Source: Trichormus sp. ATA11-4-KO1 (GTDB lineage Bacteria; Cyanobacteriota; Cyanobacteriia; Cyanobacteriales; Nostocaceae). Taken from it: DNA of 64,000 nucleotides. The DNA lies in assembly GCA_019358915.1 (NCBI GenBank), contig JAHHIM010000012.1, forward strand, positions 66,981 to 130,980. Direction: 5' to 3'. The notes under the pieces are model-generated. The model was not told where the DNA came from and did not search any database. It worked only from the letters and a program-made list of their open reading frames with translations. A program made the position numbers and the translations under genes. This document shows positions 1 through 64,000 of the stretch, in pieces; the stretch's first letter is position 1, and the number at the start of each line of letters is the position of its first letter.

Positions 1-582
1 TGGGATGCCGTGGAACTACCCAGTCAGTTTATGGAAAACTGGTGCTATGAGCGACCAACTTTGTTTGGCATGGCGAAGCATTATGAAACTGGTGAACCCC
101 TACCGGAGCATTATTATCAAAAACTCCTAGCGGCACGCAACTATATGAGTGGTAGTGTCACCTTGCGGCAAATCCACTTTAGCAGTGTTGATTTGGAACT
201 ACACTATCGTTATCGCCCTGGTCATGGTGAAACTGCCGCAGATGTGCGTCATCGCATTGCCAAGACTACCACTGTTTTGCCACCCCTACCAGAAGACGCT
301 TTTTTATGTGCTTTTGGACATATTTTTGGTGGTGGTTATGCCGCAGGTTACTACAGTTATAAGTGGGCTGAAGTACTAAGCGCTGATGCTTTTGCTGCTT
401 TTGAAGAAGCTGGTTTAGATAACGAAGAAGCAATAAAAGCTACAGGTAGACGCTATCGAGATACAGTACTAGCGCTTGGTGGTAGCAAGCATCCTATGGA
501 GGTGTTTCAATCTTTCCGAGGTCGTGAACCTAGTACAGTTTCGTTACTCAAGCACACCGGATTATTATCAACTGCGGCTTAA
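1..582 (+). CDS. prlC: M3 family oligopeptidase A, C-terminal part (5' end lies outside the window)
   Basis: Frame is open from base 1 ([14 protein letters not shown]). [20 protein letters not shown] and FRGREP motifs are typical of oligopeptidase A. Confidence 0.9.
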
Positions 583-678
583 CAATTTCAGGTTAATCGA
601 CCATGCTGTAATGGTAGTGGACTGACACAGACGGAATCTAGATTCAAGGTAAATTCTTAGAGCCTTTACACTTACTTT

Positions 679-793
679 GCGTATCGCTAAAGCGTAAAGC
701 CCTGACGGGCATGGCTACGCTTACCACGAAGTGTGCCGGAGGCATAAGCTCCGCTAACGCGTAGCGTGTCGAAGACAGAAGCCGCTTTGCGTC
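679..793. repeat. Cluster of nested short dispersed repeats (Nostoc SDR-like mini-hairpins)
   Basis: GC-rich run of small hairpins (gccctgacgggc, tgccggaggca, tgtcgaagaca) in an AT-rich intergenic region. Confidence 0.55.
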
Positions 794-813
794 CATAAAT
801 CATCCCATTAATT

Positions 814-968
814 AACGTGAGTTCGACAAGTTGAAAAAACCCCTCTCCAAACCTCTCCCCTGCAAGGAGAGAGGCTTCAAAATCTTAATTTCTCGTTGAG
901 CTTTAAAGATATTTAAGCCCCTCTCCGTGTCGGAGAGGGGTTGGGGTGAGGTTCATCGAACTCACGTT
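814..968. mobile_element. MITE, 155 bp, with 13-bp perfect TIRs and a 5-bp TAATT flanking direct repeat
   Basis: AACGTGAGTTCGA (814-826) pairs with TCGAACTCACGTT (956-968). TAATT at 809-813 and 969-973. Internal hairpins such as cccctctccg-tgt-cggagagggg. No ORF. Confidence 0.8.
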
Positions 969-1003
969 TAATTAGCAATGTCAATTCAGAAAGTAGAAAA
1001 GGG

Positions 1004-1035
1004 TTGACTCTCTAGTCGACTGGAGGCTTCAGAAT
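1004..1035 (+). promoter_or_regulatory. MerR-family (ZntR/CueR-like) promoter with operator dyad in an extended spacer
   Basis: -35 TTGACT (1004-1009), 20-bp spacer containing near-perfect palindrome CTCTAGTCGACTGGAG (1010-1025), -10-like CAGAAT (1030-1035). Confidence 0.75.
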
Positions 1036-1066
1036 GAATGAGTAAGAAAAATTCCCGGTGAATATC

Positions 1067-1318
1067 ATGACAAAACGTCAAGTAGAGATTTTCATAGCTG
1101 ACTGTCCTTTGTGCGATGAGACAGTACAAATGGTGCAAGAACTAACTTGTCCTGACTGTGAAGTATCTGTCTATAAACTGCGACAAGAGCAGGAAAAAGC
1201 CCAGCAGTATGGAGTGAATGCAGTGCCTGCGATCGCTATCAATGGCAAACTTGTTTTAACTGGTAAACCAAGTCGAGAGCAACTCCAAGCTGTTGGTGTA
1301 GGTCAGCCTCTGAGTTAA
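1067..1318 (+). CDS. Small thioredoxin/glutaredoxin-fold protein
   Basis: CPLC and CPDC motifs plus GVNAVPAIAING cis-Pro motif. ATG 1067 preferred; GTG 1058 possible. Confidence 0.8.
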   Translation: MTKRQVEIFIADCPLCDETVQMVQELTCPDCEVSVYKLRQEQEKAQQYGVNAVPAIAINGKLVLTGKPSREQLQAVGVGQPLS

Positions 1319-1758
1319 ACAAGAAGGAAGAAGGAGGATCATGCTTCTTCTTTCTTCAAATCTGTTGAAGAAAAGACTTTTGCTATCGTAGTACATTTAA
1401 CATTAAAGACTGCCATAATTTAACTCTTTTATCACAAGCCTTTGCAATACTTAACTTTTATCTAAATTAAAAAAAATCAATATAGATTAAAAATAATAAC
1501 TAACATAATAATTTATGAAGTTTATTACGCTAAATTGAGAGTATGCTTAATCATTGAAGCCTAGTTCAAAGTTTGGCTACATAAATGCAAAAAACTAAAT
1601 AATCATTAATTATTTGTCATGTGTTTGAGTGCGAATAGCTAATGATTAAAAGTTTGTACCGACTTACTTACTAGGCAATTGAGCCAGGCATTGAAATATT
1701 CAACTGAGCCAAGTAATAAGAGTAAACACCAAAGCAACCTTATCTACAAGAAGTAACA

Positions 1759-2610
1759 ATGATTGAAAAAATTTTGCTAGCGGTTTCTGGCTTGGGGCAC
1801 GCAGAAGAAATGCTCAAAACCTTAAAAGAAGTGCCATCTATCCAGTCTGCAAAAGTGACAGTTTTGCATGTTGTATCTGCCCAAAGTACTGCGGCAGCGA
1901 TGACAGAAAAATGGGAAGAGGGGGGCAAAATCCTGGCTAATGCTATTCAGTCTCTGAATTTAGATCCTAGTCAGGTTTCATCAATTTTGCGGCAAGGTGA
2001 TCCCAAAGATGTGGTTTGTCAAGTAGCAGATGAAATTGATGCTGACTTAATTATTATGGGTTCACGCGGACTCAAGCGTCTACAATCCATTTTATCTAAT
2101 TCAGTTAGTCAGTATGTTTTCCAACTGTCTTCTCGCCCCATGTTGCTAGTAAAAGATGACATTTATGTCAAGAGAATTAAGCGTGTGATGGTGGCGATGG
2201 ATAACTCTGATTCTGCAAAATACTGCTTGAGTTTGGCTTTATTCTTGTTACGAGATATTCCGGGTGGTCAATTAATTTTGACTAATGTGACTACAGATTT
2301 GCGTGGTAAAGTATCTGAAGTTACTGAAATCATCCCCGACAAAAATACAGTTTTGGCAGCAGCAGTTGCGGAAGCACAAAAGTATGGTGTACAAACTCGT
2401 TGTGTTACCAGTAGTGGCAAACCTGGAGAAGAAATTTGCCGTCTAGCAGAAGAGTTAAACATAGACTTATTATTGCTCGGATCTCCAGATCGTCGCCCAT
2501 CAGTAGCTAAGAGTTTTGTGGATATAGACCGACTAATAGGTGCTTCTTTGTCTGATTATGTTCGAGTTAATGCCACTTGTCCAGTGTTGTTGGCGCGAAC
2601 ACTCGCTTAA
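1759..2610 (+). CDS. Universal stress protein, tandem USP domains
   Basis: KILLAV start, GDPKDVVCQVADEIDADLIIMGSRG, second domain ending CPVLL. Confidence 0.9.
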   Translation: MIEKILLAVSGLGHAEEMLKTLKEVPSIQSAKVTVLHVVSAQSTAAAMTEKWEEGGKILANAIQSLNLDPSQVSSILRQGDPKDVVCQVADEIDADLIIMGSRGLKRLQSILSNSVSQYVFQLSSRPMLLVKDDIYVKRIKRVMVAMDNSDSAKYCLSLALFLLRDIPGGQLILTNVTTDLRGKVSEVTEIIPDKNTVLAAAVAEAQKYGVQTRCVTSSGKPGEEICRLAEELNIDLLLLGSPDRRPSVAKSFVDIDRLIGASLSDYVRVNATCPVLLARTLA

Positions 2611-2635
2611 CATCACACTAAATTTAGTGATTGAT

Positions 2636-2678
2636 AAACAAAAACCCCTGCACCAAAGGTGTTGGGGTTGTTTGTTTT
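2636..2678. terminator. Probable bidirectional intrinsic terminator between the USP gene and psbM
   Basis: aacccc-tg-cacc-aaa-ggtg-tt-ggggtt stem flanked by A and T runs, between convergent genes. Confidence 0.55.
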
Positions 2679-2690
2679 ATACAAAAAGTA

Positions 2691-2807
2691 TCAAGAATCT
2701 TTTCCACCTTCGCGGCTAGCAGTTTGGATGTAAAGAACTATTAAAAACACTGCGGGAACTAGTACGAACAGAATGCTCGCTACGAACCCTAGGTCATTAA
2801 CTTGCAT
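2691..2807 (-). CDS. psbM: Photosystem II reaction centre protein M (not in the ORF track)
   Basis: Translated by hand: [38 protein letters not shown] (38 aa). Confidence 0.95.
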
Positions 2808-2942
2808 AGCAAGAAAGCCTCTCTTTGATTGTAGTTTCCAGTCAACAATTTTAGAATAGCATTATCAATGCCAGTGTTAGCTCAAATTTTTTACTTTCGA
2901 TTTTGCCAGAGCTAAGGTCAGATTCATCCCATATGTGAGAAG

Positions 2943-3239
2943 TTAGGGTTTGGTTATTATACTGACTGGCCCATTTACTAAAGTTTGACAGGCGAGGCGG
3001 TAATTGTCGGGCTTTTTCCTAAATTTTCGTTGTTCTACATCTGTACGAGGGGAAAGATTTTCTATGCCTTCAACTATCTCCACAATGCAAGTACCACATT
3101 GACCATTGCCACCGCAATTCGTCATCTTGCCAAGTAACTTATATATATCAATGCCATTTTGCATGGCTTTGAGCCGAAGATTAGCCCCATCCGCCGCTAT
3201 GACTTCTTTGTTTTCTTTGACAAATTTGATGTTACCCAT
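2943..3239 (-). CDS. 2Fe-2S ferredoxin-like protein
   Basis: [10 protein letters not shown] ... RLACQ cysteine pattern. Confidence 0.9.
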
Positions 3240-3375
3240 AGCTGATTGATACCTCGTTAACTGTAGCGTAGCTGGAAAAGCTGAGTTTAGATATATTCTG
3301 TAAACTATCCTACTTAATTTATGGCAATTTATTACAAAATATAAAGAAATATCAAGTTTAAAAATAAGAGATAGC

Positions 3376-3407
3376 CAAAAAAATAGGACAGGTAAGATAC
3401 CTGTCCC
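3376..3407 (-). terminator. Intrinsic terminator downstream of psbK
   Basis: ggacaggta/tacctgtcc 9-bp stem followed by a T tract on the minus strand. Confidence 0.65.
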
Positions 3408-3428
3408 ATCAATCGGTAATGAGTTAAC

Positions 3429-3566
3429 TTACCTGAAACCAACAGCTGCTTGCCATACAAAAGCCAGCAACAAGAAGAAGACGGGAATAATTGGGAGAAC
3501 ATCTACCAAGGGGTCGAAAATTTGGTAAGCTTCAGGTAATTTTGCTAACAACAATGCTGCTTCCAT
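3429..3566 (-). CDS. psbK: Photosystem II reaction centre protein K (not in the ORF track)
   Basis: Translated by hand: [45 protein letters not shown] (45 aa). Confidence 0.97.
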
Positions 3567-3670
3567 GTTCGTTTAAATCCACCTAATCCAACACAGTTTT
3601 CATAATTGAGATGTATCTTAACATGGTTTAGTCAGTCCTGAATCCTGAGTAAAGTTGAGATTATTAATAC

Positions 3671-4813
<1,143 letters not shown>

Positions 4814-4921
4814 CTAACATATGGACAAATGTAAAAACTGGTAATTGATTTTTAGTGAGATTTAACTACTCATCACTAAACCCTTACCAACTTTTTGAGT
4901 ATAAGCTCTCTCAGTTGCTAT

Positions 4922-5395
4922 TTAAAATGAATCAGAACAGTCATCGTCAATTTCCGCATCCCACTTGGCTGAGAAAACTTGCTCCATCATCGCTTCAATG
5001 GCACTCATATTCAAGTTTCGCTCTTTGCGCTCTTGTATGGGAGTCGAGAGGGGAATCAACCGTAAACACATACCTTCTTGCGTCAAATCAAAGTAGGTTT
5101 CTTGTTGTGGTGATTGTTTTAGTTCCAGGTAATCAAAACTATAAACATTTAAGTAAAGCGCACAGTTAGCAACTAAAGTAGACCGTTGCGGATTGACAAA
5201 CACTTCCATTACATCCCCTTCACCCTCACTCTGTATTTTGCCTTCTTGGGTGTAGATGTAGTGTACTCGACCTAAATCACACAGCAATCGCCGCATGTCG
5301 AGCTTATTCACAATTATTCCCGTGTTAACAATGCACGGAGCTGGTATCCTGGTGTCGGGTAGATGTTGACTCATAGGAAAATAGGAGATAAGCAA
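4922..5395 (-). CDS. Conserved hypothetical protein
   Basis: 157-aa ORF with protein-like composition, co-oriented with tgt; start may be the second Met. No motif recognised. Confidence 0.6.
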   Translation of the reverse strand: MLISYFPMSQHLPDTRIPAPCIVNTGIIVNKLDMRRLLCDLGRVHYIYTQEGKIQSEGEGDVMEVFVNPQRSTLVANCALYLNVYSFDYLELKQSPQQETYFDLTQEGMCLRLIPLSTPIQERKERNLNMSAIEAMMEQVFSAKWDAEIDDDCSDSF

Positions 5396-5732
5396 AGGTG
5401 AGGTACAACATAGCTAAATAGTCAATTTAACAGCTTGTTGGCCCCCTACATTTTAAAAAATATCAACTTTGGAGGGCGATCGTCTAATAAATCCAGAGTA
5501 AGTTATTAATTGAAGAATGCAAAACCCAATTCTCTGATGAAACTTTAGCTTGCTTACTTTGCGGCATTATGTTACAATCAGCACTCTATAAATAATATAT
5601 TACTGAGACCAGCATAACAAACTTTTTTCCATGAGTCTCTAGTCAAAAGTAATCTTATCTAAAGCTTTAAAATCTCCTACGACTGCTTGGGCGGGAATTG
5701 TTAACCACATTCCGCCAGCCATTTTAAGTATT

Positions 5733-6524
5733 GTGACTAACATGACGAATCAGCCTCAATGGTGGAAGTGGTGGAAACAACTATTATTTAATTTATTAGC
5801 TAGTATAATATTTTACAGTGTAATTCCTTTGCCTGATATAAATGGGCTGGAATTTCGTCAGGTAGCACATTTTGCCCCACTAGTAGGGTTACTGATTGGG
5901 GGAATTTTAGGGCTATGTGATGCAGGAATGAATTATCTGGGAATGCCAGTACTAACTCGTAGCGCGTTGATAGTGTGCGTTTGGATAGCTTTGACTGGAG
6001 GATTGCACTTAGATGGGGCAATGGATACTGCTGATGGTTTGGCAGTAGGTGACCCAGAAAGACGACTGGAAGTGATGGCAGATAGTGCTACAGGTGCATT
6101 TGGGGCAATGACAGCGATTGCCCTAATATTACTAAAAACCACAGCTTTAACAGATATCGAACAAAACCGTTGGCTAGTACTGATGGCAGCTTGCGGGTGG
6201 GGACGTTGGGGACAACAACTAGCGATCGCCCGATATCCTTACCTCAAACCTACTGGTAAAGGCGCATTTCACAAAGAAGCTATTCGTTCCTACAAGGATT
6301 TATTACCAGGACTGTTGTTACTATTGAGTTTAAGTGCCTTACTTTGGCTATTAAATGCTAAGTACTTATTTTTCGCCCTCAGCATGATTTTAGCTGGCAG
6401 CGCGATCGCTACACTCACCGGCGCGTGGTTCCATCACAAATTAGGCGGACACACAGGTGATACCTATGGCGCAGTTGTTGAGTGGACTGAAGCCTTATTT
6501 CTCTGTGTTTTGACCATTTTTTAG
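5733..6524 (+). CDS. cobS: Adenosylcobinamide-GDP ribazoletransferase (cobalamin synthase)
   Basis: [15 protein letters not shown] and [10 protein letters not shown] motifs; multi-TM. Confidence 0.95.
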
Positions 6525-6572
6525 AAACTTGGGGAGTAGGGAGTAGAGGAAGATAGATAACCTTTAACTCCA

Positions 6573-6604
6573 CACTCAGCACTCAGCACTCAGCACTCAG
6601 CACT
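6573..6604. repeat. STRR heptamer tandem array (CACTCAG)x4+
   Basis: Read directly; the same unit recurs near 26622, 46587, 55994 and 58288. Confidence 0.9.
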
Positions 6605-7081
6605 TCATTTAACTGGTTGCAGCTTTGTCACCTTGAGTTTGAAAGCCCCAACTCCAGTTTCCCCAAAAGACCGCACACGAATAATATACGTTCCTGTCTC
6701 TACGATGCGGGTAAATAGTAGGGAATTGCTGGTACCATCGGGGCCATCATCATTTTCTGCTACTGTCGATCCATTAGGAGCTAACAGTGTGATGATGGTA
6801 TCAAAGTTATCAGAAGATAAATCAATTACTAAATTATCACCCTTACTCAATTGCACAGTATAATCACGAGCGAAACCACCCTGACCTGTGGGAATGTCTT
6901 TATCTGAGAGTGTGTCGGAAAATTCAATACTGGGAGATAAAGGAATTGGACTATACAATTTATTTTGAGCAAATGTTGCTCTTGGATTGATATTAATTGC
7001 CAGCAAAGTGGCAGGAACAATAATTATTTGTCTTAAACTCGTCGCAAAAGCTTTACTGATCATTTCCAGCAGTATTCCCAC
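6605..7081 (-). CDS. Secreted PPC (pre-peptidase C-terminal) domain protein
   Basis: Signal-like N-terminus; FDTIITLLAPNG...ENDD...GTYIIRV pattern. Confidence 0.8.
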   Translation of the reverse strand: MGILLEMISKAFATSLRQIIIVPATLLAININPRATFAQNKLYSPIPLSPSIEFSDTLSDKDIPTGQGGFARDYTVQLSKGDNLVIDLSSDNFDTIITLLAPNGSTVAENDDGPDGTSNSLLFTRIVETGTYIIRVRSFGETGVGAFKLKVTKLQPVK

Positions 7082-7128
7082 AAAAACAGGGTAGTCGGTT
7101 AATTATAGTTTTCTTCGCTATGGCTTGC

Positions 7129-7827
7129 CTATGAATTCTTAATGTGTCGGTTTTTTACGGCTGTAGCCACGGCTGCTAAACCTAAAACAGCAATTCCCTG
7201 CTGACGAAGTGTTTGCACAGCAGACTTAGCTGTAGCACCGGTAGTGTAAATGTCGTCAATTAACAACACTGGGATATTTAGATAATGAGTGCGTAATTCT
7301 TGCCCCACAGCAAAAGCTTCAGTCAAATTGTTTTCTCGCTCAGACACTGATAAACCAAACTGGGCTTTAGTTTCTCGCACTCTTTCTAAACCGTTAATTT
7401 TTAATTTTAACCCTGTTGTGCAACAGAAACTTTGGGCTATTAGTGCAGCTTGGTTATAACCGCGTTGTTTTTGCTTGCTGCTATGGAGTGGGATGGGGAT
7501 TACTAAAGGCTGTTGTTTGCCCTTGCAGGCATTTGATAACCATGCTTCTCCTAACCATTGACCCAAAGGGCGGGCTATTTGGGGCTGATTTTCGTATTTC
7601 ATGACAGCGATCGCCCGTTTAAGCAGTCCACCATACACCCCCCAGCCTAATACTGGTATTGGTGCTTGCCACAAAGACATGGGGTCTTTTTGATGGCAGT
7701 TTTGTAATTGCCTAGCACAGTATGGACAAAATTCACCAGATGTATGTCTTTGACATAGAGGACAATTGGATTGCAGAAAAAGATTGAGAAAACCTTTGAG
7801 ATTTTTAGTCCAAGTGTTGCGTGTCAC
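7129..7827 (-). CDS. comF: ComF family competence protein
   Basis: N-terminal CPLC/CPYC zinc ribbon, RGYNQA, PRTase motif LIDDIYTTGAT. Confidence 0.9.
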   Translation of the reverse strand: MTRNTWTKNLKGFLNLFLQSNCPLCQRHTSGEFCPYCARQLQNCHQKDPMSLWQAPIPVLGWGVYGGLLKRAIAVMKYENQPQIARPLGQWLGEAWLSNACKGKQQPLVIPIPLHSSKQKQRGYNQAALIAQSFCCTTGLKLKINGLERVRETKAQFGLSVSERENNLTEAFAVGQELRTHYLNIPVLLIDDIYTTGATAKSAVQTLRQQGIAVLGLAAVATAVKNRHIKNS

Positions 7828-7959
7828 GTTGTTTGTTGTTGTGCCAGATCATAGCCAGCCAAAATAAAAAGCTGATAATGCTTGTATAAATAGCATCATA
7901 GCCTCTTTTTTTTCTCAGAGCATAGACCAAAAGGTTACCACTTGCAAAAGAGCGATCGC

Positions 7960-8418
7960 CTACAACACACTGAGATAAGTTTGTTCAGAATCCATCGGCA
8001 AAACCCGTAATTTGCGATTTTTGAGGTCTGGTTCTAACCCTAAAACTTCCATTGGTGTCACACCCAAAAGGGCATAAGGTACTTCTGTCAGTTCCAAACA
8101 GTCAAAAGTCCCTTGCCGTTCTCCAATACTTAGTTCAACGTCTCGAAAAATTCTCCCTTGTTGCACTCCGGCCGCAGTCTCTACCTTGGCTTCTCCACCT
8201 TGAACCAAACCTAGTTGATTAATGATGTTAGCAGGTAAGCACAACAACGTTGCACCAGTATCAACTAAGGCATCACTCAGTATACAAGTGCGAACTTCTT
8301 CTGGAGAAATAAAGCCTCGCTGGGCTAAAACTTGATCTATTCGATTCGTGACAGTGAGGGTAACTATTACTTGCCTCATGTGCTTACCCTCAAGATTCGG
8401 CAGTACCAACCTACCCAT
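7960..8418 (-). CDS. Clan AA (retropepsin-like) aspartyl protease
   Basis: ALVDTGAT catalytic motif and LLG flap motif; start may be the second Met (MRQV). Confidence 0.8.
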   Translation of the reverse strand: MGRLVLPNLEGKHMRQVIVTLTVTNRIDQVLAQRGFISPEEVRTCILSDALVDTGATLLCLPANIINQLGLVQGGEAKVETAAGVQQGRIFRDVELSIGERQGTFDCLELTEVPYALLGVTPMEVLGLEPDLKNRKLRVLPMDSEQTYLSVL

Positions 8419-8561
8419 TTCAGCTACCCCTGAAAATATAGTATTTTGCAGAAAAACGCAAAGGCACTCAAAAAACTCTCCGCGCCTTTGCGCGGCAGTC
8501 GCTATAAGTCGGGGAACCCACCCAACGCGCTGCCTTGTCTTTGCGTGAAATATTTTCTCTT

Positions 8562-11354
8562 TTACACCATCTCAGATGAAGTTTGTACCATCGGCTGAGG
8601 CTGCGGCTGGAACATGAACAACGAGTAAACCACATCTCGGCGGATGTTGACCATCATATCCAAGAACAGTTCATAACCCTCGCTCTTGTATTCAATCAAC
8701 GGATCTTTTTGTCCATAACCACGTAATCCTACGGATTCGCGTAAGGCATCCATTTGTTGCAGGTGTTCCCGCCACAGGGTATCAATGCGTTGCAAAATAA
8801 AGAAGCGTTCAGCTTGTCGCATCAGTCCGGGCTGAATTTGGTCAATTTGTGCTTCCTTGAGGTCGTAGGCAATTCGCACCTGTTCGTGGAGGAAAGCCTT
8901 AATCTCACTCACAGACATATCTTCTAATTGACTTGCTTGCATATCTGCTAGCAGATAGACAAACTCCTTCACTTTCTCTACCAACTTTTCTAATTCCCAC
9001 TCTTCCGAGGGCAAGTCTGGGTTGATATAGAAATCAACGATGTCATCCATCGTTTTTTCGGCGTACTTAATTACCTGTTCTTTCAAGTCGTGACCTTCTA
9101 ACACCCGACGACGTTCGGCGTAGATGGCGCGACGTTGGTTGTTCATTACCTCGTCGTACTCAAACACCTGTTTACGGATGTCGTAGTAGTAGGTTTCAAC
9201 TTTTTTCTGTGCGCCTTCCAAACTGCGAGTCAGCATTCCCGATTCGATGGGCATATCTTCTTCCACTTGGAAGGCATTCATCAACCCAGCAACGCGATCG
9301 CCGCCAAAGATTCGCAGTAAGTTATCTTCTAAACTGAGGAAAAATCGTGTGGAACCAGGGTCACCTTGTCGTCCCGCACGTCCCCGTAATTGGTTGTCAA
9401 TTCGGCGTGATTCGTGGCGTTCTGTACCAATTACGTGCAAACCGCCCAATTCTATGACTTCGTTGTGTTCTCGTTCGGTGAATTCTTCGTACTCTTGCTT
9501 CACACGGTTGTACGCTTCCCGCAATCTCTGAATCACGGGGTCGTTGGTGGGAGCTTTTTCTGCCGCCACAGCTATCTTATCTTCTGCTTCTAGTTCCGGT
9601 AAGCTGCGTTCACCATACTCCCGTACTGCCACTTCTACGGCTGCTTTCAATAACTGTTCTGTTTCTTTGGAGAGTTGGGTGGGGAAAATTTCCGGGGAAG
9701 CGCGCCAAGTTTTGACTTTTTTACCAGGTACAAAACCTTGACCGCCACCGTGTCCTGTGGGCAAACCAGCCGCCCTTTGCACGCCGAATACATCTTCATC
9801 TTCTGGCATAACAATTCGCGGCATGATATATTCCCGCAGCTTCAGACGCGCCATGTATTCGGAGTTACCACCAAGGATGATATCTGTACCCCGACCAGCC
9901 ATGTTGGTGGCAATGGTCACAGCACCCCTGCGACCTGCTTGGGCAACAATTTCTGCTTCCCGTTCCACGTTCTCTGGTCTGGCGTTCAGCAATTCGTGGG
10001 GAATCTCCATCTGCTGAAGCAGATGGCTGAGATATTCGGATTTTTCTACACTAGTGGTTCCTACCAGGACTGGTCTGCCGAGTTGGTGCATTTCGGCACA
10101 TTCTCCTGCGATCGCTCGCCACTTTCCTGCCTCGGTCTTAAATACCATGTCGGCCAAGTCTTGGCGTTTTCTCGTGCGGTTGGTAGGAATTACCGCGACT
10201 TCCAACTTATAGATTTTTTCAAATTCTGGTTCTTCTGTCTTCGCCGTTCCCGTCATTCCTCCAAGTTTGGGATAAAGTAAGAACAAATTTTGATAAGTAA
10301 TTGTCGCTAGTGTTTGAGTTTCCGGTTGAATATCTACGTGTTCTTTGGCTTCAATTGCTTGGTGTAGACCATCACTCCAACGCCTTCCTGGTAGCACCCG
10401 TCCGGTAAATTCATCCACAATTACCACTTCACCGTTGCGGACGATATAATTTACGTCCTTTAGGAACAATTCCTTAGCTTTAATGGCGTTGAACATGAAA
10501 TGCGCCCACGGATCGTCTGGGTCAAATAAATCTGTAACTCCCAAAAGATTTTCTGATTCCGCAAAGCCATCATCAGTTAACAGCACGTTACGAGCTTTTT
10601 CATCCACTTCGTAGTGCTCATCTTTTTTGAGAGTAAATGCAATTTCGGCTGCTCGGAGATATTTTTCTGTGGGTCTTTCGACTTGACCGGAAATAATGAG
10701 CGGTGTCCGCGCCTCATCAATTAAAATCGAATCTACTTCGTCAATTACACAATAATTAAACGGGCGTTGCACTACATCAGCCATTGATGTTGCCATGTTA
10801 TCCCGCAGGTAGTCAAAGCCTACTTCACTGTTGGTAACATAGGTGATGTCGCACTCATAGTTTTTCTGGCGTTCACTGGGAGTCATACTCGCCTGAATTA
10901 GCCCCACACTCAACCCCAGGAAGCGATGCACCTGCCCCATCCATTCCGCGTCCCGACGAGCTAGGTAATCGTTCACGGTAACTACGTGTACACCTTTGCC
11001 ATTTAGGGCATTTAAATAACTTGGTAAGGTGGCAACCAGGGTTTTTCCTTCCCCAGTTTTCATTTCCGCAATTTGCCCTGAGTGGAGAATGATACCGCCT
11101 AACAGCTGGACATCAAAATGCCGCAACCCCAAGACTCGCCTTCCTGCCTCTCTGACCACAGCAAAAGCTTCCGGCAGGATATCTTCTAGGGTTTCGCCAT
11201 TAGCAAGTCGCTGTTTAAACTCTGCTGTTTTGCCTTTTAGATCCTCATCGGAAAGGGCGTTAATGTCTTCCTCTAAGAGGTTAATTTCTGTAATGTAAGG
11301 TTGGTATTTTTTCAGCTTACGAGCGTTGGGATCGCCCAACAAGAGTTTTAGCAT
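8562..11354 (-). CDS. secA: Preprotein translocase ATPase SecA
   Basis: [46 protein letters not shown]; carries the cyanobacterial insertion. Confidence 0.99.
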
Positions 11355-11658
11355 GGCAGGTTATGGAACTAAATCAAGGGGGACTGGGATTAAAGTTTTG
11401 GTATTGATTATAAGAATTTAACCCAACCCAGGACTTTAGGTTATGGATGGGTTGAAAGCGAGATTAACTCAAAAACCGCAAAAGGCAGATCCAATCATTT
11501 AATGAACTGATTGGTTTTATTTCATAGTTTAAATTTACAACTCCTTTAATAGTATCATTTCGCCTTCAACTGAGTCAGAGAAGGCCAAGCATGTTGGAGC
11601 AGGGGAGGCAGAGGGTTAGGGGAAGCAATATTGATCATTATTCCCCTTCTTCCCTTGT

Positions 11659-12201
11659 CTACTTCGCTTCCCACTCTGGGTCGAGGCGGCGGAAATTGTA
11701 TTCACTCGCACTGGGATGACAACTGACGCAACTACTAACTTGAACAGGGCGCGGGAGTTCGACTTGGGGATGTAATGCTTTGAAATAACGGGATTGGTTG
11801 ACGCGATAGGGTGTTGCTTCGTCTTTTAGACGTACACGAGAGAAAGTTGCAAGATATCTCCAAACAAGCATCCGGGGCGGATCAATTAAAGGTTTGAGTT
11901 GTACACCGTAGTGCTGTGAATCTTGGAGAAGATTTTTCCAAGTTTGGGAGGGGAAAACCTCTGGAGGAATAGCAATGTGACAGGTAGAGCAATTATCGAG
12001 ATACAGTTGTTTCCCTAACTGGTACTGCACAGGTACTATGTCAACCGTGCCAATTTCTGTAGGAGTAGCACTGTGGGCGCTAGTTCCCCAGGAAAGAAGC
12101 CAGCCCATAGCTAGACTCCAAGCTAAAATTACCATAAGTAAACCGATGGGACGGCGTTTGAGTTGACGATCGCGGGATTTACGCTTCACAAGATTTGACA
12201 T
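11659..12201 (-). CDS. Diheme cytochrome c (DHC-like), exported
   Basis: Signal/TM segment and two CxxCH motifs (CSTCH, CVSCH). Confidence 0.8.
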   Translation of the reverse strand: MSNLVKRKSRDRQLKRRPIGLLMVILAWSLAMGWLLSWGTSAHSATPTEIGTVDIVPVQYQLGKQLYLDNCSTCHIAIPPEVFPSQTWKNLLQDSQHYGVQLKPLIDPPRMLVWRYLATFSRVRLKDEATPYRVNQSRYFKALHPQVELPRPVQVSSCVSCHPSASEYNFRRLDPEWEAK

Positions 12202-12244
12202 TCCTCACATTCCCAGATTTTATGTAGCGCTGGTAACTAAATCA

Positions 12245-12367
12245 TAGGACTTACACAGGCTTGGTGGTGTTTCGGATTTTAGGTAAATAATGTAACAGGT
12301 TTAATCAATCACGGTTAGGGTCGGGAGTGGGAGTGATGTAGTTTAACGAAGTCAGAGGGAGGATCAT
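12245..12367 (-). mobile_element. Probable IS end remnant abutting the truncated dehydratase
   Basis: TAGGACTTACACA (12245-12257) resembles the TAGGACTTACGCA terminal repeat I recall from cyanobacterial IS/MITEs. No partner end seen in the window. Confidence 0.4.
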
Positions 12368-12368
12368 T

Positions 12369-12703
12369 TCTGGAAATCATGGACAAGCGATCGCTCTTGC
12401 TGGACACATACTAAATATTCCCACGACGATTGTGATGCCAAAAGATGCTCCTGCTGCGAAACAGACAGCTACTCGTGGTTATGGTGCTGAGGTGATTTTG
12501 TACAATCGACAAACAACAAATCGAGAAGACTTAACCCAAACCTTAGCCAGCGATCGCCAACTCACACTGATTCCCCCTTACGACCATCACCAAGTTATTG
12601 CTGGACAAGGAACAACAGCTTTAGAACTGATTGCAGAAATAGGTCAACTAGACGTGCTACTAGTTTGTTGTGGTGGTGGATTAATTTCTGGTTGTGCGAT
12701 CGC
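12369..12703 (+). pseudogene. Internal fragment of a PLP-dependent serine/threonine (hydroxyaspartate) ammonia-lyase
   Basis: In-frame SGNHGQAIALAG...IPPYDHHQVIAGQGT...CCGGGLISGCAIA. Lacks the N-terminal PLP-lysine region and the C-terminal half. Confidence 0.85.
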
Positions 12704-12955
12704 ATTACAGGTGGTGGTGTGACGGCTGGTATTGATTTTGGATTAGTGGTTGCAGCTCAATTGTGTGGTGAGGAGACAGCCAAGCTGATTCAATTGTTGT
12801 TGGAATATAATCCCGCACTACCTTTTAATGCTGGTTCTCCAGAAAATGCAGGAGAGGCTGTCGTGAAGCAGGTCAGGAGATTTGGGGGGGAGCTGATTAA
12901 GGCATCCCTTATACAGACACAGGAAACTGCTAAGTTGTTGGGTACTATTCAATAG
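12698..12955 (+). pseudogene. C-terminal fragment of a DJ-1/PfpI (isonitrile hydratase-like) protein
   Basis: DRITGGGVTAGIDFGL...IQLLLEYNPALPFNAGSP. The N-terminal part with the catalytic Cys is absent. Confidence 0.85.
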
Positions 12956-13069
12956 GCCAATTTTGATGGTTAAAATAATGAACCACAGAGACGCGGAGGG
13001 CACAGAGTCAGAGAAAAAGAGTAGATGTTGAAGGAGTTTCGTATTTAACACAGTTGATGCGGTTAACTC

Positions 13070-13756
13070 TTAATGAGGAGAGATTAAATGTAGCTTTGCT
13101 ACCATCTCGGTACGAGCTGAAACTCCTAGTTTGCGAAACATTCTTTTTAGGGCTTGCTTGACAGAATTTTGGGTAATCCACAGTTTGCCACCAATTTCGG
13201 CATTAGTTAACCCTTGAGCTACTAACTCGGCAATTTCTAACTCCCGCGCTGTCAGAGGACTTGCTAACAAGGAGTTAGATATATTTGGTGGTTTTGCTCG
13301 TAGAGTTGCTAGTTTTGCTGACAAATGAAGGCATAAAGCACTTAAATCAGCTAGGTCATCAGCATCAAAGGGCGGATTACCTTGATCCCGTGCTAAATTT
13401 AACGTGCCTACAAGACGTCCATCACAAACAATTGGCCCAGTCATCACATGTTCATGGTCATGTCGTGAGCAAAAATTCTTCCAATCTCCTGGGGATAATA
13501 TTAACTGTTCATGGGCAGGAGCGTGACGTTCAACCACATAGCGCCCGACTGGATTGCTTTCCATACAGACTGCGGGAATCGCCTGGGGATTAATTTCAGC
13601 CGTTGGTTGTTCATCTAGGAGATAAATTCCCCAATGTTGCACGCCAAAATGCTCACTAATTTTATCCGTCAGAGCTAATCTTAATTCTGGCTCGTTGGTG
13701 ACATTAGCGATCGCTTGAAATACGGCGTGAAGAGAATTAGGCATAAGTGTACCCAC
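13070..13756 (-). CDS. GAF + LuxR-type HTH transcriptional regulator
   Basis: GPIVCDGRLVGTLNL (GAF) and LTARELEIAELVAQGLTNAEI (LuxR HTH); start may be 13744. Confidence 0.9.
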   Translation of the reverse strand: MGTLMPNSLHAVFQAIANVTNEPELRLALTDKISEHFGVQHWGIYLLDEQPTAEINPQAIPAVCMESNPVGRYVVERHAPAHEQLILSPGDWKNFCSRHDHEHVMTGPIVCDGRLVGTLNLARDQGNPPFDADDLADLSALCLHLSAKLATLRAKPPNISNSLLASPLTARELEIAELVAQGLTNAEIGGKLWITQNSVKQALKRMFRKLGVSARTEMVAKLHLISPH

Positions 13757-13846
13757 TTGGGGACTATGCGGAGCTTCATAATTACTCTTATGCTAATACC
13801 AGCCAAGATAAAAAGCTAATAGAACTAGTCACGCTAGGAGAAGCAC

Positions 13847-14503
13847 ATGACAGTTACACAACTCTCTGCTCAGGAACTTTTCCGGGCTGCTTATGAGAAC
13901 CGCTACACTTGGGATCAGAATTTCCCAGGTTATACCGCAGATATTACCTATAAATATGACGACAAGGTATTTACTGGTCAAGTTGTCATCGACGCTAACC
14001 TGAAAGCGGAAGTGTCAGGTGTAGATAACGAGCAAGCAAAAAAAGCCATCCACGGACAAGCTTGGGAAATTGCCATTCACCGCGTCCGTCGCAGCTTTGA
14101 AGATACCCATAGCACCAATACTTTTAGCTATGGCGCAACTGACGAAACTGGTGCAACTGAAATTTTAGTTGGTGGTAAATCTGAAGGCGATAAATACAAA
14201 GTCCGTAATAATGAAGTTTGCCACGTTCACCGTTTAATTCACGGTACTTTTGTGACAATTAACACTTTCAGCAGTCACGACACAGGGTCAGGTTATCTAT
14301 CCCATACTTATGACTCTGTGTATCATGACCCCAAAACTGGGGAGCAAAAAGGTGGTAGAAGTGAATTCACCGATGAATATGAAAAAGTTGGTGAATATTT
14401 CATTTTGAATCGCCGGGAAATTCGCACTGAAACAGCAGGACAAACATCTGTTCAGGAATTTGTGTTCTCGAACATTAAATTGTTGGCACCTGTTGCTGCT
14501 TAA
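13847..14503 (+). CDS. DUF3386-type protein
   Basis: LFRAAYENRYTWD N-terminal motif typical of this cyanobacterial family; RBS aggag upstream. Confidence 0.75.
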   Translation: MTVTQLSAQELFRAAYENRYTWDQNFPGYTADITYKYDDKVFTGQVVIDANLKAEVSGVDNEQAKKAIHGQAWEIAIHRVRRSFEDTHSTNTFSYGATDETGATEILVGGKSEGDKYKVRNNEVCHVHRLIHGTFVTINTFSSHDTGSGYLSHTYDSVYHDPKTGEQKGGRSEFTDEYEKVGEYFILNRREIRTETAGQTSVQEFVFSNIKLLAPVAA

Positions 14504-14526
14504 GCTGAATTAGAAATAGGAAAAAC

Positions 14527-14564
14527 AAGCGATCGCACTTCATTTATGGAAGGCGATCGCTTTT
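14527..14564. terminator. Intrinsic terminator whose stem is formed by two HIP1 sites
   Basis: aaGCGATCGC-acttc-atttatg-gaag-GCGATCGCtttt just after the DUF3386 stop. Confidence 0.6.
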
Positions 14565-14860
14565 ATTTATCAGCTAAAAAAGCTCAAATAAAAATTATGT
14601 TGTGTAAGTATTATCTAGGTTATTCTGATAAAACTAACTTAAAATTATAGGAATTATACGCAGTACAGACCCACGGAAAATATTAGCAGCAAACTATATT
14701 ACTGAAGAGAGGGTTGCAAAATCCAAAGTTGAAATAACAATAAAATTTTCTACCAAGTATATTTTATTTACCTAAGTAGATATACTTGAATCATGAGCTT
14801 ACCAAGACCCTTGTGAGTGATGCCTCCGGCACGCCATGATGCGAGTTATGGGAACCTGGA

Positions 14861-15703
14861 CTACTGTCCAAGCTCTCTAATATTGTTCATCACTTGTTGA
14901 TACAAGTCATTATTATTTTGCTCTTGAAAGATGGCTGCCGCTTGTTGTAAGTCTTTGAGCGCACCTTGTCTGTCTCCCTGAGCTGCGCGGGCATTTCCCC
15001 GGTTATTGTAAGCAGGCCCAAAATTAGAATTGAGGCGAATGGCTTGATTATAATCGGCGATCGCACCTTGTCTGTCTCCCTGCGCCGCGCGGACATTTCC
15101 TCGGTTATTGTAGGCAATGGCATATCGAGAATCGAGGAGAATAGCTTGGTTGAAATCATCTAACGCCCCGTCATTGTCTCCTTGGGCTGCGCGGGCATTT
15201 CCTCGGTTATTGTAAGCTTCGGCGTAGCCGGGCGAGAGGCGAATAGCTTCGTTGTAATCGGCGATCGCGCGTTGATGATCTCCCATTGAGGCTAGGGCAT
15301 TTCCCCGACTATTATAAGCTTCGGCATCATTAGGAGAGATGTTAATCGCTTGATTGTAATCGGCGATCGCTTTTTGCTTGTCCCCCAAATCAAAGTAGGC
15401 TAGTCCCCGGCTTTTATAAGCTGGACTATATTCAGAATCTACATCAATTGCTTGGCTATAAGTAGCGATCGCTGCTTGTAAGTCGCCTTTGACGTGCTGA
15501 TCCTTTCCTTGAACAAAAAGACTACCAGCTGGGGATGTTTGCGCTACACGACGGCTAGGAGGGCTAATTCCTATTTCTGTTACCAAAACATCTTTGTTCT
15601 GATTGCAGGAAACACTAGTAATTGCACTCAATCCAGTAACCACAGCTATGGTCAATATTCTTTTAACTTTCACCTGCTCTTGCTCAAATAACCGCAGTTT
15701 CAT
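14861..15703 (-). CDS. Tetratricopeptide repeat protein, possible lipoprotein
   Basis: Repeated AYNNRGNARAAQGD...AIADYNQAI units; hydrophobic stretch followed by Cys (VSC). Confidence 0.9.
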   Translation of the reverse strand: MKLRLFEQEQVKVKRILTIAVVTGLSAITSVSCNQNKDVLVTEIGISPPSRRVAQTSPAGSLFVQGKDQHVKGDLQAAIATYSQAIDVDSEYSPAYKSRGLAYFDLGDKQKAIADYNQAINISPNDAEAYNSRGNALASMGDHQRAIADYNEAIRLSPGYAEAYNNRGNARAAQGDNDGALDDFNQAILLDSRYAIAYNNRGNVRAAQGDRQGAIADYNQAIRLNSNFGPAYNNRGNARAAQGDRQGALKDLQQAAAIFQEQNNNDLYQQVMNNIRELGQ

Positions 15704-16120
15704 AAGTTACCCTAAACCGTCATTACACCTGGATTACAATTAGCACCAACTTTCACTAAAGATTGTTTCTAGCTTTTTATACCTGTGTCAAGTCAAGTGA
15801 CATCCTGACTTGATATTTTCTATGGTTAATTAACGGTTATATGCTTGATCAAGCATGAAGCATAAAAATTTTATTTTGGATGATTTATCTATTTGTTATG
15901 TGAACTCTATTCTAGACAACTCGCGCTGCTTTTTATGTTTTTCCTGATACTTTATGAATGATTTTCTGTTTTCACCAAAAGTTTAATTAATATTAAATTT
16001 TTTTGGCAAATTAGCATCCTGATATTTTCATAATACCGGGATTATGGTTGATCACAAATGATAGAAAAATACTATATAGGACTCCAACCTAGTAAAATCT
16101 TGACTGTCACCTGTCACCTA

Positions 16121-17032
16121 TCAATCGTCACTTTCCTGGTTTTTAGGAGACAGTCGCCAAGATGTAGTTGTGTCAATATCTACAGATAATTGTTCTAGGT
16201 TTTGACCTAAATCTTTTTGCAGTTTCTGAGTCAGTGTCACCGGAAAATCTAAACTAACACTTTGATTTTGTACCAATTTGACTAATTCTGCAAATGACAC
16301 TTTGACAGTTTTACGTTCGTAACTAGTCAACTTACAAAATGAGGTTTCCGAGACATTTTGAGCTTGCATGGCTTTTTTTATCCGCTCTTGCAAATGCTCA
16401 AATTCTGAATTCAACAGCTTCCACTGCTCTTCTATTTCTGTATATCTAGCACTAATCCCTGTTAAATCTTCTTTGGTAGGATCTGGGTTACTTGCTACTT
16501 GTAATTCTAACAACTGTAAGTGTACTTGGGCAAGATAAATACAATCTAAATAAGCATATTCTATCTGTCCTTCAGTCAGGGGACGCTTTCCCCAATCACT
16601 ATTTTGTTCCTGTTTATCAATATAGTTAAATCTACACAATGCTGTAGCTAAAGTTTTAAGTTGGTAGTTAGGTAATGGTAAGAGATAGTAGGGAATTTTT
16701 TTGGCTATTTCTAAAGTGCAAGTGATATTTTTGGCTTGCTTGCTGCCTAAAAACTTTATATCATAATTTGCATTATGAAAAACCTTTTCAATAGCCGGAT
16801 TCATCATAATTTGCTCAACAAAACCAACAACCATATCAGGGTGATTCAGGACATCTAAAAGGTAAACGCGATCGCCGCTCATATCTGTTGGGTCATCCAA
16901 CACCTGAATCAGTGATAGTCTGGGATTGCGACTTTTATAGTCAGCAACTTCTGTATCAATCCACAGAGTTTTGACTTTGGTATATTCAGCTACTATAGAA
17001 CTAATTTCGCTAGCGGCAGTCAAGTATGGCAT
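16121..17032 (-). CDS. RNase D-like 3'-5' exonuclease
   Basis: DEDDy motifs: WIDTE, FHNANYD, SDWGKRPL...YAYLD. Confidence 0.85.
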   Translation of the reverse strand: MPYLTAASEISSIVAEYTKVKTLWIDTEVADYKSRNPRLSLIQVLDDPTDMSGDRVYLLDVLNHPDMVVGFVEQIMMNPAIEKVFHNANYDIKFLGSKQAKNITCTLEIAKKIPYYLLPLPNYQLKTLATALCRFNYIDKQEQNSDWGKRPLTEGQIEYAYLDCIYLAQVHLQLLELQVASNPDPTKEDLTGISARYTEIEEQWKLLNSEFEHLQERIKKAMQAQNVSETSFCKLTSYERKTVKVSFAELVKLVQNQSVSLDFPVTLTQKLQKDLGQNLEQLSVDIDTTTSWRLSPKNQESDD

Positions 17033-17194
17033 TGGCTAATATTCCCTGATAGGCAAAAGCAAATATACTGGTATCGGCTCTCTCCTGAGAGAGAAGTCAA
17101 CTTTGCGGTAAAATACACAAAATCAATCACAAGCATAAAAGTATTTTCAGTTTGCAACTGACAAGTCAGTGCAAGCGATCGCGGGAGGTAAAAA

Positions 17195-17935
17195 ATGGGA
17201 TTAGCTGGGTTAAAAATTGTATTGGTGGAACCAGCTGGGCCAATTAACCTAGGGTCGATCGCTAGGGTAATGAAAAATTTTGGACTACATCATCTGGTAT
17301 TAGTCAACCCCCAATGCGATCCATTGTCGGCGGAAGCTGTGAAAATGGCAGTTCATGCCAAAGAAGTTTTAGAATCTGCGGTATTAGTCACCACATTACC
17401 AGAAGCACTGCAAGGATGTGTCCGCGCGATCGCTACTACTGCGCGTGTGCGTGATTGGGAAACACCTTTAGAAAATCCTCGCACAGCACTACCTTGGTTA
17501 CTAGAAGACCCAGACACACCCGCAGCACTGATTTTTGGTAGGGAAGACCGGGGTTTAAGCAATGAAGAATTAAATTATGCCCAGCGATTTGTCCGCATTC
17601 CCACACATCAAAGTTATTCATCTCTCAATTTGGCTACGGCTGTGGCTATCTGCTGTTATGAACTAGCCCAATATACAGCACCACCGATAACGCCGGCCCC
17701 AAGCCAAACTGAACTGGCACCATTGGATCTTGTGGAAACCTACTACGAGCAATTAGAATCACTACTACTAGATATTGGTTACTTGTATCCGCACACAGCA
17801 GCTAGTCGCATGGAAAAATTCCGGCAACTGTACAATCGCGCTCATCTCCAAACTAAAGAGGTCGCTATGCTGCGAGGAATTCTGCGACAGATAGAATGGG
17901 CACTTAAAACCAAGGGTGATGATGAAAACTTGTAA
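17195..17935 (+). CDS. TrmJ/LasT family SPOUT RNA methyltransferase
   Basis: NLGSIARVMKNFG, FGREDRGLSNEEL, SLNLATAV. Confidence 0.92.
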   Translation: MGLAGLKIVLVEPAGPINLGSIARVMKNFGLHHLVLVNPQCDPLSAEAVKMAVHAKEVLESAVLVTTLPEALQGCVRAIATTARVRDWETPLENPRTALPWLLEDPDTPAALIFGREDRGLSNEELNYAQRFVRIPTHQSYSSLNLATAVAICCYELAQYTAPPITPAPSQTELAPLDLVETYYEQLESLLLDIGYLYPHTAASRMEKFRQLYNRAHLQTKEVAMLRGILRQIEWALKTKGDDENL

Positions 17936-18108
17936 TTAATCGTTTAATATGTACGGAATCATCCCCCCAAAATAGTTAATATGCCTTAAACTAAACGCAA
18001 AAATGTGACTGATTAGCCAAGGATGATTTCCACATCCAGCTGTTTCAGGAGTGAGTTTTGGGTCGGGAGTCTGCAAGAAAACATTCCAGTGGGTCACCAG
18101 GAGTAATC

Positions 18109-19611
18109 ATGTCAGAGTCAAGTGACAAACTAAAAGCTTTCTCGCGGCGTCAACCCATGAACCGCCGCCAGAATCAGCGCCAAGACCAAAAAAAGCCACA
18201 GAAAAAAGTCAAAGTTCCCAGTCAGCCACAGCGTGTTGTCAAAAAAGAAGTGGCGCTGACGCGCTTTGATCATCAGATGATTCCTCCCCGCATCGCTACT
18301 GGGGCGCGTAAGTCAAAAACTGCGGTAGTTATGCCAGCAGCAGTGAAACCTATTCCCCATGTACAGGGAACGATACCATCTGTTAACCCCAGCACTATGA
18401 AGTTAAAAACAGTGCGGGTACAAAAGCAGCCATTGCCAAAGATAGGTAGACGCGTGTCACGCAAGACCCGCTTAAAACCAATGGCACGAACTATGTTGTA
18501 TGCTCTACGGTTATTGATTGTAGGGGTTGGCATTGGTGCGATCGTGGGCACAATGTTGTCAATCTTAGACCCTGCTACTCGTGTACCCACAAATCCCTCA
18601 GTACAATCAAGTACGAATCATGCGGGGCGAAATCAGCCACAACCTACACCAAATGCGGCCGCCAGCTTATATTTATCCCAAGAAATTATTCCCTTGAAAG
18701 ATGCTGTGCAAAATTTGGCAGCGACATACGCCAATCTCACACCTGGAGTTTTCTTAGTAGATTTAGATACTGGTGGTTACGTAGATGTGAATAGCTCTGC
18801 CAGTTTCTCGGCGGCTAGTACAATTAAAATTCCCATTTTGATGGCTTTTTTCCAAGATGTGGATACTGGGAAAATCCGCCTGGATGAAATGCTAAGCCTG
18901 GAAAAAGATATGGTAGCGGGTGGTTCTGGAAGTCTGCAATACCAAAAAGTGGGCACCCAGTACGCGGCATTGGAAGTTGCCACTAAAATGATTACAATCA
19001 GCGACAACACGGCTACAAATATGCTGATTACCCGACTAGGAGGGATAGAGGCGCTGAATCAACGTTTTCAAAGTTGGGGATTGACAGCTACAACAATTCG
19101 CAATCCACTTCCAGATTTGCCAGGGACAAACACCACAAGTCCCAGAGAATTGGGGAATTTGATGGCTATGGTCAATCAGGGAAATTTTATCAGTATGCGA
19201 TCGCGCGATCTCATGCTCGATATCATGCGCCGCACCGAAAGAAACAATCTGCTACCTTCTGGTTTAGGAGCAGGTGCTAGAACTTATCATAAAACGGGCG
19301 ATATTGGTGCCATGCTCGCTGATGTGGGTTTAATTGATACCCCAACTGGCAAACGCTACATTGCCTCTGTGATGGTACAACGCCCTAATAATGATCCTCG
19401 GGCTGAAAAGCTGATTAGCTCTATTTCTAGCACTGCTTACCAACACTTAAGCCAAAATACTGCACCTAGTAATACAACAAATACTGTACCCCCAGTTGGT
19501 TATCAGACTCCGGTTATAACTCCGCCTACACGCAACAATATAGAAAATACTGTACCCCCAACTAGTAATCAAGCCCCATTTTCGACTCCACATTATTTCC
19601 CCTCCAGATAA
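18109..19611 (+). CDS. Class A beta-lactamase-like serine hydrolase (PBP-A type), membrane anchored
   Basis: SxxK (ASTIK), SDN and KTG motifs; one TM helix. ATG 18109 follows aggag. Confidence 0.88.
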   Translation: MSESSDKLKAFSRRQPMNRRQNQRQDQKKPQKKVKVPSQPQRVVKKEVALTRFDHQMIPPRIATGARKSKTAVVMPAAVKPIPHVQGTIPSVNPSTMKLKTVRVQKQPLPKIGRRVSRKTRLKPMARTMLYALRLLIVGVGIGAIVGTMLSILDPATRVPTNPSVQSSTNHAGRNQPQPTPNAAASLYLSQEIIPLKDAVQNLAATYANLTPGVFLVDLDTGGYVDVNSSASFSAASTIKIPILMAFFQDVDTGKIRLDEMLSLEKDMVAGGSGSLQYQKVGTQYAALEVATKMITISDNTATNMLITRLGGIEALNQRFQSWGLTATTIRNPLPDLPGTNTTSPRELGNLMAMVNQGNFISMRSRDLMLDIMRRTERNNLLPSGLGAGARTYHKTGDIGAMLADVGLIDTPTGKRYIASVMVQRPNNDPRAEKLISSISSTAYQHLSQNTAPSNTTNTVPPVGYQTPVITPPTRNNIENTVPPTSNQAPFSTPHYFPSR

Positions 19612-19659
19612 ATTCTTATCGGGACTTAGACATTTTTGAGGCAGAAATAAGCCTTGAAA

Positions 19660-19702
19660 CCAAAAGCCCACACTTACTCTTCGCGTAAGTATGGGTAGTT
19701 CA
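19660..19702 (+). mobile_element. Probable IS200/IS605-family right-end remnant
   Basis: Hairpin cccacacttac/gtaagtatggg followed by tagttca, like the subterminal hairpin of cyanobacterial tnpB elements. No transposase ORF. Confidence 0.45.
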
Positions 19703-19737
19703 TAATGATTATTTTCTTGTGATGTGGTGGAGGGTAT

Positions 19738-20361
19738 TCAAGCTTGAGCTATAACAGCATCAATTTCGTTTTTCGTCTGGTCAATGTTAGCAGCTACTGT
19801 AGCGTCATCGGCAGTCGTGGCTTCAACACTAAAGAACCGGATATCTTGGATGCCCAAGAAGCTCAGCAGGAGCTTAAGATAAGGTTCGAGGAAGTTGAAA
19901 GATGACAGAGGTCTGTCACCAGTGTATCCGCCTGCGCCATAAACACAGATCACATAGGCACGCTTATTGTTAACTAGCCCAGTAAAATTGGTACCATCGT
20001 AGGAAAAAGTGTACCCAATCCGCACAATTTGGTCAATCCAAGCTTTGAGAGCCGATGGCACAGAGAAGTTGTACATTGGCACTGTTATGAGCAAGACGTT
20101 AGCAGATTGCAGCTCCTTGATTAAGTGATCCGACAGTGCTGTGGCGCTACGTAGTTCATCGGTAAATTGGTCAGCCGAAGTATAGTAGCCTGTGATTGTT
20201 TGAGCATCAATATGCTCGATAGGCTCAGCTACCACGTCACGCCGCACAATATGATCACCTGGGTTGCGCTCAAGCCAAGCCTTCTCGAAGTAGTCTCCAA
20301 GTGCTCGTGAGTGAGATCCTGCAATTCGTGAACTCGAATCAATCCGCAGGATAGTATTCAT
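19738..20361 (-). CDS. azoR: FMN-dependent NADH-azoreductase
   Basis: ILRIDSS, PMYNFSVPSALKAWID and TFSY...G motifs. ATG 20361 follows a gagg RBS. Confidence 0.88.
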   Translation of the reverse strand: MNTILRIDSSSRIAGSHSRALGDYFEKAWLERNPGDHIVRRDVVAEPIEHIDAQTITGYYTSADQFTDELRSATALSDHLIKELQSANVLLITVPMYNFSVPSALKAWIDQIVRIGYTFSYDGTNFTGLVNNKRAYVICVYGAGGYTGDRPLSSFNFLEPYLKLLLSFLGIQDIRFFSVEATTADDATVAANIDQTKNEIDAVIAQA

Positions 20362-20563
20362 GGAATTACCTCTTGATACTTTTCTTGAGGTCAGCCTACT
20401 TGATATATAAACTGCTATCAATAGTTGCTAATGCATTATATTCGTGCATACTATACAAGAATGGGTTTAAATAACCTACGTATTTTTATTTTCTTGCAGT
20501 AATAGACAATAAATATTTAGCGATCGCCACCTCAAAGTGTTCTCACAACTACATTTTTATCCT

Positions 20564-21679
20564 TTAACTTTTCTGATATCGCATTCCTGGAAGTTGGGCA
20601 ACTAAACCCATCAATTCCAACTGTAATAATGCACTAGAAACTGAGCCAGCATTCATCCCTGTTTGTTGGACAATAAAATCAAAAGGCAACACATCACAGG
20701 CGATCGCATCTATTACTCGTTGCAGTTCTGGTGATAAATCAGGCAAATTTAATTTTTCTGAAATTGGCAATGTTTCCACTGCGTCAAGTTGTGGTATGGC
20801 TCCCAACATCCTTAAAAGTTCATCTAGTTCCTGGAGAATTAAAGCAGCGCCTTGGCTAAGTAATTTTAAACACCCTTGGGATGGATGATCATCTATTCTT
20901 CCCGGTAATGCATAGACATCTCTACCAAACTCGTTTGCATAAGTGGCTGTAATCAATGCGCCCGATTTTACTGGTGCTTCCATTACCAAAATGGCACGAC
21001 TTAAACCTGCGATTATTCGATTGCGTCGGGGAAAGTGAGTGCGATCAGGTGCGGTTTTGCTGGGATATTCACTCATGACTAACCCTTGACTCAAAATCTG
21101 CTTGTACAAATCTCGATTTTTTTGGGGATAAATCACATCTACACCAGTCCCTAAAACTGCGATCGTGCGTCCACCAGCTTTCATCGTGGCGATATGGCTT
21201 TCTGTATCAATTCCCTCTGCCATACCAGATACAACTGTAAAGCCATTTTTAGCTAAAGCTGTGCTAATTTGGCGCGTCCACCGAATGCCATAATCGGAAG
21301 GTCGGCGTGTGCCGACAATCCCTACTAAAGGTTTTTGTCCGAGATTTTCTAGTAGTTCAACTTCGCCGCGATAGTACAACATTGGCGGGGGACTGGGAGT
21401 TTCCAGCAGCAAGCGAGGATAATCTGTATCTGCTGGTGTCCAAAAATACGGGTTTTCTTGTTGGTGCTGGGTGAGTAACTGTTCTGGATGTAAACGCGAT
21501 CGCTGTTGAACTACTTTCTCTAATGTCTGAAAACCAAAACCTTCAACTTCGGCTAATTGGGCTTTGGGAGCATTCCAAGCTGTTGTTAGGGTGCCAAAAT
21601 GCTGTTGTAACCGTCGCAGTAACACTGGGCCAATCCCGGAAATTTGTGTCCAAGCTAGCCAATATGCCCGTTCTTCCAC
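20564..21679 (-). CDS. dprA: DNA processing protein DprA
   Basis: VSGMAEGID, FPRRNRIIAGL, SGALITA motifs and a C-terminal winged helix. Confidence 0.96.
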   Translation of the reverse strand: MEERAYWLAWTQISGIGPVLLRRLQQHFGTLTTAWNAPKAQLAEVEGFGFQTLEKVVQQRSRLHPEQLLTQHQQENPYFWTPADTDYPRLLLETPSPPPMLYYRGEVELLENLGQKPLVGIVGTRRPSDYGIRWTRQISTALAKNGFTVVSGMAEGIDTESHIATMKAGGRTIAVLGTGVDVIYPQKNRDLYKQILSQGLVMSEYPSKTAPDRTHFPRRNRIIAGLSRAILVMEAPVKSGALITATYANEFGRDVYALPGRIDDHPSQGCLKLLSQGAALILQELDELLRMLGAIPQLDAVETLPISEKLNLPDLSPELQRVIDAIACDVLPFDFIVQQTGMNAGSVSSALLQLELMGLVAQLPGMRYQKS

Positions 21680-21885
21680 TACCTTCCTATCCTCACACCT
21701 ACTGGATTGAGTATTCCCAAATTAGGTTTGTCTGTTGACCTAACTTAGCAACGCCAGATGCTCTACTTGGGGGCTAAACTGTTTTTTCTTTAACTGAAAC
21801 TACTACAATTACTATTGATGCTAGATAATGGGAAAGCTTTGACATTTATTCACCCATCTAGCCAGACAGAATCAAACTAACACCT

Positions 21886-23673
21886 ATGCGAACTCACTAT
21901 TGCGGCGAACTCCGAAAAAAAGATATTGGAGAAATTGTTACCTTGTACGGATGGGTAGACCGTCGCCGCGATCATGGGGGCGTGATATTTTTAGATTTAC
22001 GCGATCGCTCTGGCATTGTCCAAATTGTTAGCGATCCACAACGCACCCCAGATTCCTACGAGCAGGCGAATACCCTGCGTAATGAATACGTTGTCGTCAT
22101 CATCGGTAGGGTGACGCAACGTCCCGATGAATCTCTCAATCCCCGCATCCCCACGGGTGAGGTGGAAATCTACGCCGATAAAATTGAATTGCTCAACGGC
22201 GTTCGTAAACAATTGCCATTTCAAGTTTCCACGGCTGACACGGAAACTGTACGAGAAGACTTGCGGCTGAAGTATCGTTATTTGGATTTGCGACGAGAAC
22301 GCATGGCGCAAAATATGCAATTGCGTCATCAAGTCGTCAAAGCCATGCGTCGTTACTTGGAAGACATAGAAGGTTTCATTGAAATCGAAACCCCCATCCT
22401 TACCCGTTCCACTCCAGAAGGTGCGAGGGATTACATTTTACCCAGTCGTGTAAATGCTGGTGAGTGGTTTGCTCTACCGCAATCACCCCAGTTATTCAAA
22501 CAGATACTCATGGTATCGGGCATGGATCGATATTATCAAATTGCCCGTTGCTTCCGTGATGAAGATTTACGCGCCGACAGACAACCAGAATTTACTCAGT
22601 TGGACATGGAAATGAGCTTCATGTCCCAAGAAGAAATTATTGAACTGAATGAGAAGTTAGTTGCTCATATCTTCAAAACAGTAAAAGGTATTGAGTTAAA
22701 CTTGCCATTCCCCCGCCTTACTTACACCGAGGCGATGGAACGTTACGGTAGTGATAAACCAGATACCCGCTATAGTTTGGAATTAGTCAATGTTTCCGAT
22801 GTCTTGAAAGACTCTGGTTTTAAAGTTTTTCGAGATGCTGTTGCTCATGGTGGTATTGTCAAAATCCTGCCCATCCCCAACGGTAACGATGTCATTTCTA
22901 ATGTCCGCATTAAACCAGGTGGTGACTTATTCAAAGAAGCCAGCGAAGCCGGTGCTAAAGGTCTAGCTTATATCCGGGTAAGGGAAGATGGTGAAATTGA
23001 CACCATTGGCGCGATTAAAGACAATCTAACAGAAGCACAAAAACAGGAAATTTTACAACGTACAGGTGCAAAACCAGGTCATTTGCTATTATTTGGTGCT
23101 GGTGACACTGCTACAGTTAATAAAACTTTAGACAGATTGCGCCAAGTTGTGGCTAGAGAGTTTGGGTTAATTAATCCAGAAAAAATCAATTTGCTCTGGA
23201 TTACAGATTTCCCCATGTTTGAGTGGAATGCTAACGAAAAACGCCTAGAAGCACTGCACAACCCCTTTACTGCACCTCATCCTGAAGATGTGAGTGATTT
23301 AAAAACTGCACGCGCCCAAGCTTACGATTTGGTGTTAAATGGTTTGGAAGTTGGTGGCGGAAGTCTGCGGATTTATCAAGGGGATATTCAACAACAGGTG
23401 TTTGAAGCAATTGGTTTATCACCTGAAGAAGCACAGAATAAATTTGGCTTTCTCTTGGAGGCGTTTGAATATGGTACACCACCTCATGGTGGCATTGCCT
23501 ACGGTTTAGATCGTTTGGTAATGTTGCTAGCTGGCGAAGAATCCATTCGGGATGTGATTGCCTTTCCGAAGACACAGCAAGCTCGTTGTTTGTTGACGGA
23601 TGCGCCTTCAGGGGTAGATGTCAAGCAATTGAAAGAGTTGTATGTTGCTTCGACTTTTAAGCCAAAGTCTTAA
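21886..23673 (+). CDS. aspS: Aspartate-tRNA ligase
   Basis: [42 protein letters not shown]. Confidence 0.98.
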
Positions 23674-24372
23674 GCCACTCCCTCATAAACAAGCCTGCTT
23701 TTGCAGGCTTTGTTGCGTCCGTTATGACAGAGAAGCGATCGCTCTTTTCACTTCTTGCACCAAGCGACTGAAGTCGCGGCTACACGAACAAAACCCGCAC
23801 TTCGACAAGCTCAATAACCACCTGCGCGGATTCCAAATCCTTGATTTTACATTAAGATGCACTTAATGGTAGAAATTGAGATGAACTAGACATCTTAAAA
23901 AAATACCTCCATTATGTTAAATTGTTTAGTCTTATATTTTTTATAGCAATCTTATTCGGTTTTATTTTATTTAAGAAAAGTGGGAGGCTTTAGATCCCCG
24001 ACTTCTTAAATATTTTTATTATTTATATATATGGTAAATTTCCTATTTTACATAGTTATCTATCTGTCGATTCAAAGAATTATATCTAAAGGAATAAATC
24101 AAATTATTGAAGTAAGGGTTAAATTAATTAGCAAATATAACTTGAGATTAATTAACTTTTTAATTTGAGTATAAATACTCAAGTTTTGTTAGATAGAACT
24201 ATAATTTCAGAAAAATATTAAAATGTTTTACTAAGTTTTCGTATCTCATACTTAAATAGTACATCTCCTATAAGGATTAATTATTTTATAGTCAGTTTCA
24301 ATCGGCAGAAAGAAGGAATAATAGCACAAAATTTATAAAATCATAGGTGTAGAATTTTGGCAAAGACTAAGT

Positions 24373-25302
24373 ATGGCTCTTTATAAGCTAGAAGATTTCG
24401 CTGCTGAGTATAAAGACGCTGATTTTGATAACTATGAAATCAGAAATTTTGATGTCTATTCAGACATAGATAATGACAAGGTAGGCACAGTCAAACATAT
24501 TTTAGTGGATGATTCAGTCCGTTTTCGCTACCTAGTTGTTGATACAGGCTTTTGGATTTTTGGGAAGCAAGTATTGTTACCAATTGGGCGTTCTCGCATT
24601 AACTATGCTGACCGACGAGTGTATGCTACAGGATTTACTCGTGAGCAAGTAGAAAGCTTACCTGACTTCAATAACCTGGAACGAGTTGATTACGATTATG
24701 AAGAACGGGTGCGCAAAGTTTATCGTACACCATTTGCAGAATCATCCTTAGAAACTTCGACACCTGTGGAAACTACAGCACCTTTAGATACTCCCACAGC
24801 CTATAGAGAGGATACAGCAAGAGTAACTACACCCCCATCCAGAGAGACATATGATCGCGATAGCTATACTTACGAACGGGAACCAGATTTGTACGAAATG
24901 AGCGATCGCAATCATCAAAACCTCAAACTCTACGAAGAACGGTTAGTTGCTAATAAATCCCGTGTGAAAACAGGGGAGGTAGCTATTGGAAAACATGTTG
25001 AAACTGATAGAGCAGAAGTAGCAGTACCAGTGGAAAAAGAGCGAGTAGTTATTGAACGCACTACTCCCACAGATGCTGGACGCACAGCTTCTCCTGGTGA
25101 GGTAAACTTCCGTGAAGGTGAAGTTGCGCGGATGGATATTTACGAAGAAACGCCGGAGATTCGGAAGGAAGCTGTTGTACGCGAGGAAGTTAAAGTTAAG
25201 AAGGTTGTAGAAGAAGATACCATTGAGGCTCAAGAAACTCTCCGCCGTGAAGAATTAGATATTAGTAAGGATGATGAGCGATTAGAGGGAAGAAGGAGTT
25301 GA
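24373..25302 (+). CDS. PRC-barrel + DUF2382 (YsnF/AvaK-like) protein
   Basis: RYLVVDTGFWIFGKQVLLPIG (PRC barrel); LYEERL...GEVAIGKHVET...EEVKVKK (DUF2382). Confidence 0.88.
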   Translation: MALYKLEDFAAEYKDADFDNYEIRNFDVYSDIDNDKVGTVKHILVDDSVRFRYLVVDTGFWIFGKQVLLPIGRSRINYADRRVYATGFTREQVESLPDFNNLERVDYDYEERVRKVYRTPFAESSLETSTPVETTAPLDTPTAYREDTARVTTPPSRETYDRDSYTYEREPDLYEMSDRNHQNLKLYEERLVANKSRVKTGEVAIGKHVETDRAEVAVPVEKERVVIERTTPTDAGRTASPGEVNFREGEVARMDIYEETPEIRKEAVVREEVKVKKVVEEDTIEAQETLRREELDISKDDERLEGRRS

Positions 25303-25484
25303 GCAATTTTTATAGATTATCCTCTTGTTGAAATTGCCAATATCTTGGGGTTGTCAATTTACTTGATAACCCTTTATATTTTTACTCCATGAACAAAAAC
25401 ATCCCCAACTTTTATCCTCCGGGAAGCCACCCTACGACTGTCTACAAGAAGTCGGGGATATGAGCCTCTGTTGTTGGCAAAAAT

Positions 25485-25507
25485 AAAACCCGCTTTAGCG
25501 GGCTTTT
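25485..25507. terminator. Bidirectional intrinsic terminator
   Basis: aaaa-cccgct-tt-agcggg-ctttt between convergent genes. Confidence 0.65.
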
Positions 25508-25540
25508 ACACAACAAAACTATGAACAATAGATTTTTGAT

Positions 25541-25696
25541 TTAGCTGAAATATTTGATTTCCGCCTCTAGTTGGCTAATTAGCCTGTCGTCGCCCTTAGC
25601 TTTAGCTACTTGCAGGCGATGTTCCAGGCTTTTTTGAATATTCATTCTGTGATTTTCTTGCGCTTTACTAGCATTTTGTAGTCTATATTGGCTCAT
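25541..25696 (-). CDS. pirA: PirA-like PII-interacting regulator of arginine synthesis, 51 aa (not in the ORF track)
   Basis: MSQYRLQNASKAQENHRMNIQKSLEHRLQVAKAKGDDRLISQLEAEIKYFS; RBS gagggg-like (agagggt) upstream. The H-R-x-N-I...LEHRLQVA...G...L..QLE pattern matches PirA/Ssr0692 as I recall it. Confidence 0.8.
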   Translation of the reverse strand: MSQYRLQNASKAQENHRMNIQKSLEHRLQVAKAKGDDRLISQLEAEIKYFS

Positions 25697-25752
25697 AGTG
25701 ATTACCCTCTATAAGTTTCTTATGTCTTGTATTGTTAACATAGCATAAAGTT

Positions 25753-25768
25753 TGTAGCTGTCGATACA
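25753..25768 (-). promoter_or_regulatory. NtcA binding site in a repressing position over the pirA promoter
   Basis: TGTA-gctgtcga-TACA (perfect GTA-N8-TAC), 11 nt upstream of an extended -10 TGcTATGTT on the minus strand (25737-25745). Confidence 0.8.
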
Positions 25769-25804
25769 GAAAATTATGTCTTAATATATTTTTACTATCA
25801 AACT

Positions 25805-26608
25805 ATGTCTGAGAACCAGATAAGTCAATCACTTCTGGTATTACTGAGCGATTTCGGCGATCGCGATGTCTATGTGGGTGTGATGAAAGGTGTTATTGCC
25901 CAAATCAATCCCCTGTTAAGGGTGATAGACTTGACGCACCAGATTCCACCGCAAAACATCACCGCAGCTAGGTTTTGCTTGATGAATGCTTATCCCTATT
26001 TCCCGGATGGTACAGTGTATGTAGCGGTGGTAGACCCGGGCGTAGGAAGTAGGCGACGGGCGATCGCAGTAGAATTTGCTCAAGGGTTTTTGGTAGGTCC
26101 AGATAATGGTATATTTAGTGGTGTACTCAGTCAAACTCCAGCAATTACAGCCGTTGAACTGACAAATCCCAATTATTGGCGAACTCCTGAACCCAGTAAA
26201 ACTTTTCACGGTAGAGATATATTTGCACCAGTGGGAGCTAATCTGGCTAACGGTGTTCCCCTCAAACAGCTAGGACAGGAAATTGATCCAGGCACTTTGG
26301 TACAGCTAGATATAGGTGACTGTCAACAAATAAATACTGGTGTAACAGGTTGTATTCAATATATTGATTACTTTGGCAATTTAGTGAGCAACATTCCTGG
26401 AAGATATGTGCAAGGAAAAACTTGGTGTGTGCAAGCTGCTGGATTAACCATACCAGGATGTGAAACCTACAGTGATGTAGCAGTGGGAGAGATAGCCGCT
26501 TTAGTGGGGAGTCATGGCTGGGTGGAAATTGCCATCAATAGTGGTAATGCACATTTACAGTTACAGATAAATTTGCAAGATAGTTTACAAATCTTATTTA
26601 TGGAGTAG
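25805..26608 (+). CDS. DUF62 SAM hydrolase (SAM-dependent halogenase superfamily)
   Basis: LSDFG, VVDPGVGSRRR, TFHGRDIFAP, IDYFGN, EIAINSG. Confidence 0.88.
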   Translation: MSENQISQSLLVLLSDFGDRDVYVGVMKGVIAQINPLLRVIDLTHQIPPQNITAARFCLMNAYPYFPDGTVYVAVVDPGVGSRRRAIAVEFAQGFLVGPDNGIFSGVLSQTPAITAVELTNPNYWRTPEPSKTFHGRDIFAPVGANLANGVPLKQLGQEIDPGTLVQLDIGDCQQINTGVTGCIQYIDYFGNLVSNIPGRYVQGKTWCVQAAGLTIPGCETYSDVAVGEIAALVGSHGWVEIAINSGNAHLQLQINLQDSLQILFME

Positions 26609-26782
26609 GGACTAATATTTTTACTCAGCACTCAGCACTGAGAAAGGCACTTTCAAGCTAGTCTGGAAGAGAAGATGAGGCTAGCGACATCAAGTTGATT
26701 CAATTGCTGATAATAGTAAGAGTAAGCTGTCAGCATATTTTTGTGGCATTTTACTAAGTAATCCCAACTAGAGTTTTTTCAT

Positions 26783-27439
26783 ATGACTACACAAACACTA
26801 TCTCCACCAGAAGTTTATCAAGGTCAGTTTGGTGAGTTTACAATAACTCAGAGCGATCGCACTGGTGTGATTATCTACCGTGCTGGCTTAATGGTAGCTG
26901 CACTCAGCTTTGCTATTGGCAGCGCTTTGGTTTTGTTTAACAATAATCCCACTACTATCGCTGCACTAACGCCTTTATACGCTTGTTTTAGCCTAGCTCT
27001 CGGTATCAGCTTATTAACCATTCACATCTACATGGCACTACTGCACCGACTATTGCAAGTGTTTTGGGTAATTGGCAGTATAGCAGCAGTAGGACTGGCA
27101 TTGTCTAGTAGTGAACCTTTGGCGATCGCTGTTTACAACCAACCTTTAACATTATTTGGAGTAGGTTTTACCTTTGTGGCATTAACAGGGATTTATTTTA
27201 AAGAAGCTTTTTGTTTTAATCGTCTAGAAACTAAGGTGTTAACTTTAACAGTACCTTTACTTTTATTAGGGCATTTAGTAGGAATCTTGCCAACTCAATG
27301 GGAACAAATTCTATTAGGAAGTTGGGCAATTTTGTTTCTAATATTTGCTTTGCGTAAGACAGTACAAGCAATTCCTCAAGATATCGGCGATAAATCTGTA
27401 TTTGCTTATTTGCAAAACCAAAAATCAACTAAGGCTTAA
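26783..27439 (+). CDS. DUF2301-type integral membrane protein
   Basis: YQGQFGEFTI, IHIY, KEAFCF, DIGDKSVF; multi-TM. Confidence 0.8.
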   Translation: MTTQTLSPPEVYQGQFGEFTITQSDRTGVIIYRAGLMVAALSFAIGSALVLFNNNPTTIAALTPLYACFSLALGISLLTIHIYMALLHRLLQVFWVIGSIAAVGLALSSSEPLAIAVYNQPLTLFGVGFTFVALTGIYFKEAFCFNRLETKVLTLTVPLLLLGHLVGILPTQWEQILLGSWAILFLIFALRKTVQAIPQDIGDKSVFAYLQNQKSTKA

Positions 27440-28128
27440 TGCGAAAAAAAAATCGCCAAAATCCAAAACTCCCCAAGATTAGGCTCATAAAACGCCAAGA
27501 AATGTGGATACTTACGGCTCAGGGATGGGTAATATTTCTCGCAATCATGGCAGCGATCATGTTTTTTAGCATCACTCATTTATACCCATTTCTCGCCGTA
27601 ACTTCCCGCATCAAAGCAGCAGATGCATTGGTGGTTGAGGGATGGATATCAGACTACGCGATCGCCCAAGCATTTGCTGAATTTAAAAGCGGCTCTTATA
27701 AATCTATATTCACTCTAGGAAGTTCAGTAGAACAAGGATCATATCTAGTTGAATATCAAAACTTTGCCGAAATTGCCGCAGCTACATTAAACAAGATGGG
27801 TGTGCCGCAAGATAAGCTAGTAACTATTCCCACTCCTGACGTGATTAAGGATCGGACTAATGCATCTGCTGTGGCATTGCTTCAGAAAATATCAGATGCC
27901 AATTTACCGATAAAATCAATAAATTTGGTGACTAGTGATGCTCACGCTCATAGAAGCTGGCTCATATTTAAAAATGTACTTGCTCCTAAAATTCAAGTAG
28001 GGATCATTGCGGCTGAACCATCAAATTATGACCCTAATAACTGGTGGAATTCTAGTGAAGGAGTGCGAACAATTATATCTGAAACTATTGCTTATGTTTA
28101 TGCCCTGCTTTGCACTTGGAAAACTTAA
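27439..28128 (+). CDS. YdcF/ElyC (DUF218) family protein
   Basis: N-terminal TM, LVVEGW, DRT..SA, LVTSDAHAHRS; overlaps the upstream stop (TAATG). Confidence 0.75.
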   Translation: MRKKNRQNPKLPKIRLIKRQEMWILTAQGWVIFLAIMAAIMFFSITHLYPFLAVTSRIKAADALVVEGWISDYAIAQAFAEFKSGSYKSIFTLGSSVEQGSYLVEYQNFAEIAAATLNKMGVPQDKLVTIPTPDVIKDRTNASAVALLQKISDANLPIKSINLVTSDAHAHRSWLIFKNVLAPKIQVGIIAAEPSNYDPNNWWNSSEGVRTIISETIAYVYALLCTWKT

Positions 28129-28405
28129 ACTGGATTTTAGCTGTTATGTTATATAATTACTAAAGAAGATTGCAGCAATATATTTTTACTACTCAGCCGT
28201 GAGCCACTGTCGCCCTACCAAAATTTATTTAAATAACCTGAGAATTGGCAATCAGTGCCCACCGTAGGATAGCTCTATGAATATGGGTGTCTGGCATGAT
28301 AGTGCAGTTTTATCGATGCTAGACAGACTCCCTCTACATAAATGAGTTCCAACTTTGACAGTCAAAGTTGACCAAAAATAGAGCAATTATCCAAATTTTA
28401 GGCTT

Positions 28406-30031
28406 ATGCAGACACAATTACAACCGGCGATTGCCCAAGCAGAAATAGATCGTCGTCGTAACTTTGCCATCATTTCTCACCCAGACGCAGGTAAAACTAC
28501 ACTCACTGAAAAATTGCTCCTCTACGGTGGAGCCATCCAAGAAGCAGGATCGGTGAAAGCTCGTCGCGCTCAACGTCACGCCACCTCAGACTGGATGGCA
28601 ATGGAACAGCAAAGAGGAATTTCTATCACCTCTACAGTGTTGCAGTTCGAGTATCAAGACTGTCTGGTTAACTTACTGGATACACCTGGACACCAAGACT
28701 TCAGTGAAGATACTTACAGAACACTAGCAGCTGCGGATAACGCCGTAATGTTGATTGATGCTGCGAAAGGATTGGAAACCCAAACCCGCAAGTTATTTGA
28801 AGTTTGCCGATTGCGTTGTTTGCCGATTTTCACCTTTATCAACAAGTTAGACCGTCCCAGCATGTCGCCTTTGGAACTCATTGATGAGATTGAGCAAGAA
28901 TTGGGACTGTCAACTTACGCCATCAACTGGCCTATCGGTACAGGAGACCAGTTCCGGGGTGTTTTTGACCGTCATCATCAGCGAATTCATTTATTCCAGA
29001 AGACGGCGGCTCATGGTAGCAAAAAAGCCGCAGATACAATCATTTCTATGGGTGATCCGAGAATTGAATCGCTTTTAGAAGCAGAGTTGTACCATCAACT
29101 GAAAGAAGACTTAGAAATTCTCGATGGGTTGGGGCCAACCTTAGACCTAGAAGCAGTACATCAAGGTAAAATGACCCCGGTTTTCTTTGGCAGTGCCATG
29201 AACAACTTTGGTGTGGAGTTATTCTTGGAATCATTTTTAAAATATGCCCTCAAACCAACTCCCCATGAAAGTAATAAGGGCAAAATTCCCCCAACTTATC
29301 CAGAGTTTACTGGGTTCGTCTTCAAGTTGCAAGCCAACATGGACCCAAAACACCGCGATCGCATTGCTTTTTTAAGGGTCTGCTCTGGTAAGTTTGAAAA
29401 AGATATGGTAGTTAACCATGCTCGTACAGGCAAAACCGTCCGCCTATCCCATCCCCAAAAATTGTTTGCCCAAGAACGAGACACTGTAGAAGTCGCCTAT
29501 GCAGGGGATGTAGTGGGATTAAATAATCCAGGGACATTTGCCATTGGAGATACGGTGTACATAGGCGAAAAGCTGGTGTATCCCAGTATTCCCTCTTTCT
29601 CCCCGGAGTTATTTGCTTACCTAAAAAATGCCGACCCCACCAAATATAAAAACTTCAACAAAGGGGTATCAGAACTCCAAGAAGAGGGCGCAGTACAAAT
29701 TTTACAATCCACAGATGAAAGCAAGCGCAACCCGATTTTAGCTGCTGTCGGTCAACTGCAATTTGAAGTTGTGCAGTTTCGTCTGATTAATGAATACGGA
29801 GTAGAAACTTACCTAGAGACTCTACCTTATTCAGTGGCGAGATGGGTGACGGGAGGCTGGGCTGTTCTGGAAAAAGCCGGTCGTTTATTTAACACCTTTG
29901 TAGTTAAAGATCGTTGGGAACGTCCAGTATTACTGTTCAAAAACCAGTGGAACTTAGAACAAATCGTGGGAGAACATCCAGAGTTGGAGTTAAGTCCCAT
30001 TGCACTACCACCTACAAGTGAAAACTTGTAA
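28406..30031 (+). CDS. prfC: Peptide chain release factor 3
   Basis: [53 protein letters not shown]. Confidence 0.97.
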
Positions 30032-30099
30032 TTCTTTACCTGGAACTGACACGCGATCGCCTTTTTTAACTTAGTTAAACCCTAATCTCTCACAAATTT

Positions 30100-31383
30100 A
30101 TGACATACTACATTGCTCCTCGCTTTCTGCATAAGCTGTCAGTTCACATTACTAAAAATTTTTTGGATCTACCTGGAGTCCGTTTACCTCTAATTCTAGG
30201 GATTCACGGCCATAAAGGCGAAGGCAAATCATTTCAATGTGAACTAGTATTCAAACTCATGGGAGTCGAAGCAGTTCATATGTCTGCTGGCGAACTAGAA
30301 AGTCCCGATGCTGGAGATCCAGCCCGCCTGATTCGCCTGCGCTATCGAGAAGCAGCAGATTTAATTCGCACCCACGGCAAGATGGCGGTGTTAATGATTA
30401 ACGACTTGGATGCTGGTGCTGGACGGGTAGATGGAGCTACTCAGTATACAGTCAATACTCAATTAGTCAACGCTACCTTGATGAACATTGCCGATAACCC
30501 AACCAATGTACAGCTACCCGGTAGTTATGACAGTGAACCCTTACCCCGTGTACCCATTATTGTGACGGGAAATGATTTTGGTACTTTATATGCCCCACTT
30601 GTAAGAGATGGGCGGATGGATAAATTCTATTGGCAGCCAACTCGGGAAGACAAAATCGGCATTGTCAATGGCATTTTTGAGCCGGATGGGCTATCGAAGG
30701 CTCAGATTGAGCAATTGGTAGATCGGTTTGCTGGACAGTCAGTTGACTTTTTTGGGGCGTTGCGATCGCAAATTTACGATGAACAAATTCTCTCCTTCAT
30801 CCAAAAAGTTGGGTTTAATCGTGTAGGTTCCCAGGTAGTCAACAGCAAAGAAAAGCCTACCTTCCAAAAACCAGATTTCAGCCTGTCGCATTTGATTACA
30901 CAGGGAGATTTGATGGTGAAGGAACAGCAGCAGTTGGCAGAAATGCGACTAGCATCTAAGTATAATCGCGCCATTTCCGACTCAGAAATGACCAGAATTG
31001 AGAAATCGGCTCCTGCACCCACTATTTCCCCTACATCTGGAAACGGTTCTATCCCACGTGAGGAGATTCAAAAGAGTGAAACCCCTCAAGAAGCTAATGG
31101 TAAAACAGCAGAGACAAACCTCAGCGAAGAAGTGCTTCAGCAAGTAAGAGGGATGTTAGTTCAAGGCTACCGCATAGGTTTAGAACACGTAGATGAGCGT
31201 CGTTTCCGTACAGGTTCCTGGGCTAGCTGTGCGACAGTCAAGACTCAAGATGAAAATGAGGCGATCGCTGCTTTAGAAAATTGTTTGTCTGAACACAATA
31301 ATGAATATGTCCGTTTATTCGGAATTGATCCGGACGCTAAATGCCGAGTTTTAGAAACCATCATTCAACGACCAGGAAGTTAA
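30100..31383 (+). CDS. rca: Rubisco activase-like AAA+ protein (cyanobacterial Rca/ALC) with C-terminal RbcS-like (SSUL) domain
   Basis: GIHGHKGEGKS Walker A, INDLDAG, LYAPLVRDGRM; C-terminal GYRIGLEHVDERRFRTGSW...EYVRLFGID. Confidence 0.9.
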   Translation: MTYYIAPRFLHKLSVHITKNFLDLPGVRLPLILGIHGHKGEGKSFQCELVFKLMGVEAVHMSAGELESPDAGDPARLIRLRYREAADLIRTHGKMAVLMINDLDAGAGRVDGATQYTVNTQLVNATLMNIADNPTNVQLPGSYDSEPLPRVPIIVTGNDFGTLYAPLVRDGRMDKFYWQPTREDKIGIVNGIFEPDGLSKAQIEQLVDRFAGQSVDFFGALRSQIYDEQILSFIQKVGFNRVGSQVVNSKEKPTFQKPDFSLSHLITQGDLMVKEQQQLAEMRLASKYNRAISDSEMTRIEKSAPAPTISPTSGNGSIPREEIQKSETPQEANGKTAETNLSEEVLQQVRGMLVQGYRIGLEHVDERRFRTGSWASCATVKTQDENEAIAALENCLSEHNNEYVRLFGIDPDAKCRVLETIIQRPGS

Positions 31384-31474
31384 TAATAGCCCTCTTTACT
31401 CTGGATCTCTGTGGTTAAATAAATTCGCTTTTAAACCACAGAGATGAGAAAAAAATCAAAAATATTTTGACGCT

Positions 31475-32749
31475 TTAGACAGTTGAATCAATGCGCCTAG
31501 TTAACTCCACCCAAAGTGAAGTAAAGGCGATCGCTAAAGGTAAAGTCATAGAAAATCCCAAAATCGGTGCATAACTACCAAATCGCTCAAACCCAGTTGC
31601 AAATAACACCGGGCCAAAAGCCGTACCAGCAACAGAGATAGTCGTTGCTAATCCACTAATTGCCCCCAGATGCGATCGTCCAAAGTAATAGGCGTAAACC
31701 CCAGCTTGAATAACGGAACTCATCCCCTGCATTAAACCCAGTAAACAACCGTATGCAAGCATAGACTCAGCACCTGTAACTCGTACAGACATAAACAAGG
31801 CAGCACTAAGAAGCATTAGCATCGCACTCAAAAGCAAGCGGGGTGAAACCCGATCCATGAGTATCCCTGTGACAAAATTAGCAGAAGCTGTAACAAAGCC
31901 AAAAGGGATAAAGACAACGGCGGCGATGGCACGTTCAAGCCCTGCCGTTGCCATAATTGAGTAGTGATGAAAAATTAACCCCGTTCCCAAAGCCGCTACA
32001 CAAAAACTTCCCGCCGCAAACAACCAAAAGGTGAAAGTGCGGCGTGCTGCGGCTAGTGTGTAATTGACTTCTTCAGGTAGTTGATTTTGCGTGCTGATAA
32101 CTTTGCCATCTGGTTGTAAACCATAGCGTTCTGGTTGTTCGCGGTAAATAGCAGCACCGATGGGGAGGATTGTCACTGCAACGACTCCACCGAGAATCAT
32201 GTAAGCTAGTCGCCAACCAAACTGAGCAATCAAAAACTCAATCAGTAGCGGAAAAATTGCCACTCCCAGAGCGAAGCCAATTCCCGATAAGCTAATAGCC
32301 AAACCGCGACGACGGACAAACCAAAGATTGATTACATTGATACTAACTAACCCTAGCGCCCCTTGTCCTAAGCCGCGAATAGCGATAAAACCCAATCCTA
32401 AAGTGAATAAACCTTGGACAAATCCCATCCCCACGCAAGCCAGGGCAAAGAAAAATGCGATCGCAATGACTCCGTAGCGTGGCCCTTTGCGGTCAATTAA
32501 GCGGCCAATAAATGGTAAAGAAAAAGAACCTCCCAATGTCCCCACCATATAAAGTAAGGCAACTGCTGAACGGGAAATATTCAGTTCATTGATAATTTTA
32601 TCCAGGAATACAGAAACCCCCACGGTTTGACCAGGGGTTGTCATTAGCATTCCGATAGTGCCAGCCATCAGAACCACCCAACCATAGTAAATAGGAGAAG
32701 CAGCAATCAGACGACTGTGCTTAACTGGTCTACTTTCATCAATACTCAC
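31475..32749 (-). CDS. MFS transporter
   Basis: About 12 TM helices; motif A GRLIDRKGPR. Confidence 0.9.
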   Translation of the reverse strand: MSIDESRPVKHSRLIAASPIYYGWVVLMAGTIGMLMTTPGQTVGVSVFLDKIINELNISRSAVALLYMVGTLGGSFSLPFIGRLIDRKGPRYGVIAIAFFFALACVGMGFVQGLFTLGLGFIAIRGLGQGALGLVSINVINLWFVRRRGLAISLSGIGFALGVAIFPLLIEFLIAQFGWRLAYMILGGVVAVTILPIGAAIYREQPERYGLQPDGKVISTQNQLPEEVNYTLAAARRTFTFWLFAAGSFCVAALGTGLIFHHYSIMATAGLERAIAAVVFIPFGFVTASANFVTGILMDRVSPRLLLSAMLMLLSAALFMSVRVTGAESMLAYGCLLGLMQGMSSVIQAGVYAYYFGRSHLGAISGLATTISVAGTAFGPVLFATGFERFGSYAPILGFSMTLPLAIAFTSLWVELTRRIDSTV

Positions 32750-32965
32750 AAATTTATAACCCTGGATGAGAACCCTTACTAGGTTATCTTCCTTAAATCT
32801 TGTACATGCTCAAACTTCCACCAAGAAATTTATTTCTTAGCTAATAGCCACTGAGATGCTGCCAATGGTGCAACTAAGTAGATATCACTAACATTTACCG
32901 AAAATCGGAATATTACCTAGTGAAAGTGTATACAATCTCAGTAAGAACCTCATACTGACGCGATT

Positions 32966-35074
32966 ATGCCGCCAGACTACGCAGGTCAAAATCTCCGAGG
33001 GCGCTCTTTTAAAGGTCAAAACCTGACGGGAGCCAACTTTAGTAACGCGGATATTAGAGGGGCAAACTTTTCTAACGCAATTCTTATAGATGCTGACTTT
33101 ACAGGTGCTAAAGCCGGACTACAGCGAAGTCAAACAATTGGGTTGCTCATAGTGTCATGGCTGCTATTAGCAGTATCAGGGTTTTGTTCAATCCTCCTGG
33201 GTGGATTATTAGCATATATTTTTGGCGCCGACATAAATGAATTCTTCATCGCGGGGATAGTCTCCCTAATTGTGCTGCTGGTTTTTTGTATTATTACTAT
33301 TCACAAGGGTTTAACAGCAGGTTTAGGAGCCGGAGTCGGAGCCTTCGCCGTAGCCGTAGCCTTAAACATAGTCTTCCTCACAGCCGTAGCTAAAGATATA
33401 TCTGAAGCGGAAACCTTAGCTGGAGCCTTTGCTGGAGCCTTCATAGTGGCCTTAGTTGTAGTTTTAGCCTTTGCCGTAGCCTTTGCCGTAGCCTTTGCCG
33501 TAGCCTTTGCCGCAGCCTTTGCCGCAGACTTCGCCGTAGCCGGAGCTTTTATCTTCACTGGAATTGGAGCCTTCGCCGCAGCCGTGGCCTTCGCCGGAGT
33601 TGGAGCCGTAGCTGTTGCCGTTGCCGGGGCCTTTGTATTATTTAGTGCTTACATTGGTTGGCGTAGTATCACCGGAAATGAAAAAGATGCTTGGGTTCGC
33701 TCATTCGCTGTTGCTTTTGCTGCGACAGGTGGAACTAGCCTTTGTGGTGCTGATTTAACTGATGCTGACTTTACAGGTGCAATTCTCAGAAATACAGATT
33801 TTAGAAACGCCAACCTCACACGCACTCGTTTTTATGAAGCCAAAAAACTCGACCTTGCTAGAGTGGGAGATTCAATTTTAGCTAAACGAAATATTCTCAA
33901 CTTACTCGTAAGTTGCAATGGTAGAAATAAATCATATCTTGGTGCTAACCTTAAAGGTACAAATCTCATAGGCGCAGATTTGAAAGAGGCAAATCTCAAA
34001 GATGCTGATATTACTGAAGCGACTTTCCAAAGTGCTTGTTTAGAGTGGGCAAATTTGACTCTGGCTCAAGCTGTGGGTACTGATTTTACTAACGCCCAAA
34101 TGACTGGTGCTTGTGTAGAAGCTTGGAATATTGAAAGTACAACCAAGTTAAATAATGTAGATTGTCGCTTTATTTATCTTTTAGAAAATCCTAAACCCGG
34201 AACCGATAAACGCGAACGTCGTCCTAGTAGTGGCGAATTTCAGCCAGGAGAATTTACCAAACTGTTTGAAGAAATTTTAAATACTGTTGATTTGATTTTC
34301 CGTAATGGCATTGATTGGAAGGCTTTTGTTAATGCTTTTCAGAATGTGCAAAACCAAAATCAAGATACAGAATTAGCCTTACAAAGTATTGAAAATAAAG
34401 GCGATGGGGTAGTCGTTGTTAATGTCGGTGTACCTGATGGTGCTGATAAAGAAAAGATTCATAGTGATTTTACCCAAAGTTATCAACTTGCGCTGAAAGC
34501 TGTAGAGGAAACATATAAAGCACAATTACAAGCTAAAGATAATGAGATAGTTATCTATCGCCAACAAAGTGCAGAGATGAAAGAGATTGTGAGTTTGTTA
34601 GCAAATAATCCTATTAATGTTCAAGTTGAGAATAAATTAGAAAATAAAAACATGACTAACAATAACGATTCCAGCCGTAATATTAATATTGGCAATATTG
34701 GTGGTGATTTTAATGCTAGTGGGCAAGCTTTGAATTTAGGTGATATTAGTGGTACGGTGACAAATACTATTAATGAGTTACCAAGTTCATCTGAACCTGA
34801 TAAGCCAGGAATTAAGGAATTATTAACACAGTTGCAAGCAGCGATTGAGGCTGAGAAGAATTTACCTGCAAAAGATAAAGAAAAGGCATTAAAACAAGTA
34901 AAATCCTTGGCAGCAGCCTCACAAAACCCTCAAAATGAAGAGAAGCAGGATTTAGCTGATACAGCAATTACAATGTTAAAAGGCATACTTACCAGCTTAC
35001 CTAGTGCAACTAAGTTGGTTGAGGAATGTGGTAAGTTGTTGCCGTTAATTTCTCAGTTTCTCGGTTTGGGTTAA
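32966..35074 (+). CDS. Pentapeptide-repeat membrane protein
   Basis: A(D/N)(L/F)xx repeats flanking an Ala/Phe/Val-rich TM region; C-terminal coiled coil and helical domain. Confidence 0.88.
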   Translation: MPPDYAGQNLRGRSFKGQNLTGANFSNADIRGANFSNAILIDADFTGAKAGLQRSQTIGLLIVSWLLLAVSGFCSILLGGLLAYIFGADINEFFIAGIVSLIVLLVFCIITIHKGLTAGLGAGVGAFAVAVALNIVFLTAVAKDISEAETLAGAFAGAFIVALVVVLAFAVAFAVAFAVAFAAAFAADFAVAGAFIFTGIGAFAAAVAFAGVGAVAVAVAGAFVLFSAYIGWRSITGNEKDAWVRSFAVAFAATGGTSLCGADLTDADFTGAILRNTDFRNANLTRTRFYEAKKLDLARVGDSILAKRNILNLLVSCNGRNKSYLGANLKGTNLIGADLKEANLKDADITEATFQSACLEWANLTLAQAVGTDFTNAQMTGACVEAWNIESTTKLNNVDCRFIYLLENPKPGTDKRERRPSSGEFQPGEFTKLFEEILNTVDLIFRNGIDWKAFVNAFQNVQNQNQDTELALQSIENKGDGVVVVNVGVPDGADKEKIHSDFTQSYQLALKAVEETYKAQLQAKDNEIVIYRQQSAEMKEIVSLLANNPINVQVENKLENKNMTNNNDSSRNINIGNIGGDFNASGQALNLGDISGTVTNTINELPSSSEPDKPGIKELLTQLQAAIEAEKNLPAKDKEKALKQVKSLAAASQNPQNEEKQDLADTAITMLKGILTSLPSATKLVEECGKLLPLISQFLGLG
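33467..33538 (+). repeat. In-frame 12-bp tandem repeat (GCCTTTGCCGTA)x6, degenerating
   Basis: Three perfect and three variant copies encoding AFAV/AFAA. Confidence 0.9.
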
Positions 35075-35264
35075 TTTTAGTTTGTAGTAGGGACTTTAGT
35101 CCTGACTACGAGCAATAATAACAACCCTGGCGAATGAAATAGAGCCTACGGCACACTATGGCTAGCGCCATGCTCCGCGTTAGCGAAGCTATCGCTCCTA
35201 GCGATACGTGTTAGCGGCTATACAAACAAAGCCCACCTGCGTGGGCTAAATTTGTTAAAATCCC

Positions 35265-35672
35265 TTAATCTTGGGGACGTGGGGCGTTGAAGGCTTCCCA
35301 GGCGGCTTTAGCGGCGCTTTGCAGGCGATCGCTAAAATCTGTGATTTCTTTAATTAGCAAGTGCCAGTTTTTCTCTGTTTCTTCTTGCATGGTAGCCCAT
35401 GTGTTTTCCAGGCGATCGCGCTCAATCAGTTTTTCCCGTTCAATGGCTTCTCTGGCTTGGCGCACAGCATTTACATAAGTTTCGCGGGTCAGAGTACCTG
35501 CTGACTCTGCTTCAGTTTGAGCGCGTCTTTTTAGCGCCTCAATCAATGCTTTAGTTTCGCGCTTGACTTCATCTGTCTCGCCGGCCATTTCGGTTTCTAC
35601 CATTTCATCAGTTTGAGGGCTGATTTTTACCACTACTGTAGATTCTCTGGGTTCGTTGTTGTTAGCACTCAT
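35265..35672 (-). CDS. Hypothetical coiled-coil protein
   Basis: 135-aa charged helical ORF with an aagga RBS. Confidence 0.7.
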   Translation of the reverse strand: MSANNNEPRESTVVVKISPQTDEMVETEMAGETDEVKRETKALIEALKRRAQTEAESAGTLTRETYVNAVRQAREAIEREKLIERDRLENTWATMQEETEKNWHLLIKEITDFSDRLQSAAKAAWEAFNAPRPQD

Positions 35673-35759
35673 AGTTAAAATATCCTTAGTTGCAAAACTT
35701 CTATTGCTGATGAGAACTACAGCTTCGTTTATTTGCCAAATTTATCTGGTTAATTTCAC

Positions 35760-36632
35760 CTAGTAAGCTGTTGTTGTCTGTTGTTGCTCTAGTTTTAGTA
35801 ATTCTTCAACTCGTACTTCGGTAGCAGGGTGACTAGAGAACAAATTGCCCATAAACTTCCCAGAAATCGGATTAATAATTAATAATGGCTCAAAAGCTGG
35901 GTTGGCATTTAAAGGTAGTTGCTTTGCTGTAGCTTCTAACCTTTGCAATGCTCTAGCTAAGGCGCGGGGATTGCCAGTCAATTTAGCAGCACCAGCATCA
36001 GCAGAAAATTCCCGTGTGCGCGAGATTGCTAACTGAATGATTGTGGCAGCTAATGGTGCAAGAATGACTGTTAATAAAATACCTAAAGGATTTCCCCCTC
36101 TGTCACCATCTCGAGATCCTGCACCGCCAAACCATAAGCTGTAACTCACCATTTGTGCCAAAAACGAGACAGCCCCGGCGATTGTAGCAGCAACGGCTTG
36201 GGTGAGAGTGTCTCGATTAGTAATGTGGGTCAGCTCGTGAGCAATCACGCCTTCGAGTTCATCCTCTGGCAATATATTTAAAATGCCTTCGGTGACAGCC
36301 ACAGCCGCGTGTTCTGGATCGCGCCCTGTGGCAAAAGCATTTGCAGTTTGGCTAGGGACAATATAAACTCCTGGCATGGGAATATTGGCGCGATCGCTCA
36401 ATTTTCGTACCATCCGATGGAGTCCCGGTGCCTGAGCTTCACTCACAGGCTGGGCGCGGTAGACTCTCAGGGCAATCTTATCTGATTGATACCAAGAAAA
36501 CAGGTTTGTTGCTGCTGCTAAGCCAATTCCTATAATTAAGCCACTACTACCGCCAATTGCCCAATAGCTAATGGCAATTAAAAGACCACTTAGGGCAGCT
36601 AGCAAAGCAAACGTTTTCAATTGATTTGTCAT
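35760..36632 (-). CDS. htpX: Zinc metalloprotease HtpX (M48)
   Basis: NAFATGR, HELTH, SRTREFSAD, SSHP. Confidence 0.95.
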   Translation of the reverse strand: MTNQLKTFALLAALSGLLIAISYWAIGGSSGLIIGIGLAAATNLFSWYQSDKIALRVYRAQPVSEAQAPGLHRMVRKLSDRANIPMPGVYIVPSQTANAFATGRDPEHAAVAVTEGILNILPEDELEGVIAHELTHITNRDTLTQAVAATIAGAVSFLAQMVSYSLWFGGAGSRDGDRGGNPLGILLTVILAPLAATIIQLAISRTREFSADAGAAKLTGNPRALARALQRLEATAKQLPLNANPAFEPLLIINPISGKFMGNLFSSHPATEVRVEELLKLEQQQTTTAY

Positions 36633-37016
36633 ATTTTTGCTCTCCCGCTAATGCTGTATTTAGTGTTTTTAGACAACAGCATCACTTAAGTCGCATTCTA
36701 ATTGTATCTAGCTCAACTCAGATATTAGTGCAGAAAACCTCTCATCTTTAGTACGGATTTCCCACTTAAAATTTGGTATGGTATTTAGACTTATACGAGC
36801 TTATTTAATCTTGTTAGTTATATCTTGCGCTAGCATCAAAAACCGTCATAGGTTTGAAACATAGGGTTGCATAACAAAAGTCATCTCAAGATGACTAAAC
36901 TTCCGGTGTGATGAAGAGTGCTGAGTTGAAAGTGCGGCTCGACTGAGCGCTCACGCCGAAGTCTTGCCTGTTCTGGGCGGGCTAGAAGCCCACCCCACAA
37001 TAATTATATTTATGCA

Positions 37017-37556
37017 CTACTTTAGCTGTGTCAATCCAGTAGGTTCTGCAACTACTTTTTCCACATCTTGACTACTAATTGGCAGATGCACAATATAAAC
37101 TGAACAAGGAGCATGGTGGACAACATAGTTACTTACACTACCAAGTAATAGTTCTGCCAACCCAGAGCGCCCCTTACGTCCCATGATAATTAGGTCAGCA
37201 CCCCAAGTAGTAGCTAACTTACATATTGTGCGACCAGGGTGACCTAGGGGTTGGTCAAATTCTGTGGAAATTCCTGCGGTGTTTGCTTGGGCGCTGAAGG
37301 ATTGCAACATTTGTATACCTGCATGTTTAAATGTATTCCACTGCTTTTGGTACAATTCAAAGTTTTGACCGCTCAATCCTGGATAGTAATCGATATTGGA
37401 TATCATAGGAAGATAAGGACTACCTTCTTCTTGCGGCGAAAGAACATGCAGCAGTAATAAGTTAGCCTGTGTTGCCTTCGCTAAAGCCAACGCTTGCTCA
37501 AAAACCTGTTGAGCCATTTCTGAACGATCCAATGCAACGAGAATTTTTTTCAGCAT
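37017..37556 (-). CDS. Universal stress protein
   Basis: KKILVALD, ADLIIMGRKG...LGSVSNYVVHHAPCSV. Confidence 0.92.
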   Translation of the reverse strand: MLKKILVALDRSEMAQQVFEQALALAKATQANLLLLHVLSPQEEGSPYLPMISNIDYYPGLSGQNFELYQKQWNTFKHAGIQMLQSFSAQANTAGISTEFDQPLGHPGRTICKLATTWGADLIIMGRKGRSGLAELLLGSVSNYVVHHAPCSVYIVHLPISSQDVEKVVAEPTGLTQLK

Positions 37557-38006
37557 ATAGACCTCTGGTTTTTATTGGTAATTGAGGTTGCTGGTTTCTA
37601 GATTTATACTTGTTACTTTGTACTAAGTACGAATCGATGTTTGGCAACTATCGATAAAATTCTTTTAATAGTTAGCCTGTGTGAACTATTAAGCAATCCT
37701 CTTCCTACATCCATGTTTATATAAAATAAATTTGAGGAACTTGTGAGGACGGTAAAAACTCGTTATCAATAGCCAGTTTATCAAAAGAAAAGTAGCTTTC
37801 ATGGGAAAAATTTTTCCATTCTTCTACGCGGCATTTCCAAATCAGAAAAACATAGAGTTGAGTATCTACAGCAAAGTGCTATCTTCCTGTACAGCCCTAC
37901 GGGCATAGCTGCGTTTATACCATTTCACGAAAAATCTGATACAGATGTAACCTCTGAAAGCTTTACTGCATATCAGTTTTTAAATTGCGAATTGCGAATT
38001 GGTATT

Positions 38007-38342
38007 AGATGGTATTTGAAAAGTGGTTGACTGTAATTTTAGTCACTTATTGATCCCCCCTAACCCCCAGGGCTGTTTCATTCGCTTGTGTTGGAGATTT
38101 GTCAAGAGGATAATCTCACGCAAAGGCGCAAAGACGCAAAGAAAAATCAGGTATTTCGGACTGAAGATGCCAAAATTTTCGGTCTTAATTGTGGATTTGC
38201 CCTTGCAATTTTAACCCTTTTAGGGAACGAATCAGCCCTGCCCTAACCCCTGGAAAAAGGGGGAACTAGAATCAAAGTCCCTCTTGAGAAGGGGGATCTA
38301 AAAGGTTTTACTACTAACGAGAGGAATTTTCAAACAGCCTCT
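38007..38342. mobile_element. Degenerate outer MITE hosting the inner MITE
   Basis: Imperfect TIRs agatggtatttgaaaagt (38007-38024) and aattttcaaacagcctct (38325-38342), 14/18 match. Confidence 0.55.
38068..38240. mobile_element. MITE, 173 bp, ISAs1-like ends, with a 10-bp target-site duplication
   Basis: TIR CAGGGCTGTTTCATTC vs reverse complement CAGGGCTGATTCGTTC (14/16). Exact CCCTAACCCC at 38058-38067 and 38241-38250. Confidence 0.85.
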
Positions 38343-38560
38343 TAGAGCGGTAGCGGGGCGTAAAATAAAACCAAGCTGAATATTATTACTTTCTAGAAAG
38401 TAATAATTTTTGACAATTGGTTAATTAATTTAATTAGAATCAGCTTTTTGAAGAGATATCCTTGAAGATATCTGGAAAAATAGCCTGAATATTAATTTAT
38501 GTTTTGAATTTGCTGTTTTTGCTAATTATTTGTTAAGTACCGGATTAGGAAAATTTTTAT

Positions 38561-41500
38561 ATGAAAATTTTAGTTGTAGAGGATGATGAATTAAATGCTT
38601 ATGTCCTCACCGCCGTGCTTACTAATCAGAACTATGCAGTTGAAGTTGCTAATGATGGTAATGCAGCTTGGGATTTAATTGAAACTTATGATTATGATTT
38701 AATCCTCTTAGATGTCATGTTACCTAAGTTAGATGGCATCAGTCTCTGCCGTCAAATAAGGTCTAGCGGTCGGCAAATGCCAATCCTGTTATTAACAGGG
38801 CGCAATAGTAGTCATGAAAAAGCCATCGGGCTAGATGCAGGTGCAGATGACTATGTAGTTAAACCCTTTGAACAAGAAGAATTAGTTGCTCGGGTGCGCG
38901 CTTTATTGCGCCGAGGGGGAACAACATCGCAACCAGTACTAGAATGGGGGAATTTACAGCTTGATCCTAGTAGTTGTGAAGTCACTTATGCTCAAAATTT
39001 ACTGTCATTAACTCCCAAGGAATATGCACTATTAGAACTATTTTTGCGAAATAGTCGCCGTGTGTTTAGCTGCGGCATGATTTTAGAACATCTTTGGTCT
39101 TATGAAGATACTCCCACAGAAGAAGCGGTTCGCACCCATATTAAAGGATTACGCCAGAAATTAAAAGTTGTGGGAGCGCCAACTGATTTAATTGAGACAG
39201 TCTATGGTATTGGCTATCGTCTGAAACAGCAGGATGAAGAGAGAAATAAGAGCCAAAAAGAAGTAGAACAGCCAAAAACTAAAAAGCGTAGACCTTCAGA
39301 AGAAGTCACCAAGCAACAGCAAACACTAGCAGCAATAGCAGGCGTTTGGCAGCGATTTCAAGGGCGAATAGATGAGCAGGTGAAGGTGCTAGAGCAAGCA
39401 GCAGTTGTGGCCAATAATACAGAGGAATGGCGAAAACGCTTGGCACCAGCAATCAAAGAGGCGCATACTCTGGCGGGGTCATTGGGTACTTTTGGTTTAG
39501 CTGAAGGATCAAAGCTAGCTCGTAAAATTGAGCAACTATTAAAATCTGACCAACCCTTGACTCCAAATGAGATAGCCAACTTACAAAATTGGGTGAAACT
39601 ACTGCATCAGGAAATTACAAACAAGCAAGAGGAAACAGTAACTTCACCCAAATCTGCTTTAGTTGTTGACCGCGTAGACGCGAAGCGACTTGTCGCCAGA
39701 CATCGCGTCCAAGCAGAAGCCAAAATATTAGCTGTAGACGATGATCCGCAAATTCTCGCCTTATTACAAACCTTACTTACCCCGTGGGGACTGAAGGTAA
39801 TCACCCTTGATGATCCGCGACAGTTTTGGGAAACCTTGGCAGATGTAACCCCAGACCTACTAATTCTAGATGTGGAAATGCCTCATATCAGTGGGATTGA
39901 ACTTTGCCAGGTGGTACGAAACGACCCGCGTTGGAGTGAGTTACCAATTTTATTTCTCACAGTTCATAGCGATGCCGAAATTCTGCATCAGGTCTTTAGC
40001 GTTGGTGCTGATGACTTCGTTAGCAAACCCATAGTAGGGCCAGAACTGGTGACTCGGATCATCAATCGCTTAGAGCGAGTGAAACTACTGCGGCGTGTGT
40101 CCCAAAGCCAGCAGGAGAGCAGGGGAGTGAGGGGAATTATTAAAGGAGTTTCTTCCTCATCCCCATCATCGTTAGCAATTACCCGTGATATTACCCAGTA
40201 TCAAGAAATAGAGGCAGAAATTCGCCGGGTAAATCGCACACTTCAGACCTTGAGTAACTGCAATCAAGTAATTATTCGTGCCACAAACGAGAATGATTTA
40301 CTAGAGAAAATCTGCCAAATTCTGGTAGAAGTTGGCGGCTATCAGCTGGCCTGGGTGGGATTCGCTGAACATGATCCTGCAAAAAATATCCGTCCAGTCG
40401 CCCAAGCAGGCTATGAAGATGGATATTTGCCATCTCTCAACCTCACTTGGTTAGATACCGTGCATGGGCAAGGGCCTACAGGAACAGCCATTCGCACTGG
40501 TCAAATCTCAATTATTCAGAATATTTTGACCGACTCTAATTATGAAATTTGGCGATGTCAGGCTAAAAAACGAGGCTATGCTGCATCCATTGCCTTACCT
40601 TTAATGGCTCATGGTAGAGCTTTCGGCGCGTTGAGTATTTATGCTGCTGCACCAGATGCCTTTGATGCCAATGAGGTAAAACTCTTAGAAGAACTAGCAG
40701 AAGATTTAGCATACGGCATTGTAGCATTGCGTAATCAACGCGATCGCCAATTAGCTGAAGCCGCATTACAACAAAGTCAAGCAGCTCTCCAACAAGCTAA
40801 TAATGAACTGGAATTAAGAGTAGCAGAGCGTACTGCTGAATTAGTCAACGTCAATCGCAGGTTACAATCACAGCTCAATGAACGCCAGCGCATAGAAGAA
40901 GTACTGCGAATATCACAAGTGCGATTAGCGCGAATTTTAGATATTGCTGATGATGCCATTATTTCTATTGATGGTAGCCAATGTATTACCTTGTTTAATC
41001 AAGGAGCAGAAAAGATTTTTGGCTACTCTGCTGAGGAAGTCATCGGTAAAAAGCTTGATTTGCTTTTACCTCTGCGTTTTGCTGAGGCGCACCGTCATCA
41101 TGTAGTGGACTTTAGGAAATCTCCCAATCTGGCCCGACGGATGGGAGAACGGCGCGAGATATTTGGTCGCCGCCAGGATGGTACAGAATTTCCGGCGGAG
41201 GCTTCCATCTCCAAGTTTAATTTAGGTAAAGAGCATTTTTATACTGTAATTTTACGAGATATTACAGAACGAAAACAAATTGAGCGCATGAAAGATGAGT
41301 TTATCTCTGTTGTTAGCCATGAACTCCGTACACCTCTAACTTCAATTCACGGCTCATTAGGAATGTTAGCCAGTGGTTTGTTACAGCCAGACTCGGAACA
41401 GGGAAAACGCTTGCTGCAAATTGCTACTGATAGTACAGAGCGCTTGGTACGTTTGATTAATGACATCCTGGACATTGAGCGTATTGAGTCAGGCAAGGTA

Positions 41501-41971
41501 AAAATGGCACCAGAAACCTGCAATCTTGCCGAACTAATTGCTTCAGCCGTGAGTATTATGCAGCCCCTCGCCCACAAAGCAGAAGTGACCTTATCCATTT
41601 TGTCCATACCCTGTCAATTATGGGCAGACCCAGATCGCATTGTCCAAACCTTAACTAATCTGCTAAGTAACGCCATTAAATTCTCATCTGCTGGGTCTAC
41701 GGTTTGGTTGACCACGCAACAGCAAAGAGATGAAGTACTGGTAACAATCAAAGATACTGGACGCGGTATACCACAAGATAAACTTGAGAGTATATTTGAG
41801 CGCTTTCAACAAGTTGATTCTTCAGATTCTCGCAACCATGATGGAACAGGTTTAGGTTTAGCAATTTGCCAAAGTATTGTACAACAGCATGGCGGCCGCA
41901 TCTGGGTAGAGAGTGTTTTAGGTGAAGGCAGTACCTTCTACTTGGCTTTACCTGTTTTGAGTGCTGAGTAA
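38561..41971 (+). CDS. Hybrid response regulator/histidine kinase (REC-wHTH-Hpt-REC-GAF-PAS-HisKA-HATPase)
   Basis: OmpR-type N-terminus (LLDVMLP, TVYGIGY), Hpt AHTLAGSLG, second REC (LILDVEMP), GAF, PAS, SHELRTPL, N/G boxes. Confidence 0.92.
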   Translation: MKILVVEDDELNAYVLTAVLTNQNYAVEVANDGNAAWDLIETYDYDLILLDVMLPKLDGISLCRQIRSSGRQMPILLLTGRNSSHEKAIGLDAGADDYVVKPFEQEELVARVRALLRRGGTTSQPVLEWGNLQLDPSSCEVTYAQNLLSLTPKEYALLELFLRNSRRVFSCGMILEHLWSYEDTPTEEAVRTHIKGLRQKLKVVGAPTDLIETVYGIGYRLKQQDEERNKSQKEVEQPKTKKRRPSEEVTKQQQTLAAIAGVWQRFQGRIDEQVKVLEQAAVVANNTEEWRKRLAPAIKEAHTLAGSLGTFGLAEGSKLARKIEQLLKSDQPLTPNEIANLQNWVKLLHQEITNKQEETVTSPKSALVVDRVDAKRLVARHRVQAEAKILAVDDDPQILALLQTLLTPWGLKVITLDDPRQFWETLADVTPDLLILDVEMPHISGIELCQVVRNDPRWSELPILFLTVHSDAEILHQVFSVGADDFVSKPIVGPELVTRIINRLERVKLLRRVSQSQQESRGVRGIIKGVSSSSPSSLAITRDITQYQEIEAEIRRVNRTLQTLSNCNQVIIRATNENDLLEKICQILVEVGGYQLAWVGFAEHDPAKNIRPVAQAGYEDGYLPSLNLTWLDTVHGQGPTGTAIRTGQISIIQNILTDSNYEIWRCQAKKRGYAASIALPLMAHGRAFGALSIYAAAPDAFDANEVKLLEELAEDLAYGIVALRNQRDRQLAEAALQQSQAALQQANNELELRVAERTAELVNVNRRLQSQLNERQRIEEVLRISQVRLARILDIADDAIISIDGSQCITLFNQGAEKIFGYSAEEVIGKKLDLLLPLRFAEAHRHHVVDFRKSPNLARRMGERREIFGRRQDGTEFPAEASISKFNLGKEHFYTVILRDITERKQIERMKDEFISVVSHELRTPLTSIHGSLGMLASGLLQPDSEQGKRLLQIATDSTERLVRLINDILDIERIESGKVKMAPETCNLAELIASAVSIMQPLAHKAEVTLSILSIPCQLWADPDRIVQTLTNLLSNAIKFSSAGSTVWLTTQQQRDEVLVTIKDTGRGIPQDKLESIFERFQQVDSSDSRNHDGTGLGLAICQSIVQQHGGRIWVESVLGEGSTFYLALPVLSAE
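39675..39701 (+). repeat. 27-nt short dispersed repeat inserted in frame into a HIP1 site
   Basis: GCG|tagacgcgaagcgacttgtcgccagac|ATCGC; removing the insert restores GCGATCGC. Confidence 0.8.
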
Positions 41972-41991
41972 TGAGTAATACCCTATACCCC

Positions 41992-42378
41992 ATGACTACA
42001 AAGCGGATTCTCGTGATTGATGACGAGCAGTACATTCAAGAAGTTGCCAAGATTTGCTTGGAAACCGTTGCAGGCTGGGAAGTTATGACAGCAAGTTCTG
42101 GTAAAGAGGGCATAATTCAAGCCGAGGCTTACCAACCTGATGTGATTCTCCTGGATGTGATGATGCCAGATATGGATGGTATCACTACCTTTGAGAGGCT
42201 ACAAGCGAATCCAGCAACCAAAGGAATTCCAGTAATTTTGTTAACCGCCAAAATCCAGGCTGCTGATCGTCGTCGGTATGCTCAGATAGGGATGATTACA
42301 GCGATCGCTAAACCGTTCAATCCTTTAGAATTAGCTGGTCAGGTAGCTACAGCACTGGATTGGAACTGGGAATATTAG
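41992..42378 (+). CDS. Single-domain response regulator
   Basis: ILVIDD, LLDVMMP, T, KPF; alternative ATG at 41971 overlaps the kinase stop. Confidence 0.92.
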   Translation: MTTKRILVIDDEQYIQEVAKICLETVAGWEVMTASSGKEGIIQAEAYQPDVILLDVMMPDMDGITTFERLQANPATKGIPVILLTAKIQAADRRRYAQIGMITAIAKPFNPLELAGQVATALDWNWEY

Positions 42379-42579
42379 CTGCTGACCAAATCTTAAGTAA
42401 TTCTACTCATGTGACTATTCAAACATCTATCTCGGAAGTGAAATTTCCCCAAACAAGTTAATCTAAGATTCCGTTATACCAATTAGTCATTCGTAATTTT
42501 AAGAGGGTCAGATTTTATCTGTAGCCTGCTGCTGGAAAATTGGTACAACAGTATTATTGGCTTGTGCTGGGAGACGTAT

Positions 42580-45210
42580 ATGTCGTTTGTGCCATTACAT
42601 ATTCATAGTGACTACAGCTTGCTTGATGGAGCAAGTCAACTGCCGGAATTGGTAGATCAAGCGATCGCTCTAGGGATGAAGGCGATCGCTCTCACCGACC
42701 ACGGTGTCATGTATGGTGCTGTAGAATTGATTAAAATCTGCCGTAGTAAGAACATTAAGCCAATTATTGGCAACGAAATGTATATAATTAACGGCGATAT
42801 TGAAAAACAAGAACGCCGCCCTAAATATCATCAAGTTGTCCTAGCTAAAAATACCCAAGGTTATAAAAACTTAGTTAAATTAACTACTATATCCCACCTC
42901 CAAGGTGTCCAAGGTAAAGGTATTTTTTCTCGTCCTTGTATTAATAAAGATTTACTCAAACAATATCGTGAAGGTTTAATTGTCACAAGTGCTTGTTTAG
43001 GTGGAGAAATACCCCAAGCAATCCTCAGTGGTAGACCAGATGCCGCGCGTAAAGTTGCCAGGTGGTATAAAGAAGTATTTGGTGATGATTATTATTTAGA
43101 AATTCAAGACCACGGCTCCCAAGAAGACCGAATTGTTAATGTTGAAATCGTTAAAATTGCCCGGGAATTAGATATTAAATTCGTTGCTACTAATGACTCT
43201 CATTTTATATCTTGTTTCGATGTAGAAGCCCACGACGCTTTACTATGTATTCAAACTGGCAAACTAATTATTGAAGATAATCGAATGCGTTATAGCGGCA
43301 CAGAATATCTCAAATCCGCCGCAGAAATGCATCTGCTATTTCGTGATCATTTACCAGATGATGTGATTGCTGAAGCGGTGGCTACCACTGAAGAAGTTGC
43401 CGATAAAGTTGAGCCTTACCATATTATGGGTGAGCCGCAAATTCCTACACCTCCCATTCCTTCCGGTCATACTCCTGACACCTACGCCGAAGAAGTAGCT
43501 TGGCAAGGACTTTTAGACAGGTTAAATCGCAAATCCCGCAACGAAGTTGATCCAGTCTATAAAGAAAGATTGGAATATGAATTAAAAATGCTTCAGCAGA
43601 TGGGTTTTTCTACTTACTTTTTAGTGGTGTGGGACTACATCAAGTTTGCTAGAGATAATAACATTCCTGTGGGGCCGGGTCGTGGTTCTGCTGCTGGTTC
43701 ATTGGTTGCTTATGCAATGCGAATTACCAATATTGACCCAGTACATCATGGGTTACTATTCGAGCGATTCTTGAACCCAGAACGTAAATCAATGCCTGAT
43801 ATTGATACTGATTTTTGCATTGAAAAACGGGATAAAGTTATTGAATATGTAACAGAAAAATACGGCAAAGATAGAGTTGCTCAAATCATTACCTTTAACC
43901 GCCTAACTTCCAAAGCAGTTTTGAAAGATGTTGCCAGAGTACTGAATATTCCCTATGGGGAATCAGACAAAATGGCGAAATTAATTCCCGTAGTGCGGGG
44001 TAAACCCACCAAACTCAAAGTGATGATTTCGGATGCAACCCCAGCACCAGAATTTAAAGAAAAATATGATAATGATCCGAAAGTTCGCCATTGGGTAGAT
44101 ATGGCGATGCGAATTGAAGGAACTAACAAAACCTTTGGTGTCCACGCAGCCGGGGTAGTGATTTCTGCTGACCCTTTAGATGAAATTGTCCCGCTACAAA
44201 GGAATAATGACGGCTCAGTGATTACCCAGTATTTTATGGAAGACTTGGAATCAATGGGTTTGTTAAAAATGGATTTTCTGGGGTTACGCAACTTGACCCT
44301 GATTCAAAAAACAATTGACTTAATTGAACAAACTAGTGGCTATCGAATTGACCCAGATGAAATTACAGGTCAAGAAAGAAAAGCTCAAAAAATATTAGCT
44401 AAAGGTGAACATAGTACTCTACCCAAAGATGTGAAAAAATCCTATGAACTTTTAGAAGCTGGGGAATTAGAAGGAATATTTCAATTAGAATCTTCAGGAA
44501 TGCGTCAGATAGTACGAGATTTAAAACCTTCTAATATTGAAGATATTTCTTCCATCTTGGCATTGTATCGACCAGGCCCCTTAGATGCAGGACTGATCCC
44601 TAAGTTTATTAACCGCAAACATGGAAGAGAGACAATAGAATATCAAAGTCAGATTCTTGAACCCGTACTGAATGAAACCTATGGAATTATGGTTTATCAA
44701 GAGCAAATCATGAAAATTGCTCAAGATATGGCCGGATATTCTCTAGGACAAGCTGACTTACTGCGTCGTGCAATGGGTAAAAAGAAAGTTGCAGAAATGC
44801 AAAAGCAGCGAGAGAAATTCGTAGATGGTGCAGCAAAAAATGGCGTAAAAAAACAAGTAGCTGATGAATTATTTGAGCAAATGTTGAAGTTTGCTGAATA
44901 TTGTTTAAGCTCTGATACAGAAATTTTAACGGTAGAATATGGCTTCATTTCCATTGGAGAAATTGTCGAAAAAGCCATTGAATGTAATGTGTACAGTATT
45001 GATAGTAATGGTAATGTTTACACACAACCAATTGCACAGTGGCACAATCGCGGGCAACAAGAAGTATTTGAGTATTCTTTAGAAGATGGTTCAATTATTC
45101 GGGCAACAAAAGACCATAAGTTTATGACTACTGACGGGCAAATGTTGCCAATTGATGAGATATTTGCACAGGAATTAGATTTGTTGCAAGTTCAAGGTTT
45201 GCCGAAATAG
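42580..45210 (+). CDS. dnaE-N: DNA polymerase III alpha subunit, N-terminal part, with split-intein N fragment
   Basis: PHP domain ([11 protein letters not shown]), [15 protein letters not shown]; ends [18 protein letters not shown]...LDL..., with the intein at 44902-45207 (102 aa). Confidence 0.97.
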
Positions 45211-45390
45211 CTCTAGCAAATACATAGCAGTTGCCAAATAGCTGAGGACATTAACTGCTATAAATTAAATAAAGCACGAAGCCGCAAACTAAACCCAAGT
45301 CAAAACAGACTATGGGCAAGAACATATTTTTAACTTAATATCTCAGCTACAAATCCTTAAAAACTGTCTTGGGAAAGTTGCGGCGCGCTC

Positions 45391-46011
45391 CTAATTTTCT
45401 AACTCCCGATACCGTTGTTGAATATCAGCAATTGTAAACACCGCTTGAAAGTTCAACCCCACCGACTGGTAAAACTCTGCTCCACCTTGTAATCGGTCTA
45501 CTAGTGAAATTATTGAACCTACTGTATAACCTGCATCTCTCAGCCGCTCAACTGCTTTCATAGCCGATCGCCCGGTAGTGACGACATCTTCCAAAACTGT
45601 AATTTTTGCACCTTCTGGCAAATTTGGCCCTTCAATATAAGCTTTTGTCCCATGACCTTTGGCTTCTTTACGAATAATCAGCGCTGGTATCGGTCGATTT
45701 TCATAAGCAGAAACTACACTTACTGCTGTGACAATGGGATCAGCACCCAGTGTTAAACCAGCTACAGCCTGGGTATCTGTCGGCAATAAAGACAAGAGAA
45801 TGCGACCAATGGCTAAAGCGCCTTGGGGGTGAAGTGTTACTTGTTTACCATTGATGTAGTAGGAACTACTTTGTCCAGAAGAAAGGACAAAATCACCTTC
45901 TTGATAAGCCAGTTGGCAGAATAAATCTAATAGTTTGCTGTGCAGAGTATTTAAGTCAGTAGTAGCTGCACAAATATCTGATTGGGTAAAGGTTTCAGTA
46001 GTATACGTCAT
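45391..46011 (-). CDS. pyrE: Orotate phosphoribosyltransferase
   Basis: FVLSSG, RKEAKGHG, VLEDVVTTGRS. Confidence 0.96.
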   Translation of the reverse strand: MTYTTETFTQSDICAATTDLNTLHSKLLDLFCQLAYQEGDFVLSSGQSSSYYINGKQVTLHPQGALAIGRILLSLLPTDTQAVAGLTLGADPIVTAVSVVSAYENRPIPALIIRKEAKGHGTKAYIEGPNLPEGAKITVLEDVVTTGRSAMKAVERLRDAGYTVGSIISLVDRLQGGAEFYQSVGLNFQAVFTIADIQQRYRELEN

Positions 46012-46113
46012 TACAAAATAGGAAAAGTTGTGCTACACCAAAGGTTGAACTGATGAGAGTTCTCAAATTAAGCATAAGTTAAGATTTGCCCAAAACATTG
46101 AGGAGTAAAGAAG

Positions 46114-46548
46114 ATGAGTATAAAAGTTAAAACCTTTGGTGGTTTATTAGTATTGCTAGCTTCTAGCATTTTTGTTCCTTCTGTGGCGATCGCCCAAACG
46201 GAAACACCTAATTATGAAACCACACATGATGTCTTTGAGCGCGCATTTTTTCGACACGATCGCAACTTCTACGAGAATACCACCCCTAAGCGTCAGCTAG
46301 ATGCAATACTGGGTTCCGGTTCGGGTTTTCGTAATTCTTTCCCAGAAAATGAAATTGCTCGTGATGCTGAATTGGTAAATACTCTGTATCGTGATGTCAT
46401 GACCCAGCAGGTGAGCAATGATCCCTATCTTCGTACTCCTGATTTACCAAATCCTTATGACACATCCTTGTTGATGTCTCCCCGTTTGAATGCCAACAAG
46501 CTAAGAGTCGGTACTGAATTCCGATTTGAAAATATGTCACAACGCTAA
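46114..46548 (+). CDS. Hypothetical exported protein
   Basis: Signal peptide ending AIA-Q; strong gaggag RBS. Confidence 0.75.
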   Translation: MSIKVKTFGGLLVLLASSIFVPSVAIAQTETPNYETTHDVFERAFFRHDRNFYENTTPKRQLDAILGSGSGFRNSFPENEIARDAELVNTLYRDVMTQQVSNDPYLRTPDLPNPYDTSLLMSPRLNANKLRVGTEFRFENMSQR

Positions 46549-46640
46549 AATTGCTGGGTATTGGGGACTGGGGTTTGGTATTTTTTACTCAGCACTCCCC
46601 TTCGACTTCGCTCAGGGCAAGCGCACTCAGCACTAAAAAA

Positions 46641-46713
46641 TCCAGGGTGCAGGAGTTGAACCTGCCTTGGGCGAATTATGAGTTCGCTGCCTCAACCGCT
46701 CGGCCAACCCTGG
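46641..46713 (-). tRNA. tRNA with CAT anticodon, most likely tRNA-Ile2 (lysidine)
   Basis: Minus strand CCAGGGTTGGCCGAGCGGTTGAGGCAGCGAACT-CAT-AATTCGCCCAAGGCAGGTTCAACTCCTGCACCCTGGA folds as a cloverleaf. It lacks the initiator GGG/CCC anticodon stem; CCA is not encoded. Ile2 versus Met is inferred. Confidence 0.9.
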
Positions 46714-46917
46714 TCAAAGACCAATTATAGCGTAATTTCATCGCTTGTGCTGACTCGACAAAATTGTATCAGATTTTTATACTACATATTTAACTGTGAA
46801 ATAGTGCAAACTAGTATTGATTAAGTTCTTTTAAGGATTGAAGTATATCGCTTCAATACTCTTATTCTTCAATACGCTTAAAATAGGCCAGCGTTTTTCC
46901 GCAATAGCTTGTCAGCG

Positions 46918-47619
46918 ATGAAAATAAATTCCACTGTATTTTTGACTTTAATTTTGTTAGTCCTGATGCTGGGAGCAGGTTCTGTAAGTGCATTTTTGGG
47001 TTTTGAGATGGGGAGTGCAGCACTTAAAGGGGTAACCACACCAGATGGTCGTCCTACAACCAAATTTCCTAGCAGTAAGGCCAATAGCTCTCAACAGATG
47101 GGGGTAGCACTATTAAAAGAAGAAGAAATCTTGAAAATTGTCAAGGCACGGATTGAGGGTAAAACCAAGGCCGCTAAATCGGAAAAACTAGAGGAAGATG
47201 ACGAGGAAACCAAAAGCAGTAGGCAGAAACCTAAGGAAAAACCTCCAGAAGTAGTTGAAGAAAAGCTCCAACCAGGATTTCCGGTTACTGCTGAGAATGA
47301 GGGCGTAACTTTTGCGGTGCAGTCTGTCCGCTATTCTGGCGGTGATTTACTCATGAGAGTGAATATGCAGAATAAAGGTACTGATTCTGTGCGCTTCTTG
47401 TATAGTTTTTTAGATATTACTGACGACAAAGGACGAACACTGAGTGCTAGCACTGAGGGTTTACCAGCAGAATTACCTGCAAATGGCCCAACTTTTTCAG
47501 GTACGGTGATTATTCCCACAGCTTTACTGGATGATGTGAATAAGATATCCCTGTCTTTGACAGATTATCCTGCACAAAAGCTCAAGCTACAGGTGTTAGA
47601 TGTTCCTGTAGAAAGGTAG
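46918..47619 (+). CDS. Hypothetical protein with N-terminal membrane anchor
   Basis: Hydrophobic N-terminus, charged linker, beta-rich C-terminal domain. Confidence 0.75.
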   Translation: MKINSTVFLTLILLVLMLGAGSVSAFLGFEMGSAALKGVTTPDGRPTTKFPSSKANSSQQMGVALLKEEEILKIVKARIEGKTKAAKSEKLEEDDEETKSSRQKPKEKPPEVVEEKLQPGFPVTAENEGVTFAVQSVRYSGGDLLMRVNMQNKGTDSVRFLYSFLDITDDKGRTLSASTEGLPAELPANGPTFSGTVIIPTALLDDVNKISLSLTDYPAQKLKLQVLDVPVER

Positions 47620-47784
47620 GCGGGGTTATCTAGGGACTGGGGACTGGGGACGAGGTGAAACAGTGCGGCGGAAGGGTTAGCCCGACCTAGGTGACTGCGA
47701 ATTCAAAGGGGGACACGGGGACAAGAAAGATGATTACCCAATACCCAATACCCGATCCCCAATGCCTAATCCCAAAATGGGGGC

Positions 47785-49164
47785 GTGATTTTTACACGAG
47801 CTTTGGCGGTGAGTGGTTTTCCTGATTTAATTTGGACGGATGTGGGGTTGCGATTGTTATCAGTACTATTACTGATTGCCATCAATGCTTTTTTTGTCGC
47901 GGCAGAATTTTCAATGGTGACAGTACGGCGATCGCGTATCCATCAGCTGGTTAAAGCTGGTGACATTCCGGCGATCGCTGTTGAGGGACTACAACGTAGT
48001 ATTGAAAGACTACTATCTACGACTCAGTTAGGCATTACCCTTTCTAGTTTGGCGCTGGGATGGATTGGCGAAAGTTCCATTGCTGTCTTGGTGGATTTAT
48101 GGCTAAAATCTTGGCCTTTACCCGAAAGGATGAGTAACTTAATAGCTCATTCCCTATCAATTCCCATCGCTTTTTTCTTAATTACCTATCTGCAAATTGT
48201 TTTAGGAGAACTATGTCCTAAATCAGTAGCTTTGCTCTACTCAGAAGAACTAGCACGATTTTTAGGCCCTTCAGTCAAAGCAATTATGCGCTTTTTCGGC
48301 CCCTTCGTCTGGATTCTCAACCAATCAACCCGGTTTCTGTTGCGGCTTTTTGGCATCGAATACACTGGCCAAAGTTGGCGATCGCCTGTTACTTCTGAGG
48401 AATTGCAGTTAATTATCTCTACAGAAAGAGAATCTACTGGTTTACAGATGGCAGAGCGAGAACTGCTGAATAATGTCTTTGAGTTCGGGGATGTGATGGC
48501 ACAAGATGTGATGATTCCCCGTACTGGCATTGTTGCTTTGCCAAAAGATGCCACTTTCCATACCTTACTTCAGGAAATGACATCTACTGGTCACTCACGC
48601 TATCCCGTCATTGGAGAATCTTTAGACGACATTCGCGGCATAGTTTACTTTAGGGATTTGGCACAACCTTTAGCTATGGGGAAACTGACTTCAGAAGTAC
48701 AGATCCAAACTTGGATGCGTCCCGCCCGGTTTGTACCGGAAAACACACCCTTGAGTGAACTATTACCTATGATGCAGCAAGAAAAACCAGCAATGGTGAT
48801 AGTCGTCAATGAGTTTGGCGGTACTGTGGGATTGGTAACCATCCAAGATGTAATTGCCGAAATTATTGGCAATGCAGGCGAACCTGATAGCAGCGACGAT
48901 TTGCTGATTGAGATGTTAGATAAGCAGACATTTTTGGTGCAAGCCCAGATTAACTTAGAAGACCTCAACCAGGTCTTACATCTTAATTTGCCCTTCACGA
49001 AGGAATATCAGACGTTGGGTGGTTTTGTGCTGTACCAATTACAGAAAATACCTGCCAAAGGCGAAACCTTACACTATGAAAATCTCGAATTCACTGTTGT
49101 GACAACTGTTGGGCCACGCTTGCATCAAATCCAAGTGCGACGCTTAGAAGAGGAGGGGGGATGA
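47785..49164 (+). CDS. HlyC/CorC (CNNM) family protein: DUF21-CBS-CorC
   Basis: FFVAAEFS, TQLGIT, GELCPK, HSRYPV, VNEFGGTVGLVT, TLGGF; exact start uncertain. Confidence 0.92.
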   Translation: MIFTRALAVSGFPDLIWTDVGLRLLSVLLLIAINAFFVAAEFSMVTVRRSRIHQLVKAGDIPAIAVEGLQRSIERLLSTTQLGITLSSLALGWIGESSIAVLVDLWLKSWPLPERMSNLIAHSLSIPIAFFLITYLQIVLGELCPKSVALLYSEELARFLGPSVKAIMRFFGPFVWILNQSTRFLLRLFGIEYTGQSWRSPVTSEELQLIISTERESTGLQMAERELLNNVFEFGDVMAQDVMIPRTGIVALPKDATFHTLLQEMTSTGHSRYPVIGESLDDIRGIVYFRDLAQPLAMGKLTSEVQIQTWMRPARFVPENTPLSELLPMMQQEKPAMVIVVNEFGGTVGLVTIQDVIAEIIGNAGEPDSSDDLLIEMLDKQTFLVQAQINLEDLNQVLHLNLPFTKEYQTLGGFVLYQLQKIPAKGETLHYENLEFTVVTTVGPRLHQIQVRRLEEEGG

Positions 49165-49230
49165 GGGAGTGAGGGAGTGGGAAGATGGGGGGACAAGGAA
49201 GATTCTTACCTATGCCCAATGCCCAATTCT

Positions 49231-49911
49231 CTAAACATAGGGCAGTGGGTCTTCCAATCCCAGTTCGGCAAAAGCTGCTAGACGCAAGCGACAAGAATCA
49301 CAGACACCGCAAGCGACATCACTACCCGCATAGCAAGACCAAGTGAGATCCCAAGGAACTCCCAATTGGTTACCAAGTTGAATAATTTCGGTTTTTTTCA
49401 GATTAATTAGGGGTGCAACAATCATGATAGGTTTCCCCTCGCGCCCTTGTTTGGTTCCTAGTCGGAAGACTTCCTGCATTGCCTGGATATAGTCGGGACG
49501 GCAATCAGGATATCCTGAGTAATCTAAGGCATTGACACCGATGTAAACACGCTCAGCCGCGATCGCTTCAGCGTAACCGAGGGCAAAGCTCAAAAAGATT
49601 GTATTGCGTGCAGGTACGTAGGTGACTGGAATATTTTGTGACATTTCATCCAGCGATCGCTCCTGGGGTAAATTAATTGTGTCGTCTGTAAGTGCCGAAC
49701 CACCCCATTGTCGTAAGTTAAAATTGACAACCTGATGTTGATGTTTAGCTACTCCAGCTTTTTGAGCAACAAGGAGGGCTGAGCGCAACTCTCGCCGATG
49801 TCGCTGCTGATAATCAAAAGAAATAGGGTAACATTCATAACCATCAACCTTGGCTTGATACAAAACTGTCGAAGAGTCTAATCCTCCAGACAACAAAATT
49901 ACAGCTTTCAT
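49231..49911 (-). CDS. queC: 7-cyano-7-deazaguanine synthase
   Basis: SGGLDS, YVPARN, YPDCR, TWSCY...CGVCDSC. Confidence 0.97.
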   Translation of the reverse strand: MKAVILLSGGLDSSTVLYQAKVDGYECYPISFDYQQRHRRELRSALLVAQKAGVAKHQHQVVNFNLRQWGGSALTDDTINLPQERSLDEMSQNIPVTYVPARNTIFLSFALGYAEAIAAERVYIGVNALDYSGYPDCRPDYIQAMQEVFRLGTKQGREGKPIMIVAPLINLKKTEIIQLGNQLGVPWDLTWSCYAGSDVACGVCDSCRLRLAAFAELGLEDPLPYV

Positions 49912-50534
49912 CTCAATTTCAAATCTTAAATTTCCATCACCAAATCACCAAAATCAACACCGAGTTGAAAGTGCTGGTAGCGTAGCTCATACTAAGAGAA
50001 CAGCATTCAGCACTAAAGCCACAGAAAACTGTCCATAATATTTCTTCGGACAAGATAGACCTTTCAATCTGTAGGTGTTGCAGATAATTGTGCAAAAATT
50101 ATTTGAGTGTTTCAGTGGTGGCAATTCCAAATATATCCTTTTTTCATACATCCTTCTCAGTGGGAATTTTTTATTTTTTTGTAATTTTTATAACAAAATA
50201 AAGATTAATTTTCAATAGTGTCAATTAGATATCGATCCCGGTAATTAATTGCCCAACTAACTTCTGGGAGTTTTTACTTAGGTCTTACTTAGTTTATGAA
50301 GTCAATAAAAAGACACTTCATATTTTTTGTAAAGTGCCAAAGATTGATCCATTGAGAACTGAATATACAAAAGAAAGCCAAAATTCGGGAACTGATTACA
50401 AACTTTGAAATTCTTCATAAACGTAGCCTCTATGTTACCATCTGGATGGTTTTCGACGGAGCATAACTGGCTGTCAAGTATAAATGCCAACGGCCGTAGC
50501 GTCTCTAAATTTGGTGGTTGAGGAGAGAATAATA

Positions 50535-51617
50535 GTGCAAAATAGCAAGTCAGTGGCAGAACCAAATTCATATACACAGCGCAATCAACCAAAACCGATT
50601 CGCATAGGCGTAATCGGGGTGGGTAACATGGGACAACATCACGTTCGTGTACTGAGTTCAATGAAAGATGTTGAACTAGTCGGTGTGTCAGATATTAATG
50701 TTGACCGAGGCTTGGAAACAGCCAGTAAATACAAAGTACGTTTTTTTGAAGATTACTGTGACCTGCTACCCCATGTGGAAGCAGTTTGTATTGCTGTTCC
50801 TACCCGCCTGCATTACGCAGTAGGTATCAACTGTCTGTTGGCAGGGATTCATGTTTTGATTGAGAAACCGATTGCTGCTAGTATTTCTGAGGCAGAATCG
50901 CTAGTAAATGCTGCGGCCGAATCTCAGTGCATCTTACAAGTTGGTCATATTGAGCGCTTCAATCCAGCATTTAGAGAACTCAGTAAAGTACTCAAAACCG
51001 AGGAAATGCTAGCTTTGGAAGCTCATCGGATGAGTCCTTACTCAGATCGGGCAAATGATGTTTCGGTTGTGCTGGATTTAATGATCCACGACATTGACCT
51101 GCTATTAGAACTAGCCGCTTCTCCAGTAGTGAAGTTGACGGCTAGTGGAACTCGCTCCTTGGACTCTGGTTATTTAGATTACGTGACTGCTACTTTGGGC
51201 TTTGCCAATGGCATAGTTGCTACTCTCACTGCTAGCAAAGTCACTCACCGAAAAATCCGCCGCATTGTGGCTCACTGCAAAAACTCATTTACAGAAGCAG
51301 ATTTCCTCAAAAATGAAATTTTAATTCACCGACAAACAAACACCAGCTCTCTGACTGACCACCGACAAGTCCTTTACAGGCAGGATGGTTTAATTGAGAA
51401 AGTTTACACCACTAACATTCAACCCCTAAGTGCAGAGTTAGAACATTTTGTCAACTGCGTACATGGTGGCAATCAACCTTCGGTTGGTGGTGAACAGGCT
51501 CTTAAAGCTCTGAGATTGGCCAGTTTAATTGAGCAGATGGCGTTGGAAGATCGTGTCTGGAATCCATTAGACTGGGAATCTGAACCGAGAGTACAATCAT
51601 TAACACCAACAGTCTAA
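50535..51617 (+). CDS. Gfo/Idh/MocA family oxidoreductase
   Basis: GVGNMG, EKP, GHIERFNP, DLMIHDID. GTG 50535 after gaggag is preferred to 50484. Confidence 0.9.
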   Translation: MQNSKSVAEPNSYTQRNQPKPIRIGVIGVGNMGQHHVRVLSSMKDVELVGVSDINVDRGLETASKYKVRFFEDYCDLLPHVEAVCIAVPTRLHYAVGINCLLAGIHVLIEKPIAASISEAESLVNAAAESQCILQVGHIERFNPAFRELSKVLKTEEMLALEAHRMSPYSDRANDVSVVLDLMIHDIDLLLELAASPVVKLTASGTRSLDSGYLDYVTATLGFANGIVATLTASKVTHRKIRRIVAHCKNSFTEADFLKNEILIHRQTNTSSLTDHRQVLYRQDGLIEKVYTTNIQPLSAELEHFVNCVHGGNQPSVGGEQALKALRLASLIEQMALEDRVWNPLDWESEPRVQSLTPTV

Positions 51618-51795
51618 AAGAGAGAATCTGGAATGGGGCATTGGGCATTGGGAATAGGTAAGAATCCCCCTTGTCCCCTTGTCCCCCCATCTCCCCACTC
51701 CCTTCCGACTCCAGCGAGCGGAGATCATTAAATTTTGATAAATTTACGTTAAAGTTATCCACGAGACTGGAACGAAAATTTCAGGAATAAATTTA

Positions 51796-52410
51796 ATGCT
51801 CGAATGGATAATTAATACTATTAACTCTCTAGGCTATTGGGGAATTGCTCTACTGATGTTCGTAGAGAACCTATTTCCGCCAATTCCTTCAGAATTGATT
51901 ATGCCACTGGCAGGATTTACGGCAAGGGCAACCCCAGACAAGCTGAATATCTTTGGCGTATTTTTCGCAGGACTTTTAGGTTCTGTAGTAGGCGCACTTA
52001 TCTGGTACTATCCAGGTAAGTTTTTGAGTGAAAAGCGTTTAATAACTTTAGCCGACAAGTATGGACAGTGGTTGACTATATCCAGCCAGGATATTACAAA
52101 AGCAAAGAACTGGTTTGACAAGCAAGGTGGTAGAGCAGTATTTATTGGTCGCCTTGTCCCAGGAATCCGCACTTTGATTTCTGTTCCCGCAGGTATCAGC
52201 AATATGCACTTGCTGCCATTCATATTTTATACAACTGTGGGTAGCGCTGTCTGGGTAGGTTTGCTAACATACTCAGGGTACGTATTAGGTAGTCAGTATG
52301 AACTTGTGGAAAAGTACCTTGCCCCTGTATCTAAAATCGTGCTTGGGATTCTGGTGCTGGCATTTGTTGGCTGGTTACTCAAGCGTCAGCAAAAAAGTAC
52401 CAGGAGCTAA
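51796..52410 (+). CDS. DedA family membrane protein
   Basis: ENLFPPIPSE, GRLVPGIRTLISVPAG. Confidence 0.93.
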   Translation: MLEWIINTINSLGYWGIALLMFVENLFPPIPSELIMPLAGFTARATPDKLNIFGVFFAGLLGSVVGALIWYYPGKFLSEKRLITLADKYGQWLTISSQDITKAKNWFDKQGGRAVFIGRLVPGIRTLISVPAGISNMHLLPFIFYTTVGSAVWVGLLTYSGYVLGSQYELVEKYLAPVSKIVLGILVLAFVGWLLKRQQKSTRS

Positions 52411-52643
52411 GAAACAGCCACTTTTAGTTTGCAGGTGGGGGTTACATCTGGTCAAAATTCGCCTACACTATGCCAAATAATGCTGAATTCGCGTTGGCAA
52501 AGCCCACCGTAAAGGTATCGCCTAAACTAAACATTTGGCGTATTTCTAGCTACACTTGACGGAACCTAGAATTTCTGGTATCTCGAATGTTTGTAAGATG
52601 AGCATGATAAATTTTTACAGTTAAGTAAGGACTAGGAGCTTTC

Positions 52644-53789
52644 ATGACAGACCAACCTTCCGCCGCTACTCCAATGAATGCTGCTGCCATACCTCTAAAT
52701 AGAGTGTCAGCATCTACCCCGATTAATACTCCGACTAATAGGCCAAATGTCGGTTCTAGCAAAACGATTCTTAGTGTTGATTTAGGCAGAACTTCCACAA
52801 AGACTTGTGTGAGTCGCGAACCCAATAATGTAGTGTTCGTACCTGCCAACGTTAAGAAAATGTCCATAGAACAAGTTCGGGGCGGTGTTTTTGAAGCCCG
52901 AGCTACTGATCCCCTGATGGACTTGTGGCTGGAGTATCAAGGCAATGGATTTGCTGTTGGTCAGCTAGCAGCAGATTTTGGGGCAAATTTAGGAGTCGGT
53001 CAATCTAAAGTAGAAGATGCACTGGTAAAAGTTTTGGCAAGTGCTGGCTACTTCAAACTCAAAGACGATATCTCAGTCGTACTGGGTCTTCCTTTCCTTT
53101 CTTTAGAACAATTTGAAAAAGAAAAAGCACAGTTGACTAGCCAGGTAACTGGCCCTCATGTGTTGAACTTCCGAGGCGAATCTGTATCGCTGAACATTAA
53201 TAAAGTTTGGGTAATGCCAGAAGGCTATGGCAGTCTTTTATGGTCTGAAGCTCAACCTAAAACAGGCGGCAGAGTTCCCGATTTCACAAAAATATCAGTG
53301 GCAGTTGTCGATATTGGCCATCAAACCATTGACCTTTTAATGGTGGATAACTTCCGTTTTGCCCGAGGCGCTTCTAAAAGTGAAGATTTCGGGATGAACA
53401 AGTTTTATGAAATGGTAGCCGCCGAAATAGATGGGGCAGATAGTCAATCTTTAGCGCTGATTTCTGCTGTCAACAAACCCAAAGGTGAGCGCTTCTATCG
53501 TCCTAAAGGTGCTAGCAAGCCCACTAATCTCGATGATTTCCTTCCCAACCTCATAGAGATGTTCTCTAGAGACATTTGTAGCCGCGTGCTAGCTTGGTTG
53601 CCAGAGCGAGTCACCGATGTAATTATCACTGGTGGTGGTGGTGAATTTTTTTGGGAAGACGTTCAACGTTTACTTAAAGAAGCCCAAATTAATGCCCACT
53701 TATCCGCACCTTCTCGCCAAGCTAATGCCTTAGGGCAGTATATTTATGGAGAGGCGCAATTGTCCTCCAGTCGGGCTGCTAGGGCTTAA
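52644..53789 (+). CDS. Chromosomal ParM/StbA-family actin-like ATPase (CorM-like)
   Basis: Actin-fold motifs: phosphate-1 SVDLGRTSTK, connect-1 MPEG, phosphate-2 VVDIGHQT, adenosine IITGGGG; aggag RBS. Confidence 0.9.
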   Translation: MTDQPSAATPMNAAAIPLNRVSASTPINTPTNRPNVGSSKTILSVDLGRTSTKTCVSREPNNVVFVPANVKKMSIEQVRGGVFEARATDPLMDLWLEYQGNGFAVGQLAADFGANLGVGQSKVEDALVKVLASAGYFKLKDDISVVLGLPFLSLEQFEKEKAQLTSQVTGPHVLNFRGESVSLNINKVWVMPEGYGSLLWSEAQPKTGGRVPDFTKISVAVVDIGHQTIDLLMVDNFRFARGASKSEDFGMNKFYEMVAAEIDGADSQSLALISAVNKPKGERFYRPKGASKPTNLDDFLPNLIEMFSRDICSRVLAWLPERVTDVIITGGGGEFFWEDVQRLLKEAQINAHLSAPSRQANALGQYIYGEAQLSSSRAARA

Positions 53790-53794
53790 AACTA

Positions 53795-54280
53795 ATGTTC
53801 CAATGGTCAAAAAAGGTAGTTAAATCGGTCACGTTCAACCCAGAGGTCGCTGACGAAAGCTTGTTAGCAGTTGTGGAAAACCATTTGGAGCAACTACCTG
53901 ACAAAACTTTTAGCGACCTTTGTAAAGAAGCTCTATGGCAATCTTTATGTGTACCGGCAGCTGTAAAACCTAGTCCAAAAACAGCAGCAACAGATTCGGT
54001 TGAACAAAAAATCGATCAACTGCAACGTCAAGTGGCTGACCTAGAGGAACGTTTGTTTACTAAAGAATCTCATCGTTTGGAGGCGATAGAACGTCATATT
54101 TTGCAACTGACGCAACAAATGGCGCATCTGGCAATTGTCATCACTGAGCATCCAGTTATTCAGCCTCCAACTTCATCAGCATCAGTAAATGAAGTAGCTA
54201 ATGCTACTTATGCTGCTAGCCATCTTGAAGAGGTTGATCCCGTCATCAGCCGCCTAAGTCAGTTTCTTGATGATTTCTAA
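53795..54280 (+). CDS. ParR-like adaptor (CorR-like)
   Basis: Starts 5 nt after the ParM-like stop. N-terminal beta-helix-helix pattern, central coiled coil, C-terminal amphipathic DPVISRLSQFLDDF. Confidence 0.75.
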   Translation: MFQWSKKVVKSVTFNPEVADESLLAVVENHLEQLPDKTFSDLCKEALWQSLCVPAAVKPSPKTAATDSVEQKIDQLQRQVADLEERLFTKESHRLEAIERHILQLTQQMAHLAIVITEHPVIQPPTSSASVNEVANATYAASHLEEVDPVISRLSQFLDDF

Positions 54281-55004
54281 GAAACAATTAGGTCTGTTAG
54301 CACTTTTTGCTTTTGTTAGTGATCCTTAATAGTTTTTACTATTAAGGATTATTTAGTATGTCGAGAAATTAATTAAGTGAATATGCTGTACTGACAGTAT
54401 AGCAGGGTTACCAATTTTGGCAACACCTTACAGAATTTTCACTATTGCGATTATAGACTCATTTGGTGTAAGGACTAGGGACTGGGGAAGAAAAATTTCT
54501 GCTTTCTCCTCTGTCGCCTGATCCCCTGAATCTTTTTCCATACCGAATCTCTATGATTGTCAAGAAATGTAGATATTGCTCCCATAGTATTCAAAAAAAC
54601 TTATTCATTAAAAAATTTTTAATATATATACTTTAGGTTAAGAAGTATTAAGAAATACTTATTAAAGAATATTGCAATCCCTTGATTTAATTGTTAACGT
54701 GTGTATTGGCAACGATGCTGGTGAACGCTCTGAATTTAGGAGAGAAAAACCTATGAGCTATATCCATTCAGCCAATTGTGTGAAGTGTTGATTTTCAATC
54801 TGGAAAGCAAGGTAGAAACCCCTTGTACAAACAATGCAGATTAGTCCAGGAATATTTCGTTGCCAAAAAGACTTGTTCACCTTTTGATTTCAATAACGAT
54901 TGATTATTTGTCTTACCTTGTGCAGACAAGCGAGTAGCTTTAATTTTGTCTGTTGGCAATAGCGAAGAGAGCGGTAAGACGTAAAATATTGGAGGTTAAA
55001 ACCA

Positions 55005-55856
55005 ATGCATATTCAAGGCAAAGTTGCTCTAATTACTGGAGCTTCCCGTGGGATTGGGAAAGCGATCGCATTAGCGTTAGCGCAACGAGGGATCAAGCGG
55101 CTGATTTTGGTAGCACGCAATCGCCAAAAGTTAACTGAGGTAGCTAGTCAAATCGAGGCGATGGGTGTGGAAACTACGATCTTGGCAATTGATTTGACTC
55201 AAACTGTCGAGGTAAACATTGCTGTTGCCCAATTGTGGCGCAGTTATGGCCCGATTCATCTGCTGGTTAATTGTGCAGGTGTGGCATATCAAGCCTCATT
55301 TTTGCAGACAAAACTGCCCCAGGTGCAAGAAGAACTCTCGGTGAATTTATTGGGAATGTATAACCTCACCAGTCTCATAGCTCGACGCATGGTGAGCCAA
55401 AGGCAAGGGACAATCGTCAATGTGTCGAGTTTGATGGGGAAAGTAGCTGCACCGACGATGGCGACTTACTCAGCCACCAAGTTTGCCATCTTAGGGTTTA
55501 CCCAAGCCTTGCGTCGGGAACTAGCTGAACACAACATCCGCGTGATTGCATTACTGCCTTCTCTGACAGACACAGACATGGTGCGCGACTTAAAATTATT
55601 TCGCTGGGTGATCCCCATGACTTCTGAGGAAGTAGCGCAAGTACTTGTGAATGGATTGCAGAAAGATGCACCAGAAATTTTAGTAGGATGGCAAAGTCAT
55701 TTGGCTGTGTGGTGTCAACGTTTGGCCCCTTGGTTGCTAGAGATAGTTTTACAAATCGCCACTCCGCCAGCTTGGAAAACACTACAGCCTATGGAAAAAC
55801 AAAGTTTTATGACGAGAATTTATCGTTTTAGCGATTTGTTATGGTCAAGAACATGA
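55005..55856 (+). CDS. Short-chain dehydrogenase/reductase
   Basis: TGASRGIG, NCAG, YSATK; ggagg RBS. Confidence 0.93.
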   Translation: MHIQGKVALITGASRGIGKAIALALAQRGIKRLILVARNRQKLTEVASQIEAMGVETTILAIDLTQTVEVNIAVAQLWRSYGPIHLLVNCAGVAYQASFLQTKLPQVQEELSVNLLGMYNLTSLIARRMVSQRQGTIVNVSSLMGKVAAPTMATYSATKFAILGFTQALRRELAEHNIRVIALLPSLTDTDMVRDLKLFRWVIPMTSEEVAQVLVNGLQKDAPEILVGWQSHLAVWCQRLAPWLLEIVLQIATPPAWKTLQPMEKQSFMTRIYRFSDLLWSRT

Positions 55857-55993
55857 TTTCTTTCGTATTTGCACGGAAGAAGATTCCACCCACAAGGGGG
55901 AGCCACTGCGGTGGACGGGTTTCCCGGCATAAAGCAAGTGGCGTTGGGACATGTACCAAATGCGAAAGTGCTTCCTTCCTTACTCTTCTTCTT

Positions 55994-56024
55994 ACTCAGC
56001 ACTCAGCACTCAGCACTCAGCACT
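55994..56024. repeat. STRR heptamer array overlapping the menD 3' end
   Basis: actcag(cactcag)3cact; the menD stop codon lies inside it. Confidence 0.9.
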
Positions 56025-57757
56025 GAATAAGGGGCAAACTTGCTTAAATTCTCCTGTCGCCACTTGGCATCGGCTTGGCGATTTGTCTGCAACTCTAAAA
56101 CTCGAATTCCTTGACTTGGTAGAGGGTTTAATCGTTGCTGTAGCTGCTCCCAGGAACTAATCAATTCATGCTGCACATTGTAGGTAGCGCATAACTGAGC
56201 AAAATCAATATCTTGTGGAGTGGCAAAAAATTCTTCAAAGGGTGGGTCGAATTTAGCTATGGGTAACATTTCAAAAATTCCCCCACCATTGTTGTTAATT
56301 AATACAATCGTCAGATGTCCAACAAACTTATTGCGGATTAAAAAACCATTAGTATCGTGCAACAAAGCTAAATCGCCAGTCAACATCACACTACTTTGAT
56401 GGCGATGAGCAATTCCCAAAGCCGTGGCTAACGTGCCATCAATACCATTTGCACCCCGGTTAAAATACGATCGCACTGCTAAATTATTCGGTTTCCAGAA
56501 AAATTCCACATCTCGCACAGGCATACTGTTGGCAATAAATAATGGTGTTTTTGGTGGTAACACCTGAGAAAGTAACCAAGCTGCTTTGCCTTCAAATAAC
56601 TCCTCCATTTTTCCCATAGTTTGGTCAACAGCTAACCTGACTTGAGCTTCAGCAATAGACCAAAGTTGCAGATACACAGAATCTGCTCTCCCCTGCGCTT
56701 CTGCCAATTGTTCTATCCCCATCCGCAAATGAGTTGTTCTCCCATGCAGGGGATCAAGATTTTGATTGCTGTGATCAATTATCCAGCGTCGCGGTTGAGT
56801 TGTATCTATCCAGGTACGCAGTTCTTTACTTGTAGGCATTTCACCCACCTGAATCACCATTTCGGGTGTTAGCTGCTTTGCTAGTGATTGATGCCGCAAA
56901 ATCAGGTCATAAGTGGAAATTAAATAAGGGTTGAGTTCAGCATGATTTCTCACTGGCGAGAGTCCCTCTGCCAATACAGGCCATTTGAGCGTTTGGGCTA
57001 GTTGTGCGATCGCCTGACAATACTTTTCTGGTTGCTGGGGTTGGGCAACGCCAGCAATAATTATGCCGCGATCGCACTGTTGCCATTCTTGGGGAATCGG
57101 AAATCGGGAATCAGCAATCGGGAATGGGGTAGTATTGGTGATCCCGGCGAAGAAGTCTTCTGGATGAAATTGTGACTGTAAATAGCTCAAATCAATGCCA
57201 TCGGGGATAGGTGCAAGGGGATCACGAAAGGGAATATTTAAATGCACTGGCCCTTGTGTTGGTGTTTGACAGCGTTCCCACCCATGAATTATCATTTGCC
57301 GTAGATAAGCTAGCATTCCCATGTCTGGAGCAGGTAAGGCTAACTCTGCTTGCCAATTTGGGTAATTACCATATAATTTAACCTGGTCTATGGTTTGTCC
57401 AGAGTGGCAATCTCTTAATTCTGGCGGGCGATCGCTAGTTAAAACCAAAAGTGGGACACGACTTTCTCTAGCTTCTATAATTGCCGGGTAAAAATTCGCT
57501 CCTGCTGTTCCAGAAGTACAAATAAGTACTACAGGAAGTCCTGTGGCTTTAGCTCTTCCCAAGGCAAAGAAGGCGGCTGAGCGCTCATCGAGAATAGAAA
57601 TCGCTTCTATATCAGGTACTTGTTGGGCAAATGCGACGACTAAAGGTGTAGAGCGGGAACCAGGACAAATGACAACGCAATTTAATCCCAAATACTTTAG
57701 TGTTTCCGTCAAGACATAAGCCCAAAATTGATTAAGATTTCTATAGGCGATCGGCAT
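56003..57757 (-). CDS. menD: SEPHCHC synthase MenD
   Basis: CPGSRSTPL, DERSAAFFALG, TSGTA, NRGANGIDG, GDLALLHD, NNNGGGIF; ATG 57757 or 57769. Confidence 0.96.
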   Translation of the reverse strand: MPIAYRNLNQFWAYVLTETLKYLGLNCVVICPGSRSTPLVVAFAQQVPDIEAISILDERSAAFFALGRAKATGLPVVLICTSGTAGANFYPAIIEARESRVPLLVLTSDRPPELRDCHSGQTIDQVKLYGNYPNWQAELALPAPDMGMLAYLRQMIIHGWERCQTPTQGPVHLNIPFRDPLAPIPDGIDLSYLQSQFHPEDFFAGITNTTPFPIADSRFPIPQEWQQCDRGIIIAGVAQPQQPEKYCQAIAQLAQTLKWPVLAEGLSPVRNHAELNPYLISTYDLILRHQSLAKQLTPEMVIQVGEMPTSKELRTWIDTTQPRRWIIDHSNQNLDPLHGRTTHLRMGIEQLAEAQGRADSVYLQLWSIAEAQVRLAVDQTMGKMEELFEGKAAWLLSQVLPPKTPLFIANSMPVRDVEFFWKPNNLAVRSYFNRGANGIDGTLATALGIAHRHQSSVMLTGDLALLHDTNGFLIRNKFVGHLTIVLINNNGGGIFEMLPIAKFDPPFEEFFATPQDIDFAQLCATYNVQHELISSWEQLQQRLNPLPSQGIRVLELQTNRQADAKWRQENLSKFAPYSVLSAEC

Positions 57758-57910
57758 TAAATCATACATTTTAGATTTTATATAGGTAAATTTAATTTAA
57801 AATCCCTCTGGGAAAGTTTGGTAAAACAAAAACCGATACTGTCGCCCGAGTTATCGGCAAGAGTATATTCCTGATAACTCGCTCCACTTTTCGCAAAATG
57901 TCAAATTCTT

Positions 57911-58279
57911 ATGGATTGCATTCATTTAACGGGAATTCGCTGCTATGGCTATACTGGGTATCTGCCAGAAGAACAGGTTTTAGGACAATGGTTTGAGGTG
58001 GATGTAAAGTTATGGCTAGATATTTCTACAGCTGCCAAAACTGACGCAATTGAAGATACTCTAGATTATCGCAGCGTCATTAGCTCGATACAACATCTGG
58101 TTAAAACAGCTAAATTCGCTTTATTGGAACGTTTAGTGGGTGCGATCGCTGATTCTATCCTCCAACAGTGCGATCGTCTCACACAAGTCCAAGTCATTGT
58201 GAGCAAACCCGCCGCACCCATTCCCGATTTTGGCGGCAGAATTAGTATTGAACTCACTAAAACTAAGTCTAATGCCTGA
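57911..58279 (+). CDS. folB: Dihydroneopterin aldolase
   Basis: YGYTGYLPEEQVLGQWF, DTLDY, LLE, KPAAP. Confidence 0.93.
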   Translation: MDCIHLTGIRCYGYTGYLPEEQVLGQWFEVDVKLWLDISTAAKTDAIEDTLDYRSVISSIQHLVKTAKFALLERLVGAIADSILQQCDRLTQVQVIVSKPAAPIPDFGGRISIELTKTKSNA

Positions 58280-58338
58280 TTTTTCTGACTCAGCACTCCC
58301 CTTCGACTTCGCTCAGGGCGAGCGCACTCAGCACTGAA

Positions 58339-59901
58339 CTAAATGACAAAAGCCTCAAGTTCACGATTATGCCATTGCCTCTGATACCATTCGGCAACCA
58401 AAGGACGGACAATAAACTTAGGTTTGTCGTCGCCTTTAACATCAATGCGTAAACATGAGTAGGGTCGTCGCTTCTGAGAACCGTGACCATTGCGACCAAC
58501 GAACAGATGCGATCGCGCGACTAATTTACTTGTATCTCCCATGCTTTCCATTAATTCTGTCCCTTCAGTTCTTTGACGACGTAGACTATACCCACTACCG
58601 CCACAAACAATCCAGTTGATATAAGAATCAGCATGTCCTGTGTCTAAAGTCTGAAGGTGTTCTAAGCAATGGGCGTGACCATTTAATACTAAATCTACTA
58701 GGGGTCGTCCCTGGTTTAAAGTGCCTATGGCTTCCGCCACATCATCTAGGACATCACGCAAGCGATCGCGAATTGCCAAAGTTTGTGCCTGTTGCCATTT
58801 CGTCGCCTCAGTTACATAAGGAGGATGGTGGAAATAAATCACCCTTCCCCGCACATCTGGATGATGCCAAGATTCAATTAGTCGCTGTTTTAGCCACTCC
58901 AACTGTTCGATATCAGTCAGCGTTGTTTTGTTAGTGTCTAATTGCTTGTCGATATCAACAATCAGTTCCTCAATTTGTGACATCTTACCTTGTAAGTCAT
59001 CCAGCTGCTCGGCTGCGCTGGGATGATCAGGATTTAGATAAGCTGCGGTTTCCATAATTTGCAGCTTTTCCTGCTCAAACTGCTCACGGCGTTTCTCTAA
59101 AAGCTTCCTCTGTTCTGTGCCTTCTTTGGTTGTTGGTAACGGTGGCGGATGATTAAATGTATTAGAGTCCAGGGCAAAAAAATCAATACCGCCGTAGGAA
59201 AAAGTGTAGTAGCGATTTGGCAAGCGGGTAAATTGCCCAGGCTGATAACAAAGACAACGACCAGTATTTGCTTGAGCTGTGTAGTGTTTGTCTAAGTGAT
59301 AGGCTAACTCACCGGGAGTCTGAAATTCCTTGAGATAGTCCAAAAACGCTCGTGCATAAGCCCCACCTTTGCCAGAACCATGTAAACCCACATCCAGGTC
59401 TAACCGCGATCGCCATAAACGCCGAATCGGCAACGTTGTTAAGGAAAGTAAACTCAAGACAACTGGCAGGTCATAATAATCGTGATTTCCCGGTACAGGT
59501 AAGATGGGAAAATTAAAAATCATTTGGTCGTAAGCAATCTTTTCTGGATAATCTCCACCCACCAGAAACTCCCGATAAGGTCGGATGAAGTTTTGCTGGT
59601 AGTATTCACTCGATCCCACCAAATAGATTACATCGCCAGTGTGCAGCATAAAACTGCATTCCGGGTGATGGGGAAGCATCAGTTCTGCAACCTGTCGCTG
59701 GGGATCATGTCCCCGGTGGCTACTAGTACCACTGTCACCCACCACTAAAAAAGAAAACTCGCAATCATTAGCGTGACCATCCTCTAAAACCAGACGAGTT
59801 TGATCAATGCTGCGTTCGATAATTAAAGGATCTTGCCAGCGTACCCGTTGCTTCATCTGGCGAATTTTTTTGGCGATCGCTGGATCGGAAACTAGTTTCA
59901 A
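58339..59901 (-). CDS. Calcineurin-like metallophosphoesterase
   Basis: GDSG, GDVIY, GNHD, HHPPY, GHAH. Confidence 0.9.
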   Translation of the reverse strand: MKLVSDPAIAKKIRQMKQRVRWQDPLIIERSIDQTRLVLEDGHANDCEFSFLVVGDSGTSSHRGHDPQRQVAELMLPHHPECSFMLHTGDVIYLVGSSEYYQQNFIRPYREFLVGGDYPEKIAYDQMIFNFPILPVPGNHDYYDLPVVLSLLSLTTLPIRRLWRSRLDLDVGLHGSGKGGAYARAFLDYLKEFQTPGELAYHLDKHYTAQANTGRCLCYQPGQFTRLPNRYYTFSYGGIDFFALDSNTFNHPPPLPTTKEGTEQRKLLEKRREQFEQEKLQIMETAAYLNPDHPSAAEQLDDLQGKMSQIEELIVDIDKQLDTNKTTLTDIEQLEWLKQRLIESWHHPDVRGRVIYFHHPPYVTEATKWQQAQTLAIRDRLRDVLDDVAEAIGTLNQGRPLVDLVLNGHAHCLEHLQTLDTGHADSYINWIVCGGSGYSLRRQRTEGTELMESMGDTSKLVARSHLFVGRNGHGSQKRRPYSCLRIDVKGDDKPKFIVRPLVAEWYQRQWHNRELEAFVI

Positions 59902-60032
59902 TACAACTTACCCCTCAATCTTGAGTTAAGAGTGATTACAGCACATTTCATCTGGATGAAACAAATTTCCCTAGTCTCTAGCCTCTAGAAAAATGTACTG
60001 CACCCAATTGAGAAACGCTGTAATTCCCTTGA

Positions 60033-61004
60033 TTATTTCTCTGTTGAATCTTTCATTTCAACCATCAAATTGGGTAGTCCCTCTAGTTTTTCCACAGGAC
60101 TAATTTCTTCGCTAAAAGGTACAAAAATTTTTAAGCCTGCTGGTACACAGTAAACTTCAATTGGTGTCATACCAATCATTTCACCATCTAAAACTACCTT
60201 TTGCGGTGGTTCCGCCGTAATTTTGAATTTTTCTCCTCGCAAATAGCCAATATCATCTCGTTCTGCGGCGCTACCCGTTGCAGCTGATTGGAATAAATGG
60301 AATGTAGCCGCGATCGCTCCTGCCTTACTAGCCGGAGCTACTATTGTTAAATCTAGTAATCCATCATCATAAATGATCCCGGCTGGCCCTTGAGCGAAAA
60401 CTGAACTCGCGGGTGCAGCATTGGCTACGGTTACTGCTGAAGCGCTCGTTTTGATTATCCTATCGTCAGTTTCAATTTCTACATCAAAACTCTGTAAATT
60501 TCGCAGTTGTTGTACTCCTGCTAAAATATACGCCATCATACCAAAGCGTTTTTTGGCTTCCCGGTCTGCTAGTTCTACAGTGTCCGCCTCAAAGCCCACG
60601 CCTGCCAGCAACACCATCGGCTTACCATTACAATAAGCAGCATCTACACTGCGAGTAACCCCCTGCAAAATTGTCTGACAAGCCGCGTCAATGGTGTCGG
60701 GAATTCTCAACGCTGCGGCAAAAGCATTGGCTGTGCCTCGTGAAATAATACCAAAAGGGATATCAGTACCCACCACAGCTGTTGCAGCAGCCGACAATGT
60801 GCCATCTCCCCCGGAAGCAATAATCGCCTCCGCTCCCCGTTCTACAGCTGCTTGAGCCAATTCGTCGGCACCAACTTCTTCAGATGTTAAGTAAATATCT
60901 AGGTCAATTTCTGGCTCTAATAATGCCCGAATCTGTACCAGTTCTACTTCTGGGTCACCCTGACCCGCAACTGGATTAAAGATAAGACAGGCGGAACGAT
61001 TCAT
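60033..61004 (-). CDS. YegS/DAGK family lipid kinase
   Basis: NPVAG, GGDGT, GTANAFA, DDGLLD, LDGE. Confidence 0.93.
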   Translation of the reverse strand: MNRSACLIFNPVAGQGDPEVELVQIRALLEPEIDLDIYLTSEEVGADELAQAAVERGAEAIIASGGDGTLSAAATAVVGTDIPFGIISRGTANAFAAALRIPDTIDAACQTILQGVTRSVDAAYCNGKPMVLLAGVGFEADTVELADREAKKRFGMMAYILAGVQQLRNLQSFDVEIETDDRIIKTSASAVTVANAAPASSVFAQGPAGIIYDDGLLDLTIVAPASKAGAIAATFHLFQSAATGSAAERDDIGYLRGEKFKITAEPPQKVVLDGEMIGMTPIEVYCVPAGLKIFVPFSEEISPVEKLEGLPNLMVEMKDSTEK

Positions 61005-61360
61005 AGATGTTTAAAATTTAAGTTTTAATTAGTAAAATATCAAAATTTGCTCCATACCACTGTAAAATTATCATCTCACAGCAAAATTATTACTTCTCTC
61101 TTGTGGTAGGTTTACGGCTACTACCTAGACATAGGGAACAGAGCACAGAAAAATAATCTCTTGCTGTGGAAGCAGGGGATAAACATCTAAATCATCAATA
61201 AATATTATTATTGGCTGTTGCGTAATTCAAAACAATGTAAACAAATGTAAAAAAAGTAATAATAAACTTTACCTCAATTAGACAATAACCATCCGGGGAC
61301 TCACCCACTGCGGTAGTCTAGATGAGAGTGAATTTATCGCCTGGTTTGACATATTGTTTT

Positions 61361-62332
61361 ATGACTTCAGTTGTTTCCAGTCCGTCGCGCACCATCCGTA
61401 TTGGTTCCCGTAAAAGCCAACTCGCCCTAGTTCAGACTTACTGGGTACGAGAGCAACTCCAGAAAAGCTTTCCTGATATCTCTTTTGAAGTCCATACCAT
61501 GTCTACCCAAGGCGACAAAATCCTGGATGTAGCATTAGCCAAAATTGGTGATAAAGGACTATTTACTAAAGAACTCGAAGTAGGAATGCTCAATCAAGAG
61601 ATTGACTTTGCAGTGCATTCCCTGAAGGATCTGCCAACTAATTTACCAGAGGGATTAACTCTGGCAGCAATTACAGAACGGGAAAACCCAGCAGATGCCC
61701 TAGTAGTACATGAAAAGTATCAAGATAAACAAATTGAGACTCTGCCAGCAGGTGCTGTAATTGGCACATCTTCGTTGAGACGACTAGCACAGTTACGCCA
61801 CCAATTCCCCCACTTTACATTTAGAGATGTCCGGGGAAATTTAAATACACGCATGGCGAAACTGGATGCGGGCGAGTATGATGCCCTAATTTTAGCAGCA
61901 GCAGGATTACAGCGCTTGGGAATGGGCGATCGCATTCATCAAATTCTTCCCCCAGAAGTTTCCCTCCACGCCGTCGGACAAGGTGCTTTAGGGATAGAAT
62001 GCCGTGCTGATGACAACGAACTCATCACCCTACTCAAAGCCATTGAACATCCCCAAACACGCGATCGCTGTCTCGCCGAAAGAGCATTTTTGCGGATTCT
62101 CGAAGGCGGTTGTCAAGTGCCTATCGGTGTAAATACAGAAATTAATGGTGATAATCTAACATTAACCGGGATAGTCGCCAGTGTAGATGGACAAAAGCTG
62201 GTCAAAGACTCAATTACTGGTGCTGCGAATAACGCTGAAGAGCTAGGTGCAGAGCTAGCAGAACACTTGCGGCAACAAGGCGCTCAGGAAATTTTGGCAG
62301 AAATATTTACCGAGATCCAACGGGGTTCCTAA
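61361..62332 (+). CDS. hemC: Hydroxymethylbilane synthase
   Basis: [41 protein letters not shown]. Confidence 0.97.
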
Positions 62333-62410
62333 GCTATTGGGCAAGTAGATGTGGTTAGATAAATAATCAGTGATCACTGTATAGGCAGAACCGGGGAAAT
62401 ATAAATTACC

Positions 62411-63862
62411 ATGCGGATTCTATTCGTTGCAGCAGAGGCAGCTCCCGTTGCGAAAGTTGGAGGAATGGGTGATGTTGTGGGAGCATTGCCCAAAATCTTG
62501 AGAAAAATGGGGCATGATGTGCGGATATTCATACCTTATTACGGCTTCCTACCAGACAAAATGGAGATTCCTAAAGATCCAATTTGGTCGGGATATGCCA
62601 TGTTCCAGGATTTTGCAGTTTACGAAAGCATTTTGCCTGGTACTGATGTTCCCTTATACTTATTTGGACACCCTGCCTTCATGCCTCGCCGGATTTATTC
62701 AGGAGAAGATGAAGACTGGCGGTTTACTTTATTTGCCAATGGTGCAGCCGAGTTTTGCTGGAACTATTGGAAACCAGAAATTGTCCATTGCCACGATTGG
62801 CACACAGGGATGATTCCTGTGTGGATGAACCAAGACCCTGATATTACTAGCGTTTTCACCATTCATAACTTGGCTTATCAAGGGCCGTGGCGTTGGTATT
62901 TGGAAAAAATTACTTGGTGTCCTTGGTATATGCAAGGACACAACACAATGGCTGCTGCGGTGCAATATGCCGACAGGGTAAATACAGTTTCTCCGACTTA
63001 TGCCGAGCAAATCAAGACACCTGCTTACGGTGAAACTCTAGAAGGTTTGTTGTCTTTCATTAGTGGTAAATTATCGGGGATTATCAACGGCATAGATTTG
63101 GAAGTTTATAACCCCGCAGACGACAAATACATTGCCCAAAACTTCACTATCGATACTCTAGATAAACGTAAGGCCAACAAAATTGCTCTGCAAGAAGAAG
63201 TTGGGTTAGAAGTTAACAGCAATGCCTTTTTAATTGGCATGGTGACACGGTTAGTAGAACAAAAAGGGATTGATTTAGTTCTACAAATCCTGGATCGCTT
63301 CATGGCATATACAGATGCTCAATTTGTGTTGTTAGGCACAGGCGATCGCTACTACGAAACCCAAATGTGGCAGTTAGCATCCCGCTATCCCGGACGGATG
63401 GCAACTTACTTACTGTATAATGATGCCCTGTCTCGCCGGATTTATGCTGGTGCCGATGCCTTCTTAATGCCTAGCCGATTTGAACCATGCGGTATCAGCC
63501 AAATGATGTCTATGCGTTACGGTTGTGTGCCTATTGTCCGGCGTACAGGTGGATTAGTTGACACTGTATCGCACCACGACCCGATGAATGCAGCCGGTAC
63601 TGGTTACTGTTTTGACCGCTATGAACCATTAGATTTATTCACTTGTATGATCCGGGCTTGGGAAGGCTTCCGTTTTCAACCCCAATGGCAGGAACTACAA
63701 AAACGGGGCATGAGTGAGGACTTCAGTTGGTATCAATCTGCTAAGCAGTATGTGAAGTTGTACAGATCAATCTACGGCTTGCCAGAGGAAGAGGAAGAAG
63801 AAAAGCCCACACAGCAACCCGAGTTAGTTGTTACCGAGCCAGTAAATAGTAGTAAATCCTGA
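62411..63862 (+). CDS. glgA: Glycogen synthase
   Basis: [39 protein letters not shown]. Confidence 0.97.
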
Positions 63863-64000
63863 TTGGCTCAGATCAGCAATTCTCATTTTGAAAAAAAATC
63901 AGAGAAAACTCGTTATTTAAATAGAGAACTTGTGTCGAAGCATCATTTTTTGACAAATAATTATCATCCAACGTTGGAGATAGACAATTTTTCAGAAATT

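Follow-up and report, generated by a model that had tools for sequence, protein, structure and literature searches.

Two adjoining genes that resemble the plasmid partition pair ParM-ParR lie here among housekeeping genes, which raises the question of whether their products segregate DNA or form a membrane-tethered cytoskeleton that gives the cell its shape. We read the locus as the corMR (fcmBC) operon of a heterocyst-forming cyanobacterium (Nostocales), present in one copy, inherited vertically and encoding a membrane-bound cell-shape cytoskeleton, with a probability of roughly 0.96. The first gene, corM (fcmB; 52644..53789, plus strand), encodes a ParM-derived actin-like ATPase of 381 aa, recognised by its matches to PDB 9RMI, NF052678 and Pfam, and the second, corR (fcmC; 53795..54280, plus strand), encodes a ParR-derived membrane adaptor of 161 aa, recognised by NF052682 and by its identity to BAB76789.1. 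By their ORF coordinates the two lie 5 nt apart on the same strand, as a preliminary description of this DNA had stated for an actin-fold ATPase and a small adaptor behind it. A Shine-Dalgarno-like AGGAG site (52634..52638, plus strand), which was read from the sequence and has a putative function, is located 5 nt 5' of the corM ATG.

Identity and genomic setting of corMR

The corMR pair of this genome is an ordinary close copy of a published system, real and already known, because it was published twice in 2025 and is covered by a cryo-EM structure and NCBIfam models. CorM and CorR have been described in Anabaena (Nostoc) sp. PCC 7120 (Springstein et al., bioRxiv 10.1101/2025.06.27.661541; PDB 9RMI), and members of the same family, under the second name FcmB and FcmC, in Nostoc punctiforme (Nguyen et al., mSphere 2025, PMC12645912; Npun_R4472/R4471), which shares the gene order. 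CorM aligns with the Anabaena protein in 9RMI from end to end (E 2e-236), and 355 of 381 positions agree by count from the alignment (93% identity). It passes the NF052678 morpho_FcmB equivalog model at 751.6 bits (cut-off 300), while CorR passes NF052682 morpho_FcmC at 226.7 bits (cut-off 90); both equivalog cut-offs are exceeded more than two-fold. The CorMR identity that had been tentatively named in the preliminary description is confirmed by these matches. Pfam assigned ALP_N (E 5e-18) and MreB-like_C to CorM, and the plasmid ParM model PRK13917 gave only 55 bits against its cut-off of 417. The differences from 9RMI amount to 26 substitutions and a 2-residue indel, of which five substitutions and the indel fall within the first 41 residues, and CorM is 90% identical at an N. 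punctiforme NIES-2108 locus. CorR is identical to BAB76789.1 at 119 of 162 positions (73%), including all of residues 1-29; we infer from its length of 162 aa and its GenBank accession that BAB76789.1 is the CorR of Anabaena PCC 7120. No Pfam family was assigned to CorR above cut-off, where coiled-coil matches were weak and below it, and a search of its sequence against the PDB returned only coiled-coil noise (E>=0.24).

The window, that is, the whole 64-kb stretch of DNA analysed, carries the core genes secA, aspS, prfC, tgt, dnaE, pyrE, queC, folB, hemC and glgA. A DedA/VTT protein gene (51796-52410, Pfam) is located 5' of corM, and the ORF scan of the window also placed a Gfo/Idh/MocA oxidoreductase gene on this upstream side. 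An SDR gene (55005-55856, Pfam) and menD (56003-57769, NCBIfam) are found on the downstream side of corR, so the dedA, SDR and menD neighbours named earlier were all identified. Families of rep, integrase and transposase were sought by Pfam in 35 window ORFs (E<=1e-8; seven of the 35 without a match) and in five locus ORFs, and by NCBIfam in ten window ORFs (E<=1e-25; one of the ten without a match), and none was detected, in agreement with the earlier statement that a rep gene and an integrase are absent. Because the genome is assembled as a 73-contig draft, the chromosomal status of corMR rests on gene content. Between 52400 and 54500, predicted promoters (4 vs 3.9) and terminators (2 vs 2.3) occur at chance level, and no promoter is claimed for corMR for this reason.

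The FcmB cut-off was exceeded in 36 of 36 genomes of the same family and in none of 14 controls; among 24 genomes that belong to the GTDB order but to other families, four passed it. Synteny was compared in the best 80 of 341 confirmed loci, 68 of them with full flanks, which are close relatives (88-99%) and non-independent. In all 80, corR is located 3' of corM, with a gap of 5 nt in 78 and 8 nt in two, and Gfo/Idh (77 loci), dedA (75) and queC (73) are frequently nearby while SDR (11) and menD (1) are rare, and therefore the upstream side of corMR is the conserved one. The synteny check proposed earlier thus shows an adjacent pair with its upstream neighbours kept, and a chromosomal, vertically inherited location is supported by the core genes in the window, the occurrence in every same-family genome and the conserved neighbours. 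In a quick tree of 48 hand-picked rows (SH-aLRT without bootstrap), CorM groups with the canonical Nostocales copies.

That the locus might instead be an integrated plasmid segment, carrying a ParMRC partition cassette or the remnant of one, could be thought from the database name of the adaptor, 'plasmid segregation centromere-binding protein ParR', and from the descent of the CorM/FcmB family from plasmid ParM reported in bioRxiv 10.1101/2025.06.27.661541 and PMC12645912. This is extremely unlikely in view of the presence of corM throughout the sampled members of the family with fixed synteny, a flat GC of ~0.44 at corMR that is the same as in the flanks, the lack of mobile genes among the scanned window ORFs and the low score of the plasmid ParM model. 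A patchily distributed plasmid segment was also what the preliminary description had said would count against its reading, and within the family sampled the distribution is universal. The genome has a single corM, and the only other ParM-like gene, 26% identical, sits elsewhere, on the 12-kb contig C68. There, a 374-aa ParM-like ATPase and a 148-aa partner with an acidic tail are encoded at L038:4208-5762(-), adjoining a TrwC relaxase/helicase and ArdA, and the partner lacks a cationic helix at its N terminus; this is likely the plasmid-type partition pair of the genome. The C68 ParM was unusable as an outgroup in the tree (branch length ~10). Repeating ORF fragments on the same contig (L038:197-987) suggest a putative CRISPR-like array.

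Several other features of the window were observed. Short tandem repeats with units of 7-8 nt were found by TRF between genes, ACTCAGC x4.4 at 55994-56024, GGGCATT x2.4 at 51636-51652 and CCCCTTGT x2.5 at 51667-51686; such repeats are common in heterocystous cyanobacteria, and those here are unrelated to corMR. The dnaE ORF (42562-45210, plus strand) encodes ~780 polymerase residues followed by a tail of ~100 aa that begins with Cys, which we take to be a candidate for the N-terminal half of the cyanobacterial split-intein DnaE. As well, the ORF at 30100-31383 (plus strand) encodes an AAA protein similar to Rubisco activase, whose C terminus carries an RbcS-like domain (Pfam).

CorM features and the two ends of CorR

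CorM begins with a low-complexity extension of about 40 residues (~1-40; 52644..52763, plus strand), defined here by composition, with its disorder and its function as an IDR assigned from the orthologue. An extension of ~38 aa rich in Pro and Asn had been claimed, and Pro plus Asn indeed make up 29% of residues 1-38 vs 8.5% of the remainder, though Ala, Ser and Thr are equally abundant there. The extension measures ~40-44 residues in all 80 related loci of the synteny sample. The phosphate-1 motif VDLGRT, with D46 at 52779..52781 (plus strand), is identical in 9RMI, and its role is presumably that known from the actin/ParM fold. The likely catalytic glutamate, E193 in VMPEG (53220..53222, plus strand), is conserved in all 80 canonical loci and is, we assume, the equivalent of ParM E148. 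K209 and G210 agree with the numbering in bioRxiv 10.1101/2025.06.27.661541, according to which the N-terminal IDR of Anabaena CorM tunes, and slows, filament growth.

The structure of CorR was predicted as an AlphaFold2 monomer of low confidence (pLDDT 64, pTM 0.26), in which helices are modelled at residues 21-33, 39-51, 63-117 and 149-160. The first two belong to a ribbon-helix-helix (RHH)-like region at about residues 8-52 (53816..53950, plus strand), where the monomer model lacks the strand and Foldseek gave no match at E<=0.001; a PcfF row at E 8, presumably an RHH protein, was too weak to be counted. The long, coiled-coil-like helix 63-117 (H5a; 53981..54145, plus strand) is predicted with pLDDT ~82-89 at residues 71-110, and the C-terminal helix H5b would be set apart from it by a disordered linker, the low-confidence residues 119-145 of the model, which is variable relative to the Anabaena orthologue in the alignment. 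The predicted helix layout agrees with the description in the text of bioRxiv 10.1101/2025.06.27.661541, from which the RHH assignment of the N-terminal domain is also taken.

Which end of CorR holds the membrane is where our reading departs from the preliminary description, in which the C-terminal helix was a membrane-targeting sequence of the MinD/FtsA type. Residues 149-161 (PVISRLSQFLDDF; 54239..54277, plus strand) form the acidic amphipathic H5b (moment 0.64-0.73), predicted helical over 149-160, and the last 11 residues of the terminal DPVISRLSQFLDDF have a hydrophobic moment of 0.73, the top value in CorR. The sequence DPVISRLSQFLDDF is nearly invariant, being found at the C terminus in 84 of 120 homologues. 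The amphipathic character that had been noticed is thus real. However, MinD/FtsA-type C-terminal targeting helices are basic, while this helix has a net charge of -1 to -4 by window (-2 for DPVISRLSQFLDDF) vs +4 for the MinD tail of the same genome, and amphipathicity is equally expected of a protein-binding helix. A cationic amphipathic segment at the other end, MFQWSKKVVK (residues 1-10; 53795..53824, plus strand; net +3, moment 0.59), had been overlooked. MFQWSKKVVKS opens CorR in 114 of 120 homologues, and the first 11 residues are identical in 78 of the 80 loci. Over 18 residues, the lipid-binding index of the CorR N terminus is 0.96, which is only intermediate by the thresholds of HeliQuest. 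Residues 1-10 are identical to those of the Anabaena orthologue, and 149-161 match orthologue residues 150-162 at 12 of 13 positions.

The two ends have been separated by deletion in Anabaena, according to bioRxiv 10.1101/2025.06.27.661541: CorR without residues 1-10 no longer binds vesicles, CorR without 150-162 still associates with lipid but neither recruits CorM nor interacts in the two-hybrid assay, and either deletion gives a null shape phenotype. The C-terminal helix is therefore dispensable for membrane association in the orthologue, an outcome that the preliminary description had itself named as telling against its proposal. A cell-shape role with the C-terminal helix as membrane anchor is thus very unlikely, and we regard residues 1-10 as the anchor and 149-161 as the CorM-binding peptide. 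The model predicts residues 1-14 of CorR as disordered, and a model without a helix at the N-terminal anchor is also reported in bioRxiv 10.1101/2025.06.27.661541. The term 'amphipathic' is absent from the available text of PMC12645912, in which the membrane anchor is unmapped.

DNA binding, MinC and cell shape

A parC-like array at corMR had been reported as lacking, and the repeat search, TRF and comparison of k-mers with shuffled sequence found nothing above chance in the two flanks. In 52411-52643, the best k-mer family has 2-3 copies, equalled by 38-100 of 100 shuffles, and in 54281-55004 it has 3-7 copies, equalled by 2-10 of 20; TRF gave no array in either flank. Nearest to an array are seven AT-rich 10-mers with two mismatches in the 3' flank, a number that 2 of 20 shuffles attained. 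The intergenic stretch 54300-54700, 5' of the SDR gene, is AT-rich and contains imperfect AT-rich repeats of 10-20 nt, and these were dropped as a real array because their count was reached by 2 of 20 shuffles. According to bioRxiv 10.1101/2025.06.27.661541, Anabaena CorR shifted neither the corMR promoter nor E. coli parC in EMSA, and mutants of two species showed normally distributed DAPI signal (bioRxiv 10.1101/2025.06.27.661541, PMC12645912).

Similar to plasmid ParMRC, for example that of E. coli R1, corMR has an actin-fold ATPase gene followed by a gene for a small adaptor of the RHH type, which contacts the ATPase through its C-terminal helix. Unlike ParMRC, there is no parC array in the flanks and the plasmid ParM model scores 55 vs 417; moreover, the orthologous adaptor binds membrane instead of DNA and the filament is antiparallel rather than parallel (bioRxiv 10.1101/2025.06.27.661541). 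CorR might nevertheless play a dual role, anchoring CorM while its RHH domain still binds a DNA site unlinked to corMR; by switching between the membrane and this chromosomal site, it may attach copies of the polyploid chromosome to the cortical array and so link them with the cytoskeleton that shapes the cell. The membrane helix 1-10 lies directly next to the strand predicted to read DNA in the strongly conserved RHH domain, residues 1-54 hold ~30 invariant positions among 32 aligned homologues, and the published EMSAs covered two probes only. Set against this are the failure of either probe to shift, the normal DAPI distribution, the lack of a repeat array in the flanks, and the fact that dimerisation or binding of MinC/Cdv3 can account for the conservation of the RHH region. 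We consider the dual role very unlikely.

A role as a membrane-tethered shape cytoskeleton rather than in DNA segregation, as first proposed, is supported by orthology to CorMR/FcmBC and by the experiments published for the orthologues. Anabaena CorM forms antiparallel, dynamically unstable double filaments, which are cortical and run across the long axis of the cell (bioRxiv 10.1101/2025.06.27.661541), and N. punctiforme mutants lose their rod shape, with rounder cells, normal nucleoids and less lateral wall labelling, while FcmC is required to keep FcmB at the membrane (PMC12645912). Like MreB, the CorM orthologue makes cortical antiparallel actin-like filaments required for rod shape, but it has a separate ancestry, needs an adaptor to reach the membrane and shows dynamic instability; mreB is present in this genome as a separate gene on contig C2.

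The regulator of the system was located on contig C15, where minC (L001:769-1848(+)) is followed by MinD- and MinE-like ORFs in a minCDE-like cluster. It encodes 359 aa from its ATG, that is, a long MinC (>300 aa), with an N-terminal ELNSVLLYL helix predicted to bind CorM. Residues S60 and L65 align with S50 and L55 and are invariant in 9 of 9 aligned MinCs. In the account of bioRxiv 10.1101/2025.06.27.661541, S50 and L55 are required for CorM depolymerisation, and MinC is a competitor of CorR for its pocket on CorM, by which poles and septum are kept free of filaments. The orthology, the conserved mapped elements, the chromosomal synteny and the long MinC with its S/L helix are all observed in this genome. 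The likeness to Anabaena CorMR extends from 93% identity in CorM and 73% in CorR, with an identical N-terminal anchor and 12 of 13 residues in the C-terminal helix, to a two-gene chromosomal operon, an N-terminal IDR and the lack of parC; what differs is ordinary drift only, and the sequence comparison found no functional difference.

Membrane binding, filament form, MinC control and the shape phenotype would carry over from PCC 7120 and N. punctiforme by orthology. CorR dimers would dock on the cytosolic face of the cytoplasmic membrane via the cationic N-terminal amphipathic helix and would capture CorM with the acidic C-terminal helix. CorM-ATP would then polymerise into antiparallel, dynamically unstable double filaments around the cell, across its long axis, with the N-terminal IDR slowing their growth, and the long MinC would compete for the CorR pocket on CorM and so clear filaments from the poles and the division site. 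The array would maintain the barrel or rod shape of the cells, probably because it guides wall synthesis along their sides, although the link of CorM to peptidoglycan synthesis is an inferred one in both papers too.

CorM fusions in other Nostocales

Finally, extra CorM copies were observed in other Nostocales, in which an N-terminal hydrophobic segment and a coiled-coil-like module are fused ahead of the CorM core. They include proteins of 509 aa (L033:3832-5361(-), genome G034, contig C2 of that assembly) and 627 aa (L034:3033-4916(-), genome G028, contig C74), as well as shorter forms from genomes G016 and G006 (L035:3223-4260(+) and L036:3768-4622(-)). The CorM core of the 509- and 627-aa fusions is 72-80% identical to CorM, and a coiled-coil stretch is predicted in them. 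In most fusion N-terminal segments, the best 19-residue Kyte-Doolittle mean is ~1.9-2.5. No corR was found in the stretches fetched around the fused copies. The position of E193 is altered in 10 of 27 aligning fused CorM vs none of 80 canonical copies. In the quick tree of 48 hand-picked rows, 20 fused rows are nested in the CorM clade of Nostocales, where their branches are longer, and strongly supported branches force at least four changes between the fused and canonical labels, so that the fused copies have several apparent origins.

With the N-terminal 165 residues as query, 49 module proteins were obtained: in 28 the module runs on into a CorM core, PF00350 is present in 12 and PF05419 in three, and six have none of these. 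Several of the PF00350 proteins are named as dynamin family, and one of the three with PF05419, which we take to be GUN4, also has an FtsZ-like domain below the ftsZ cut-off. One module match is labelled plasmid, and tblastn gave no match for the module in this genome. A conserved ORF of 336 aa, with no Pfam match, is located directly 5' of the fused CorM in three of the four fusion loci inspected (L033:5381-6391(-), L036:4642-5652(-) and L035:2249-3263(+, two frames)). It has a Gly/Ala-rich hydrophobic C-terminal half and a motif that we presume to be a putative HNH, and no match to it was found in this genome.

Under the terms used, fused CorM proteins were found neither in the main text of either paper nor in a narrow literature search. 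These proteins may form filaments that anchor themselves, act as decoys or be chimeras in decay, and self-anchored fusions are probably more novel than the dual-role reading of CorR. For corMR itself, the analysis means that a repurposed partition system is recognisable from raw sequence alone, with the roles of the two CorR helices now corrected. If functional, the CorM fusions would be adaptor-free, self-anchored actin filaments, and their N-terminal module would serve as an anchor that can be reused across actin-, tubulin- and dynamin-like proteins.
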